In this document: piece by piece, positions 1-64,000 of the stretch
Numbering within the stretch: position 1 is the stretch's first letter
How the letters are laid out: every line of letters begins with the position of its first letter
NCBI GenBank assembly: GCA_046563655.1
Contig: CM102289.1
Coordinates: 9,300,001 to 9,364,000 of the forward strand
Direction: 5' to 3'
DNA length: 64,000 nt
Origin: Yuukianura sp. NJ FZ-2021
Taxonomy: Eukaryota
Notes under the pieces: model-generated
Told to the model about the DNA's origin: nothing
Database searches by the model: none
What the model saw: the letters and a program-made list of their open reading frames with translations, nothing else
Made by a program: the position numbers and the translations under genes

Positions 1-211
1 GTCTATCATTGTAGTTGTTCCAGCAAAGGATTGATTTTTGATAAACCGTAGTCCAGCCGGGCAGCCGGACGCCTTAGTAAAGTAAGGTGGCCAGGCCACC
101 GTGGTCTTACTATTCATTTGAGAGATGAGAAGATGACCTTAACCTAATGCTTTGTTTCAAGTGACGGAATCCTAACTGGATAGTGTGACACACCTCAATT
201 GAGCTTTTAAA

Positions 212-1679
212 ATGGCGGCTGCTATTAAAGAAGGGCTGATCTGTGCCGAATGTCATCAAGAGTTCAACTCTGTGTCAATCTTGCTGTCTCATTTCCAAAA
301 CAAGCATTTACAGGAAGACAATTCAATCAAAAGTAAAGCAGTATCCTCAAATTGTGAAACGCAAGGCTAACTCTGTCTTTGGTATTTTTAGGTTTGATTG
401 ATAAAGCAAAACACAAATTGGTGAACAAGCAGCAGCAGGAAGAGGTGATTCGAACGACTCCGAAGTATTATGATGTCTATGACGATGTTTCACCGGGAGT
501 AACTAGAAGTCACTTCCAAGATTTCAAAAGACTTCGATCGTCACAGGTGGAACATCTCTCTTCAGAAGGCAGCAAACTGCTCATACGTTTGCACAAACTT
601 GTTAGCTTCGTTGGAGATGAAAACAAACGACGGGGTACTTCCACTACTGTTAATTTATCCTCGGTATACGCTTAGTATAACTACCAAATTCAAACCGTTT
701 TTGTGTCATTTCAGGGTTTGAACAAAACATAGTACAATGGATGGAGGCGAAACATGTTTCTAGATGCCCCGATTGTACTGAATCTTTCAACCTGCTCGTA
801 AGGAAACATCATTGTCGACTTTGGTAATTTCGATGACTTTTACATTCAACTCTGCCGTTTTTGTGTTTTTTATTACTTTTCTTTTCTTGTCAAGTGGTTC
901 GATTCTCTGTGATAATTGTTCCTGTTTCATTAACGGCGACCTGGCAGCTAGTCTCACTTCACAAATCGGACCACATGAGTCCATTTCCAAAGAATTCCAA
1001 CTCCGAAGTTGTCGGTACTGTTTCGACTTAGTTAGGCTGAAAGGCACAACTTTTGACACCAACCCACCAATTACCCAGCTCTACGACAAACTGAAACAAC
1101 TAATGTCACAGTGCGAAGCACTCAACTCCGAGTATTCTTCGATGATCAATAGCGTTGCCCGTGGTGACAACCTTTATTCCATGGAACAAGTGACCACTCT
1201 CCGCAACGACCTTATCAAACATACAGAGAAGATTGACATGCTGAGTAAACGAATGGTCATAGTGGGGGCAGAGGGCGGTGAACAGTCATCAGCCATCAGT
1301 GATAGCGAAAATAGACTCAGGTCGAGGCTCAGAATGAGTACGATTAATTGGGTACGAGAATTCTTGAGTGGATTGAGCGCAGTGCCACAACAGAAAGAAA
1401 AACAGGAGGAACCGTTAGCGGATGGATGGGCGGCAAGTGTCGACTACAATTTCAAAATCAGTGACCAAGATGATGTAATCGCTGTACAAATTGAAAAAAC
1501 TAGGAAATGGATCGTGGAAGCAAAGTAAGAACAAGCGTCATTTTTCCCAAACTTGTGACATTCTGTGATCATTTTCAACACGTTTTATTTGGTACAGAAA
1601 AGCGAAACGGACAGATGAAGTTGAAATGCTGGAAGCCAGTTTAAAGCAACTGCTGCTGGAGTTTGAAAGGAAAAGTTAA
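212..1679 (+). CDS. RBSN: Rabenosyn-5 (C2H2 finger + FYVE + C-terminal Rab-binding helical hairpin), multi-exon
   Basis: ATG 212 gives MAAAIKEGLICAECHQEF..LLSHFQNKH (C2H2 finger). The FYVE motif W..CPDC..F..RKHHCRLCG...CDNC..RSCRYC is split by introns. The C-terminus QIEKTRKWIVEAKKAKRTDEVEMLEASLKQL matches the Rbsn Rab-binding domain. Stop TAA at 1677-1679. Confidence 0.9.
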
Positions 1680-2470
1680 GCTTTGAAAGTGGATTTATTG
1701 TATTCACGCCTTACTTCCGTTTACGCTTTTAAACTTAAGATTTTTAATTGACTGATTACGACACTAACTAACAAGCAGCAGAAAATCTAAATTCCCAGTA
1801 AAGCCGTACGTTCAGAAACCATCGTTTTTATTCAGTATATATTTAGTAATTTATTGTTGCGTGGATAAAATACATTAAAATGTTATGCGAAGGCACTATA
1901 TATCCACAAAAAGTTTTGCATTGTCGTATTCAAAAATTCCTAAACAAAAAAAAATTCATGAAGAATTTTGAAAACAGTCTTTCCTTGAAAATAAATAAAA
2001 GGCTAAATTGAACAAACTTAAAGTTTCGAAAATCTAAACATTTTTAAAAGAATTAAAAACAAAGGCAACATGAACGTACAACTCTTAAACATCTATCTGA
2101 AAAACAATTTACTAAAAACTAATTTTAGCTTGTGCTAGCACATTGCGTGCTGTTGGATGAAATGTGTATAAGAACCTTTGATAATTTATAATGCATTGCT
2201 TACCAAACATTTGGGTTCCAATCCAATAATACTGGATCAACCTTAAACTTTTAGTTTGCTTTTGATTAATAATTTAGTCATTTTGAAAGTCAAAGGTATG
2301 ACGTCCATATTTTTTAGTGTCGAAAAAGCTAACCAAGCAACATGATTTTATTGAAAAAGTATTTCGATTAATTTTCAAAATAAGTGTTGTGTGCTTTCTA
2401 TGGCTTGAATTCACCAACGCTTAAATAACTTTAAGTCAGAGAGCAAAAGCAAAATTACAGTTTAATAGGC

Positions 2471-2761
2471 AGGGTAAGCATTTTGCAATCTGAAATCTAG
2501 AGAGCGATTTTGTGATGTAGAGCGAGCGGGAGTTCAAATCTACATTGAAATTCTCTTTTTCCTAAAACTCGTCTCGGTTTTTGAATCTGAATCTAGAGTT
2601 CGGAGTTTTGCAAAAGAGAAGTGAGAAACTCTCGCGCGGCAAACCTCTAGATTCAAATTTACTCCTACATTTAAGAAAATTTTGCTTACCCTCACTCCTC
2701 TACATTACAATTTCTGGTTTTCAATGTACCTAGATTTCAGATTGAAAAACCTGCTTACCCT
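2471..2761. mobile_element. MITE-like element with about 30-bp imperfect terminal inverted repeats
   Basis: AGGGTAAGCATTTTGCAATCTGAAATCTAG at 2471-2500 pairs with CTAGATTTCAGATTGAAAAACCTGCTTACCCT at 2730-2761. An internal partial copy TGCTTACCCT lies near 2683. No clear TSD. Confidence 0.65.
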
Positions 2762-3116
2762 TACTAATGTAACATATATTCAAACTTTCGATGAGATTCT
2801 TTCGTCTTTCGGCCACTGCTGCATCACAATTTTCATTGTTGATTTAAAATCATTTCAGTTGCGGGAAGAGTACAAAATTCCAGTGTTCGTATTTGCTGAT
2901 GTTTGGGGCAGTAATGGTCCAAGTTCTACTTCAAAACAGTGGTAAATTCTTTTTCAACTTTGCAAGTATAAGCTAGTAAGTGCATTATACATAAGTAGGT
3001 GTATATAATAATATATTATATATATGGTAATATATATTATATACATAGTAAGTATAAAATATATAGGTACAGGTAATAGGTACTATATATTTTGTACTTA
3101 CTACAACGGTATATAT

Positions 3117-5726
3117 TTAGGAATGAAATACAGCTTTTGCTTTAGCAATTAAACCGAAAATACTCCAAACTAAAAAAAATACCTTATGAATACCTTGAAC
3201 AACAAAACGCTGGCAACTGATTAACAACTTTTTTGCCCGTTTCAGTACACTGAAACTGAATTTTGTTTGGGTCAACTCTGCAAAGAATATGGTACAACAT
3301 AATGTTACAGCAGCAAAAAGAATGTAGAAGGCAGTGACAATATTTCCTTGTAAAGTCACTACAGCTGGTTGGTTCCACTTCTCACTTTTGGATTTTTCAT
3401 ATTCATCAATCAGCTGATCCGTTGCATCAGGTACAAATATTTTGTGCCATTTAATCCACAAATTTAGAATTCCAGACGCTATGAATCTTTGCTGCAACGT
3501 TTTGTAAAATGTCGGCGCAAATTCACTTCTGACAGTAATAAGGCGGTGATTTTCAAATAAACCTGCTTCGCTTTCCTTGAAAACTGTGTTGTGGATCGTA
3601 TCTCTATTCCAAGAAGGCACCAAATATTCATTTTTGCGACTTGTTTTGTTTTGGATTAGGTGGATGTAGGCATGGAAACCGGTAATCGTTTTCTGTCGTT
3701 CTACAAACGCCGTGCGGTGACAATTTGACAGTAGTTCGTACAGTCGGCAGTACCGTATCATATCATAAGAAAAGTTAGAAACGATACTACCGATATCTAG
3801 GTAGTGGAACATCATTGGAGAGGTGAGATTGTAAAATTTACCGGTATTTCCCTTTAATGATGATTCATATTTTAAAAACCGGTATTTATATAGTCGATTG
3901 TGCACAAACGACTTTTCTTGATCCCAGTTACATCCGTTATGCGCCGACTTACATAGAAACGGATTCTGTAAGTCACCAAATATCGTTTCAGACCGAAAAT
4001 TGCATTTCTCTACGTTATTCTCTACACTGCATACGCAATCCTCATTCAGTTCTTCTGTGGTATCAAAATCGTTATACGGTAGCCGGAACTTCACCGTATG
4101 AAAATTATACAATTTGAGCCAAATGTCATGTGACGTAAATATGAAAAAATATTGTAGTTGCGGAAACGTTTCGTACATATGCTTTACCGGGAAACTTGAG
4201 ACGAGTTGTGTAACTACAAGGCCTTTGTATGCATTCGTTATTACGACAACAGCGAGAAGCCAAGTACCCAAAGCGTATTTGATAACTTTTTGAATTTTGC
4301 CTGAATTTTGGAAAAATTTGGCGGGAATATCTGTTCCAATTTCTAGAGAATGAGAATAAGTGTACACGGTAACTGTAAAGTAAAAGTTCAAAATTTCCCA
4401 AACTCTGTTTCGATTTTGTGCCGTCAAAAAGAACATTACAGTTAGTGTCGTCGGTAATAACAGAATAGCAAACGTGATGATAAAAGTCCATGATTCGGTA
4501 TCATACGGTGTAACGTACAGTTTGAAACTAAGAAAATTTTCTACTCCATCGCAGGTAACAAATTTGTATTGCTCTGATCCTATGTAGATTGGGTAATAAT
4601 CGAATTGCTCAGGAATATTTTCTGTTACTAAAATTTTTTGTTCTGCCCAAGCAAGCAATCGCCCACACGGGTCATTCCCTGCGTCGTCTATATAAATGTC
4701 CAAAGTTGCCGTTATCGTAAGCAGCGCAATAAGTTGGCCAATAGTACCCAGAGAACGTCTGAATTTAGGTTTATCAAACGGCGACTTTGGTAAGTAGTTT
4801 TTGCATTCTTCGTTTACGCCGTATTGCACAACATTAGACACATTTATATTACCGTCTCTAGAGACTCTTATAAGCAGGTTTCCCTTGGACGTTAAATTTT
4901 TGATCATATCGTCGGCCTGTTTTCGGCAACTGGAATTTGAGCAGTTACCGTCAAGGCGCCATGGGTACGTCAACTCGTTGTGAAACAAAAGCCTAGATAG
5001 TGTTATAGTTGCTGGTCTACGCGTACCTGGCAAACCATGATCTGACGTCATGTAGTTGTGCTGTATAATGATACCTGTGAGAATTTTACTTCTGACGTGA
5101 TCTTGAACTATTTGTTGGGCAAAGTTGTTAATGTTTTCAGAAGAAAATATATGAATATGTATGGGTAAGTAGGTGATGCTTGGTAAAAGATTTTCTTCTT
5201 GAACCGCCGTAGATTCTGTTTCAAGAATGAAGGCTACTTTCCGTAGGACGTCCGTAAACTCTAGAGAAGATAATAATAATGTGGTAGATATATACTATAT
5301 CTGCTATACACAACCCCCTCTTATACATACATCTAATACCGTGTACTATATATTATATAGATATATGATATATATAGATATGTATTATGCATACTTACTC
5401 TTTTCAGTGACGTACTGATCTTGTTGAGGGCATATGATAAACTGTACATAACATCTGAGACTTTTCCGAGGATGAGTGAAATGTCGATTTACTGTGCTCT
5501 TAATGCCTATGAACTGAGATCCAATGTTATGTGTGTACAGTTCAATTGGAATGTTCAGCTCTCGAGGGAAAGAAGATGGCGCTCCAGGAACTTGAATTTC
5601 AAGCAAAGATGCAAAACAATCTCCATAAAGATTGATGATCGATTTCACATAAACTGGGTCGATATTTTGAGCAACAAGCTGCTTATTTAACGCCAGTATA
5701 AATACAAAAACTATATAACGTTCCAT
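3117..5726 (-). CDS. Divergent ionotropic receptor (IR/iGluR-like chemoreceptor), 2 exons (5726-5399, 5260-3117), about 823 aa
   Basis: Signal peptide MERYIVFVFILALNKQLVAQ. A GT-AG intron (5398-5261) joins in frame to the long ORF. IR hallmarks: pre-M1 LYVTPYDTESW, M2/M3 WLLAVVVITNAYKGLVVTQL, S2 end QRFIASGILNLW, and M4 TLQGNIVTAFYILFAAVTLCCTIFFAEL. Confidence 0.8.
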
Positions 5727-5822
5727 TGCTTTTGTTTTACACAAGACCACACAACCCATCTTAAGTTCCCAACGTTCACCAGAGTACAGTTCAAATTTCA
5801 TGATTCAATAACGTTCTAACGA

Positions 5823-6050
5823 TTGGCGGAATTGGACGGCAGAGCTAAAAATAATTAGACGCCAAAATAACTGATTATTTATTGACATTTCCTGAAAGCC
5901 AAAATACTAATGACTCTTACGAAACCTGTTTTAGGTTAGGTAAAGACTAACTTAAACTAAAATTGAAACTTTTCTATTAGTAAATTACTAAGAAAGTTTA
6001 AGTTTGAATAATCTTGGCCCGTACATAGCTCTGCCGTTCAATCCCACCCA
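5823..6050. mobile_element. MITE-like element with about 25-bp imperfect TIRs
   Basis: TTGGCGGAATTGGACGGCAGAGCTA (about 5823-5847) pairs with TAGCTCTGCCGTTCAATCCCACCCA (6026-6050). The interior is AT-rich. Confidence 0.55.
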
Positions 6051-6494
6051 CCTTTTCAGCACGCTAGTCAATCATCGAGTCATGATATTTGAATTGAGTT
6101 AATTATATAATTGAACTCCACTTGTATGGAGATATTAGACATTTGAAATTACCTTGGTGCGTGGTACTCAGTTTTACTTTTGTCGGCTTTCACGTTGTCG
6201 GCTATTACCTGGAACCACCCAGATTAAACCGGAGATTAAACTTTTTTCAAAAGTTTTTTTTTGTTATTTCACAGGATAGAAGAATTGGAAATCTACAAAC
6301 GATGCCAGAAAGCTTATTAGAGTGAGGTACGCATGCCTGGCTCTGTTCATCATGTTTGCAGAAGCCATTCCTTTGAGTCAGTACAAATTACTTGAGTACC
6401 AAAAGCTTTACAGCCCGGGATCATTCTAGATTATGTATCGCCTAGGAATCGAAGTTTACATTAACACTGTGTCAACACTACACAAAAAATTTAT

Positions 6495-6900
6495 GGAAGA
6501 GGAATTGGTTCATTTTGAAAAGTTATACTTTCCGACACAACAGAATTGGAGCTACCTTTGCAAAATTCATTTGAGTTGGTCCATTATTTGGAACCAGTAG
6601 GACACTATGGCGTCTAACGACTACCGTGGGGTCATTTGCTAACAAGAAAAAGTTTTCAAATTTTCTCATCGAGTTAAAAGGGTCGCGGGAAAAGTTTTTC
6701 TTGTTAGCAAATGACCCCACGGTACAACTATTTGAGTGAATACTTTAAAAATATATCAGCTGTTTTAAATGTGGCATATGTAGAGAGGAAAGACATGGTA
6801 AAGTCTTTTAGCGATTTGAGTAAACTAGACGATACTGAGTACCGCTTAAGCGAACAAGAAATACTGCGTCTAGGGATTTTTGCTAGTCAAAAGGTCACAT
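6495..6900 (+). pseudogene. Possible degraded IR paralogue fragment, interrupted by a MITE
   Basis: Frameshifted peptides KSYTFRHNRIG, LVHYLEP and VAYVERKDMVKSF occur in the same order as KSFVHNRL, MFHYLDI and TAFVERQKTITGF in the neighbouring IR. The similarity is weak and was judged by eye. Confidence 0.3.
6624..6722. mobile_element. 99-bp Tc1/mariner-type MITE with perfect 28-bp TIRs and TA TSD
   Basis: TA|CCGTGGGGTCATTTGCTAACAAGAAAAA ... TTTTTCTTGTTAGCAAATGACCCCACGG|TA. Confidence 0.85.
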
Positions 6901-7554
6901 CACATCCACATCACATCACCGTCAAAATGAGAGAATTCAACTGTTGATGATTTTTAGATCCTGAGCGCCATCTTACAGTGGAGGTGCAATTTGGCTCTCC
7001 AGCCCGCGAAATCCTATGGAAATAAATTTTGAAAAAAAAAACTAGAAATACAAACTAGAAATACCAGATTGGTACTATATAAATTGGTACATTGGTACTA
7101 CCAATGATGAGGATGACCGTGAAAAATAAAATCGAAGAATAAACGATTAATTTTTAATTAATCTTTATGTGTTTGACAAATTAGTGAATTAAATTTTGGT
7201 GTTGGCATAACTGGAAACAAGAATTAATCGAGTCGATATTGAGCAAGTCTAATGCTGTAGTCGTCAGGGGCGCTTGAATTTAGTCGAAGAAGGTCAAGGT
7301 GAACGGTGAACTGCGTAATCTGTGATCTAATCATTAGATTCTAATGTACAATGATGAAATTCAGTTTACATACTAGACCCTATTCTATCATAGAGTTGGA
7401 ATCTTTTAGAATTTAGAGTGTAACCTAGATAAACTCACTTTCACATTTTTAGCGATTTTCGATCCCCTCTGTCGTGGTGGTTTTTGTACTCTCTCGTCAA
7501 GCGTCAAACGTTTCGTTATTGCATATTGTGGTGAACGGAATTCCTGCATTAATC

Positions 7555-8693
7555 ATGGATCAAATATTTTCGGAGAATTATAAGCTTGGGGTCATTGGCG
7601 GAGGGAACATGGCCAAATCAATTCTTTTCCCACTATTCGATCGAAGTACTACGAATCAAGCGAAGCATGTTTTCGTTCGCTAATATGATTGATTGATGTG
7701 ATAATTCTGTTTTAATTTATTTTTAGATTTGGTGGATCCGAGGTATGTTATCGTCGGTGGAAACACGGCTGGACCGCTGGAAGTATGGGCGGACAGGGGG
7801 TGTACAACTTATACTAGGGAGAACGGTAGGTGGTCGGTTAATTGTTAAACATCTTAACTTGAGTCATGTTAATTACATAATTTAATTTTGTTTTGTTTTC
7901 GACTACTAGTGGATATAGTTTGCCAAGATGCTCAAGTGATTCTATGGGCCGTGAAGCCGCAGATTTTTGCCAACGTTGTCAAAGCAGTGGACGAGATAGT
8001 TCTATATAAGAGATTACATAGCCCCATTCCGGTCATCCATATTTCTATAATGGCGGGAATTACACTCTCACAATTTACCGACATAATTGCCACTGCAAGT
8101 GGATGCAAATCTGTTAACGGTGGATACAAACACCAACCAATAACAGTTCGGACAATGCCGAATATTGGACATCGTGTGGGTGCTGGATGCACAGGTATTT
8201 TTTTTTAAATGATTTTTGGTGTAAAACTAAAAAAATATTGTAATTTTGAAGTATCTTTATAGTGTTCACAATTGGAAAACTTGACGAGGCCAATGATCTA
8301 GATGTTAAGAAGATCGTTGAATCCCTGTTCTCACCAACCGGCATTTGTCGAGAAGTTCCTGAGTCTCAAATCAATGGATTTGGGGCTCTAACTGGATCTG
8401 GAGTTGCCTTTATGTTTCCAGTGCTGGAAGCATTATCCGATGGAGCTGTGAAAGTTGGCATTCCAAGGGCAGTTGCTTTAGAAATGGCTGCCCAAACTAT
8501 GAAAGCCGCTGCTCAACTTTATCTTGAAGAACGGACTCATCCAGGACCATTGAAGGACGGCGTTTGTAGTCCTGGAGGAACAACGATTGCTGGAATTGCT
8601 GAACTGGAGAGAATTGGTGTTAGACATGGATTCATCTGTGCAATTGACGCTGCAAACAAAAGATCCGAAGAATTAGGGAAACTTGCGCAATAA
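7555..8693 (+). CDS. Pyrroline-5-carboxylate reductase (copy 1), 4 exons
   Basis: Rossmann motif LGVIGGGNMA, then AVKPQ, ISIMAGIT, RTMPN, TGSG, and the signature VCSPGGTTIAGI. Confidence 0.93.
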
Positions 8694-9727
8694 CATACTA
8701 CACGGAAACAATCGTGTAGAGAAACGACTGTGCTACTTCAATTTCCAACTTCATCGTGGCAATAAAAAATAGTTCGGAACAGAATTTCAATGTTGATTCA
8801 GAAATGTATAATATGAAAAACGAACATATAATAATATTATTATATGTTATTATATGTACTGTTCATATTTTCTATGAGCAGCATATTTAAAAAAATTGGT
8901 TTTGTATTAGGTTTGCCGTACGGGTACGTTTTTAAGGGCTGACTAAATCTCGGAGAAATCGAAGAGGTAGAGACGCTGCTAGTTTTTTGGCGCGATTTTT
9001 GAGTTTCCACAGATTGCAAAATTGCAGTTTGAGTTTGGCAGTGTGGACGTGGAGGAGTACGAAACAGGTTATTTGCAGCCATTTTGGAAAATTGTTGGCA
9101 ATTGACTTTAATAAGTGTTTGTATAACTGAACGAACGTAGAAATAATCGGTTAGTTATTTTAATATTATTCATTTAATTAGACTTTAATTAGTATTGACC
9201 TTTTTTAACAAAGCATCAACATGACCTTGATATTTAACTGAAACACTAGTTGTTTCGCCGCTGCGCTGTATAAGATAAAAAGTAAACGCTCATCTTTAGT
9301 TCGTTTCCGTATTGCCAGTTTACCTAATTTTGCCACTGTGTTTTGCATTAATCCATTCCGCTTGCTTTGTTTATGTTCTTTGTAATGCGACATTAGTTTT
9401 TGGCGGGCGCCCGGTTGATTACTAGTCATTTGTTACTTAAGTTTGTTGTTGTTTACATTAGGTTTATAATTATAAACTTTTATGTAATTAATGTTTTCAT
9501 TAAGTGGGTGTGGGACTATGTTAATCGACGGGATGGAAGGTGGTTAGGTTTAGGTATTGATGTGTCGATGTGTGCCAAATATTTTATACGTTTATGAACT
9601 CTACTCTAAAAGGTCAGATCACTAATCCTTTGTTATTTGTATTCTTTTTCAGATTCCCGCGTTTAGCGAAGTATCTCGCCGCCGCCATCTTGGATTACTT
9701 CGTTTCTAACATCCTGTGGTGTTACTG

Positions 9728-11478
9728 ATGGCATTGACCCTGGTTTCACATGGAGATGAGGCAAGTGCCCCTGAAGCTGAAATGATTATTTCAACAGAAG
9801 TCGAACGTAAGTGTAATCTACTAACTTTGTTATGTTGTAATGAGATTTTTACATGCAGCGAAATCTATTACATCGATTTCTTTCATAGATGACAACGATC
9901 AGCAGCATCAGGACATAGAATCAGAGTTACAAGCGATGAATTCCAGTGGCAGCGGGTATGAAGGGAGCAGAGAACACGGGAAGGCTCGTATTGCAAGGTT
10001 AAGACAGCGATTGCATAATACCGCCGTAAAACGTTCCGGTGGCAGAAAGAAAGATGATATTTGGCACTTCTTTACTAAGCAACTGGGTGAAAATGGGAAA
10101 TCAGTTGCGGTTTGTAATACTTGTGGCAAGGGAGTGTTCCCAAAAGCTTACGTTTGCAAAATCCACATCTCAAAGTGTCAAGTTCCGAAGAAGAAAGGCA
10201 CAGAATCACCCAGGGTAGGAATTAAATCTGAACCGGGATCGGAATACGCTGGAACTTCAACTTCAGCTGGAGTTGTTGACCAAAGATCAACGTCGACTCA
10301 TCATTTGACACTAGAAGACAGCATGGAAGTAGTTACAGGGATTGCGACTACTACAAGATTTCCATCCGGACATATATTTGGTATTGTAGGAGGCGGAGTT
10401 ATAGCAAAATCTATAATATTTCCATTGATTGATCAAGGTAAGCAGCCTGACACCTTGTGCTAATTGTTACATAACTTAATTGCATAAAATTGACTTGTGC
10501 ATAACTAACTTGTGTTTTAGGTTCGTTGGATCCTTACAACGTTCTCGTTTCTGGAAATACGCCTGAAAATTTGGAAGCTTGGACGGAGCGTGGATGCACT
10601 GTTGTTAGCAACACTGGTAAGGATACATCATTTCTTTCGTGTGGATTATGTAAGTTATGTAACGTGTTTCCGATTATGTAGTTTATGTAAGTACTTTCCC
10701 GTTATGTAAAGTTTATTATGGTTTTTGGCAGAAATTTTTGAAGAAGCTCGTGTCATCATATGGGCACTGAAGCCGCAAGTATTTCCCAAGGTCATCGAAG
10801 AACTGACTGCATATTACGCCGATAAGTGTAAACATGCCGTCAAAGTTAAATACCCATTGCACATTTCCCTAATGGGTGGCATTACGCTGGAAGAATTCAC
10901 AAAACGTATTGGCAACGTTTATGGAGTTCACAGTTCAAGAATTCCGCGTACAATTCGAACAGCTCCGAACATCGGTCATCGTGTCGGTACCGGTTGTACT
11001 GGTAAGTCGAAAACTAAAAGTAAGCAACTAATCAACTAATTAAGTTACTTTTACCTTAGCATTTACTATGGGTCCAAGTGCCGAAACAGCAGACCGTAAA
11101 ACGTTAGACCTACTTTTTGCCTCGACTGGAATTTGTATGGAAGTTTTGGAGGCGGAGCTTAACGGATTCGGAGCCTTGACTGGATCTGGTCTTGGCTTTA
11201 TGTTTCCTGTGCTGGATGCCTTGTGTGACGGAGCTGTGAACATGGGAATCCCAAGAGATGTGGCTCTCAAATTGGCAGCACAAACCATGAAAGGAGCTGC
11301 TGAATTTTTTCTCAAAGAAGGCAACCATCCAGGGGCTCTCAAAGATGGAGTGTGTAGTCCAGGCGGATCTACGATTGCTGGAATCATTGAGCTGGAAAGA
11401 GCTGGAGTTCGTACGGGATTTATCAATGCTATTGACGTTGCTAGCAAGACGTCGGCAGAACTTGGCAAGTTGAATTGA
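9728..11478 (+). CDS. Pyrroline-5-carboxylate reductase-like (copy 2) with N-terminal BED zinc finger; exons about 9728-9806, 9889-10437, 10521-10616, 10732-11001, 11060-11478
   Basis: One exon encodes DIWHFF..AVCNTC..KIHISKC (BED finger) and continues without a stop into FGIVGGGVIAKSI. Later exons give ALKPQ, RTAPN and VCSPGGSTIAGI. The three P5CR introns sit at the same positions as in copy 1. Confidence 0.88.
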
Positions 11479-12025
11479 CGGAGTACTAGGCGGAATTGGC
11501 AATGTCATGCGGGAAGGAAGGCTGCGTAAAACTTCGTAAACAGTAAGTTGATGTATTCATGTATTGTTAATATTAGTTTATTTACTATTCTTTATTATAT
11601 TGTTTGACTTTAAATTATCTTAAATACCTTATGTAGTAATATCTACAGTATATCTTCTGAAATCTATCATGAATTTTAATTAAAATTTCAATTTTCCAAA
11701 ATCTCAGCTTATTACTTAGTGGCGCGAAATTGGTTTGCGGAATGAGAGAACAGGCAAGTGTCAGTTCAGTCAGCTGCTAAAACTTAAAAGTGAATCACAA
11801 ATTACTCGACAATTATCAATTAATCACCGCGCCCTAATCGATTTTAGTAATTAGTTGGTGTTGGACGAGAACCAAGAACGATACTAAGGTAAGCAGTGCT
11901 TACTATTAAGCATTAAGCAGAAAGTTTGATAAATGATTTATGATAATGTCCAAGTATTAAATTGAAATTTCAGATATTCCAGTCCAGTCTCCCTCCAGTA
12001 CTTACAGCACAATTCATCAGTCGTC

Positions 12026-13413
12026 ATGCTCCTAGAAATTTTAATATTTTCAGTTACCGTATTCCTGCTTCTTGTCATCAATGACGTTAAGAAGAGGGCA
12101 CAAAAAGTTTCCCAAGACATTACCGGTCAACACATTGTTGTAAGTAAAAAATAACCGGTGTACTCTTTATACTGGATTTACTAAGTTCTAATTTCTGTCG
12201 TCCCATTTAGATTACTGGTGGTTCCAGTGGAATCGGGAAGGAAATTGCTTTCTTGGCAGCAAGGAGAGGAGCCAATGTCACAATTCTTGCAAGAGACATT
12301 GCCAAATTGAATACTGCTTGCACACAAATTCAAGAACATCGTAAATCCCATAATCAGAAGATCAATTTTTTCAAAGGTACTTACATGGTGAACTAAAGTT
12401 TAGCAATGTCTAATTTTTTCCCTATGCATTATTCCAGTTGACGTTACAAACTATGAAGAGACTGAATCTGTAATGAATCGATGTGAAATTGAAATCGGAC
12501 CAGTAGATATCCTCATCAATTGCGCTGGTTACGCTTATGCTGGGAAGCTAGAAGACATTCCTTTGACTCATATTCGCGTAAGACTAAATACTACCAAGTA
12601 TCCTCCGGTGTTGATACATAACGTTCCTGTTTCAGGGCATGATGGAGATCAACTACCTGGGAGCACTGCATGCCACAAGAAGTGTCCTACCATCAATGAA
12701 GTCCAACAAAAGAGGGAAAATTGCTTTAGTGTCGTCAGTTGGTGGTCTAACGGGACTTTATGGCTATACTGCTTATGCTGGATCCAAGTTTGCCCTTCGA
12801 GGTTTCGCTGAAGCTCTGCAAATGGAAGTGAAGCCGTTTAATATCAGCGTTACGCTGGCATTCCCAGCGGATACTGACACGCCGTGCTTCGAAGAGGAAA
12901 ACAAAACGAAACCACTAGAGACTAAGCTGATAAGCGAAACTGCTGGAGTTCTGCAACCTGATAGAATGGGACGAGTGATCTTTGAGGATACCTTGGTTAG
13001 TCCATCTATTCGATTAATCGATTTCATCAATTAATTCACTGTTTCAAAATATCTAGCTTCTGTTTTTCATATTTTTGATCAGGCGGAGGATTTCTTTAGC
13101 ACTACGGGTTTTGATGGAACTGTTGTGACTATCGCTTGTGCCGGTATGTCTCCGATGTCTTCGTTTTTAGGACTCGTGGCTCAGGTGAGATTGTCTCTTT
13201 CTCCATAACTTACATTAGTAGTTATGTAATCATGTTATAAAACGACCTAAACTAACCTTACATTAACATAATCTAAGCTAATTCGTGTGCTACTTGGTGT
13301 AGGTGCTGTTACAGGGTCCTCTTCGTCTAGTATCGTTGGGATATCTTTGTTACTTCAACCGAATTGTACAACGGTGTTCGAAGGAGAAAGAGTCGCAGAA
13401 GAAGTCAGAGTAA
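12026..13413 (+). CDS. KDSR: 3-ketodihydrosphingosine reductase (SDR family)
   Basis: N-terminal hydrophobic anchor, ITGGSSGIG, NCAG, YAGSK (YxxxK), FPADTDTPCFEEENKTKPLETKLISET, and a C-terminal hydrophobic segment. Stop at 13411-13413. Confidence 0.92.
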
Positions 13414-14982
13414 AGAAGTGTTTGGGCGCAATTTCAAGATGCGAAGTACATTCAAGGAAGTACATCCATTTTCCCAACCTAAACTCAATTGAAGGACCAG
13501 TATCATTCGACTTATAACTGTGGCGGAGCTTATACATGTATGTCTTATACGTTAGCATTTGATTCCATTTATTTATTTACGTGTAAGATTTCTCAAGGTT
13601 TACAGTTCCGGTGTTCAAATCGATTCCCTCTAATTAATTTGTTATTTGTGATTCCTTACTAATTATGTTCGTTATGACCTTGAGACTGGATAATTCAGAT
13701 TCCAGAATAATGTCTAAAATCTATCTTACTTCAACTTAAATTAAAAACTAAAGTAATTTCAATTGTTCTTTTGATTTTTTGCAACAGGAAACCCAGTTGT
13801 AGTGATTAATTCTGAGGTCGTTGCATCTTTACACAGAAGTTTACCTTGCTTTTTATACTAATTGCTACGTATCTTCCGGTATCACTTGACCTTTGACTTG
13901 TCTGTCTAATGGTCAACAGGAGCTAAAAAGTACTAAAAAGCTGAGTTATCAGTAATTGCAGACCTTTGTCCTGGTGCAGTCCAAAGGTCAAGGTCATGAT
14001 GATGATTATGAAATGAAGAGCTGACACGGTCATATTTTTTATAGTTTTGTTGTGTGACGATGTATTGTGCTCAGGTGAAATGTACATCAGATTGTCCGTT
14101 CACGCAGTGAAACTTTTTGTGCAGCAAAAATGTTTCTGCTGCTTTTTTTCTGGAACTGTGATGCTTGCCTTTAGCCTGTGTTATTTATGAAGGTGATGCT
14201 TTTGCTTTTACTTTATATTAAAATTGAAATATACTTCCCTAGAATTATACAATAGGTAATACATAACAACAAATATGTTTTTTTTTTGCTAAAACTTAAA
14301 ATCTGCATCTTTGGTCACTTTTTGTTTCGTGTGAATATACGATGTTGTCTATTGCGGAAAATGAAGGACAAACACAAGAACAACAAAACAAGTTTAGCCA
14401 TTGGATTTCGCATTTGACGCAAATATTACCTCACTTCATCAAGCATCATCAACAATTCACAACAATCAGTTTTTAATGACTCCGTAATGAGTCTACTACT
14501 ATAGTTTTGTGTTGTTTTCTAACGTAATCCACCAGTTATCTAAGTTTGTACTTCCAATTTAATTATAAACTGCTCTTACCTTGGTCAACATCCATTTCAT
14601 TCCACGCCGCAACTTTTGAGTGGCTTTTGTCCTCTTTTTTGAACTTTGGCTCCCTCGTGTACGTTTTCATTTCAAGTTTGTCTGTGTTTTTTTGTAGTGG
14701 CTTGTGTGTTGTGCATATCGGATGACATTGAGATTAGAAAATTAGTGTCGGATATTATCTTAATCCGGCAGTCAAAGATCGCACTATCTCCTTCTCCAGC
14801 TTCAATTCAGTTCCGGAACGTGTCCAGGCTGGACAGCATTGTTAAGCGTCAGTTGTCACAGTAGAGTAGAAGGGGGAGGTTGTTTAACTTTTTTTTTTTG
14901 TTAAGTTTAACTTTTTTGTTAAGTTTAACTTTTTTGTTAAATTTAGCAGTACTTAGTTAAGTTTAGCAGTTAGAAAGTTGAA

Positions 14983-17536
14983 ATGAAGTGTTCTTCGGTA
15001 ACCAAGTTCGTCATTGGTTCTGTGATTCTTTTACAAATTTTGAAACCGACCAATGGTACCGCGGGAGAAAAGACGTCGACCAATGGGGACGCTGACCAAG
15101 ACGAAGTGCTACGACCTTGGGACATCTTCATACTGTAAGGTCAACTTTTGACCTTAAACTTTAGGGCCAACTTGTCCTAAAAACTGACCTTAAACTTTAA
15201 GGTCAAATTTGTAATGAACAAGTGACCTTAAACTTAAGGTCAACTTTGACCTTAAACGTTAAAAAAGTTGAACTTATTTTTAGTTATGAACTGATTAAGT
15301 TATAATCAATGCGTTTTTTTTTCTAGATGCATTTTGGGTGTTTTGGTTCTGATCAGCGTCGTGTCACTGCTGTGGAAATGGGAAAGGCTGGAGAGGAAGA
15401 AAAGTGAGAAGAATTTTCAAATTTTCCTGAAAAAAATTTTGTTTTTAAATTTTGATTTTTCATTTTTTTTTCCAGATTGTGGTAGTCGTTTCTTGGCTTG
15501 TTTTTCGCTCAAACGGAACGTGTTGTTGTGGTTGAATCCGACCGAGTGCGAGTCATTTCCGGTTGTAAATGGAATGCTGTTTCTCAGTGTCGCTTGGATC
15601 ATGTTGGCCAATACTTGGGAACTCCCGTTTATGTCCTACTACTTTCCTGAAGTTAGCAACACGACATCCCAAATGGTAAGTTTTTCAAAAAACTGGAATG
15701 AAGTTTTCGAAATTTCAATTTTTGTGAAAAACATTTTTGGGTTTTAGGACCATACAGACTGGTCTCTGCTGTTGATAACCAATGGAAAACTGGGGATGGA
15801 CACTCTATTTACAATTACTGGCATCACTGTAGCTTATAATGTGCTCAAGGAACTGGATTTCAGCGATGGACGCGGTGGACTCTCGTATCTCTACGTTCAA
15901 ATCCTGTTGCGGTGAGATCTTAGCATTTTCATAATCAAAAATCAATTTTCGAAATGAATTTTCAAAATTTTATGAAATTTTTGACAGACTGACGCCGATT
16001 TACCTGCTGGTGATTGGAATCATGGCGACAGTTTTTCGATTTTTTGGTGACGGGCCACTGACAAGCTTCATTCATCATGCAAGTAAAAATTGTGCTGCCA
16101 ATGGCTGGAGAAATTTCCTGTACATCAATAATTTTGGAAATCCTAACATGGAGAGTATGGTACGAAATCCAAAATTTTGAAAAAAGTGAATTTTGGCAGA
16201 TTTTTTGAAAAAATGTTGTTTAAAACTTTCAGTGCCTTCCAGATTCTTGGTACTTTGCAGTTGAAATGCAGTTTTTGGTGTTTGCCCCACTTCTGGTCTG
16301 GATTTTATGGAAATTTCGAAAAACGGGTTTCGGAATCCTGACTTTTTTGATTCTCGCGTCAGTCGCAGTTCCAGCAGTCGTCACATACTTAAACAAAATG
16401 CTTCCAACTGTGATTCCAACACGAGAGTAAGTCCAAAGTTCAAATTCAAAATTTAAAATTTTGAAATCATAAAAACTTTGTTGATTTTGAACAGTTACGA
16501 AGAGTACTTTACTGACTTTTACATCCTGCCGTGGAACCGTGCAAGTCCTTTTCTAGTTGGACTTGTGTGTGGATACTTTCTGCGCAGAAGTAGAAAAACT
16601 TTCAAGTTGTCTCTGCCTCTCGTATGTGCTGGATGGATTCTGTCCACTTCTGTTGCTCTTTTAGTGATCTTTGGACTATTTCCATACTACAATCCAAATA
16701 TCAACATTCCCGAAGCAGAAGCAGCTACTTACGCTGGATTTCATCGGTTGGCGTGGGGAGTCACGGTGTGCTGGATTGTATTTGCCTGTTCCAGGCACCG
16801 TGGAGGCTGGATTGGAACGTTCCTGTCATGGTCATTCTTTGGTCCGCTTGGAAAAGTGTCCATGGCAGCATTTCTAGTGGCACTTCCAGTACAATTTGTA
16901 CATCACTTCCAAATTCAACCTGTACTCTACCTAGATACTTACACTAAGGTATGAAACACACTGATTCTTTGAAAAAGTTCTTAAAATGGGAAAAAATTCT
17001 GAAGTTTTACAAATTTTGAAGATTTGCTTTTTTTGTTAATTTAGATTAATCTGTTCATTGCTGACCTAGTGATGACCTACTTAGTTGCTACTTTGCTCAT
17101 GCTGATCCTTGGATTTCCGTTCCAGCATTTCGGAGATTTTCTGAAACCCAGAGGTAATTGATTAATTGATTAATCAATAATTAATCAATTAATTGTAAAA
17201 CTGATTAAGAATGTTAGTACTATGTGTTTTAGGAAAAGAGGAGGATGACCTTGACCTGGATGGTCTTGAAATGAAACGCAAGGCTGAGAGATACGGAATC
17301 TACTATAACACGGAAGTCTCCGTTTGTATGAACGCAAAACGTAAGGAATTGTCAAATTGTTAAAAAGTTGTTCTAAAAATTTTCTAAAAAGTTTTTAATT
17401 TTTTAATTTGTTCAATTTTATTTTTGAAGGAAATCCGGGTAGATCCAGAAACGGTGCCATCCAGTATCCGCGTCGAGAGCGTTATGGAATTTACTATGAT
17501 AATGATGTTTCTATTTCAATGGAAAGAATCAAATAA
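14983..17536 (+). CDS. NRF-6-like / acyltransferase-3 family O-acyltransferase, multi-exon
   Basis: Motifs CFSLKRN, NGMLFLSVAWIMLANT, DTLFTITG, RLTPIY, C..NGWRNFLYINNF, SWYFAVEMQF, YILPWNRASPFLVG and GGWIGTFLSWSFFGPLGKVS are typical of NRF-6/OacA-type proteins. Confidence 0.88.
15136..15256. repeat. Intronic degenerate repeat containing seven AGGTCA/TGACCT half-sites
   Basis: AAGGTCAACTTT(T)GACCTTAAACTT units are repeated in direct and inverted arrangement. Confidence 0.7.
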
Positions 17537-18197
17537 GAAAAAAAGTGAAGATAAAGTATATTTTCAAATTGATATATTTATATTGATTATAATTTCTACA
17601 GTTGTTGGTTAAGAAGTCTTCGAAAAGCAATAAAAAGTTTAGTCTTTTGTCGGAAGTCTAAAAAAGTTGAACACTGTTATAGAGAAAATTTTAGTTGAGA
17701 ATTTAAGTTTTGGTCCATTGTCATCATAGAGTTGTCATAGCTTATCCATGTCCAAGGTCAACTTGAACGATAATCATAGTGTTATAGCTTTGGTTGTGTT
17801 TACAGAGGTGCTAGAACAAAAAATTTCCAGATTTTCCATGTGATGTGTAGAAACTATTCACTAAATTCTGAAAGTTTTAATTTTGTTTCAAGAACATAGA
17901 GTAAATCCTTGTTTTATGAAAATTTTGTAAGTGTTTAACCTCTAACACATACAAAATGCAATTTCAGCAGCAATTTCAACCTAGAAATGAGTTGAAACTA
18001 CTTTGAAAAAAACTGAAATCAGAAAATCCTAGATTCGTAAGCAAAATTTTGAACTAACCAAAAGTAATCTTACTTGTTCTTGATTTGTCAAAACGTGAGA
18101 CTCTTGAGTGTTAAAAGTATGTCAACTTTTAACACTTTGAGTTTTTTTTTGTTTGAATTTTAGGTTTCACATTTTTAGTTAGTAACTTGGAAGAATC

Positions 18198-20492
18198 ATG
18201 GAGGATTTACGGAGGCAGACATCGCTGGAACGCTGCAAATCAGCGATTTCGAATTGCTTTCCAATTCTTGTATGGTTTCCAGCGTACAGTCACAAAGACA
18301 TTTTTGGAGATTTTGTGGCTGGAATCAGCGTGGCAATGGCTGCAATTCCGCAGTCAATGGCCTATGCTGTGCTGGCTGGAATCAGACCACAGGTACAATG
18401 TACAAAAAATTAAGAAATTTTCAAATTTCAAATTGAAATTTTGAAATTGGGGTTGAAATTATAAATTTTTTGGTAGTACGGACTCTACTCATCGTTTCTG
18501 GGTCCATTTGTGTACATTTTCATTGGAAGTTGTCGTCAAGTTACAGTTGGACCAACAGCAGTCAGTGCTCTTCTGGCTTATGAAACTTGTGGAAACAATT
18601 TTCCGGATTGTGTCGTCCTCACGGCATTCTACGCTGGAGTTATTCAAATATTGTTGGCCATTTTTCAGTTAGGTGAGCTATGCGTTTTTGGATTTCAACA
18701 TTTTCAAAATTTTGAATTTTGAAAATTTTTAGGAAACCTAGTTGCGTTGATCTCTGATCCAGTCACGGCTGGATTTACGAGTGGAGCTGCTCTGACCATA
18801 GCGTCGTCACAACTCAAAAGTTTTTTCGGATTTAGTTCTACCAAGGACACAAAATTTTTGGGCTATCTGGAAGCCGTTTTTGAAAATTGGAGCTCAATTT
18901 CGGTTGGTGATGTGACCATGGGAGTGTTGTGTTTACTAACGTTATTTGCCCTTCAGGTACGTCCGTCCGTTACTACTTTTTAAATAGTTTTCGAATTATT
19001 TAATTATTAAATTACATTATATTAATTATAATATTATAATTTAATATAAAAAAAATTAAATCATTTTTTATTTTATTTTTTTTTTAAATTTTGAAACAGA
19101 ATCTGCGCTTCCTGATTTGCTCCGACCGACTGAATGCTGCTCAGCAGTACTTTTTAGAAAAATTTCTGTGGGCAATTTCCGTATGCAGGAATGTGATAGT
19201 CGTGGTGACTGCTTCCGTCGTCGCCTATTTCTGGGTACAATCTCAACCGCCACCTTTTAAACTAATCGGGTTTGTAGAACCTGGCTTACCGAAACTCAGC
19301 GTTCCAAAGTTTGCACTGGAAGACAAATGGGCTGGAAACGGCACTGGAACGGAGACGTTGACCTTTGTAGAAACTCTGGGTCACTTGGGATCTGGTCCAG
19401 CGCTGATCGCTTTAGTAGCGATTCTTCAGAATGTTGCTATCACCAAAGCATATGGAAGTGGACAAAGGATTAACGGAAATCAGGAAATGATTTCATTAGG
19501 TGTGACTGCGATTCTCGGAGGATTCATTTCTGCCCAACCAGTTTCAGCTTCGTTTTCAAGGTCAGCACTCAATGATGCCAGTGGTGTGAGGTCACAGATC
19601 AGTGGAAGTTTTACAGGTACGAACTAATATGTTATAAAATTTTCAAAAAATGAAATGTTATTTCAAAATTTTGAGTTTTATTTTAGGATTGGCCATTATC
19701 CTGTCGCTGCTGTTTTTCACGCCGGCATTTTACTTTATTCCAAGAGCAACGCTTGCTGCTGTGATAATTTCCGCTGTACTTGTCATGGTTGACGTTCGGA
19801 TTGTTTTCAAAATGTGGAAAGTTTGTCGTAAGTACTATCTGTTATGGGTTTGGGGCGAACCCCAGCACGCTTTGGCAGCATGCTGTGATGCTAACGGGGT
19901 TTGGGCGAAGCCCCAGCACGTACGCATACCATGCTAGTTTTGTTGTTTTTTATGCTTTTCGTTTTTGTTTTCAGGAATTGACATTGTTACCTACGCAGTT
20001 ACGTTTCTGTCGTCCCTGCTCTTCAGCATGGAAGTCGGGATTGGCTTTGGGGTTGGTTGCAGCATATTTATATTCCTGTACAAATTCGTCCGTGCCAAAT
20101 TTGTTCCAGAGGTCAGAAGTGACGAAGAGGATCCACTTCTTCAGTACGTCGTTCTCCGATGTCCGCAAGGTCTGAACTTCCCGGATGTTGACGCTCTTCG
20201 GAAGTATGTCAATACTTATACTCTCAAGTACTCGTCAACACATCCAATACTAGTGCTGGATTGTCTCAAGTGGCACTCGTTTGACTACACTGGACTAGCA
20301 GCGATTTCTTCTATGATCAAAGCCAGTGCTAGAAGGGGTTCAGCCATTGTACTTTTGCACTGTTCGCTGGAATTTCAAAACGGACTCAAACGTTGTGGAA
20401 TCAGTGACGAGGAAATGGTTAGAATCGTATGTGATAACGAAAATCAACTTCCTAGTCTAGTCAAAAAAATTAAAAGTGAACTCAATTGTTAA
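18198..20492 (+). CDS. SLC26/SulP anion transporter (SLC26A11-like) with C-terminal STAS domain
   Basis: GDFVAGISVAMAAIPQSMAYAVLAG, YGLYSS, VGPTAV, ISDPVTAGFTSGAA, NQEMISLG, SASFSRSALN, IPRATLAAVII, and the STAS segment LVLDC..FDYTG. Confidence 0.93.
19838..19937 (+). mobile_element. 100-bp mini-Helitron inside an SLC26 intron
   Basis: A|TC 5' end and CTAG|T 3' end. Two copies of the GC-rich hairpin GGGTTTGGG(G)CGAA(G)CCCCAGCACG, the second about 15 nt before CTAG. Confidence 0.65.
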
Positions 20493-20971
20493 TGTACTTA
20501 TATTATTAACGATTATTTACGAAATGAAATATGAAAATCCGATTTATCAGTGATTTAGAACGTACTGTTCTGTTTTTGGGGCAAATTGAGACGAATTTGA
20601 AATTGCGTCCTTCGTGGCGGGAATTTGAAATTTTCTTTTCCTTTGAAAAAATTACTTCTCTCTTTCTTTCTTTGTCTCTTTCTCTCTTTCATCTTTGTTC
20701 TTTTCTTTCATTTCTTCTTATGTCTGTCTCCGTCTTGGGTAATCGGTTCGATTAATCGTGATTAGTTAACTGAAGGTGAAGGGGATTATCGAGAGGTCAT
20801 TGTTGTTACCCGGTCTATCGAGTCTCGTTGTCGCAAATATCGCTGAACACTTCAACGTTGCTGAACAATTCAAGGTAATAATTGAATCAAGTATTATATT
20901 AGTTTTAAGTTCTGGAACTCTCGATGTTAATCTTGTCGGTTGCTTTTCGGTATTTCTGAAGGTAATTGAAC

Positions 20972-21876
20972 ATGGGGTGGCTAGTAACGGCGATTGCAGC
21001 AGGATTAATCATGGCCAAGCTTTGGTCGTCATGTGAAATGTCACCGTACAAGTCATCCGTTATCACGAAAAGGAATCAAGACGAAGACATTGACCAAGCA
21101 GCAGCGACATTTACTCGAGGTCAAATCCACTACTTGAGCATGGATGCTGGAATGTCTAGTTGTTGGAACGATACTGTCAAGAAGCTGTTTGGTCTGGCCT
21201 GTCCAAAGTTAGTGAATGGTGGTCATCCGGAATTGGAAGTCGAATTGGCTTACATTCTAACTTCCTGTTTCTGTATGTCCATTGGAGCTCCACCATTACA
21301 TTGTCGGTCCCAAAGTCCGCGTGACACTGACGAATACTACCATTTCTCGCTAATTGAGTGTGCCACTGAAAAATGTTTCAACAAGTATGACATGGATGGA
21401 TTCGAAATCAATCACCGCCGAATTAAAGATGTCTGTCACTACCTCCTGGCAGAAACGAAATCAGAACTCAAGGAACCGTAAGTTTGTTGTAATCAATTCC
21501 AGCAACAAATCGAATGTTTATTAACGTTTTATCACATTCCAGGATTCCTTACATTGACGACAAAGAGTTGGCAGCTTTGGACAAAGTTGTTAGTGGGGAT
21601 CATTTTCAACATTTTGACACAAAACTTCACTTATTATTGGACATTGTCACTCAAGAGATAAAAACACGGCAAGAAGGGATGTAAGTGCACTATTCAAATT
21701 ATAATTTATATTAAATTCTAAAAATTACGAAGTTTGCCCAAATATTACAATTTTTTTGTATGATCGTTTTTAGAATGTATTGGATTTCGCAGCAATTTGA
21801 AAGCTTTTGGCTTATAGTGGATGACATTAAGTTCAAACTACGTATCGGGACCTACGCCGACATACCTTACTACTAA
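20972..21876 (+). CDS. GEX1/KAR5/Brambleberry-like Cys-rich domain protein, about 248 aa; exons 20972-21477, 21543-21680, 21774-21876
   Basis: A signal/anchor sequence is followed by SCW-x8-L..C-x13-LAYILTSCF...IG....C...C...F....VCHYL, which resembles the KAR5/GEX1 CRD pattern. Canonical splice sites keep the frame to TAA at 21874-21876. Confidence 0.62.
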
Positions 21877-22070
21877 AAGTTAGTGAGCAAACTTTATTTA
21901 GCACAAGAAAAAAATTATGGCTACAAGTTCAGGTAAAAAATATAAATTTTTATCCTTCATCTTCTAAATCTAGCCAGCTCGATATCACTCTAGCCGACTC
22001 CACTCTTCGTCTTTTTTGCCCATGAACTTGATATTTCTTGAATATTTGTTAACTATTGGAGCTTCTTGTT

Positions 22071-22147
22071 CCGGTTATCCTGATATTCGATTATCCAGAT
22101 CACATGTTATCCTGATATCCGGGTATCCCGATATCCTGATACCCTGA
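22071..22147. repeat. Short degenerate tandem repeat (TATCCTGATA-like) just 3' of the 875-aa gene stop
   Basis: GTTATCCTGATATTCGATTATCCAGATC...GTTATCCTGATATCCGGGTATCCCGATATCCTGATACCCTGAT. Confidence 0.6.
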
Positions 22148-24775
22148 TTAATCCAACTCCCATGTGTAACTTGACCTGATGGGCGACTCACCGTGGTGAC
22201 CGTGACGCTGATAGTTGCTGTCATTTGGAGACGAACCGCCTTGCGTAATAGCATCCGAGATGAGATTGAACGTTGTCAACTCAGAGCTGAACTTGTCCGG
22301 TCCACTGGTGATGTCAGGGAATCCAAAGTAGTTGGACGTTGCTCCAAAGGAAAAGCGAAGAGGACTGTTGGATCGGTAGCCTGGATCGGGAGGAGGGAAT
22401 TCCGGAGTTGGAGCAAAATTTGGCTGGAGATGCATCGGGAAGTCGTGTTTGGACAGTCTACTCCAAGGTGATTGCGGATTTGACGATACGTCGGTGACCA
22501 CACTGGACCCGCCGTAACATCGGTCAGTTCTCATGTAATATTGATCACTTTTGTCCTCCAGAACACTGGAAATTGCTTGATTTCCGAAGTTGTGGCAGTG
22601 GTAGCTGTCATGACGGCGAGCGTTAAGTTCCTTAGTAAGTGCAATATTTTCCGCTGATACTTTCCTGGCTAGCGCTGCAGCGGTGTGATACGACACCGGA
22701 ATGCGGAAATTTTTTATCCCATTATCGCTTGCAGTATTTCGGCCATTTTGCTTTCCGTTTCCCTCAATATTCGCCCAATTACTTTCCTTGTCGCTTGATT
22801 TCCTCCAACATTTCTTTCGTACTGGAGATGGAGCTGACATTTCTTCAGAAAATTTTTGGTGACCAATCAAATCGCTGGATTTCGTTTTGTCAACATTTAT
22901 GTTATGGTCGTTTTCCTCAGTTGTAGAATCAGGCTCTGAAACATCGACGCTGATTGGCTGACTCTTGTCACGAGGTTTGTCCTGATCACAGCTGATTGGT
23001 TGATTCTTGTCCTGATCACAGCTGATTGGCTGTAGGTCGAGACCGAAGATGTCAAATGTTGGCTCTTGATTGTAGCCGTAAATGGGCCACTTGTTGACAT
23101 TCTCTTGGCTATTTGTGTCAAACTGAACACAGAGTGCAGTATTGTAGTTGTCTTCTAATGTTTTGGCGTGATTTGTAATGGCAACGGAGGATATCTCGTG
23201 AGAATTGGCAACATCGTAGGGTGTGTTGGCGCCAACGAGTGTTTTTTCGGTGTCACATGATTGGTTGACTGTGTCCGTATGTGATTGACTGGCTATATCA
23301 TGTGCCTTTTCCAGAGTTTTGACCTTGTCATGCCTATCAAAATTTTCAGCGTCAGGACGCGGTTTTTTGTTTTCCGAAAGTCTCCGGTCAAACCGGAGTT
23401 TTGTTCTGGTTTTTTCCTGCGGTTTGAATATTTCCGCGCTCCCGGACGTTCGTCTGTCCTCCGTCAGCCGACGTCGATAATGTTCGTCGTAGATGAGAGG
23501 GCGTTTGTGCGGTTTCTTCGGAGTGCTGGTGACATCGAAGATACTGAATTCCTGGATTTTGGGAGAGAAGATGCTGGAACGATGCTGCTCAGTATTGTTG
23601 GACATACTTGGACAATGCTGCTTATGTTCGGAGTAAGTAGACGTCACTGACGAACTACTCTGAACTGCCAGTAGCGGGAGGTGGCCTACTTCGGATACTG
23701 GCAGTACTTGATCAGGAACGTGGATTTCCAGTGGCTTGTTGATTCTGGAATATTGCTCGAGCTGTGATTGGCTGCTGACTTTGAGAGATGACGGGAGTCT
23801 GGAATTCGGTGTGGTTTTGTTCAGTTCCTGGTCCACTTTGGCCAGCGATTGGCTGCAGCGATTAACCAAAATCGCTTTAAGTTTGGGCTGGAATGTTGGC
23901 GCTGGAGTTTTCTGGCGAGGAAACCTTTGAGCCGCGGTGTTTGAAAAATCAAAGGTGACACTTTTCCTCTGATTTTGGTTGCGCCTGGCATTCAAATTTT
24001 TCAACTGCTTCGTATTAATGCGAAATACTTTGACAAAACATGACTTTAGCATAATTTTTGAAGGTCGTCTAGGTTCTAGTGCAATATCAGATGACCTACG
24101 GAACACATTTTTCAAAATGTTGGCTTTGTGTCGGTTGTTTGCTGCTTCATTTTGGAGCTTCGCAATAGTTTCTTTTGTAATTCTGAGCTTGTAGTGTGGT
24201 TTATGCTTACTGCTGCCGTAATTTCCCAATATTGATACTATCATTGACTTTCTCCCGGCAGGATTTTGGTCCAAGCAAGAACTGTCTTCCGATTTCTGAG
24301 TAGTCGATTGCTGATGATTTTCAGATTTCTGAGTAATCGATGGTTTATATTCAGACTTCTGAGTAATCCATTGCTGGTTATCGGATTTCTGAGTATGCGA
24401 TTGATGTGCAGATTTCTGAGTAATCGGTTGCTGATTTTTCGATTTCTGAGTAATCGATTGCTGTTCCACTGGTTCAAGTAGTGGCATCATGCCCCTGGCT
24501 TTGGGTTGAGTCATTTGGTAATCCAGCAAATCGTTGTAAGATTTGATAACTCTTTTGTCTTCTCGACTTAAATCTCCGCTAGGTGTCGTTGCGAAGAGTC
24601 TATCCCGGGTTACCTCTTGTGTAATATGAAGTGAATTGGAAATGACACGAAATGCTGCAACATGTCTCGCTTCCGGTGGACAGATTCCTTGGTAACTCTT
24701 CATCATTTCACGCTCACTCTTGTCTGGAAGTTTGCCCGTCCTAAGAAGTTTCCGAATTTCCAAATACTCGTCCAT
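22148..24775 (-). CDS. Intronless 875-aa orphan protein, largely S/Q/K-rich and probably disordered, with internal repeats
   Basis: An uninterrupted 2.6-kb ORF in AT-rich DNA. It contains repeats xITQKS (about 6 copies) and QPISCDQDK (2-3 copies). No family confidently recognised. Confidence 0.8.
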   Translation of the reverse strand: MDEYLEIRKLLRTGKLPDKSEREMMKSYQGICPPEARHVAAFRVISNSLHITQEVTRDRLFATTPSGDLSREDKRVIKSYNDLLDYQMTQPKARGMMPLLEPVEQQSITQKSKNQQPITQKSAHQSHTQKSDNQQWITQKSEYKPSITQKSENHQQSTTQKSEDSSCLDQNPAGRKSMIVSILGNYGSSKHKPHYKLRITKETIAKLQNEAANNRHKANILKNVFRRSSDIALEPRRPSKIMLKSCFVKVFRINTKQLKNLNARRNQNQRKSVTFDFSNTAAQRFPRQKTPAPTFQPKLKAILVNRCSQSLAKVDQELNKTTPNSRLPSSLKVSSQSQLEQYSRINKPLEIHVPDQVLPVSEVGHLPLLAVQSSSSVTSTYSEHKQHCPSMSNNTEQHRSSIFSPKIQEFSIFDVTSTPKKPHKRPLIYDEHYRRRLTEDRRTSGSAEIFKPQEKTRTKLRFDRRLSENKKPRPDAENFDRHDKVKTLEKAHDIASQSHTDTVNQSCDTEKTLVGANTPYDVANSHEISSVAITNHAKTLEDNYNTALCVQFDTNSQENVNKWPIYGYNQEPTFDIFGLDLQPISCDQDKNQPISCDQDKPRDKSQPISVDVSEPDSTTEENDHNINVDKTKSSDLIGHQKFSEEMSAPSPVRKKCWRKSSDKESNWANIEGNGKQNGRNTASDNGIKNFRIPVSYHTAAALARKVSAENIALTKELNARRHDSYHCHNFGNQAISSVLEDKSDQYYMRTDRCYGGSSVVTDVSSNPQSPWSRLSKHDFPMHLQPNFAPTPEFPPPDPGYRSNSPLRFSFGATSNYFGFPDITSGPDKFSSELTTFNLISDAITQGGSSPNDSNYQRHGHHGESPIRSSYTWELD
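24288..24465 (-). repeat. Coding minisatellite (about 27-33 bp unit, about 6 copies) encoding QxITQKS
   Basis: GATTTCTGAGTAATCGATTGCTG-type unit repeated on the + strand. Confidence 0.85.
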
Positions 24776-26483
24776 TGTTATTTTGTGTCCAATTTATGCT
24801 ATTATCAAGATCACAAACGTCTGAAATTACAAAAATTACATGAATCAATACCAATTTGGCACAAAATTACTAAAAAGCTGCGTGTTTTGACCTAAAACTA
24901 AAAATAAGTGTGTTTACTCTGTTCTAAAACTGATTTTTTGAGCTATTTTGGTCAAAACGTGTTTTAGCATTTTTTTCCCCCTGATTTTGGTTTTTTGTTA
25001 TCGTTCAATCAAAAACTGAAAAATCTTGACAAACTTTCTCCAGACACACAACCAGAACTTTCTCCCAAGCGTGTTTTTGCACTAACTCGTTTCTTTTTTT
25101 TCACAGTTTTTCGCAATAACTGTCCCGTTCTTTATAAATTTTCAAGGAAGCGAGCACTACGTGTGAATATTGAAATAGTTGGTGAAAGGAGCGTGTCTTT
25201 GTAGAAGCCTGTTGAATTTCTAAAATATTTAGGAGACTATTCTGCTAAAAGCGATGCTTCGGACTTGACATACTTAGGGTCCCAATCACACACCGCCCCG
25301 AGCCCACTCCGTTTGCAAATAAAATGGCTCCACATGGACATAAATTGGCAATTGAAGGTGGAGCTACTGGCTTATGCTGAGCTGTAAGAGCCGCTTCATC
25401 ATTAACTTATGTGGATCACAATCAAAAACTTAGTAAAATTTCATTACTTCCGTGACACTAAAGTAAGTACTTTTTCAACTTGCGAAAGCCCACATATAAA
25501 AATTTACTGAATTTTAGCCTCTATAACTTAAGTAATTCAATTCCTAAACATATTGTGTTTCGGAAAGTTTTTTGTTTCGTGTTTTACCGAACTTTTCTGG
25601 TAGAATTTATTGTATTTGCAATCCATTAAAAAGTGACGCACGACACTTCAAAAAGAAGCTGTAGAGTCGATGCTATTTTAGTTTGATGAAATGTCGGGAT
25701 GAGGATTAAAAATAGAGGCACAACTGGAATATTTCGATACTGCCAATACTTACTACAAAATGTACCACTAACTTTGGCTTAACTTTTACTAAACTGACTA
25801 AAACCAACATATACCTGGCTGGTCTCGGACGTTTGTTTCTTCTAACCCAAAAAATAAAACTAACTACGAGTAAAACATTTTATTTGGTTTTATACAAACA
25901 ACTGTATAAAAGTATTCATAACATGCAAGCAGATTTTCCAAAAATCCAGCACATTTTTCGGAAATCTGCAAATCCGTCTCCTCCTCCCATTAACTCTAGA
26001 ACTATTTTATTATAGGTAGCCTACTATTGTCTTTTAATGTTAATTCTAATTGGGATTATTGTGCTATCCAGAACAATACAATGGCGTTTGAATGGCAAAG
26101 ACAATCAAATTGTAATTTAATAGGGTTCAAAATTAGTTGAAGTCACGTCTAACCTGAGTTGGCAGTAGAAGTTCATCAGCTTCCAAAATCCACAGCCCAC
26201 AACACTGGCTCTTAGAGCGCGTTGATCTCGGTTAAGTTTAATTTAACTAACTTCTTTAAGATCAACACACCTCCTTTGCTTCTTATCGTATCTGGTTAAC
26301 CACAAAACCACAACTTTAGCTAATCCTGACACGCAAAAATGCGACGCTGATTGTGCCAGGATGTCAGTGTTAAAATAACGTAATTATTTGTAATTAGTTG
26401 TTAATTAGTCAACTTAATTAATTAATTATTAGTTAACTTTAGTAATCGTAGAAATTGAGGTAAGACGCGCGTATAAGGCATGA

Positions 26484-26545
26484 AGACAGACAGACAGACA
26501 GACGGACATGAACAAGATTATAAAGTAGTGTTCGCTACTTTAATT
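26484..26545 (-). mobile_element. DINE-1/HINE (Helentron-associated)-like element end
   Basis: Hairpin TAAAGTAG-tgttcg-CTACTTTA next to a (GACA)n/GGAC microsatellite. The related core GCGAA..CTACTTTAT + (GTCT)n recurs at 53009-53150. Confidence 0.55.
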
Positions 26546-26569
26546 AAAGTTCTTTTTATTCCATTTTTA

Positions 26570-28279
26570 TTACCGTAAGTTCTCGGTTTTAAGTCTTCCT
26601 AAAGAGTGATCTATACGTACAGAGTTGAGTGGTTTAGAAATAATGCCAGTGGCCACGGTCGTTTTGTTTTCTCTTATTGTAAACTGCTGACCCATGTTCA
26701 TGACCATCTTTTTAGACAGAATTAGTCTCACAGTAGCATGTTCTCCAGGCATAATTAGGTTATGGTCACCAGTCAAATCTATGCGACAAGCAATGTTCCA
26801 AGTGCGACTAAAAAGTTGTTGGCAGTAATTTGACGTGACTGGTTTAGAACGTCCGCCTTCCGCTTTAGATAAAAAGTAAATCTTGGCCTCGTAGTGATTC
26901 CCAATCACTTCGGATCCAAATTGGCACAACATCATTCCTTTTGTTACATCATGCAACTTGACTCCACGCAGAAGTACTCCGACATTATCCCCTGCTTGTG
27001 CCATGTCCACTGACTTTTTGAAAACTTGAAGGTCACTGACAGAAGCTTTGATTTTGGAATCGAATCCCAGTAACTCACACTCTCCGTTTTTCTTAATCGT
27101 TCCTCTCTTGATTGTTCCTACGACGACAGTTCCACGTCCGGGCACAGTAAATGCAGAGTCGATTGGTAATAGGAAGGGGGACTTGAAGTCTCTCTCGGGA
27201 ATTGGAAAGTATGAGTCCATTGCTTCCAGTAGTTTCATGATGCTGGGCTCTCCGTAGGGGTTAGATTGGTCGCCTTTGAGAGCTAACAGTGCTGAACCAC
27301 AGATGACTGGACAATTGGCACCGTCATACCCGATGTCACCTTAAAATAACAAAATAGAATACATACGTTGGACAATCGTAGGATGATTTGGACATTTACA
27401 TTGAATATGTAATTTGCACAGGCTGCTTACATAAGAGTTCCCGGATTTCCATCTCGACAAGTTCCAGCACATCTTGACTGCAAATGTCTGCTTTGTTGAC
27501 AAACACCACGATGTGTTCCACTCCAACTTGTTTAGCTAGAAAGAAACCATAGTCAAAAGTTTACAATGTGCTGGAGAAGTATTCGCAAGTACTTCTGCAA
27601 GGTTCTGTTGGTTATGACTTACCCAGCAGAAGGTGTTCCACAGTCTGTGGCATTTGTCCATCCGTAGCAGCGACAACGAGGATAGCCCCTAAAAGCATAA
27701 AAGAGCATGATGAGGAAGATACTGTCTGGAAGAATGTTGGGAATACTGATGCTGCCTAGTATCATACCGTCCATTTGAGAAGCTCCAGATATCATGTTCT
27801 TGATAAAGTCCGCATGTCCAGGGCAATCGGTATGAGCATAGTGTTTCTTGGCCGTTTCGTAGCCAACGTGAGCAATGTTAATAGTGATTCCACGAGCTTT
27901 CTCTTCCGGTGCTTTATCAATTTCGTCATAACTGACGAATTTGCATAGTTTCTGTTTTGCCAGTACTTGAGTAATTGCTGCCGTGAGAGTCGTTTTTCCA
28001 TGATCAACGTGACCGATAGTCCCAACGTTGCAGTGAGGTTTCCCAATTCCACCGATAGTTGCAAATTGTTTGTAACAATGTTGAGGACCATGAGCATACC
28101 GGATTGCGATCACCTTTCAAAGAACGAAAAATTAAAGTCATCAGTAATTGTCAATTGGGAAGTTAAAATCAGATTTGTAGCGGTTTCGAAAGAAATACTT
28201 GGAACTTGGTAACATTTACCTTTCGTGGCAGTAGACGTGTTATACTTGTGCCGAGTATTGAGGCCATTGCCAGCACCAT
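26570..28279 (-). CDS. mEFTu2: Mitochondrial elongation factor Tu, EF-Tu2-type, multi-exon
   Basis: Transit-peptide-like N-terminus. [30 protein letters not shown] and VNKAD are present. Domain 2/3 residues [22 protein letters not shown] and QQLFSRTWN resemble arthropod EF-Tu2 rather than EF-Tu1. Confidence 0.88.
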
Positions 28280-28629
28280 GTTTGGTATTGACGAAGTTAC
28301 TCAACTTCCGATTTCAGTAGATGACATTATCTTTATAGTATCAGTTCAAACAGGTTTTTTAGGAAAACTTTTTTTAAAAGGTGTACAACATTTTATTTTT
28401 GAAACAAGCAGATGTGAATGTAAACAACAACATGCCAGCCAATCCCCGCTAAAATTCCATTTCACTTTCCCTCTTACCAAAAAGTGGGGTGGGGTGTTAA
28501 GAAAGTAGCGACTACCAACTTGAAAATTTTTGTGAATAGAATTAATCACTAAAAAGTTAATTATTAATTGTTTGTAAGGTGTCTGTGTTGAATCTTAAGA
28601 GAACTAGAATGAGTAATGTTGTATGGACT

Positions 28630-29750
28630 TCACTTGGACAAGGAAGACCTTCCGTGACCTTGACCCCTACTGCCAATTGGCAGTGTTTGTTCACTTTCCC
28701 AGGAAGAGACGGGTCTATACGTTTCATTGTCGTCGATGCTGTTGACCTCCACGTCACCACTGCGACTGCTCCGTTTTCTGCGTTCTGATGTCTCTCTCTT
28801 TGTGTCCAGAAATGCACTGATTGACCTCATCCTGAGGTCATTTGGATTCTGACTAGTGACTGAGAAAGATTGGCCTGGACAAAGGTCAAGTCTGTCCAGA
28901 ACTGACATCGATAGACAATGAAATCCATAGTACAGGAGAGCAACTAAAACAGAAATTAATCGATTAACTTAAATTCATAAGTAAGAATAATGTTAGGAAG
29001 TGGTGACCTGTGCGCTGACTGGTGTACAAGGCAATGAATCCAGGACTCCAGAGAGTACTAAATTCTCTGTTTTGATTTAAATTGTCAAATCCTGATCCAA
29101 ATGGCAACTGAGCATCAGTGTTGTTTCTCGTTCCAAGAAACGAGTAATTGAATTGGTCACTCTAAAGTTAAAGCAAAAGTTAATTTATGCAATTGATAAT
29201 TGTTTTACCAAATTCAATTTCAAATTTTACCGCTCCCGGCCATGACCTCCGAAGTGACCAAATGTACCAGGTCACCGTGAGAACCAAGTACCCCACTGTG
29301 GTAAGAGCACTCAAGTTATGAACTTGCGTTTTTCCATTTGAAAATTTGTTCTAAATTTTTTGAAAAAAAAAAGTAAGATTAAAACAAGTTTAGTGTTTAG
29401 AATTTTCGTAGAGGATTAGAACGTGGAAATTTTTTACCTGAATCGCGTCGTGGCTGGAGATCATCAAAAACGAAATCAAGTTGCCCAAGATTGCTACCAC
29501 TTGAATTCTAAAAACACAAATTTTGAAATTTTAGTAACTTTAGCTAAAAAGTAAAGTAAATTTTAGTTTTTGATGATTCAAGTTACATGAAAATGATGAA
29601 GCCTATCATTGGGTCACTGGAAGTGCTGTCCACCACCAAGTTACATCCAACGTCAATTACGAGAAAAACGATTTGGCAAATGGCCATTTTGTTTGCAATT
29701 TTCAAAACGTCCGAATTCTCGGTTTTCACTGTTCGGTAAAAGTACGCCAT
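28630..29750 (-). CDS. TMEM138: TMEM138-like ciliary membrane protein with extended C-tail, 5 exons
   Basis: The spliced product ICQIVFLVIDVGCN..DPMIGFIIFIIQVVAILGNL..TVGYLVLTVTWYIWSLRRSW..LWSPGFIALYTSQRTVALLYYGF parallels the TMEM138 motifs (Q..L..D..N, LFIIQD, W..G...QR.AAVLY). Confidence 0.72.
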
Positions 29751-29892
29751 TTTTGCAATCACTGAAATTTTACACTGACATACTGAAAAAAAGAACACAA
29801 AGAAATTCAAAATTTTTAGAATCTTGCTTGTTTGGTTACTCAAAAAAATTATTCTTTTCGAAAAGTCAATACGTTTTTGTTTAGAGTGATGC

Positions 29893-29906
29893 GTTGCTAT
29901 GGAAAC
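29893..29906. promoter_or_regulatory. RFX X-box in the bidirectional TMEM138/CHMP2 promoter
   Basis: GTTGCTATGGAAAC fits the X-box consensus (GTTNCCATGGNAAC-like). It lies about 140 bp from the TMEM138 ATG and about 130 bp from the CHMP2 ATG. Confidence 0.7.
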
Positions 29907-30034
29907 GCCGGGGCGTCTATTTTCTGCGTAAACACAGATTTGGAGTGATTTTTTTTAATTTTTGCTCTGTACGAAAACTCTGGATTTGCGTTTTTTTTTA
30001 CTTGAGTTGACCTTTGACCTGACTAAACGAGCGA

Positions 30035-30956
30035 ATGTATAGAGCGTGGAAGTGGATTTTTGGTCAAAGGCTGACACCAGCAGAGGTGCTGCGACGTAAC
30101 AAGCGAGCACTGGCCAAAGCGATTCGTCAACTGGAGAGAGAGCGACTGGGGATGGAAAGTCAAGAGAAAAAGTTGATTGCAGACATCAAGAAAATGGCCA
30201 AAAATAGTCAAATGGTGAGACAAAGTTTAGCAAAAATCAAAAAATTTCAAAATTTTGATAAATTTTTACTTGCAGGAGGCTGTGACAATCATGGCAAAAG
30301 ATTTGGTCCGGACACGGCGTTACATCAAGAAATTCATGATCATGAAGGCGAATTTGCAGGCTGTGGAAGTCAAGGTCGTGACTTTGGATTCTCAGCAGAA
30401 AATGGCAGAGGCCATGCGCGGAGTGACCGTGGCAATGCGAATGATGAATGCGTAAAAACCAGAATCCAATTTTCAAAAAAGTGAAATTTTGAACATTGTT
30501 TTTCAAAATTTTGAAACAGACAACTTCGACTTCCGCAAGTCCAGTTCATTCTGAGAGAATTTGAGAAACAAACGGCAGTTCTGGACATGAAGGGAGAAAT
30601 TATGGAAGACACAATCAACAGTGCAGTTGAGGGAGAAGATGACGAGGAAGAGAGGTCAGGGGTCAACCTAAATTTCAAAAAACGAAAATTGTCAACTTTT
30701 TTTTTTGAAAAAAAGTACTTTTTTTCCAAATTTTTTTTTTACATTTTGTGTACCTAGTGCCACTATTGTTGCTCAAATCTGTGACGAATTGGGACTGCAA
30801 CTGAAAGATCAGCTTTCGGAACTGCCTGCGACTCAAGGCACAATGAAATCCCAAGATCAACTGCCAGCATCAGCAGCAGCATCGCAAGCTCCGCCCACAG
30901 CGGATGTCGATGACCAAATCATGGCTCGGTTGGAACAGCTTCGGCGCAAGGGGTGA
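30035..30956 (+). CDS. CHMP2A: ESCRT-III subunit CHMP2A/Vps2-like, 4 exons
   Basis: FGQRLTPAEVLRRNKRAL..QEKKLIADIKKMAK..MAKDLVRTRRYIKKF..MAEAMRGVT..MN, with C-terminal MIM1 DDQIMARLEQLRR. Confidence 0.9.
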
Positions 30957-31971
30957 CTAAATCACGGATCAAATTTTTACTTAACTAAATTTTAATAAAT
31001 AAATATTAACTTATTTAATGCATTGTGTAATTACTTGACAGTTCACCTTAGTCTGCATGCTGTTGAAGTTCAAAGGATCTCATCTTCCTGCCGATTTTGT
31101 AGTTTGCAAGCCTGAAATTACTACAAGTAAACAAATTAAAATTTCAGAAGTAATTGAAAACATAATTAAATTGTTGATTTTAATTACTCATTTTAATTAT
31201 AATTAAAAATGTGGACCGTGTTCATCAGCCAAGACAAACACGGCCGCTTGTATACGTGTGTGTATCCGACCTTGTCCAGGAGATTGCTAAGCGTCTCTCC
31301 TTTCATACAACACAAATTCCCGCCAAAATTTTGGCCTTTTTATAGCTACAGCATCATTTCCAAACTGACTTTTTACACTTGACCATAAACTTAATTTTGC
31401 AAAATTTTCAGCAAACTTGTTTCAAAATTGTATAATTTGCGTTGAAATTGGCAAAATCATTATTGGCAAAATCAGCCACAAACGTTTTCACTGCGTAAAA
31501 TGTAACTCAGACGCTCTAAATTATTTAAAATTGAAACATATCATAAGATGGTAAAGTAAAGCAAGAAAATTTCAGCTTGGCAAAAAAAACTTTGGTGACC
31601 TTGATCTTGCCATCAACGTCAGAATTTTTTTCATCTCTAAATCTGATCCAAACTGTTTAGTTTTTAATCAGACTTTTTTTTACTGCCACAAAACACTTGT
31701 GGATCAAGGCACAAAATTCCAGCTACCAAAAATAAGTAAGCACTCGGAGTCTGCTTAAAAAATTAGACAGTTAATCCAAAATAAATGTGTGATCTCTTCT
31801 TCCAGTGTCGTAAAAGCTCACATTGCCCCAACGTCCTTAAAAATATGGAGATGAAGGTTAGGTTAACAACCGAAATTGCTATTTTGATCACTCTGGTATT
31901 CAGAAATGGAAGCCCATTAATTCATCACACGTCAATTGATTGAGCGTTGACAGTTCAATGGTAGTAGTAGT

Positions 31972-33379
31972 TTAGCCTTCACCGGGCTTCGTGTTCTGAG
32001 CTTGTGCACTCAGTCGAGTGCCATCGAAGGCTCGCAAATGAATCTAAACAAAGAAAAAGATCAAAGTAAATGAATTTCAATTGATAATTAATCAATTTAA
32101 GCGGTTTGCTAAACTTCAGCGTACCACAATATGCATGTTGACTTCATCGCTGCGACTGAGGTACGGGAAATTCCCTCCGCTCTTCAGATGAGCCATCTTG
32201 GCATTCGGGTAACTTTTGTACATTGACTCTCTCGCTGGATGGGAAATCGCTGATTCGTCAAAAACATCTATCAAAGTGGTAGCCACATTACGAAGACGAA
32301 AAGTATCCACGGATGAGTTGAGGCAATTGATGGTAAGGCGGGAAGCGATGTCTTGCTGTGACAATGTTTCCAACTAAGGTCAAAAAGTTATAACACTTTC
32401 AAAAGTCTGCAATTAGTTTTAAAAAACCGAAGTAGTTTTTTAAAAAGTTACTCGTTCTCCCATGAAATCAATCGTTCTTAGAATTGCCAGATCTTTCATG
32501 TTAGATTTCAAGTTGCCAACGATCAGCTTCTTCAAAACGATCCCAGGCATCATCCAAAACCTGTAAGCAGGATTTAGGTTGAAACAATCAATCGATCAAC
32601 TTAATTAACTGACGCTCAAGTGAAACATACACTGCCGCTGATTCGTTCAAGTTGAATATCGCAGTATCCATGAATGAGTTGCATAGTATAAGTGAAGCAA
32701 CACGGGAGTAGTGAGATGTGTACTCGGCAAACTTTTGAGCAAGGTAGCCACCTATTGACGTTAAAAACATGGCAATGAACAATGCAAACTAGAAACAACT
32801 CATTTACTAGTTGATTAACGCACTCTTCACTTACCAAGGGAAGCTCCGAATAAGTGGACTTTGTCGATATCCAAGTGGTCCAACAGTCGCTTGAAACCTT
32901 CGCACCAACTTTCCACTGTCCAATACACCGCTGGTTCAACCTGAAATCAAAAACGATTCTTAGCGAACGAAGTTAAGTATAAATCCTTAGCAATTTGAAG
33001 TTTCTACTCACCGAAATTGCACGAATTCCTCGTGTGCTGAGGGCAAGAAGTTGGCGGTAATAGACGTCCGCAGTACCGATGACTGGCGGAAGGAAGACTA
33101 TGGGAGTATGGACGTTCTTCGGTCCGACATCGAAAACCTTCCACATCTACAAATAAACAGCACAGTGAGCATACATAATCAGCGGATTCAGAGGATTAGT
33201 CAGACGTACTTTTTAAGATTATGAAAAGTGTATATTTTCAACTTGAAAATTTCAAGTACTAATTAAGACTATATAATTACCTTTGCTGAGTCGAAGTCTA
33301 CTGCAATTTGTTTCAAAGGCACTGTACTGCGGAAGCTCTGATACTCTTCGGAGAGTGAGAAGTCACTAGCTAGATTCAT
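31972..33379 (-). CDS. SPG21: Maspardin (alpha/beta-hydrolase fold)
   Basis: [81 protein letters not shown]. Confidence 0.95.
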
Positions 33380-33975
33380 GATGACCTCCTGAATGTAGGG
33401 TCACAAATAATTGCTAAAAAGCATAGGACATCAACCTATAAATTAAATTTTCGCAATTCGTTGGGCGTTGCATAAAAATCTACGTTCCGATAAACTAATT
33501 GCGGATAACTTAACAAAAACAGTGACAGAAACCGTTAAAAATGTGTGTAATTAACAAACGCGTTAAAAACCACAACTTAACCAGAACTTAAACAAAAATA
33601 AGATAAGAAGCAGCTGACTCTTCTGACTGATAGTGGTTAACTGTTTCTGTTCTTCTATTTCTATTTACAAAAAGGCGGGATGACGTAGAAAGAGGTGTGA
33701 AAGGAGTAAATTAGGGGATGTTTTTGCAATACATGTGAAGAAGATGTTGAGAATTTCGCAAATTCCAATGACTTTGCAAGTTCAATTTCAAAAATGAAGA
33801 CATTTTCTATTGTTTTTGGAGTAGACAGATTTCTGGATTTTGGAATCCGAAGCACAATTTATTGTTTTTATTTCCACAACGGAATGTTAATGATTAATAA
33901 TCAAGGAAATAAAAACAACACATTCGATTCAACTCCGTTTATCCTTTTGCTTTAGGTTTCTTACCCAAGTGGAAT

Positions 33976-35272
33976 TTAACTGTCGGATGTCGTTTTTGAG
34001 TGACCTCCCATACCTAAGTCTTCTATTTCCGCTTCGTCTCCGCCAATTGCACGCCAGAAAGCGACAGCAACCTGTTCTGCGTAGTCTTTCCGCTGGTCTG
34101 GAGGAAGATCGTTGGCTCTGCACTTCAATGCGCTCAGTTGCTCAAAAAGGGCTTCAAAGGAACCTTCGTCTTCTTCGTCCGACGAACATAAAGCTGGAGG
34201 AATGTCTTTGTCTTGTGCTAAAATTAGTAGGAGACATAAAGCGAGTAAAATTTTTTGTAGCGAGAAGTCTATTAGGAAAAATATTTACTGGATTTGGTTG
34301 TTTCGCCGCCATCTACGGCCGTAGAGGATGAGTCAACGTCTCCAGTCGCTGCTGCCCTTCCTAGAATCATATGATGCAATTTGAAAGTTTGTTGAAGTAT
34401 TTTGTAAAATACATGAAGTAAAAGTTTATGCACAGAAAACGAAGGAATTGTAAAGTTACCTTCCCTGGTCCCTTTACGAACCATGTTGGGCCAAATATGA
34501 GCCTCGAGTGCTTGTACAATTCGTTTCAGACCGACAGTCTCTGGAAAATCGTCTTCAAGGTCATCTTCATCTGCATCAACTTGTGGATTCAATTCGACTA
34601 ATTCAAATCCATGTTTGATTCCCCACGTTACAGCTAGCAAAGACAATCATTTAAGCATTAAGTACTCAGTCTTAGTCTATCAATCAGTAGTGGATCTGAT
34701 GAAACTTTTTACCTGTTACTCTATCGATCCCTGCGTGAGGTGAAGGATTTGTGGAAGCTGGAACATCATAGCAGTAATCACATACTAAAATTTTAACCTC
34801 GCTCTGGAATTCTGTAAAGAAAGGAAGCCACTGTTCAGCATCGGATAGCCCGGTACTCTATAAAATCCAAACTCCACAAATTATTACACATGGAACGTAG
34901 TTAATTAGACCTTGATTTATTGTAATTTTTATAATTACTCGCCGAATGACTGTCAAAACACAGGATAAAGGCGTTGACATTATCTGCAAATTCTTCACTG
35001 CCCAACGTCTTTTTCTCCATCGTACAAACGTGTATGCTTGCACTGTAGTATTTTGTACTGATATTCCAAGGGTAGGCTTTGACACTGTCGACAACTTCAA
35101 TACCATCGGCGAGAGATCCTGGCTCCACCCCCAGGATACCTTAAAATTACAACGCGATTTCGATTAAACGTCATTAAAAACCAAGTTACACCAACAAATA
35201 ACAATTACCTTCGACTATCGTTTGTGGAGAAATCGTTTTGCATGAGGTCGCAACAACTGCACAAGGTTCCAT
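33976..35272 (-). CDS. AAGAB: Alpha- and gamma-adaptin-binding protein p34
   Basis: YPWNISTKYYSA, WGIKHGFELVEL, GLKRIVQALEAHIWPNMVRK, and C-terminal FEALF..AEQVAVAFWRAIGGDE. Confidence 0.93.
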
Positions 35273-36074
35273 GCTGGTAATTAATACCGTTACTGCTAAG
35301 CAGATAACAATTAAACTCAGAGATTGAAACCAAATTACAATTAAAAATGTAAATGTCAATTTTCGACAAAGATTTTGTAAACACAAGAATGCGGCTGCGC
35401 AGTGAGGTTGGAGAAACAAAAAGCTCCTACACATACGTGTAGTGCAGACACTGCCGGGTATTTCTAATTCTCAATACTTAGTTAAAGTTAATAAAATTAA
35501 TCAGTTTAACTGCATTAGCAGTATGTGACAGTAAACTAAAATTTGGCAAACACTGATGGAAATACAAATTAGTAAGGAAATACATTTTCTTGCGTGGAAA
35601 ATTACTAGATACGTTAATGAATGTCGAAACTAATTAAACCAACAGAGAAGCGTCCATGTATGGAAAACTTCAACTTTCGGGTGGTGTAGTGTCTGTGTGT
35701 TGCAGTTTTTGAGCAACCGTTTTAATTTTTTGATCCGACACGAGGACGATAGGCCCTACTCCAGCTGAGATAAGTTTTCCTGTGTACAGGTAATTGCTGA
35801 CATCAATTCAACAATTTGTTGATATAAATTAATCAATTTACTGTTTTTATAGAATAACTTATTGTTTTCAGATCTGGGACAGCTGGTATCTCCAATACTG
35901 AATCTGAAATTGAGGAGCAAACAAAACACCTACAACTTGTGTAGGCTACAAAAGGTTCGTAAGGTAGAGTAGACTTTGATTCTTAGCTTTATCGACTGTG
36001 TATTTCAGAACAAACGACTCAATTTATGTATGTTCGTGGTTTTAGGTACCCATTGTATTCCTTAGAAGTCCATC

Positions 36075-36860
36075 ATGCCGCAGAACGAGTATATCGAACT
36101 TCATCAGAAGCGACACGGGTATCGCCTGGATTACCATGAACGTCTTCGCAAACGAACTGCTCGTGAGCCTCATAAGGCAGCCGCCAAGGCTCAAGCACTC
36201 CGTGGATTGAGAGCTAAACTGTACAATAAGAAACGTCACAATGAAAAGATCCAAATGAAGAAGACAATTCGAGCTCATGAGGAGAAGATGAACAAATCAA
36301 AACCCGAAAAAGAAGTTCCATCATCCGCCGCTTTGCCAGCATATCTCCTCGATCGTGAAACTACTAACCGTTCCAAGATTCTATCCAACACAATTAAGCA
36401 AAAGAGGAAAGAAAAGGCTGGGAAGTGGCAAGTTCCTATTCCTCAAGTTAGAGCCCAGTCAGAAGCTGAAGTTTTCCGAGTTCTCAAATCCGGAAAATCT
36501 AAAAGGAAAGCCTGGAAACGTGTAGTGACAAAGATGACATTCGTTGGAGACACTTTCACGCGGAAACCTCCTAAGTTTGAGCGTTTCATTCGACCAATGG
36601 GCCTTCGAATTAAGAATGCTCATGTGACACATCCAGAGCTCAAGGCCACTTTTCAACTTCCAATTATCGGAGTAAAGAAGAACCCAAGTTCACCCATGTA
36701 CACGAGTTTGGGTGTAATTACGAAGGGAACTGTGATTGAGGTCAACGTGAGTGAACTGGGTCTTGTGAGCACCAGTGGCAAGGTCGTCTGGGGAAAGTAT
36801 GCCCAAGTAACCAATAATCCAGAAAACGACGGAGTTGTTAATGCTGTGCTCATTGTTTAA
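36075..36860 (+). CDS. NSA2: Ribosome biogenesis protein NSA2 (intronless CDS)
   Basis: [20 protein letters not shown] ... [27 protein letters not shown], 261 aa. Confidence 0.98.
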
Positions 36861-36996
36861 AACTAAATTACAGATTCTTTTCAATAAAAAAAAATACACA
36901 AACATTTTCTGACTTTCAATTAAGCTTCTTTAATATTTTGCTCTGTAATTTGCAAAATACAATCTCAAACTGAGACTGAATTTTGCTAATTACATA

Positions 36997-37066
36997 GCGT
37001 CACACAATTACTAATTGTACTTAGTAATTGAGAGTCTCAATTTACTAATTAGTAATTGTGTGACGC
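36997..37066. repeat. 70-bp near-perfect hairpin between NSA2 and RpS25
   Basis: GCGTCACACAATTACTAATT ... AATTAGTAATTGTGTGACGC (20-bp perfect arms), plus an inner AGTAATTGAGA/TCTCAATTTACT stem. Confidence 0.85.
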
Positions 37067-37291
37067 ATACAAGATTGCCGCCCTCTAGTGCGATTTCGGA
37101 TTTGTTGATTCTCGCCCCCTCTTGTGTCTCCCATCGGCGTTAGTCACTCAATGTGCTCTACACTGCCAGAGTCCGGTCTTTGGTACATTTCAATTTGTTG
37201 TCTGTGTGTTGTTCTCTTCGATTAGTTGTTTCAATTGCAGTTGGGATCGGTAATTTCTTCAGGTCTGAGTGACTGGTCAATTACCGGATAA

Positions 37292-38001
37292 ATGGTAAGT
37301 TATATCGATTAATCAGTACATCACACTTTCATTACAAGTAAGGAAGTCAGTTTCTAAAGGCTAAGTTTAGTGTACGTTTTGAAATTGGCAGATCGAGACA
37401 GGGCAATGACAAAGGTCATGTAATTGATCATTCTGTTTCTGTTTTAGGCTCCCAAGAAGGATACGAAGGGAGCTTCCAAGGCTCCAGCAAAGGCTCCTAA
37501 GAAGAAAGAAGGAGGAGGAGGAGGCAAGGCCAAGAAGAAGGTACTTAATTCCGAACAGTTGAATATGAACTTAATCGAAGGTTTTTAGTTGATGATCTTA
37601 CTTAATTTGGCATTTTTTTGTTCGTATTTGCAGAAGTGGTCGAAAGGAAAGGTCCGAGATAAATTGAACAACTTGGTTCTGTTCGATAAGGCTACGTATG
37701 ACAAATTGATCAAGGAAGTCCCATCCTATAAGTTGATCACTCCATCAGTAGTTAGCGAAAGGCTAAAGGTCAGAGGTAGTCTGGCTCGACGGGCGCTGGA
37801 TGAACTCCTACAGAAAGGTCAGTTTTAACTTCCAGGAACAGCTGAGTTATCTAAAAATGTCCAGTCCTGTGTCTTAAATCGATTTATAAACGATCGTTGA
37901 TCTCAACAGGTCTCATTCGACGTGTTGTTAAACATTCTGCCCAGCAAATCTACACGAGGACATCCAAGGCCGAGGAAGCCGCTGCTGCTGCCGAGAAATA
38001 A
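37292..38001 (+). CDS. RPS25: 40S ribosomal protein S25, 4 exons (ATG-only first coding exon)
   Basis: [68 protein letters not shown]. Confidence 0.97.
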
Positions 38002-38146
38002 TTGTAATTTTTATGGAATAAAATCTTAAAAGTTCTACGTTTTTTCGTAATCAGTCGTTCATTTTCCAGCGCAGTGAATTTTCGAACAGCTTTTTTTAGT
38101 AACGTAAAGTCAAGTCACGTTTTGGGAAGTTTTTTTTTACATAGTT

Positions 38147-40775
38147 TTATTTTTTCCAAGTAGTTTTTACAAGATGAGCTCCTACTTCTGCTATGACGTT
38201 ACAAGCTGCATTGATATTGGATGACACAATAGTTGGCATTACAGAAGCATCAATTACACGTAAGTTTTTAACACCGATTACTCGAAGTTCTGAGTCCACT
38301 ACTGCGTCTGGATCTGATGTCCTTCCCATTGCACACGTTCCTGATGGGTGGAACAACGTCATGGTGAAATGACGCAAGTAACACTCCCAGTAAGCATCGC
38401 TGCGGAATTCTACGTCTGCGCACGTCGGAAACGGAACGGGCGACAGTTTCACGCCAACGGACTTGAAAAGTTTCGAATTTTCTATAATTTCCACGGCCAG
38501 TTTCATTCCTAAGAAGATTCAAAACGTCATGTGATATTCAAAATGTCATGTGACAGATTAACGTTGAACTTTCGTCTTACCTTCCACTGTAACGTTAACG
38601 TCCCGCTGATTTTCCAAGTACTTTGGATCAATAATCGGTTTTGAAAATGGATCTTTGTTGGCCAGTGTTATACGACCACGACTCCACGGTCTTGTAGGAA
38701 AAACAAAGACATGCAAAGCATCTTTGTCCAAATGGGGTCCCCAGAACTTGTTCAGTACTTCATAGTCAATATTCTCCTCCTCCGCAAGCATACTGAAGTT
38801 ATTCGGAATGCTGTGTCCAATCAACGACAGATGAACGTCGGGCCAAAGTGTTCGGTTTTCTCTAGCAGCATCTTCAACTTCATATTTGGTTGATACTGCT
38901 CCGACAGAGTAAACTCCGGCAGTACTCAAGGGCCCAGTGCCTTCCGTCAAGTATTCAAATATCATTGAAGGACTCATGTCACGGTCCACTTTGAATGTCA
39001 ACGGTTGGTCAATTGTAAACACTCCGACGTAAGTTCCAACGTGATCTACGAACCAAGATGATATTATCAACCGATTTTCAAAAATTTTACAAAATTTTGA
39101 AATTCCGCTGTTCATTTTTACTAAAATGCTTGCCTTGTAAGTTTTTTCCAACGCCCGGACGATCGACCTTTACCCGAACCTGCGCAGATTTGAACCAGTA
39201 AGAGTTAAATTGGCGGGAAAATTCAAATTTAGTATGTTAAATTTCTTACGCCGACTTTGTGCAACTCATTCCTCGGTCCGATTCCAGAAAGCAACAAAAG
39301 CTGAGGCGAATTAATGGCTCCTGTGCAAAACCCAAAATTTTAAAATTTACACCAAATTTCAAAATTTCAACCAAACTTTAAAATTTCAAAGCTTACCAGC
39401 GGCCAAAATGACTTCTTTGGAAGCCCTTGCTCTCATTGTGACACCGTGACGACTGTACTCCACTCCGTAAGCCCTGTTCACACTATCCAGCAGTACCTAA
39501 GTAACGACCACAAAAAAAAACTTGAAAATTTTTATATATTTCATTTTATATATTTTATAAAGTTTATATAACTAATATGAAATTGACCTTAGTAACTGTC
39601 GAGTACTTGTAAACTGTAAGGTCATGCGCATCAGACGTTTTCGCAGGATGCAGAAATGCCGAGTACGCTTCCCAACGTAAACCTTTCTTCTTCGTAAATT
39701 TAAAAGTGTCAAAACCTAACAATTAGATAAAGTTCTTGTTATTTAATCTTCACATTGATTTAAGTTTAAATTACAATTAACATTTATGTTAATTGTAATT
39801 TAATGTTAAGTTAATAAAGTTATACCTTCAGTGTAGTTTCCATTTAGATCTGCCTTGGGATATCCCGCCTCCAGCCCTGCTTGAACGAAAAAATCCGGAA
39901 GGAGTCCATGCGTCTGCTTAAATTCTTCAATTACTAATTCTCCGCTATGTCCTTTGTTCGGATCTACACAAAAGTCAGTCATCAAAATGAAAAACACTAA
40001 GGTGTTAGAAATTTTGAAATTTAGTTGAAACTTGAAATTCTACCATCATTGTCCACAAAGTTTTCAAACTTTTTGAAAAACTCTTGAACACTTTTGTAAC
40101 TCCAGATTGGATTGTCCGTTGTCTTGGCCCAATTATCATAGTCCAGGACATGCCCTCTGAGGTAAATTAGAGCATTGATGTTGCTCGTTCCGCCTTCCAT
40201 TTTCCCGCGTGGCCAATTGCTTGTCTAAAAAAACACAATGGAAAAAGTTTGTTTCAAAATATTCAAATTTTGAAACATTTTGAAAAACTTGTGTCTGCTC
40301 AACCTGATTTCGTAGAGACAGACAAGCCTTGTTCTGTGGCACTGTTTGGTACATCCAATCTGTTTCTGGTTTGTTAATTAAAAGTGGTCCCACTCCAGGA
40401 ATGTCCATCAAAGGATTCGGTTGACCTCCAGCTTCAAGCACTAACACTTTGAAATCCTTGGATAATCGGTGGGCCAACAGACTTCCACTCGTGCCTGAAC
40501 CAACTAAGGACAAAGAATCAAACCAAAACTTTGAAAAAAAAAACACTTTAAGTTTAAAAAAAAATATCAAAATTTTTGAAATTTTGGATATTACCGATAA
40601 TGAAATCGTAGACATCGTCCTGGACACTGCTGACGACTGACGAGAGACGGCACTGCAGCAAATCCCGGGTTTCGTCTGCTGCAGCAAACTCTCGGATTAG
40701 ACGCGGAATGGAATCCAGAGCAGGGTAAAGGATAGCAGGGCTGAACGCCGTTAACACCAAACTCCAAAACGCCAT
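38147..40775 (-). CDS. GMC oxidoreductase (glucose dehydrogenase [FAD, quinone]-like), multi-exon
   Basis: YDFIIVGSGTSG, VLVLEAG, PRGKMEGGTSNINALIYLRG, VILAAGAINSPQLLLLSGIGP, catalytic FHPSGTCAMG, and LRVIDASVMPTIVSSNINAA. Confidence 0.94.
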
Positions 40776-41271
40776 TAATTAACTTAACTAATTAACTTAG
40801 TACTCAATTAACTTAACTAATTAACTCGTTAATCAATTAACGTAACAAAAAGTTGCAGAAACTAAACGTTCCACTTTCACAAACAACAATAAAATGCTTA
40901 AAATTCAAAGCTCAGCAAACCTGCACACCTTTTCAGAAAAATCTTTAGAAAAAAGATGCCGTTAGAGACAGTAAATCTAAAAATATCAAAAAATACGGAA
41001 TTTTTTCACACCTTCTTGTGTGTAACTCCGTTATTTGGAGCCGTGCAATCTCAAAATTCAAAATCCGAAGTCAAAATGGACTTTATTTTTTAAATTTTTA
41101 ATAAATTTTTAAACTAGATTTCAAAAAGATAAATGTCCAACCGGAAACTTGCTTTTGAAATGGTACGAAGATGGACAATTCTTTGGAAAACTATTTACTT
41201 CCACGGACAAAATTGTAGTATAAAACTCTTATTATAAGTTTAGCTGACCCTGGAGAAGATTTGACCTCGGT

Positions 41272-41323
41272 AAAAGTGTGATTGACCAATCAGGTTACTT
41301 CAAAAGTGTGATTGACCAATCAG
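41272..41323. repeat. 22-bp direct repeat containing GACCAATCAG (CCAAT/NF-Y-like), 30-bp period
   Basis: AAAAGTGTGATTGACCAATCAG occurs twice, in the XPO1 3' region and about 500 bp upstream of the GMC ATG. Confidence 0.7.
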
Positions 41324-41387
41324 CATCCGTTTCCATTTTCCATCATGACAACTTCTCTAAGCTACAACTAAAACTGCTCTAATGCTG

Positions 41388-44300
41388 CTAATCTTGCATG
41401 TCTTCAGGGATTTCATGTGGATTCAAAATTCCCGGCACAGAGAGCTGGATTCGTCGCTTGTTGCTTTCCAATTCACGCAGCGCTGCCTCCCTCTCATCCA
41501 AGTACAAATCAGTGTCATCCTCTCCAGTAAATTCCTACAGATCAAAAAACAGTATTTCAAAATACTTCCGAAGCATCTTACACATATTGGCAAGCATCCT
41601 ATAGATACTTGCAAGTACTATTTCTCAAACTTACGCGAATCTGCACCAAGAAGTCACGAAGGTGTTCTTTGAAACCCAGCACATCTTGGTTCAGTGTGAA
41701 CATCCCCGTCACGGTGACCTTCACTTGGTGATCAGTCAAATGTGGATAAGCAGTCTTCAGCAAGTTTGCTACAAATTCCTACAACAAAATCAATTTTTTT
41801 CAAAATTTAAAAAAAAAAGTTTTTTTTTTTTTTTTTTGAAATGAAAATGTTCGTTACCTGAACAAACTGAACATTCTGCGCCGGGTCAAAGGGCCCAACA
41901 TGCTGCGGGTTCAGCGGAACTTTGATTTTTCCCAGCTCCACCGTGGTGAACAACCATGCCAAAATGCTGGCATGCATTGTGAGTCCAGCAGTATGGGAAG
42001 TATCGGTAACGACAGAGAAAATGTGCTGCACAATTTCACAGAAGAACGTTTGGAAGAAACTCTGTGCAGCAGCCTCATATACTGGCAAACTAATGTTTTG
42101 CAGCAGTAGTTGCAGTATAGCTAGTCCAGTATCCGCAACATTCCGCATCGTGTGCTTGAACGCCCACACAATAGCATCTAGTACCAATTTGAACTGCGGT
42201 GGAGGGATTTGCAAAAGTGCTGCAAAGCAGTGTGTGTTCACAGCCTAAAATTCAAAAAGTCAAAAAATTACTTTTTGTTATTCCTTTTTGGAAAAATTTC
42301 CAAAAATGCTGGAATGCTGTAGCAGCATCTTTACCTGAAGAAGGAGATAAAAGTTGGTTCGATGTTCTGGAAACTCTTCAAAATCCTTGTTGATCATTTC
42401 CAAAGTACATTCAAAGACAGCATCAAAAATTTTAGGCACGAGAGGCGTAATATGTGCTTCCAGTTTGTCCACTACTGTTGCCATGGTGCTGAGTACTTCT
42501 GGTTCACGCGCTGCTGGCACCATGGTTTGTCGGTAGTCCAGCAGAATTGCTTCTAGTAACGGTGGAATGAAATTCTCCAGGACCATTTGCGGATTGTTGG
42601 ATCTTTCCACCCAACTGGAAATCAGTTTCAGCGTTTCCTTCTTCACCACTCGCATTCCTCTGATCAGACTTTGTTTCGTGACGACTTCTCCGTTGAGCGC
42701 AATCGCTTGAGTGATGTTCTCACTCATCACTTTGTAAACATTCAGCATGTCCAGGTAAATTCGGCCCAACTGAAATACAGAAACTTGTTAGCAAGCTATC
42801 GTTAATCGATTAATGTCAATGTTAACTTATGTTAACTTACCTGGCTAACGAAACAGTGTCCAAGAGCTTTACATGCCCTGACATTCGTTTTGAGAATTGA
42901 GCACAGTTGCTTGATCGCTTCTGGATCTTTCAACACTCCAACATTTCTGGATGCTTGTGAAATTATGTCGTCCCAAACTTGATTCGGAAGTGTCATGTAC
43001 TTCTCAATAAGAATATCCTGCAATCCACTGTCCGTTTGAGCTGAAATCATGTAGCCCACTGCTTCGTAGAAAGTTTGGACCTAAAAGAAATAGCAAGCAT
43101 TAAAAGTATTACTCAACTCAGAAGTGACAAAATGTGCTGGAGCAGCATCTTACTTGCTGTGGTTGAAGATCACAAATGATAGTTGACGTTTGCGCAAGGA
43201 TTTCTTCAATAAACGGAACAACTTCACCCATTTGAACGCTAACGAAATGTCGACGACACTTTTGGGCAATTTTTATAAAAGTATCACATGCCATGTCCTG
43301 AACTCCATCGTGTGTTTCTGTAAGTACAAACGCAAGTATAAGTACTGGAAGTATTGCAAGTATTTCAGCAGTATTTCTGAAAGTATTGGCAGTTATACTT
43401 GTGAATTACAACTTACCGTGCATGAATTCAAACAATTTGTTCACCACGGTCTTGAGGAACTTCCAATGCGCTCGAAGAAATCTTGGATACTGCCCAACTA
43501 CGTACATAATGTTGGAGGCAATGATAGCTTTGTTGTCTTTTCCCTTCTTCTGTTCACACAATCCAAGCAAGTCTTTGATTACTGTCACAATGAAACGCTT
43601 CTCATCCTCCTCATGCATAGCTCCAGAAATACTGCCAATGGCCCAGCACAACTGAAAACAATAACATATTTAGTACCAATACTGGCAGTAATTATACTGC
43701 CAAGTACTTCAACAGCACATTTCTATAGAAATAAACCTTACCGTGTTCAAGTTCTTCCAAGACCATTCGTTTCCATTGACCTGGTTATGTAATTTCTTGG
43801 TCATAATTCGCTCCGTGTCGGTGCAGGAGAGATGTGTCAAGTAGACCAAAGTTTCTCTCATGTTTTTGTACAAATTGATGGAATCCGTGTCCTTCATGAA
43901 TTCACGTACAACTTCCCCGTTCTCATTCTCCACAATTAGGACTTCCTCTGGTTTGGCCATTCGACTAATCATGATTCCACGAACAAGGTGTAACGGCGCG
44001 TTGTAAAAATCTCGACGTTTCCCCGTTTCCGGAAAAGAGTCACCGCTGATATTGAAAATACTTGGAGACTGCGTAGGGATTACCGGAGATTCTCTACAAA
44101 AAAGTCAAAATGAAAAAAAGTTAGCAACTCTCTAGTACGATGAAAAGTGAATCTGTCAACTTTTTTTGAAAATATTTTTCAAAATGTGACTTACTTGTAC
44201 AAGTCTGACGTTAGGGCATTCCAGTACTCAAGGCAGATTTTGAAGATTTCGACATCATCGACTTCGGAAATATTGACAAGATACTGGAGGGCATTTGTTA

Positions 44301-45639
44301 GTTGCAGTTTTATAGCTTGGGTTTCCAGCAGTTTGCAATGTTCTTTTAGGAAAGCGCAGAGGAAAAGGGCCAAATTTTGAATAAATTGCTGATCCCGGTC
44401 AGCCGCATGAGCGTACACATCACGAATGTTAACCGTTAGCGGAATCATCTGCAATTCAGCAACAAATCATCAATCGATTAATTCATGATTCAATTAATCG
44501 AGTATAATTAAGATTTGCGTACCTGTTCAAGTTTACTCATGACGTTGGAGAAGAAGACAAGGAATCTTTCGTCGTATTGACCATAACTGTTGACACTCGC
44601 AATTTCTGTCAAACACTTCAACGTCACATTGCGAAACGCCTCCACGGGGAGAAACTGAAAAAATAAACATTTCGGTTAAGATAAATCATAACGCAGTTAA
44701 CCTTACAAATATTAAAACGTTAGTATTTTTACCTTGTTGGTAAGCATATTGATCAGTTCAGTTTCAAAAATGTATCCAAGTGGAATCCAGTTTAAGAATC
44801 TGAGAAGAGTCTCCAGTGTGACGATGATCAGAGGCACATTTGTAGCGTTCTCCATGACATACTGACAGAGAGTAAATATTTGAGAGAACTCTTGACACAT
44901 TGTGTCCTTCAAATGTTTTGCTTTCGTTTGTGTGATCTGTCCAGAAGAGAAGTCGAATATTTCTTCACTCATGAGCTTGAGGATGGTCATGTTGTTTTGA
45001 CACAGGGATTCACTGCTCTTGCTCGAACCGACGATGTCAGGAATGAATGATGTCCAGTTCTTGGGCCACTCTCGCTTCAGAATCTGCAGTTTAGAAACAT
45101 GTGATTGTCTTTTTCACACACACACAAAACTTAACATTATCGTTATAAAGTACCTGTACGAGAATCATGTTTAGTTTGTTGAGATACAGTTTTTCGTTTT
45201 CAGCAACAACGGGATCCTGCGAAGTTTTGATGATGAGTCCAACAATGTACTTTTGAATTCCTTCACACTGAATTCGTGGTAGTGCTTTCCACCGGGTTTT
45301 GATCACTTGCTCAAGAATTTGGAGGGCGAAGTACTTGGTCTGTTGATTCGTTGAGAACTCGAGAATTGCATCGACACGAGTCCAAGCGTCTGGATGTTCC
45401 TTCAATCTTGTCAATACTTCTTGAGCCAGTTTCTGCTGTTTGAACACAAATCAAGAAGGAAGAAATGAAAACTAAGTTAATGCTCGTTAATAAAGATCCG
45501 ATTGATGTTCAGTTGACTGGATGCGTACCTGATCTCCCATTCCCGAGTACATACAACCCACGACGTTATCTAGGAGTCCGATATCCAGTCGCTGCGAAAA
45601 ATCTAGCAGCTTCGATGCTTGTTCCAGCATAGTACCCAT
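41388..45639 (-). CDS. XPO1: Exportin-1 (CRM1/embargoed), multi-exon
   Basis: [49 protein letters not shown] (NES-groove Cys retained), DFEEFPEHR, and C-terminal [14 protein letters not shown]. Confidence 0.98.
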
Positions 45640-47185
45640 TTTTGTTATTCAATCTTCAAATGTCAATGTCTGCCTAGGGCTGCTCAACTAAAGTTCCCTC
45701 CGATTGTTTCCGTGTTAATCCGTCTGTTAATTGTTGTAGCTGCTTGTCCTTCCTGAAATTGAAAGCAAATTGCAATTAAAATTTGGCAATGGTTCAGCTC
45801 CAGAATGACACTGGACACCCTACCGATCTGTCGACAAGGACAACCCTATCTGTCAACTCAACAGTGACGGTGACGAGGTGACATCAGGTTACAAATTGAC
45901 CAAGCTTATCCTATATTATCGACTACTGACTATTGATTATTGAATTACAAAATTCACAACTTCTATCGTTTTGCTTTTTTTTTTGTTAACCGTACTGCTT
46001 TTCATTTGTTTCTTCGCTCGCAATTTCTTTCAATTTTGCAGGTACGTTTCCAGAGTACTTTCTTTTGTCAATTTTTGGCGACAAAAAATGTCATCCTCAT
46101 CTTGAATTAATTTACATTCTAATTAATTGTACATTGCGACAATCTAAGCTTGATCTCATGACATGAAAGCAGTGAACTGTATATAGTGACGACATTGAGA
46201 AATTGGGATGTCATGGGTTCTTAAGTTTAGAAAACAAGAGCACGTATTCATTCAACATTTGGAAGCCTAGATGTTGCCACTTATAGGCAAAAACATGCAA
46301 TGGTTCAGAAGAAAAAGGGAAGGCGCGAAGCTTAAAACGGCAACATTGCTCCGTCTAAAGAGACTTTATGGGCCCGAAAATTCTTGTTTCAATAGTCAAC
46401 AAAAGAACATGTTTTGAACAACAACTGACGTTAAAAACCAGTTTTGAAAAGATTTTACTTGCTAAATTAGACACAGATGACCTCTGACATGGTCCAGTGG
46501 ACACAGAGATCAAGGCAGGTTAAGGAAATCCCAGAAAAGTTTATTGACTTACCGAATGACGAAAGATTTTGGAAATGAACTTTGACACAAAGGGAGGAGT
46601 GCCAACCGGACAATGACAATTACACTAATTTCGCCCTTAATTGGTTAATTGTGTACTGGAATTTTTAAAAACGATGAGACAAAGATTTGTAAGATTCCGG
46701 ACAGAGAAAGCTGAAATTGGAAATGATTTCTTTCTTTTCTGAATTTTATTCCGTCATTCGCAAAAAAACACCCGTATTAATGCTCTTGGTTGAGTGCGTG
46801 AGTGTTTTTTTTTTGTATGGTCTCACTAAAAGCCTCATGCAGCACACTTAAACACTGATTAAGTCTACTAACGTATTACGTTTTATACTAGGTAAAAGTT
46901 AGTGTTAGGTAATTTTAGTTTTAATTGAACATAAAAAGATCTTTTTGTAGGTGTTAAGTTATTACCATTTGTATGACTGTATACTAATCGTGACATAGAT
47001 ATTAGAAAATAATCTTAATTCATTTTGATATTAGCGATGCCCATACATATTGCTGTGAAGATGTAATCTCACCGCCAGGGTTACGTTTCTACTGGGTATG
47101 AAGTGTTATCGGGTAAATGAGAAGAAATGGAACCCACATTATCTCCAGACTGACGTAAAAGCAGCTTAATGTTAGTCAGTCAATT

Positions 47186-47911
47186 TATGGGGCTTTAATA
47201 ACGACACTATTGAAAATATTTTTATTTTTAAAAACTTCGTAAATTACGAGGTTGAAAATTTCCAACCCCGTAAATTACGAGGTCGAAAAGTTCCAACCTC
47301 GCAAATTACGAAGTTGAAAATTTCCAACCTTGTAAATTACGGAGTAGAACTGGTGGGTACAGTCTGGTAGCCCAATCTTACTTCAACGGAGTTTCTTGTT
47401 GGTTATTGTGCACAACTCAGCACAAGCTGTAGTAACATAACGGAGGAATTGTTTCTGTGGTTACATCGGATGGAATTCCGGTTCACCTCAACCAAACGTT
47501 TTCACAGTATAGTATCGATGTATGAAAATTTGGCAAAACTCATTCCTTTGTTTAGTATTCCTATGCCATAACACGTAGTGGCAACAATGGACGGGGCTAG
47601 TCTTCTTCTGAGCTATTTCTCCCCACGGAATTAGGAGGCAAGTAAAGTGCATTTTCCAACCTCGTGAATTTTCTCGACTCCGTAAAAGGGCCACCACTTT
47701 CCGACTCCGGAACTTTTTCAACTCCGCAACTTACAAGGTTGGAAATTTCCAACTCCGTAATTTACAAGGTTGGAAATTTTCAACTTCGTAATTTGCGAGG
47801 TTGGAACTTTTCGACCTCGTAATTTACGGGGTTGGAAATTTTCAACCTCGTAATTTACGAAGTTTTTAAAAATAAAAATATTTTCAATAGTGTCGTTATT
47901 AAAGCCCCATA
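47186..47911. mobile_element. Foldback-type non-autonomous DNA transposon with 160-bp TIRs built from about 31-bp subrepeats
   Basis: 47186-47345 is the reverse complement of 47752-47911. The subrepeat CGTAAATTACGAGGTTGAAAATTTCCAACCT is repeated, and a CAATT direct repeat flanks both ends. Confidence 0.9.
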
Positions 47912-48321
47912 CAATTAACCCTAAAATTATAAACGCTAGCGCACTATTAAATTACATTTAGCACAACATATATGATGATTGGCCTACCCCTGCTTTATAT
48001 GTGAATGATATATTTTTATGTTGTTCTACCGTGTTCTAAAAAAATCATTAAGCGGCAAGTCGCTACATTACCACAATCGTTTTACGGTATTTTATTTAAA
48101 AAAAACATGACAATTAATGCCAGTGTTATTCCCAGCTCCAGTACTGACGTTTATGTGGCATCACGAGTTTAAAAAACGTAGAAAAAACAGCATTTTCATT
48201 TTTTATTCAATTTTTCATTTCACTTTCAAAAAGGCAGACTTCCTTAGTACAGTGCCCGTGGGTACACAAAAACCCGTATGGATATTCCTGCGCCCTGGTG
48301 TGGAGAAACCCTGCCGGATTC

Positions 48322-48336
48322 CTTCGAGACTTTTCT
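48322..48336. promoter_or_regulatory. Imperfect heat-shock element upstream of the Hop/STI1 gene
   Basis: cTTCg-aGACt-tTTCt forms three alternating nGAAn units with one mismatch. Its position upstream of an HSF-regulated co-chaperone is suggestive only. Confidence 0.3.
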
Positions 48337-48769
48337 TTGACGATTGCATTGCTAAAAAACTAACGTGCTCTTCTGCTTCTGCTTCTCAAATCTCAAGTCC
48401 TCAGTTTGCAGGTATCGGTCATCGTCAATCGTTGTTTGGTATATTGCTGAAAACCGATTCAATTAAACAATTAAAGTGATTTACCTCTATTCGTTTGCCA
48501 AATCCGATTGTGTCTTCAATTTTTGCATTTTCGGTAAGTCAACTCACAGACGTCTATGAGAAATGACTTCACTTCTCACATGAAAACTGGGATTCATAAA
48601 TTGTTTTGGTTATAGTAAAGCGATCTAGTCTGTTTTTCTTGATTTACGTCGGTTTAATATTTAGTTAAATTAATGGGTTTTTGTTCCGTTCTATTATATT
48701 TTCCATAGGTTTTATACCGCTGTCTGTTCTTTTGGTGACACAAGGACTTTGACGTTCAATCTCATCACA

Positions 48770-49961
48770 ATGGTAAGGATAAATCTTGGTCTTTGGATTA
48801 GAAATATAAGTTGAAATATTCCTAATCGATTACTACATGTTTTTAGAACACCAATGCTGAGAATGAAAAAGCGGCTGGGAATGCCGAGTACAAGAAGAAG
48901 AACTTTGAGCCGGCGCTGGAGCATTATCGAAAAGCAGTGGAACTGGATGGAACAAACATGACGTACAGGACCAATATAGCTGCCGTTTACTTCGAGCAGA
49001 AGAAATACCAAGAATGTATCGACGAATGCCTGGCGGCCATTGATATAGGACGTGAGAACCGTGCCGACTATAAGCTAATTGCCAAGGCCTTCTCTCGTAT
49101 GGGTAATGCTGCCAGGAAAATGGGAGATAACAAGACTGCTAAAGTTTACTATGAGAAGAGTCTCAGTGAACACCGAACTCCTGAAACACGAGCACTCGTT
49201 TCCGAAGTTGAAGCACTCATCAAAGAGGAAGAAAGAAAGGCTTACATTGATCCAGCTAAAGCAGAAGAAGAGAAGGAAAAGGGAAACGATTACTTCAAGA
49301 AGGGAGATTATGGAACTGCAGTCAAATATTATACTGAGGCTATCAAAAGAAATCCGGAAGATCCGAAGTTATACAGCAATAGAGCCGCCTGCTACACCAA
49401 ATTAGCTGCCTTTGACCTAGGACTCAAAGACTGCGAACAGTGTCTGGCACTGGACCCTAAATTTAGTAAGCTTCAATTTCACTTTGCTGAGTATTTCTTA
49501 GCCAATTGATAACTGATCTCTGATTGTTTTTGTTTTAGTCAAAGGCTGGATTCGGAAGGGAAAGATTCTACAAGGAATGCAAGATGCAGGAAAAGCGATG
49601 TCAGCTTATGAGAAAGCTTTGGAGATAGATTCCAATAACGCAGAGGCTTCTGAAGGTTACAGACAGGCAATGATGGCCGTGTACTCGGATCCCGAAGAGG
49701 CGCGAAAACGTGCACTCGGCAATCCGGAAATTCAGTCCATCTTACGCGACCCTGCAATGAGAATGATTCTGGAGCAAATGCAGAACGATCCAAAGGCTCT
49801 GCAAGAGTAAGTTGCTAAGCAACATCAAACTTTTTGAATTCTCGAATCTCGATTGAATTACTAATTTGCTTCTATTCTGTTGTTTTAGACATCTCAAAAA
49901 TCCTGAAGTATCCGAGAAGATCCAGAAGTTGATTGAAGCTGGTATCATCGCAATCCGTTAA
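48770..49961 (+). CDS. STIP1: Hop/STI1 co-chaperone, short form (TPR2A-TPR2B-DP2), 320 aa; exons 48770-48772, 48847-49465, 49539-49806, 49889-49961
   Basis: M|NTNAENEKAAGNAEYKKKNF..NMTYRTNIAAVYFE (TPR2A), AEEEKEKGNDYFKKG..YSNRAACY (TPR2B), and PEIQSILRDPAMRMILEQMQNDP..KLIEAGIIAIR (DP2). Confidence 0.93.
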
Positions 49962-50839
49962 CCCCATCAGAAGTGCGTTCTTCCGTTAATCTAAACCGTC
50001 AAGCTTCTGTGGCGTTCCAACTTAGGTTACGAATTAGGCTGGCAATTTTAAGAGCTCATATTGAAAGAGTGGTTAACTATAATGTTCCAGTTCCGTTTAG
50101 AACCAGTATAAATCACAACTTAATTTAAATCGGTGAGTTTAGACAGCATCAGCGTCTCACAAAGTCAAAACTCTCCCAATTATCTTCTGGAACTTGTTCT
50201 CATTATAGAATAAATCTAATTACATTATTTTCAATATGTAGTTAGGTTAGCTAAAATAAAATTCTATCAAATTGAAGCTTCAAGAATCGTTGTTTGAACT
50301 TTAGAATTAATCATTCAAGTTAATTAATTGATTAATTAACTTTAGGGTTGAATTCAGTTCATGTTTATGTGACGTGGAAGTGAGATAAATTACGCCCAGT
50401 TGTACTAAAAGTTCAACGTCATATCAGCCCAAGCACCTTGAATAGATGGACACGTTGACCCGGACGTAAGACAACAACGTTAGGCTAACGTTGATCCTTA
50501 CTTGTAACTTGCAGTTTGTAATTCAGTATTCATGAAACAATAACTCACTAATTTAGCTAAGCTATTCCAATTAATCTATTCTGGTTTTCTAACTTACGTA
50601 ACGTTACAATTTAAGGAGGCTATGTTCGTGCCATGCCCATATCAGAGCAGCGGATACGTGTGACATTCTGGTCATTTGTTTGAGTAACCAAAGAAATTTC
50701 GGCGATTTCAATTACATCGTTAGTATTTTGCTGTCATTTGTTGACCTTCTGACAGCTGAGAATAAATTACTTAGCCAATTGATTCAACGATTTCGTTCTT
50801 AGCTGTAATTAGCCATCGGTCTGTTTACGAGCTGCAATA

Positions 50840-53800
50840 ATGAATTTCCGGAGAGAGGCAAAGAAAGAAGAGGAAGAAAGTAAGTCTATTGACTATTGAG
50901 TAATCACACATCTGTCAATTTGATTAATCATGATTTTAAGCCAACGATTGAAATACGTTTTGTTTGCTCTCTATTTTTAGCATCGTCCAATCCATATGCA
51001 TCTTTGGAGAAGACAGCAGTGCTCCAGGAAGCTCGGGCATTCAACGACAGTTTGATTGTCCCAAGAAAATGTACGCTGATTTTGTCCAAGATCCTTTATC
51101 TTTTGAATCAAGGCCAAAGTTTCGGCACTACGGAGGCCACGGAAACGTTTTTCGCCATGACAAGGTTGTTTCAGTGTCCAAATCCGATTCTCCGACGTAT
51201 GGTTTACTTGGGAATCAAAGAACTGAGCCAGGTTTCGGATGATGTCATAATCGTCACTTCGAGTCTAACGAAGGACATGACGGGAAAGGAAGATCTTTAT
51301 CGTGGTGGTGCTATTCGGGCTCTGTGTACTATCACAGACGTGAGATTTGTTGTCATTTTTGTGTCAAGTCTTCGTTTGTTGGACGAATTATAAACGTTTT
51401 CATTTGTTTTCTAGAGTTCCATGCTTACTACATTGGAACGGTACTTGAAGCAAGCCATTGTGGACAAACTGCCAAGCGTAAGCAGCGCTGCGTTAGTAAG
51501 ATCGTACCATCTGACGTTTACTAACAGCGAGCTGGTGAAACGTTGGGTTTCAGAGGTTCAAGAAGCTCTCAACTCGCAAAGGTAATGTATAATAGGATGC
51601 TACTAATAACGTTTTTTTTCAACGATTTTTTGAACTTATCAAACGTTTTTTTCTGTTCCTATTTGTGATAGTGTGATGGTCCAGTATCATGCACTGGGAG
51701 TACTGTATCATATTCGGAAGGCTGATCGCTTGGCAGTGACAAAGTTGGTTAGCAAGCTCACTAAGGCCCACATGAAGTCTCCGTTTGCTGTATCACTGCT
51801 GGTGAGCCCACTTGTAACAAATAACAATAACATCAATCAACATTGCCTTTGAATTATCTTGCATGTTTTAGATTCGTATTGCTGCGAAACTGGTTGATGA
51901 AGAGGATAACCCCGTGGATTCGCCGTTTTTTGACTTCCTCGAGGTGTGTCTTCGTCATAAGTCGGAATTGGTCATCTTTGAAGCTGCCCATGCAATCATC
52001 AATTTGAAGAAAGTCACTCCACGTGAAATTAATCCAGCAGTGAGCGTTTTGCAACTCTTCTGCTCCAGTCCAAAAGCTGCCCTTCGATTCGCTGCTGTTC
52101 GAACGTTGAACAAAGTAAGTAAAATCACGCATTTTTACTAAATCTCAATTTACTCAATTTACAAAATCTAAACAGCAATATTTTGGTATAGATTGCAATC
52201 AACCATCCTACATCTGTCACCAACTGTAACGTGGATCTTGAAAACTTGATTACCGATGCAAATCGTTCAATTGCTACTTTGGCCATTACGACTCTCCTGA
52301 AGACTGGTGCAGAATCGTCAATCGATCGTCTCATGAAACAAATCAGCACTTTTGTGTCCGAAATTTCGGATGAGTTCAAGGTCGTTGTCGTCCAGGCTAT
52401 AAAGTCTCTGTGTATGAAGTTTCCCCGAAAACACGGCACTCTCATGCAATTTCTTGCTGGACTTCTCCGCGACGAAGGCGGTTTGGACTACAAAGCAGCA
52501 ATTGCTGATACAATTATTACCATTATCGAAGAGAATCCAGATGCAAAGGAGTCGGGTAAGGAAAATCCGTCTTGAAACTTGATTTTTGAAATTTTAAATT
52601 TTGAAATTTTGAATAACTTTATGTTTCAGGTTTGTCCCATTTGTGTGAATTTATCGAGGACTGTGAACACACGAGTCTCGCCGTGAGAATTCTGCACTTA
52701 CTGGGCAAAGAAGGACCCAAGACGAAGCAACCTTCGAAGTACATTCGCTACATCTACAATCGTGTCGTTCTGGAACAGGCTCCAGTACGAGCCGCGGCGG
52801 TGTCCGCTTTGGCCCAATTCGCTGCGCAGTGTCCCAATTTGCTACCGAACATCTTGGTTCTGCTCATGCGCTCTCAGATGGATTCGGATGACGAAGTGCG
52901 TGATCGGGCCACGCTGTACTATGAGCTTCTGTCCACTCCTGATCGGTCGTTGTCCACCCAGTTTATCCTCAACTCCCTACAAGTAAGTTGTCATACGTAT
53001 TTCATCAGGCGAAAGCTACTTTATGGTTTTAGTATTGTCTGTCTGTCTGTCTGTGTGGTCGGCCATCAGCCACAAAGACAATTACCATGGAAACAGCTCA
53101 AAATATAGCGAAAGCTACTTTATGATTTGACATTGTCTGTCTGTCTGTGCGGCAATTATTTTCGAAACGGCTCAACATTTCTTGGATTTTTTTTCAGTCT
53201 TCTGTCGTTGCACTGGAGAAGGCTCTGGGAAGTTATCTTCAGACGGAATGCGAGGCTCCATTTGACCTGAAGACAGTTCCACTTGCAACTGCTGTGGCTG
53301 ATGACATTAAGCCAGTCGTTGGGGTTGGTAGTGTTCTGAAACCAAAGGCAACTGTTGAACCCAAGAAGGTCGTGCAATCCGAACTTTCCATTGGCGATGA
53401 GCTCGCGAAGATTCCGCAGTTCTCCAGGATTCCATTTGGCGCTCTTTTCAAAACTTCGGAAAAATTGGCTCTGACGGAATCGGAGACAGAGTATGTTGTT
53501 ACTTGCTACAAGCATGTTTTTCCGAAGCATCTTGTCATTCAGGTACTTTCTTACAATGCAAATATTATTTATATCATTGTAGTTTGTGAAATTTTTGTGA
53601 AAGTTTGAACTTTATTTTTTGAAACTTTTTTAATTTTTGTAGTTCATTGTCGAGAATACTCTGTCGGACCAATTGCTTGAAAATGTCCATGTTCAATTGG
53701 ATTTGCCTGACGGTTTTAACGAAGTTGGTGAATCGTCGATTCCTAAATTGTCATACGGAAGTCCAGGAACTTGTTACGTTGTAATTCGATGGCCAGAAGA

Positions 53801-54457
53801 TATGGAACTTGCTTCCGCTGGAACAATCTCTGCTTCACTCAAGTTTCTAGTGAAAGATTGTGACCCTGATACTGGCCTTCCCGATTCTGATGAAGGTTAT
53901 GATGACGAATATGTGGTGAGTCACTGATTTTAAAACTCGTTTTGAGTACTAAAAAGTATGAAATCATGACATGTTTGCTTGGAATTTACAGTTGGAGGAC
54001 ATTGACATCAACTTGAGTGATCATTTGCTAGGCGTGTCACGTCCAAACTTTGGTGCATCTTGGGATGAGTTGTCGATTGAAAGAGAGGAAACTTATGCTC
54101 TGGGCAATGCCAATACAATTCCAGAAGCTGTCAAGAATATCATCAGTTTCTTAGGCATGCAACCTTGTGATCGAACGGATCGCGTTCCGGAAGGAAAAAG
54201 TAGCCACGCTTTGGCACTGGCAGGTCAGTTTTTAGCAAATCTAGGACTAATTTTAGATAATTAGATAATTATTGTGATTAATTAGTTAATTATTTTAATT
54301 AATTAAGTTAAACTTTTTTGTTCAAGGTGTATTCCGTGGCGGAGTGGAGGTTCTGGCTCGTGCGAAGTTGGTCCTGTCGGAAGGTGTGAATTTGCAGTTG
54401 ACCGTGAGGTCCACTGATGACTACATTGCTGAGTTGATCACTGGTTCTGTTGGTTAA
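50840..54457 (+). CDS. COPG: Coatomer subunit gamma, multi-exon
   Basis: [94 protein letters not shown]. Stop at 54455-54457. Confidence 0.97.
53009..53150 (+). mobile_element. Tandem DINE-1/HINE-like fragments in a COPG intron
   Basis: GCGAAAGCTACTTTATG..ATTGTCTGTCTGTCTGTG occurs twice, about 99 bp apart. It is related to 26484-26545. Confidence 0.55.
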
Positions 54458-54721
54458 GAAGTTTGGACGACACTTAAGATCGTCATGGACTAAATATGGA
54501 AATATGAATAGCTTAACATTTGGTTTTACCCTAATTTCCAATTTGGGAAATATTGGGTTTAAGGAATTCAATTTTGCTTGGTTAGTTTAATATTTTTGTG
54601 ATTGGCTTGTATAAAATAAATTTCATTTCTCGTAACTATTTAACTTTTTTTTTGTCGCAAAATACGTAAAAGGCACAGTAAAGCTTCGGATTGGTTTGTG
54701 TTATGGTATGGCTCCTTCCCT

Positions 54722-57700
54722 TTAACTGGCGCGTTTAGTTCGTTTCAAATTGTTTAGAATGGAACGCATTTCTTCAATGGCAATTGACTCCGCAGGTTTC
54801 GTTTCTCCCGCTTCAGTTTCCTAAAAACACATTTTTGTTAGGAGTTGGTTCAATAGTTTATAAAAGGATTTCTAGATTAGGAGTTCAGGAATTCGTGATT
54901 TCAGGAATAAGAGTTCAAGATTAGGATTTTAGGAATTCGGAATTTTAGGATGAGGTTTTCACGTATGCGGGATTTCTAGGCAACGATTTCAGGATTAGGA
55001 CTTCGGGAATTCGCGATTTCAGTAAATTCCGGATTTCATTATTGGGACTTCTGGAACTCGGGATTTCTAGACTAAGAATTCATGATTAGGACTTCTGGAA
55101 TTCGGGATTTCAAGATTAGGATTTGAGGAATTCTGGCCCGAGATTTGAGGAATTCTTACCTTTCTGCCAACAGTCCTCTTGTCTGTTGCTCTGAGCTTGA
55201 TTCCTCGTTTGATTTGCGACACAACGTCGTCAATTGTTGCCGAAGAATTGGGAATGATTGATTTGAGTTCTGGAGTGGAGGAGCCACCGGCTGAATCCGC
55301 CAAGGAGCCAGTGGAACTGAATTCTTTGGCTTTCCGGAGTGTCACTGACTGTAAAGAAGAATTCAAACCAGAGGGAAGTGGCGGGGGAGGTGGTGGGGCA
55401 AGGAGGTTCATTGGCGGGGGAGGAGGTGGGGGCGGTGGGGCCACTGAAACTACTGCACAAGCATCTTGCTCCGCCAGTTTCTCTTCAGCTTCTTCAACTC
55501 TTTGGCGCAATTCTTGAACGAGAGATTCCATTGATTTGATCTTGGCTTCTGATTGGATAGATTTCGTTTCGTACTCGGACTCCTTGTCATGGATAGTTTC
55601 CTAAAGTTAATTAAGATTAAGGTAATTAATGTTAATTAATTTTTAGTTAATTAAAAGTTATGTTAATTTACCTGTAAATTTAGTATTTGTGTTTCATAAT
55701 GTAACTTTTGTTCTTCAAATTGGAGTTGAATGTCGTTGATTTGGTTGAGAGCGTCTTGAAGTTGTGCGTCCACGGCGCGAGTGGAAAAGAAAACGACGCT
55801 TTGCCTCTGCAAAACATTTTTCTCGGCTTGGATCTGTTCAAAATTTTGAAAAAAAAAATTCAAAAAAATGTAATTTTCTGAAATTTAGCTATTTTCTTTT
55901 GCCAATCTTAGCCATACTTTTCTAAGCTCAGCTTCAGTAGCTTGTAGTTTTTGAAAATCGAAGAGTTCTTTGGCTTTTAGTGACTCCAATTCCAGTTGAA
56001 GGTCGCTGACCTTTGACCTCAGCTCGACCTTTGCTAATTCATTTTCATGAAGACGCTCTCGTAATGCTGTAATTTCTGCAGTCGAGTTCTGAATTGAATC
56101 GTTGATGAGCAGAGCTGCTTCTTGACTTTCAAATTCTGATAACTTCGTTTTTTCCAATTCGCTTTCCAGGTTGACTACACGTGACTCCAATTCTAAAAAG
56201 CATACAAATATGGCTTAAAATTTCAAAGTTTGTTTGAACTAATTCCAAAAACATTACAAAAAAAATTCAAATAAAAATGCTTAGATTTTTTTTTTTTTGG
56301 AATTTTGAGTCACCTTGAACGCGTGCGCGGAGAAAGTTGATTTCTTTGTCTTCGTTTCCGTTTTCTTCGGCTTTTCCTAATTCCATGAGCTGCTCCAAAT
56401 CAAAATTTCCGCCTTCTGTCACATGCTGCATCAACGCTGCACTTTGGCGTTTCAGTTTTCGATTTTCTCTGTTGTACTAAAAAAAAAATATTTTTTTTTA
56501 AAAGGAAATGGGATTTTTTCGAATTTTTAAATATGTGGATGTTAATTTTTGTTAAATAAATTTTTGTTTCCTTTAATTTTTTTTCTCACTTCATCAACTC
56601 TGCTCAGAGCGTGGGATTTTGCTGAATTTTCTGCCATGTAATGCTTCTTCAATTTGTAGTAATCGTGGTAAGCTGCTTCAGAAGCTAAAAGTAAACAAAA
56701 GTGAAACAAATAATTTGCTTTTTTGAAATTTTGAAAAGAAAAGTTTATGAAAAGATAAAGTTTGTTCTTTGTTGTACCATTTCGTAATGCTTCTAATTGG
56801 CTGTTTGAACTTTTAAGGCGTTGAGAAACTTTTTCATTTTCTGCTCCAAGTTCCTGGTAGCGCCGTCGAAGTTCTTCATAATCTCGAGTTGCTATGCAAA
56901 ATTCAAAACAAGAAAATTTTAAAAATGAAAAGAACTTTCAAAAAAAAAGTTTGTAATTTGACTTCCTTTGACTTAAACTTTTAAACAAGTTATATGCAAC
57001 AACTTTTCTTTTGAAGTTTCTCTTTTTTTCTCAAAAATTTTAATTTCACTTTACCTTTTTGTGCAAGAGAAACAATGTGGAGTCGCTTTCTCTCCGCTTC
57101 TTCATACTTTTCCTTCCAGTCCATACCGGGAGTACTGGAAATGCTGGAAATGCTGGCAGTGCTGGAAGTATTGCTGTTGTTCAGATTATTCAGAAATTCC
57201 CCTCCAGGAAGTTTTCCTGTCATTCCTGGAACTACTGCGTTGTTGTTATTCCTTGTTGGTGAAATTAGTTTTGGAATGGAAGAATTTTGACAAAACAGAG
57301 TCGGTTTTGGTTTTTCTAAAAGTTTTGGCCGAGTTGGGGATGGACACGGTCTAAAAGAGTCCGCTGATCTACTTGTCACTGGTCCTGATGATACTGATGA
57401 CGCTGATGACAAATTAATTGTCATTGTAGTTGCCTTCTTGGGCTGATTACTCATGGTGACAAGTTCGTCAGTTGACCCAAAAGTGTCTCGCGATGCCCCA
57501 AAGATTGCTGATTTCAAACTTACTGATTCTGAAATTCCTGATTTCAAATTTGCTGATTCTGATTTTCCTGATTTCCAATTTGCTGATTCCGGACTTGCTG
57601 ATTTCGGCCTTTCAAAATTGTTTTCCACTTTCGGTTGTTGAACTACGTTGAAACTTTGTGTGTTTGTATTTGAAATTTCAGATTTTGGAATGGGTGGCGT

Positions 57701-57832
57701 CTTTCCTCTGAATTTGGTGAATCCTGTACTTCTGTCTATGGAAGTTTCTGGCTCACTTTTGAAGTTGTTTGTGGTGGAAGCCGCAGCGTCATTCTGCTGA
57801 AACTGCAGAATCCGATTCCTCACACTTGACAT
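54722..57832 (-). CDS. Shootin-1-like coiled-coil / poly-proline actin-associated protein, multi-exon
   Basis: A disordered N-terminus precedes long coiled coils with ENRKLKRQS and EKNVLQRQS, then PPPPPPPPP, the WH2-like IDDVVSQIKRGIKLR, and AIEEMRSILNNLKR. This architecture matches shootin-1. Confidence 0.72.
54865..55135. repeat. Intronic degenerate 8-bp-period repeat (AGGATTTC/AGGAATTC/GGGATTTC)
   Basis: The last shootin-like intron is composed of variants of this octamer. Confidence 0.7.
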
Positions 57833-60800
57833 GCTTAAGTGATAAGACAAAAAGTAATGGACCAATTCACAGAAATTGTGGAGTGAGTGTAGGAAAACCA
57901 ATAAAGTCAAATGTTACACACTGTTAGTGCAAAACTAAAAGTGACGACACTAACCACCATAGCCTTTGACTATGTTTATGTTCAAGGAAAAAGTTAGGTT
58001 TATCTTCCTGTCGTCACGACCAATTCCAAACAGTTTGTTCACGGCTTATTAGACACAGCACATAGTCTAAATAGCACTAAATTTAACAACTCAATTCTTC
58101 CAGTTTCAAAGTGTAATGGACCGTATATTGCACTTTGCCAAATATCTGTTACAGCAATAAACTTCTGAAAAAGTTTTTTTTTGAAAAAAAGTGATGGCCC
58201 GTGCCTAAAACTTTTTGCAAAATTTATGTTTCTTCAAGCTTTTTTTTTTCAAACTTTTTTTTTGAAGTGCTCACTTCGGCTGTGAATGAGCAACTGAACA
58301 ATGCTAAAATCTGCAAGCTTAAGATCCGTTTCAGCAAAGAATTTTTGACTTAATAACAATAATGCAAAAAATATCACCTCTCAAGACGCTAAAAAGTTTA
58401 ACATGTTTTAAGAGGTAGTGCAAAGTAGTTATAAAAAGAGGGTGGTGGTTTGGTTAAGTTTTGTTAGTCATAACTTTAAGTGCGTGGCTCTGCTTGCTAA
58501 TTTTTGCAAAAATTTTTTGCCAGTTGAAAAGTTGGTGGTACATTTTAGCCTTTGTACATAGTTGAGAGTGGATAAGTTAAAATGTAAATTTAAAGCGGGT
58601 GGGGCACTTTTTTTGAAGTGGAATGACTAATGCATCGTTTTTTTTCTGAACTCAATTTCGAAATTATGAATCGACTCATCCTTTGTGTTCCTTTTTACAC
58701 AAAAAAAAGTGACGTCAAAAAGTTGCTCAAAAAGAGTTGATTCAATTGAAATGATTTTCCGTGTCATTGAAGTCAACATTTTTCAAACTGAGGACGAATT
58801 GCTTTAGTATAGTTAGTGTTGTGATGATGCCTCTCTTTTTGTCATTTATGAATTGTGAAAGCAATGGCAATCAAGTGACACTTTTAAGTTTCAAATTCAG
58901 ACGCAACTTTTTAACATTCTTTGAAATTGTGAAAAATCAATCTGTACTTGGCAATCAGCAGTGATTAATGGATTGATTGGCTTAAATGGAACTACACATG
59001 AATAACATTTCCTTGTACAGTTGTAGGTGTGACACTAACATTTTTAAAGACTAACACTTTGTATAGTACCTGCGCTCTTTTTATAGGTTTTAGGCATAAG
59101 GGACCCTGACAGCATTTGGTGTGTCAATAAAGTCTTAGTATTTAGAATATCGGAGCATCTTTGGCACAGCATGGCAACAAATGTTAGCCGACAGTATCAG
59201 CATATGCTATGCACTTTCTAAAAAACAAACTAACGCTTAAAAAACTAGCAAAATTTTACTAAAACTAACTAAATTTTACAACTCTGAAAAGTTTATTAAT
59301 GAAAAATTTACATTTCTGAAAAGTAAAACCAAATTAACTTATTCACAACTACTCTAACTGAACAAAAAACTTTGAAAACTTTAAGTAAAAAGCGACAGAA
59401 AAAACAATTCCTCAAAAGTCTTAGCGTGCCCCAGACTCAAAAAACGGAAAGATGAGAAGCTAGGTCCCAAAATTTGAAATTTTAGTGCTTTAATGAAGCA
59501 AAACTAATTGGAAATTTAAGAGCGAGATTAACATTTGGTATCTGGGGCTCCGTCGTGTGACAGATCCAATTACTAGCATATGCAAAGACCATAAAAAACT
59601 AAACAACTAAAATGAGGTTTTAGAAACAAGAGAGCACGGGCGGACTGAATAATAAATTTCACACGGAATTAATCTTGTGCTTTTTGCTTGAGTGCCTCCG
59701 CACCACTTTCTCCAGCATCTTTCAAAGTGAAAGTAAAAGAAGACGGATGTTTTATAAAGAAAACAAGACGGATTCAAGAATAAGTAAAAAGTTATGTGCT
59801 TTGGGGACTCTCAAACTTCCTCATAACATTTCTTAAAAAAAGTTAGTAGAACAAAATGAAAAAGCAACAGCAGAGACTTTTTGCATGAGATTATATTCAT
59901 TTCCGTAAAATTTTCTGCCTCGCAAAACCTAAATCCTTCTGAAACTAAAACAAAAAGAAGTTCTGCGTTGTAACAAAGTTTTTTTGGAAAAGCTCTTTTC
60001 AAAACACAGATTCTTCCATAAACTACACTCCGTTACTTGATTCAATCTGCAGAGATTTAGTGAGGGTTACGTGGTTACGCCCTCACTCTCCCCACCACCA
60101 CTTCACATCCATTGCTACTTTTGACATCTAGTGAATCTCGTTCGTAAGCCAAACACTGATGAACGGTCTCTAATGTACGGTATCATCAAGGTTTATTGAC
60201 AACGAAAAATGAATTTTCTTTAACAGGTTGAGTACTACCTTGCATGTTAAAGAAAAAAAAGAAGAAAATGAAAAGAAAAAAAAACAACAAATTGGTACGA
60301 ATTTTTGGTACGAATTCGTTCGTATGTATAATTTAAAAAATTCGGCTTTATTGTGATGACTACGATACCTTGAAATGAAAGACACTCTTTTTTGCAAAAT
60401 CGAAAAACCATGAAGTATTACTCAACCTGTTAAAGAAAATAAAAACCAGGCGGTCCATTTGTGGCCGTGCATGAGAGTCAAGGAATGAGTGGCTCTGTGT
60501 TTTCTTCATGTTCAAACTGAATTGGATGAAAGCAGAAGTGGCTCTTGAGGAATGTGGCAAATAGGCACTTCAAAAGACGTTGCTAGGAAAATTTCCAAGG
60601 AGGATTTCAATTTCGGTCAAAATGGGAACATGAGAAGCGGAATGTTCAAAAGACTCCACTTGAAAGTGTTCTAAACGAGGCTTAATTGATGAGTGTATTG
60701 ATGAGGCTTGACTCAAATGCTGGATGCTGGAACAGCCTGCTGGAGAAAAACACAAAAGGTAATAAGAAGAAGAGCTTTTTACTTCCCGGGATCCAACTCC

Positions 60801-61070
60801 GCATGCCTTTCATCTTCTTCTGGCAGCGTCTAAATCAGCGATTCAGCGATTCAGTCGGAGCCAAGATTCGGTGGAGTGCAGTTATCTCACTTTGGTGTTT
60901 TGGAGATTGTGTTGTGCCAAAAAACGCTTCGACTGACGCCAGGAGTGACAATGACCTTAGCACTGTTTTGGCAGTTGGCATACTGTCTTGACTAAAGTGC
61001 TTGTGCTGCCAGTATCTTGCAGTACTTGTGCTGCCAGTACATTGGCTCCACTTGGACAGAAAGTTGGAAG

Positions 61071-63563
61071 ATGTCCACAGGATGCTTAGCTGGAAGGCAA
61101 AACAATAGCAGAAGATCATCAAATTCCAGTGGACTGAACAAAAAAAGTTATTGCATCCCGCTCATCCTACTCTTTACGTGTCTTGCTTCAGGTCAGTCAA
61201 AAAAAAGTTTGAAATCACCGTTTTTTTTTTTTGAAAATTTTTAAAATCTGTACTTTTGAAAGAGTTCCAACAATTTGGATTTCTAAGAATTTCGATTTCT
61301 CAGAATTTCTGACTAACAATAAGAAATAAGATTTCGAGAGTTTCAGATTCTTATAACTTTGCAAAAAATTTGTTTGAGTTTGAGAATTTTGCGACATTAG
61401 TAAATTCGAAGCTAATTTTTTTTAGATATTAACAAAAACAGTTTCAGATTTTTTTGTTTGATTTTTTTGAAATAGTTGCATTGCTGAGCATCCTGCTGAC
61501 GTTGTACATTTACGTCGTAGATCGAAGTCCGCAGTCGTCATTCATAGTTTTGAAAACCTGGGAAGCTTGTGGACGGAACGACACGTCCAGTGCACCGTTG
61601 CTACTCACTCCGCTGATCCAAAATGGACGAATCGCAGAAGCTCAAGAGCTGTCACGCGTGGAGGTGCTTCGCGGTGTCCAAAGCTACAGCGGCTTCTTCA
61701 CTGTCAATCAAACATTCAATGCCAACATTTTCTTTTGGTTTTTCCCAAGCGAATCCCTCAAACAAGTGGATCTGGTTAGCGTCATACTAAATCAGTCATT
61801 TTCAAAATTATGAAAAATGTTCAAAATTTTGAAAAAAGTACAAAAAGTACTTTTCGTTTTAGGATGATGATTCTGTTGAAACGAGTCCGCTGATTTTGTA
61901 CCTCCAAGGTGGTCCAGGACTGTCCAGTTTGTTTGGACTTTTCCTGGAAAACGGGCCGCTGGAACTGGACGCCAACGAGGAACTCCAGAAGCGTCCGAAT
62001 TCTTGGTCCAAGAGTAATCATTTACTATACTTTGATAGCCCCGTAGGAACAGGTATCTGAACACACAAAAGTTAAAAATTACACTCTTTGCAAAAATTTT
62101 TTTGAAAATTTTGAAATTTTAGAATTTTGAAATGTGCGTTTTTGGCTTTACCAGGTTTCAGTTTTGCGAATAGTACAGACTGTTTTGCGACGTCGCAAGT
62201 AGACGTCGTCCGTGACCTGTATGCGGCGCTGATTCAATTTTTCCAGCTTTTTCCAGTTTTTCAACGCTGCAGTTTTTATATCGCTGGAACGTCTTACAGT
62301 GGTAAGTTTCGACCAATCAAAAAAAAATACATTGCAACTACCCTATTTTCTCGCATATATTTTTGCTAAAAACATTTTTACGCAAATTTTTAACAAAAAT
62401 CGTCAGTTTTCCCCGAAAAAATTGTTTTTCATTCCAAATTTCGTACTTTCTCAGATAATTATCAGATAAATTATAAGTGCTCCAATTTTTTTTTGTTGCA
62501 AAATTTCTCAGATAAGAGTTTCAGATTTTTCGCAAATAAAAATTTCTGAGTTATTAGCGAGAAAATAGGGTATACTAACAAAATTAATGGATTAATTAGA
62601 GTTTTTTGCGTTTAGGCAAGACAGTCCCTATGATAGGATACAAAATTCACCAAGAGAATTCTGGCCCGATTGGTCCAAAAATTAGAATGAACCTTAAGGG
62701 CCTCATAATTGGAAGTGGGTACTTTGATGGCAAAATCCAAGACGAGTATTCAGATTTTTACTACCAGTTAGGACTCCTGGACAAAACACAAAAAGAGACA
62801 TATCGAGAAGTGGAGCTCAAGATGAAGTCATACCTGGACCAGGAAGAGTTTGCTAAAGCAAGAGAGGTTGGACATTTTGAAAAAAAAAGTTTCAAAATTT
62901 TGACCTTTTTTCAAAATTTTCAGGAGTTGACTAAACTGGTTCTAGTCAAATTCATGAACTACACTGGTTTTGATGACATTTTCATGTACAATGCTCTCCA
63001 TCCCCACACGCCCCCTTCAGTTCTAAATTTTGAGAGTTTTTTAAACACGACGTGCATGAAATCGCTGTTGCACGCGGGGTCAAGGTCATTTGACCTCCTC
63101 AGTGTTGGAGTCTACTCCAAGTTTTCTGAATCCGATTTCTACTTTTCTCCGAAAACCGAAATCGAAAAACTCCTAGACGCCAATTACAGAATCCTCATCT
63201 ACTCTGCCCAGTTTGACTTGATTGTAACGCATACTGGACAAAGTAAATTTTTAGAAACTTTGTCTTGGCATGGAACTAAAAACTTCCTGGAAGCTCCTCG
63301 AAAACACTGGAAAGTGAACCATACTCTGGCGGGGTACACAAAGGAATATGACAATCTCATCTCCATTCTCATCAGGAACGCAGGTAGACATAAATATTTG
63401 AAAAATTTAAAATTTCCAAAATCAAAATCTTAAAAAAAGTTCAACATCTCAAAATTTTCTAATTACTAATAATTGAAAATGTCCAGGACATACAGCGTGT
63501 TCTGACCAGCCTGTTTGGTGCGAAGACATGGTCGAAACATTCACAAAACGCCATGGCCGTTAG
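61071..63563 (+). CDS. Serine carboxypeptidase S10 (CPVL/venom/vitellogenic carboxypeptidase-like), multi-exon
   Basis: LLLTPLI, SYSGFFTVN, FFWFFPS, LYLQGGPG, DSPVG..GFSF, nucleophile GTSYSGK, Asp in QFDLIV, and His in NAGHTA..DQP. Confidence 0.92.
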
Positions 63564-64000
63564 CCTTTGGTGGTGAAAAGTTGATTTATTCTTTATTTTT
63601 TTTATACAAGGAAATTAAGCATACTTCTTAATTTATGGCCGAATTAGTTTATCAATGGATTGAATTCATGAATTCATAAGGTTGCCTGACAGGTATGGAA
63701 ATCCATGTTCATGACACAAACTCTCAGTCTATTTCGATTTGTAGATCTAAAATACAAAAATAAATAAGATAAATATAAAAATATATAATTTCATTGTCGA
63801 ATTAAAAGTGTATTTAGTACTGCATTTAAATGCATATAAGTTTAAAATTGAACCTTCAAGTTTGGATTGGATTAACTCCAGTTGATAAAGGTCGTCGCAG
63901 GCAATTTCCCACTCCTTGTGCAAGTTTTCTAAAATTCTCTCTTTTCTGTACTGAAGAAACTCGTTGTTTGCTTCTAGTTTTTTCGTTTTGGCGAAAGTTT

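Follow-up and report, generated by a model that had tools for sequence, protein, structure and literature searches.

A tandem copy of pyrroline-5-carboxylate reductase bears an N-terminal, in-frame BED-type zinc finger in an intact gene model

Two genes for pyrroline-5-carboxylate reductase (P5CR) follow one another in the 64,000-nucleotide stretch of DNA that was analysed (the window), apparently from a springtail, and the second of them raises the question of whether a zinc finger and a proline-biosynthesis enzyme are truly parts of one gene and, if so, what kind of protein this gene would make. An earlier note on this DNA had described a spare tandem P5CR copy with an in-frame N-terminal BED-type zinc finger, and our analysis supports that description. 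Judged from the nucleotide sequence and its spliced models, the union of a BED-type finger with P5CR is a real, intact chimeric gene model. To the fuller account, in which the downstream gene (g2) arose by duplication, gained the finger and as an intact chimera is expressed as a 470-aa finger-tagged P5CR, we assign a probability of roughly 0.55. The features of the two genes (g1 being the upstream copy) are as follows.

7555..8693, + strand: g1, the P5CR paralogue that lacks the fusion, 301 aa in 4 exons (7555-7645, 7727-7825, 7910-8194, 8263-8693), introns GT-AG, all phase 1
9728-11478, + strand: g2, the fused P5CR, 470 aa, 5 exons in the spliced model (9728-9806, 9889-10437, 10521-10616, 10732-11001, 11060-11478), introns all GT-AG
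9728..9806, + strand: g2 exon 1, ATG and the opening 26 codons of the acidic head, donor GTAAGT, in-frame join to exon 2
9889..10437, + strand: g2 exon 2, a single frame from the acidic head and basic arm through the finger and linker to the Rossmann start
10038..10178, + strand: zinc finger, Cys2-His-Cys, read as BED-type, g2 residues 77-123
10179..10358, + strand: linker, about 60 residues, Ser/Thr/Gly/Pro-rich, containing Met172 (10323-10325)
10359..10437, + strand: start of the P5CR homology, aligned to g1 residues 5-30, with GxGxxA (G194-A199) at 10389-10406
10521..11478, + strand: g2 exons 3-5, remainder of the NAD(P)H domain, then the dimerisation/catalytic domain, with SPGGST at 11356-11373

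The arrangement is tandem, g1 then g2, with the unfused copy about 1 kb upstream of g2. The identical intron positions claimed for the pair were borne out: three introns of the P5CR part occupy homologous positions in g1 and g2, every one of them in phase 1, and the two proteins are 55% identical over 298 columns (blastp, E 6e-107). The ATG of g2 exon 1 is preceded, at a distance of 18 nt, by an in-frame stop. Exon 2 is bounded by the acceptor TTTCTTTCATAG and the donor GTAAGC, and it holds both the finger and the Rossmann sequence GIVGGGVIAKS (10380-10412) in the same stop-free frame, which runs from stop to stop over 9825-10463. Because the finger and the Rossmann start occupy the same exon, a gene-model artefact of exon joining is excluded, as the earlier note had argued.

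The enzyme part of g2 apparently belongs to a functional P5CR, to go by its motifs and alignments. Like the known reductases (EC 1.5.1.2; PYCR1-3, ProC), g2 has a full-length P5CR part with GxGxxA (GGGVIA, residues 194-199), the dimerisation domain and SPGG[ST]T, and it differs from them in its N-terminal extension of about 180 residues. The earlier note had proposed a profile search for the P5CR domains, and one of the two was recovered: P5CR_dimer (PF14748) matched the last exons of g1 (4.4e-35) and of g2 (1.7e-32; 112 bits, covering profile positions 1-105 of 105), whereas PF03807 gave no Pfam match on single g2 exons because these are fragments. The P5CR part of g2 aligns end to end with proteins having precomputed PF03807 and PF14748, and P5CR and PYCR1 chains of the PDB match g2 at E about 1e-28, 1.8e-28 and below, with SPGG[ST]T kept. 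At columns at least 90% conserved in 119 P5CRs, g2 retains 56 of 80 and g1 the same number; 18 departures from this consensus are common to the two copies (for example, MPNTP replaced by MPNIG or APNIG), and the six private to g2 are all conservative. Both copies fall in a divergent P5CR clade that includes Folsomia 'P5CR 3', and g1 is 67% identical to P0019, a 285-aa P5CR. In the tree, the duplication of g1 and g2 precedes the split from the species of P0019, with modest support (82/75). The branch from the common node measures 0.89 for g2 and 0.59 for g1, and the longer g2 branch fits either a new function or relaxed constraint.

The stretch in front of the enzyme is shorter than the 215 or so extra N-terminal residues counted in the earlier note. 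Residue 5 of g1 aligns to residue 184 of g2, and the extension, taken up to the start of this alignment, comes to about 180 residues. Residues 1-56 form an acidic head (pI 4.1). The finger motif, KRSGGRKKDDIWHFF...CNTC...HISKC, had been located at about 10050-10180; it is present there, encoded at 10038-10178, with a spacer from WHFF to CNTC of 13 residues in place of the 11 given before. Its key residues are G78, R79, W85, F88, C102, C105, H119 and C123. The stretch KRSGGRKK, proposed earlier as NLS-like, is present and basic, but it is the conserved basic arm of the finger family, with G and R invariant, and therefore need not be a separate NLS. The Ser/Thr/Gly-rich linker that leads from the finger to the enzyme is probably flexible.

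The assignment of the finger to the BED class does not pass the Pfam zf-BED check, whose failure the earlier note had named as a refutation (PF02892; hmmscan, no match on exon 2 at E<=1), and stands instead on homology to Pfam-positive BED proteins and on the signature of ligands and aromatic residues. A phmmer search against 1.84 billion representative proteins gave 17 matches at E<=1e-3, of which 15 fall on the finger (E 2e-11 to 8e-4). Among these 15 relatives, zf-BED is listed in 13, and 8 reach the Pfam cut-off (gathering score 20.6 bits), with scores of up to 119.7 bits. Alignment by hhalign to the Pfam-positive BED fingers returned a probability of 97.6% (E 2.8e-12, 48 columns), a value inflated by the pre-picking of fingers with a regular expression. 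The G, R, W, C, C and H that are invariant in the aligned family are all kept in g2, and in alignments of 8 and of 25 fingers the columns of W85, F88, C102, C105, H119 and C123 vary little or not at all. The BED signature consists of an aromatic W and F, then C-x2-C-x(n)-H-x(3-5)-[HC], and the same six residues supply it in g2. From this sequence evidence we read the g2 finger as a divergent BED-type finger. Two other phmmer matches, P0006 and P0017, touch the low-complexity linker only (query 131-169) and were set aside, and a match of DUF2180 to exon 2 (E 0.0088, 16.6 bits, below the cut-off) was rejected as a chance coincidence of cysteine pattern. A profile search of the PDB with the finger alignment gave no significant row, ZBED2 (E 0.12) and ZBED1 (E 0.23) standing among noise.

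With the BED fingers of ZBED1/2/3, DREF, BEAF-32 and the hAT transposases, the g2 finger shares W-x2-F, C-x2-C, a spacer, H-x3-C and the predicted layout of a hairpin plus a helix. It departs from them in the distance from CxxC to the histidine (13 residues, where the Pfam-positive fingers of P0004 and P0018 have about 17), in lacking the usual T-x-L-x2-H motif, in scoring below any Pfam score, and in having an enzyme as its partner rather than a transposase or regulatory domain. The best phmmer matches are BED-type proteins of the springtail Orchesella, namely O. cincta ODM88933.1 and O. dallaii CAL8111347.1 and CAL8080406.1 (E 2e-11 to 2.5e-5). Their finger subtype is common to g2, with the signature GGRKK-x2-W-x-F...NGK-x2-A-x-C-x2-C...H-x3-C. 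These proteins have two to four fingers (counted by regular expression) and no Pfam-recognised enzyme domain, in contrast to the one finger and P5CR of g2. Because their identity to the g2 finger is only 34-36%, they are not established as the donor.

A protein in which the two parts are likewise fused was sought from both sides. None of the 17 phmmer matches from the 1.84 billion representatives has a Pfam P5CR domain, and none of 610 longer candidate proteins from a word-based search with exon 2 matched at E<=0.001. Searching from the P5CR side, we found no PF02892 among the best 120 of 568 matches, which are 254-316 aa long with the exception of one 1656-aa ankyrin protein. Metagenome contigs gave 107 pattern matches to exon 2, none confirmed by tblastn. 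No fused orthologue turned up in the proteomes of the searched collections, Orchesella and Folsomia included. That no fused protein appeared in any of these searches counts against the fused reading. Our literature search found no co-mention of 'pyrroline-5-carboxylate reductase' with 'BED zinc finger' or 'zf-BED'; the co-mentions of P5CR with 'BED domain' were, by title, unrelated protein or gene lists, and the main text of an F-box/TE preprint mentions none of pyrroline, P5CR and zf-BED. The pairing of a BED-type finger with P5CR is a new domain combination of a known sort of chimera.

The account that we favour would run as follows. In a springtail-like lineage, P5CR was duplicated in tandem, and the 5' end of the downstream copy would then have been extended by about 180 codons, in the order acidic head, basic arm, one divergent BED-type finger and a probably flexible linker into the Rossmann strand, the finger belonging to a family present in multiple copies in Orchesella proteins. 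A transcript beginning upstream of 9728 would yield the 470-aa protein, which would retain the NAD(P)H-dependent reduction of P5C to proline and keep forming P5CR oligomers. Several fingers would hang from such an oligomer by flexible tethers, which may place it on DNA, on chromatin or on another ligand of the finger. Expression of the long form, binding of zinc and DNA, enzyme activity, oligomeric state and a regulatory role are all things that we infer.

The main product may instead be an ordinary P5CR made through an internal transcription start, from Met172, with the finger belonging to a rarely used alternative 5' exon or to a recent capture that the main protein has yet to take in or has already lost. 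Met172 (10323) sits in a favourable start context, with A at -3 and G at +4, 12 residues ahead of the start of the g1 alignment; in view of this context and position a short, plain P5CR is possible, with Met172 as its possible start. The failure of every search to find a fused homologue favours this alternative, as does a preprint (bioRxiv 10.1101/2020.05.07.082677) reporting that most transposase-capture fusions start out as alternative isoforms alongside the ancestral transcript. The extension itself argues against it. Upstream of the homology, 156 codons run without a stop in the P5CR frame, for which the probability by chance is about 1.8e-4 given the trinucleotide make-up of the window, and codon usage prefers this frame in every segment of the extension, both other frames being negative. 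The linker between the finger and Met172 looks like coding sequence in the P5CR frame only (+10.4 bits, a value that 2.3% of stop-free non-ORF windows reach), and exon 1 scores +9.4 bits (reached by 0.4%). For the finger (reached by 11% of these windows) and the segment before it (40%) the measure does not discriminate; its power is low, given that even the true Rossmann start is reached by 21%. Furthermore, splicing cannot remove the finger because it shares an exon with the Rossmann start, and a second promoter inside the open reading frame would be needed. We consider this alternative unlikely, albeit one to be taken seriously.

A chimera that is expressed but young and neutral, an accident of exon shuffling after the duplication whose functionless finger would decay, we hold to be improbable. 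It is favoured by the single genome in which the fusion is known, with no fused orthologue in collections that contain Orchesella and Folsomia, and by the g2 branch being longer than that of g1. On the other side, the zinc ligands and the family-invariant residues of the finger are all intact, and in the tree the duplication is older than the divergence from the species of P0019, a placement of modest support that does not date the capture itself.

Fusions of host genes with transposases, in which a DNA-binding module was joined to a host gene by exon shuffling, are described in three sources (bioRxiv 10.1101/2020.05.07.082677; PMC8097297; PMC7761493). Like SETMAR, KRABINER, CGGBP1 and the plant BED-NLRs, g2 unites a DNA-binding module typical of transposases with a host gene; unlike them, its host partner is a metabolic enzyme instead of a regulatory or immune-receptor domain, its finger shares an exon with host sequence, and the transposon origin of this finger is unproven. 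The earlier note had inferred that the finger was transposon-derived, and this was not borne out. None of the g2 exons scanned with Pfam has a transposase or hAT dimerisation domain, and over 8700-10700 no terminal inverted repeats or target duplications bracket the finger, the pairs found being short and AT-rich or due to chance. An old insertion would have lost its terminal inverted repeats and target-site duplication. By tblastn, the finger relatives match the window at 9873-10388 only, and just one of the 15 (P0015) has DUF659 (PF04937), which we take to be hAT-associated. Rfam assigned no family to 8600-11700, and a scan for bacterial promoters and terminators gave counts at the level of shuffled sequence, which are not meaningful for a eukaryote.

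The AlphaFold model of the finger runs from a short helix through a hairpin to a second helix, and pLDDT in its core is 83-92. Foldseek placed ZBED1 (2ct5), ZBED2 (2djr) and ZBED3 (9l4j) at ranks 3, 6 and 7, all weak (E 0.46-0.64), and these are the only rows spanning 55-57 columns among the top seven. The VIA comparison with solved BED fingers gave Z of 3.3 (rmsd 2.5, 44 aligned), 2.4 (3.2, 50) and 2.3 (4.3, 50), weak values tied with those of unrelated small zinc modules. The top BED row is ZBED3 (9l4j_E, Z 3.3; 9sfp_e, Z 2.5), whose BED finger is seen within protein complexes, the SCMC and cytoplasmic-lattice complexes of the mouse oocyte. That origin of the best structural row would suit a genuine zinc module that makes protein-protein or RNA contacts in place of DNA contacts, for example as an anchor in a cytoplasmic assembly, yet the GGRKK arm (pI 12) and the net positive finger (pI 9.5) suit nucleic-acid binding and Hermes BED fingers are reported to bind transposon-end DNA (PMC10368747), so we think this very improbable.

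New regulators are known to arise when a transposase-type DNA-binding finger is joined to a host gene, and in the cases reported to date the partner is mostly a regulatory or receptor domain. A finger on an apparently working enzyme of core metabolism would, if the preferred reading is true, be a different case: such a protein could supply proline or NAD(P)+ while tethered to chromatin, or it could act both as enzyme and as transcription factor in the manner of PutA. Springtails are known for stress-related use of proline. PutA, a proline catabolic enzyme, is reported to moonlight as an autogenous repressor (PMC5293562). Trifunctional bacterial PutA, with its ribbon-helix-helix domain, resembles g2 in having an N-terminal DNA-binding domain on an enzyme of the proline pathway, an analogy of logic only: PutA has PRODH and P5CDH where g2 has P5CR, and DNA-binding fold, pathway direction and kingdom all differ, with no homology between the two. 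By this analogy, the fused protein might be a eukaryotic PutA-like enzyme doubling as a metabolite- or NAD(P)H-responsive chromatin factor, whose oligomer would present BED fingers and acidic heads and whose binding or activity would shift with P5C, proline or redox state, coupling proline metabolism directly to transcription; we give this idea a slim chance. Should the long form not be expressed, the locus would amount to a P5CR duplicate that captured an ORF upstream of it, of minor interest. If the fusion is real in the protein as well, the unfused paralogue 1 kb upstream would make the pair a natural experiment on the addition of a finger to an oligomeric enzyme.

An intact open reading frame joins a BED-type zinc finger to a conserved pyrroline-5-carboxylate reductase (P5CR). 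It lies in g2, which adjoins the unfused P5CR gene g1. Both gene models were built by coordinates from window positions 7500-12500 and a stop-to-stop frame listing.

g1: exons 7555-7645, 7727-7825, 7910-8194 and 8263-8693, forward strand, 301 aa
g2: exons 9728-9806, 9889-10437, 10521-10616, 10732-11001 and 11060-11478, forward strand, 470 aa

In these models all introns are GT-AG, 58-115 nt long and in phase 1, and the three within the P5CR part occupy homologous positions in the two genes. Residues 5-299 of g1 align with residues 184-469 of g2 at 55% identity (E 6e-107). The last exons match the whole Pfam P5CR_dimer profile (4.4e-35 for g1, 1.7e-32 for g2), and a PDB search with that of g2 also finds solved P5CR chains from plants and human (~1e-28). 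The matching introns, the alignment and the P5CR_dimer matches together confirm that, as proposed in the earlier note, the genes are tandem duplicates that have kept their intron positions.

The P5CR part of g2 contains both GxGxxA and SPGGST. We aligned g1 and g2 with 119 of the best 120 of 568 P5CR matches, leaving out a 1656-aa protein; the best match reached 67% identity. Each gene keeps 56 of the 80 columns that are at least 90% conserved among the 119. Eighteen departures are common to both genes, and six are private to g2 (M>I, A>G, M>A, A>G, E>D and T>S). The shared changes include MPNTP to MPNIG or APNIG, and DAVTGLSGSGPA to NGFGALTGSG. A tree of 16 rows (g1, g2 and 14 chosen from the best 120 as the closest sequences, named arthropods and a few bacteria) grouped both genes with Folsomia 'P5CR 3' and unnamed environmental sequences in a divergent clade. 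The branching order was (g2,(g1,P0019)), with modest support (82/75), P0019 being a 285-aa P5CR 67% identical to g1. The g2 branch was the longer (0.89 vs 0.16+0.43). From this topology and branch length, the duplication is probably older than the separation from the P0019 species, with g2 the faster-evolving copy.

About 180 residues of g2 precede the start of the g1 alignment at residue 184, fewer than the ~215 first estimated.

Residues 1-56: acidic head, pI 4.1
Residues 57-84: basic arm
Residues 77-123 (10038-10178, forward strand): finger, GGRKKDDIWHFF-x13-CNTC-x13-HISKC
Residues ~124-183: linker, 64% small and polar residues
From residue 184: Rossmann start, FPSGHIFGIVGGGVIAKS

The finger, the linker and the Rossmann start share one exon (9889-10437) and a single open frame (9825-10463), so that exon joining cannot have made the fusion; as the earlier note argued, it is no gene-model artefact of that kind. 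The splice from exon 1 preserves the reading frame, and 18 nt before the ATG at 9728 there is a stop in this frame. In the P5CR frame 156 codons run without a stop, for which P is ~1.8e-4 under window composition. A codon-usage log-odds score derived from 24 long ORFs in the window gave positive values for every extension segment in the P5CR frame and negative ones in the other two. A fairer null was drawn from stop-free windows, overlapping one another, outside ORFs of at least 70 aa.

Null windows reaching the codon-usage score of each segment
Exon 1: 0.4%
Linker: 2.3%
Finger: 11%
Pre-finger segment: 40%
True Rossmann start (control): 21%

The control value makes this a weak test.

The assignment of the finger to the BED class stood on homology to zf-BED-bearing proteins and failed on the Pfam threshold: the zf-BED match on which the earlier note had staked it was absent from g2 exon 2 at E<=1. 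A phmmer search of 1.84 billion representative proteins with this exon returned 17 proteins at E<=1e-3, 15 of them matching the finger. P0006 and P0017, which match the low-complexity linker alone, were set aside as finger relatives. Pfam detects zf-BED at E<=0.01 in 13 of the 15 (the misses being P0011 and P0015), and in 8 at its 20.6-bit cut-off. P0015 has in its place DUF659 (PF04937), a hAT-associated family. The closest relatives, Orchesella cincta ODM88933.1 and O. dallaii CAL8111347.1, bear the UniRef name 'BED-type domain-containing protein', and the best finger match has 34-47% identity. With seven shorter relatives aligned to the g2 finger, G, R, W, C, C and H are invariant. Comparison by hhalign of 25 subtype fingers (g2 included) with 8 fingers of the strongly Pfam-positive P0004 and P0018 gave 97.6% probability (E 2.8e-12, 48 columns), a figure inflated because the selection pattern itself required W, CxxC and H. 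The subtype escapes Pfam because it lacks the T-x-L-x2-H motif and has a CxxC-to-His spacer of 13 residues against ~17. We take the finger to be of BED type but divergent, belonging to a subtype expanded in springtails, and below the Pfam threshold.

This subtype, found in P0002-P0016 (e.g. Orchesella ODM88933.1), combines a GGRKK arm, the 13-residue spacer and a final Cys, and often occurs two to four times per protein by regex count. It scores at or below the zf-BED cut-off in 7 of the 15 proteins and is thus probably under-annotated.

An AlphaFold model of 9984-10214, built with the alignment of the seven shorter relatives, shows a short helix, a hairpin and a helix, with core pLDDT of 83-92. 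Foldseek returned nothing for it at E<=0.001; ZBED1, ZBED2 and ZBED3, at ranks 3, 6 and 7, were the sole top rows spanning 55-57 columns. VIA-align against the ZBED structures gave Z of 3.3, 2.4 and 2.3, values equalled by unrelated small zinc modules, and a PDB profile search placed ZBED2 (E 0.12) and ZBED1 (E 0.23) amid noise.

The finger is unique within the window, where tblastn of the 15 relatives matches 9873-10388 alone. A repeat search of 8700-10700 found no inverted or direct repeats bracketing it, Pfam no transposase domain in g2, and Rfam no families around g2 (8600-11700); the neighbouring genes are ordinary housekeeping genes. The earlier note's observation is confirmed, with small numerical corrections, and its interpretation is supported in part: the in-frame BED-type finger on a P5CR copy holds. 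A transposon origin is suggested by the usual nature of BED fingers rather than by these results, and a multi-finger host gene would be an equally good donor.

The best named matches, Orchesella for the finger and Folsomia for P5CR, point to a springtail as the organism. No relative fusing the finger to P5CR appeared among 610 longer candidate proteins (E<=0.001), the 1.84 billion representatives (phmmer), the best 120 of 568 P5CR matches or metagenome contigs. As the best identities are 67% for P5CR and 34-47% for the finger, the species itself seems to be missing from the protein collections, so this negative applies to annotated springtails such as Orchesella and Folsomia rather than to close relatives. 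The available portions of the literature yielded no pairing of P5CR with a BED zinc finger ('BED domain' co-mentions looked unrelated by title), so within the scope of these searches the architecture seems not to have been described. We class g2 as a chimera formed by finger capture, unusual in having an enzyme as partner; so far it is no more than a well-formed gene model from a single genome. Host genes capture transposase-type DNA-binding domains (bioRxiv 10.1101/2020.05.07.082677), the same kind of event as the g2 fusion, as are CGGBP-like domestications (PMC8097297); plant BED-NLRs likewise have a BED finger built into a host protein (PMC7761493), and Hermes BED fingers bind DNA (PMC10368747). 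In bacterial PutA, an autogenous repressor, a DNA-binding domain sits on proline catabolic enzymes, a likeness to g2 by functional analogy only (PMC5293562).

In the most likely reading, the 470-aa protein is made, retains reductase activity and forms the usual P5CR dimers or higher oligomers. Human and plant P5CR structures are decamers with peripheral N-terminal domains. Because P5CRs oligomerize, each complex would bear several fingers, on flexible tethers that would bring it to DNA or chromatin. An acidic head beside a basic finger would resemble an activator module. The main product might instead be a plain short P5CR isoform from an internal promoter, starting at Met172 (10323), an in-frame linker methionine in good start context; we hold this possible, if rather unlikely. 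That the fusion is a neutral young chimera seems improbable, and that its finger serves protein contacts, as ZBED3 does in oocyte lattices, more improbable still.

Several minor features accompany the locus. By eye, a candidate non-coding 5' exon of g2 spans 8940-9068, ending ACAG|GTTATT near 9068; the acceptor TTTTTCAG precedes 9653, and 9653-9727 would complete the spliced 5' UTR. E2F-type motifs (TTTSGCGCS) lie at 8986-8994 (forward), 11721-11729 (reverse) and 49699-49707 (reverse), upstream of g2 and of the next gene; their enrichment is not significant (3 vs 1.09 expected; 9 of 100 shuffles reach 3). Intron 3 of g2 holds two tandem 28-nt copies, 79% alike (10644-10699), and a 13-nt perfect inverted pair (10466-10478 and 10651-10663) links introns 2 and 3. 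The next gene downstream (12027-13031) encodes a short-chain dehydrogenase (adh_short 5e-23) with an N-terminal membrane-like segment and TGGSSGIG, a layout we take to be that of a 3-ketodihydrosphingosine-reductase-like enzyme. Two very long single ORFs on the reverse strand, 22151-24793 (881 aa) and 3120-5294 (725 aa), match no Pfam family at E<=1e-5. They stand out because the genes around them are broken up into short exons, and they could be specific to the lineage or derived from mobile elements.
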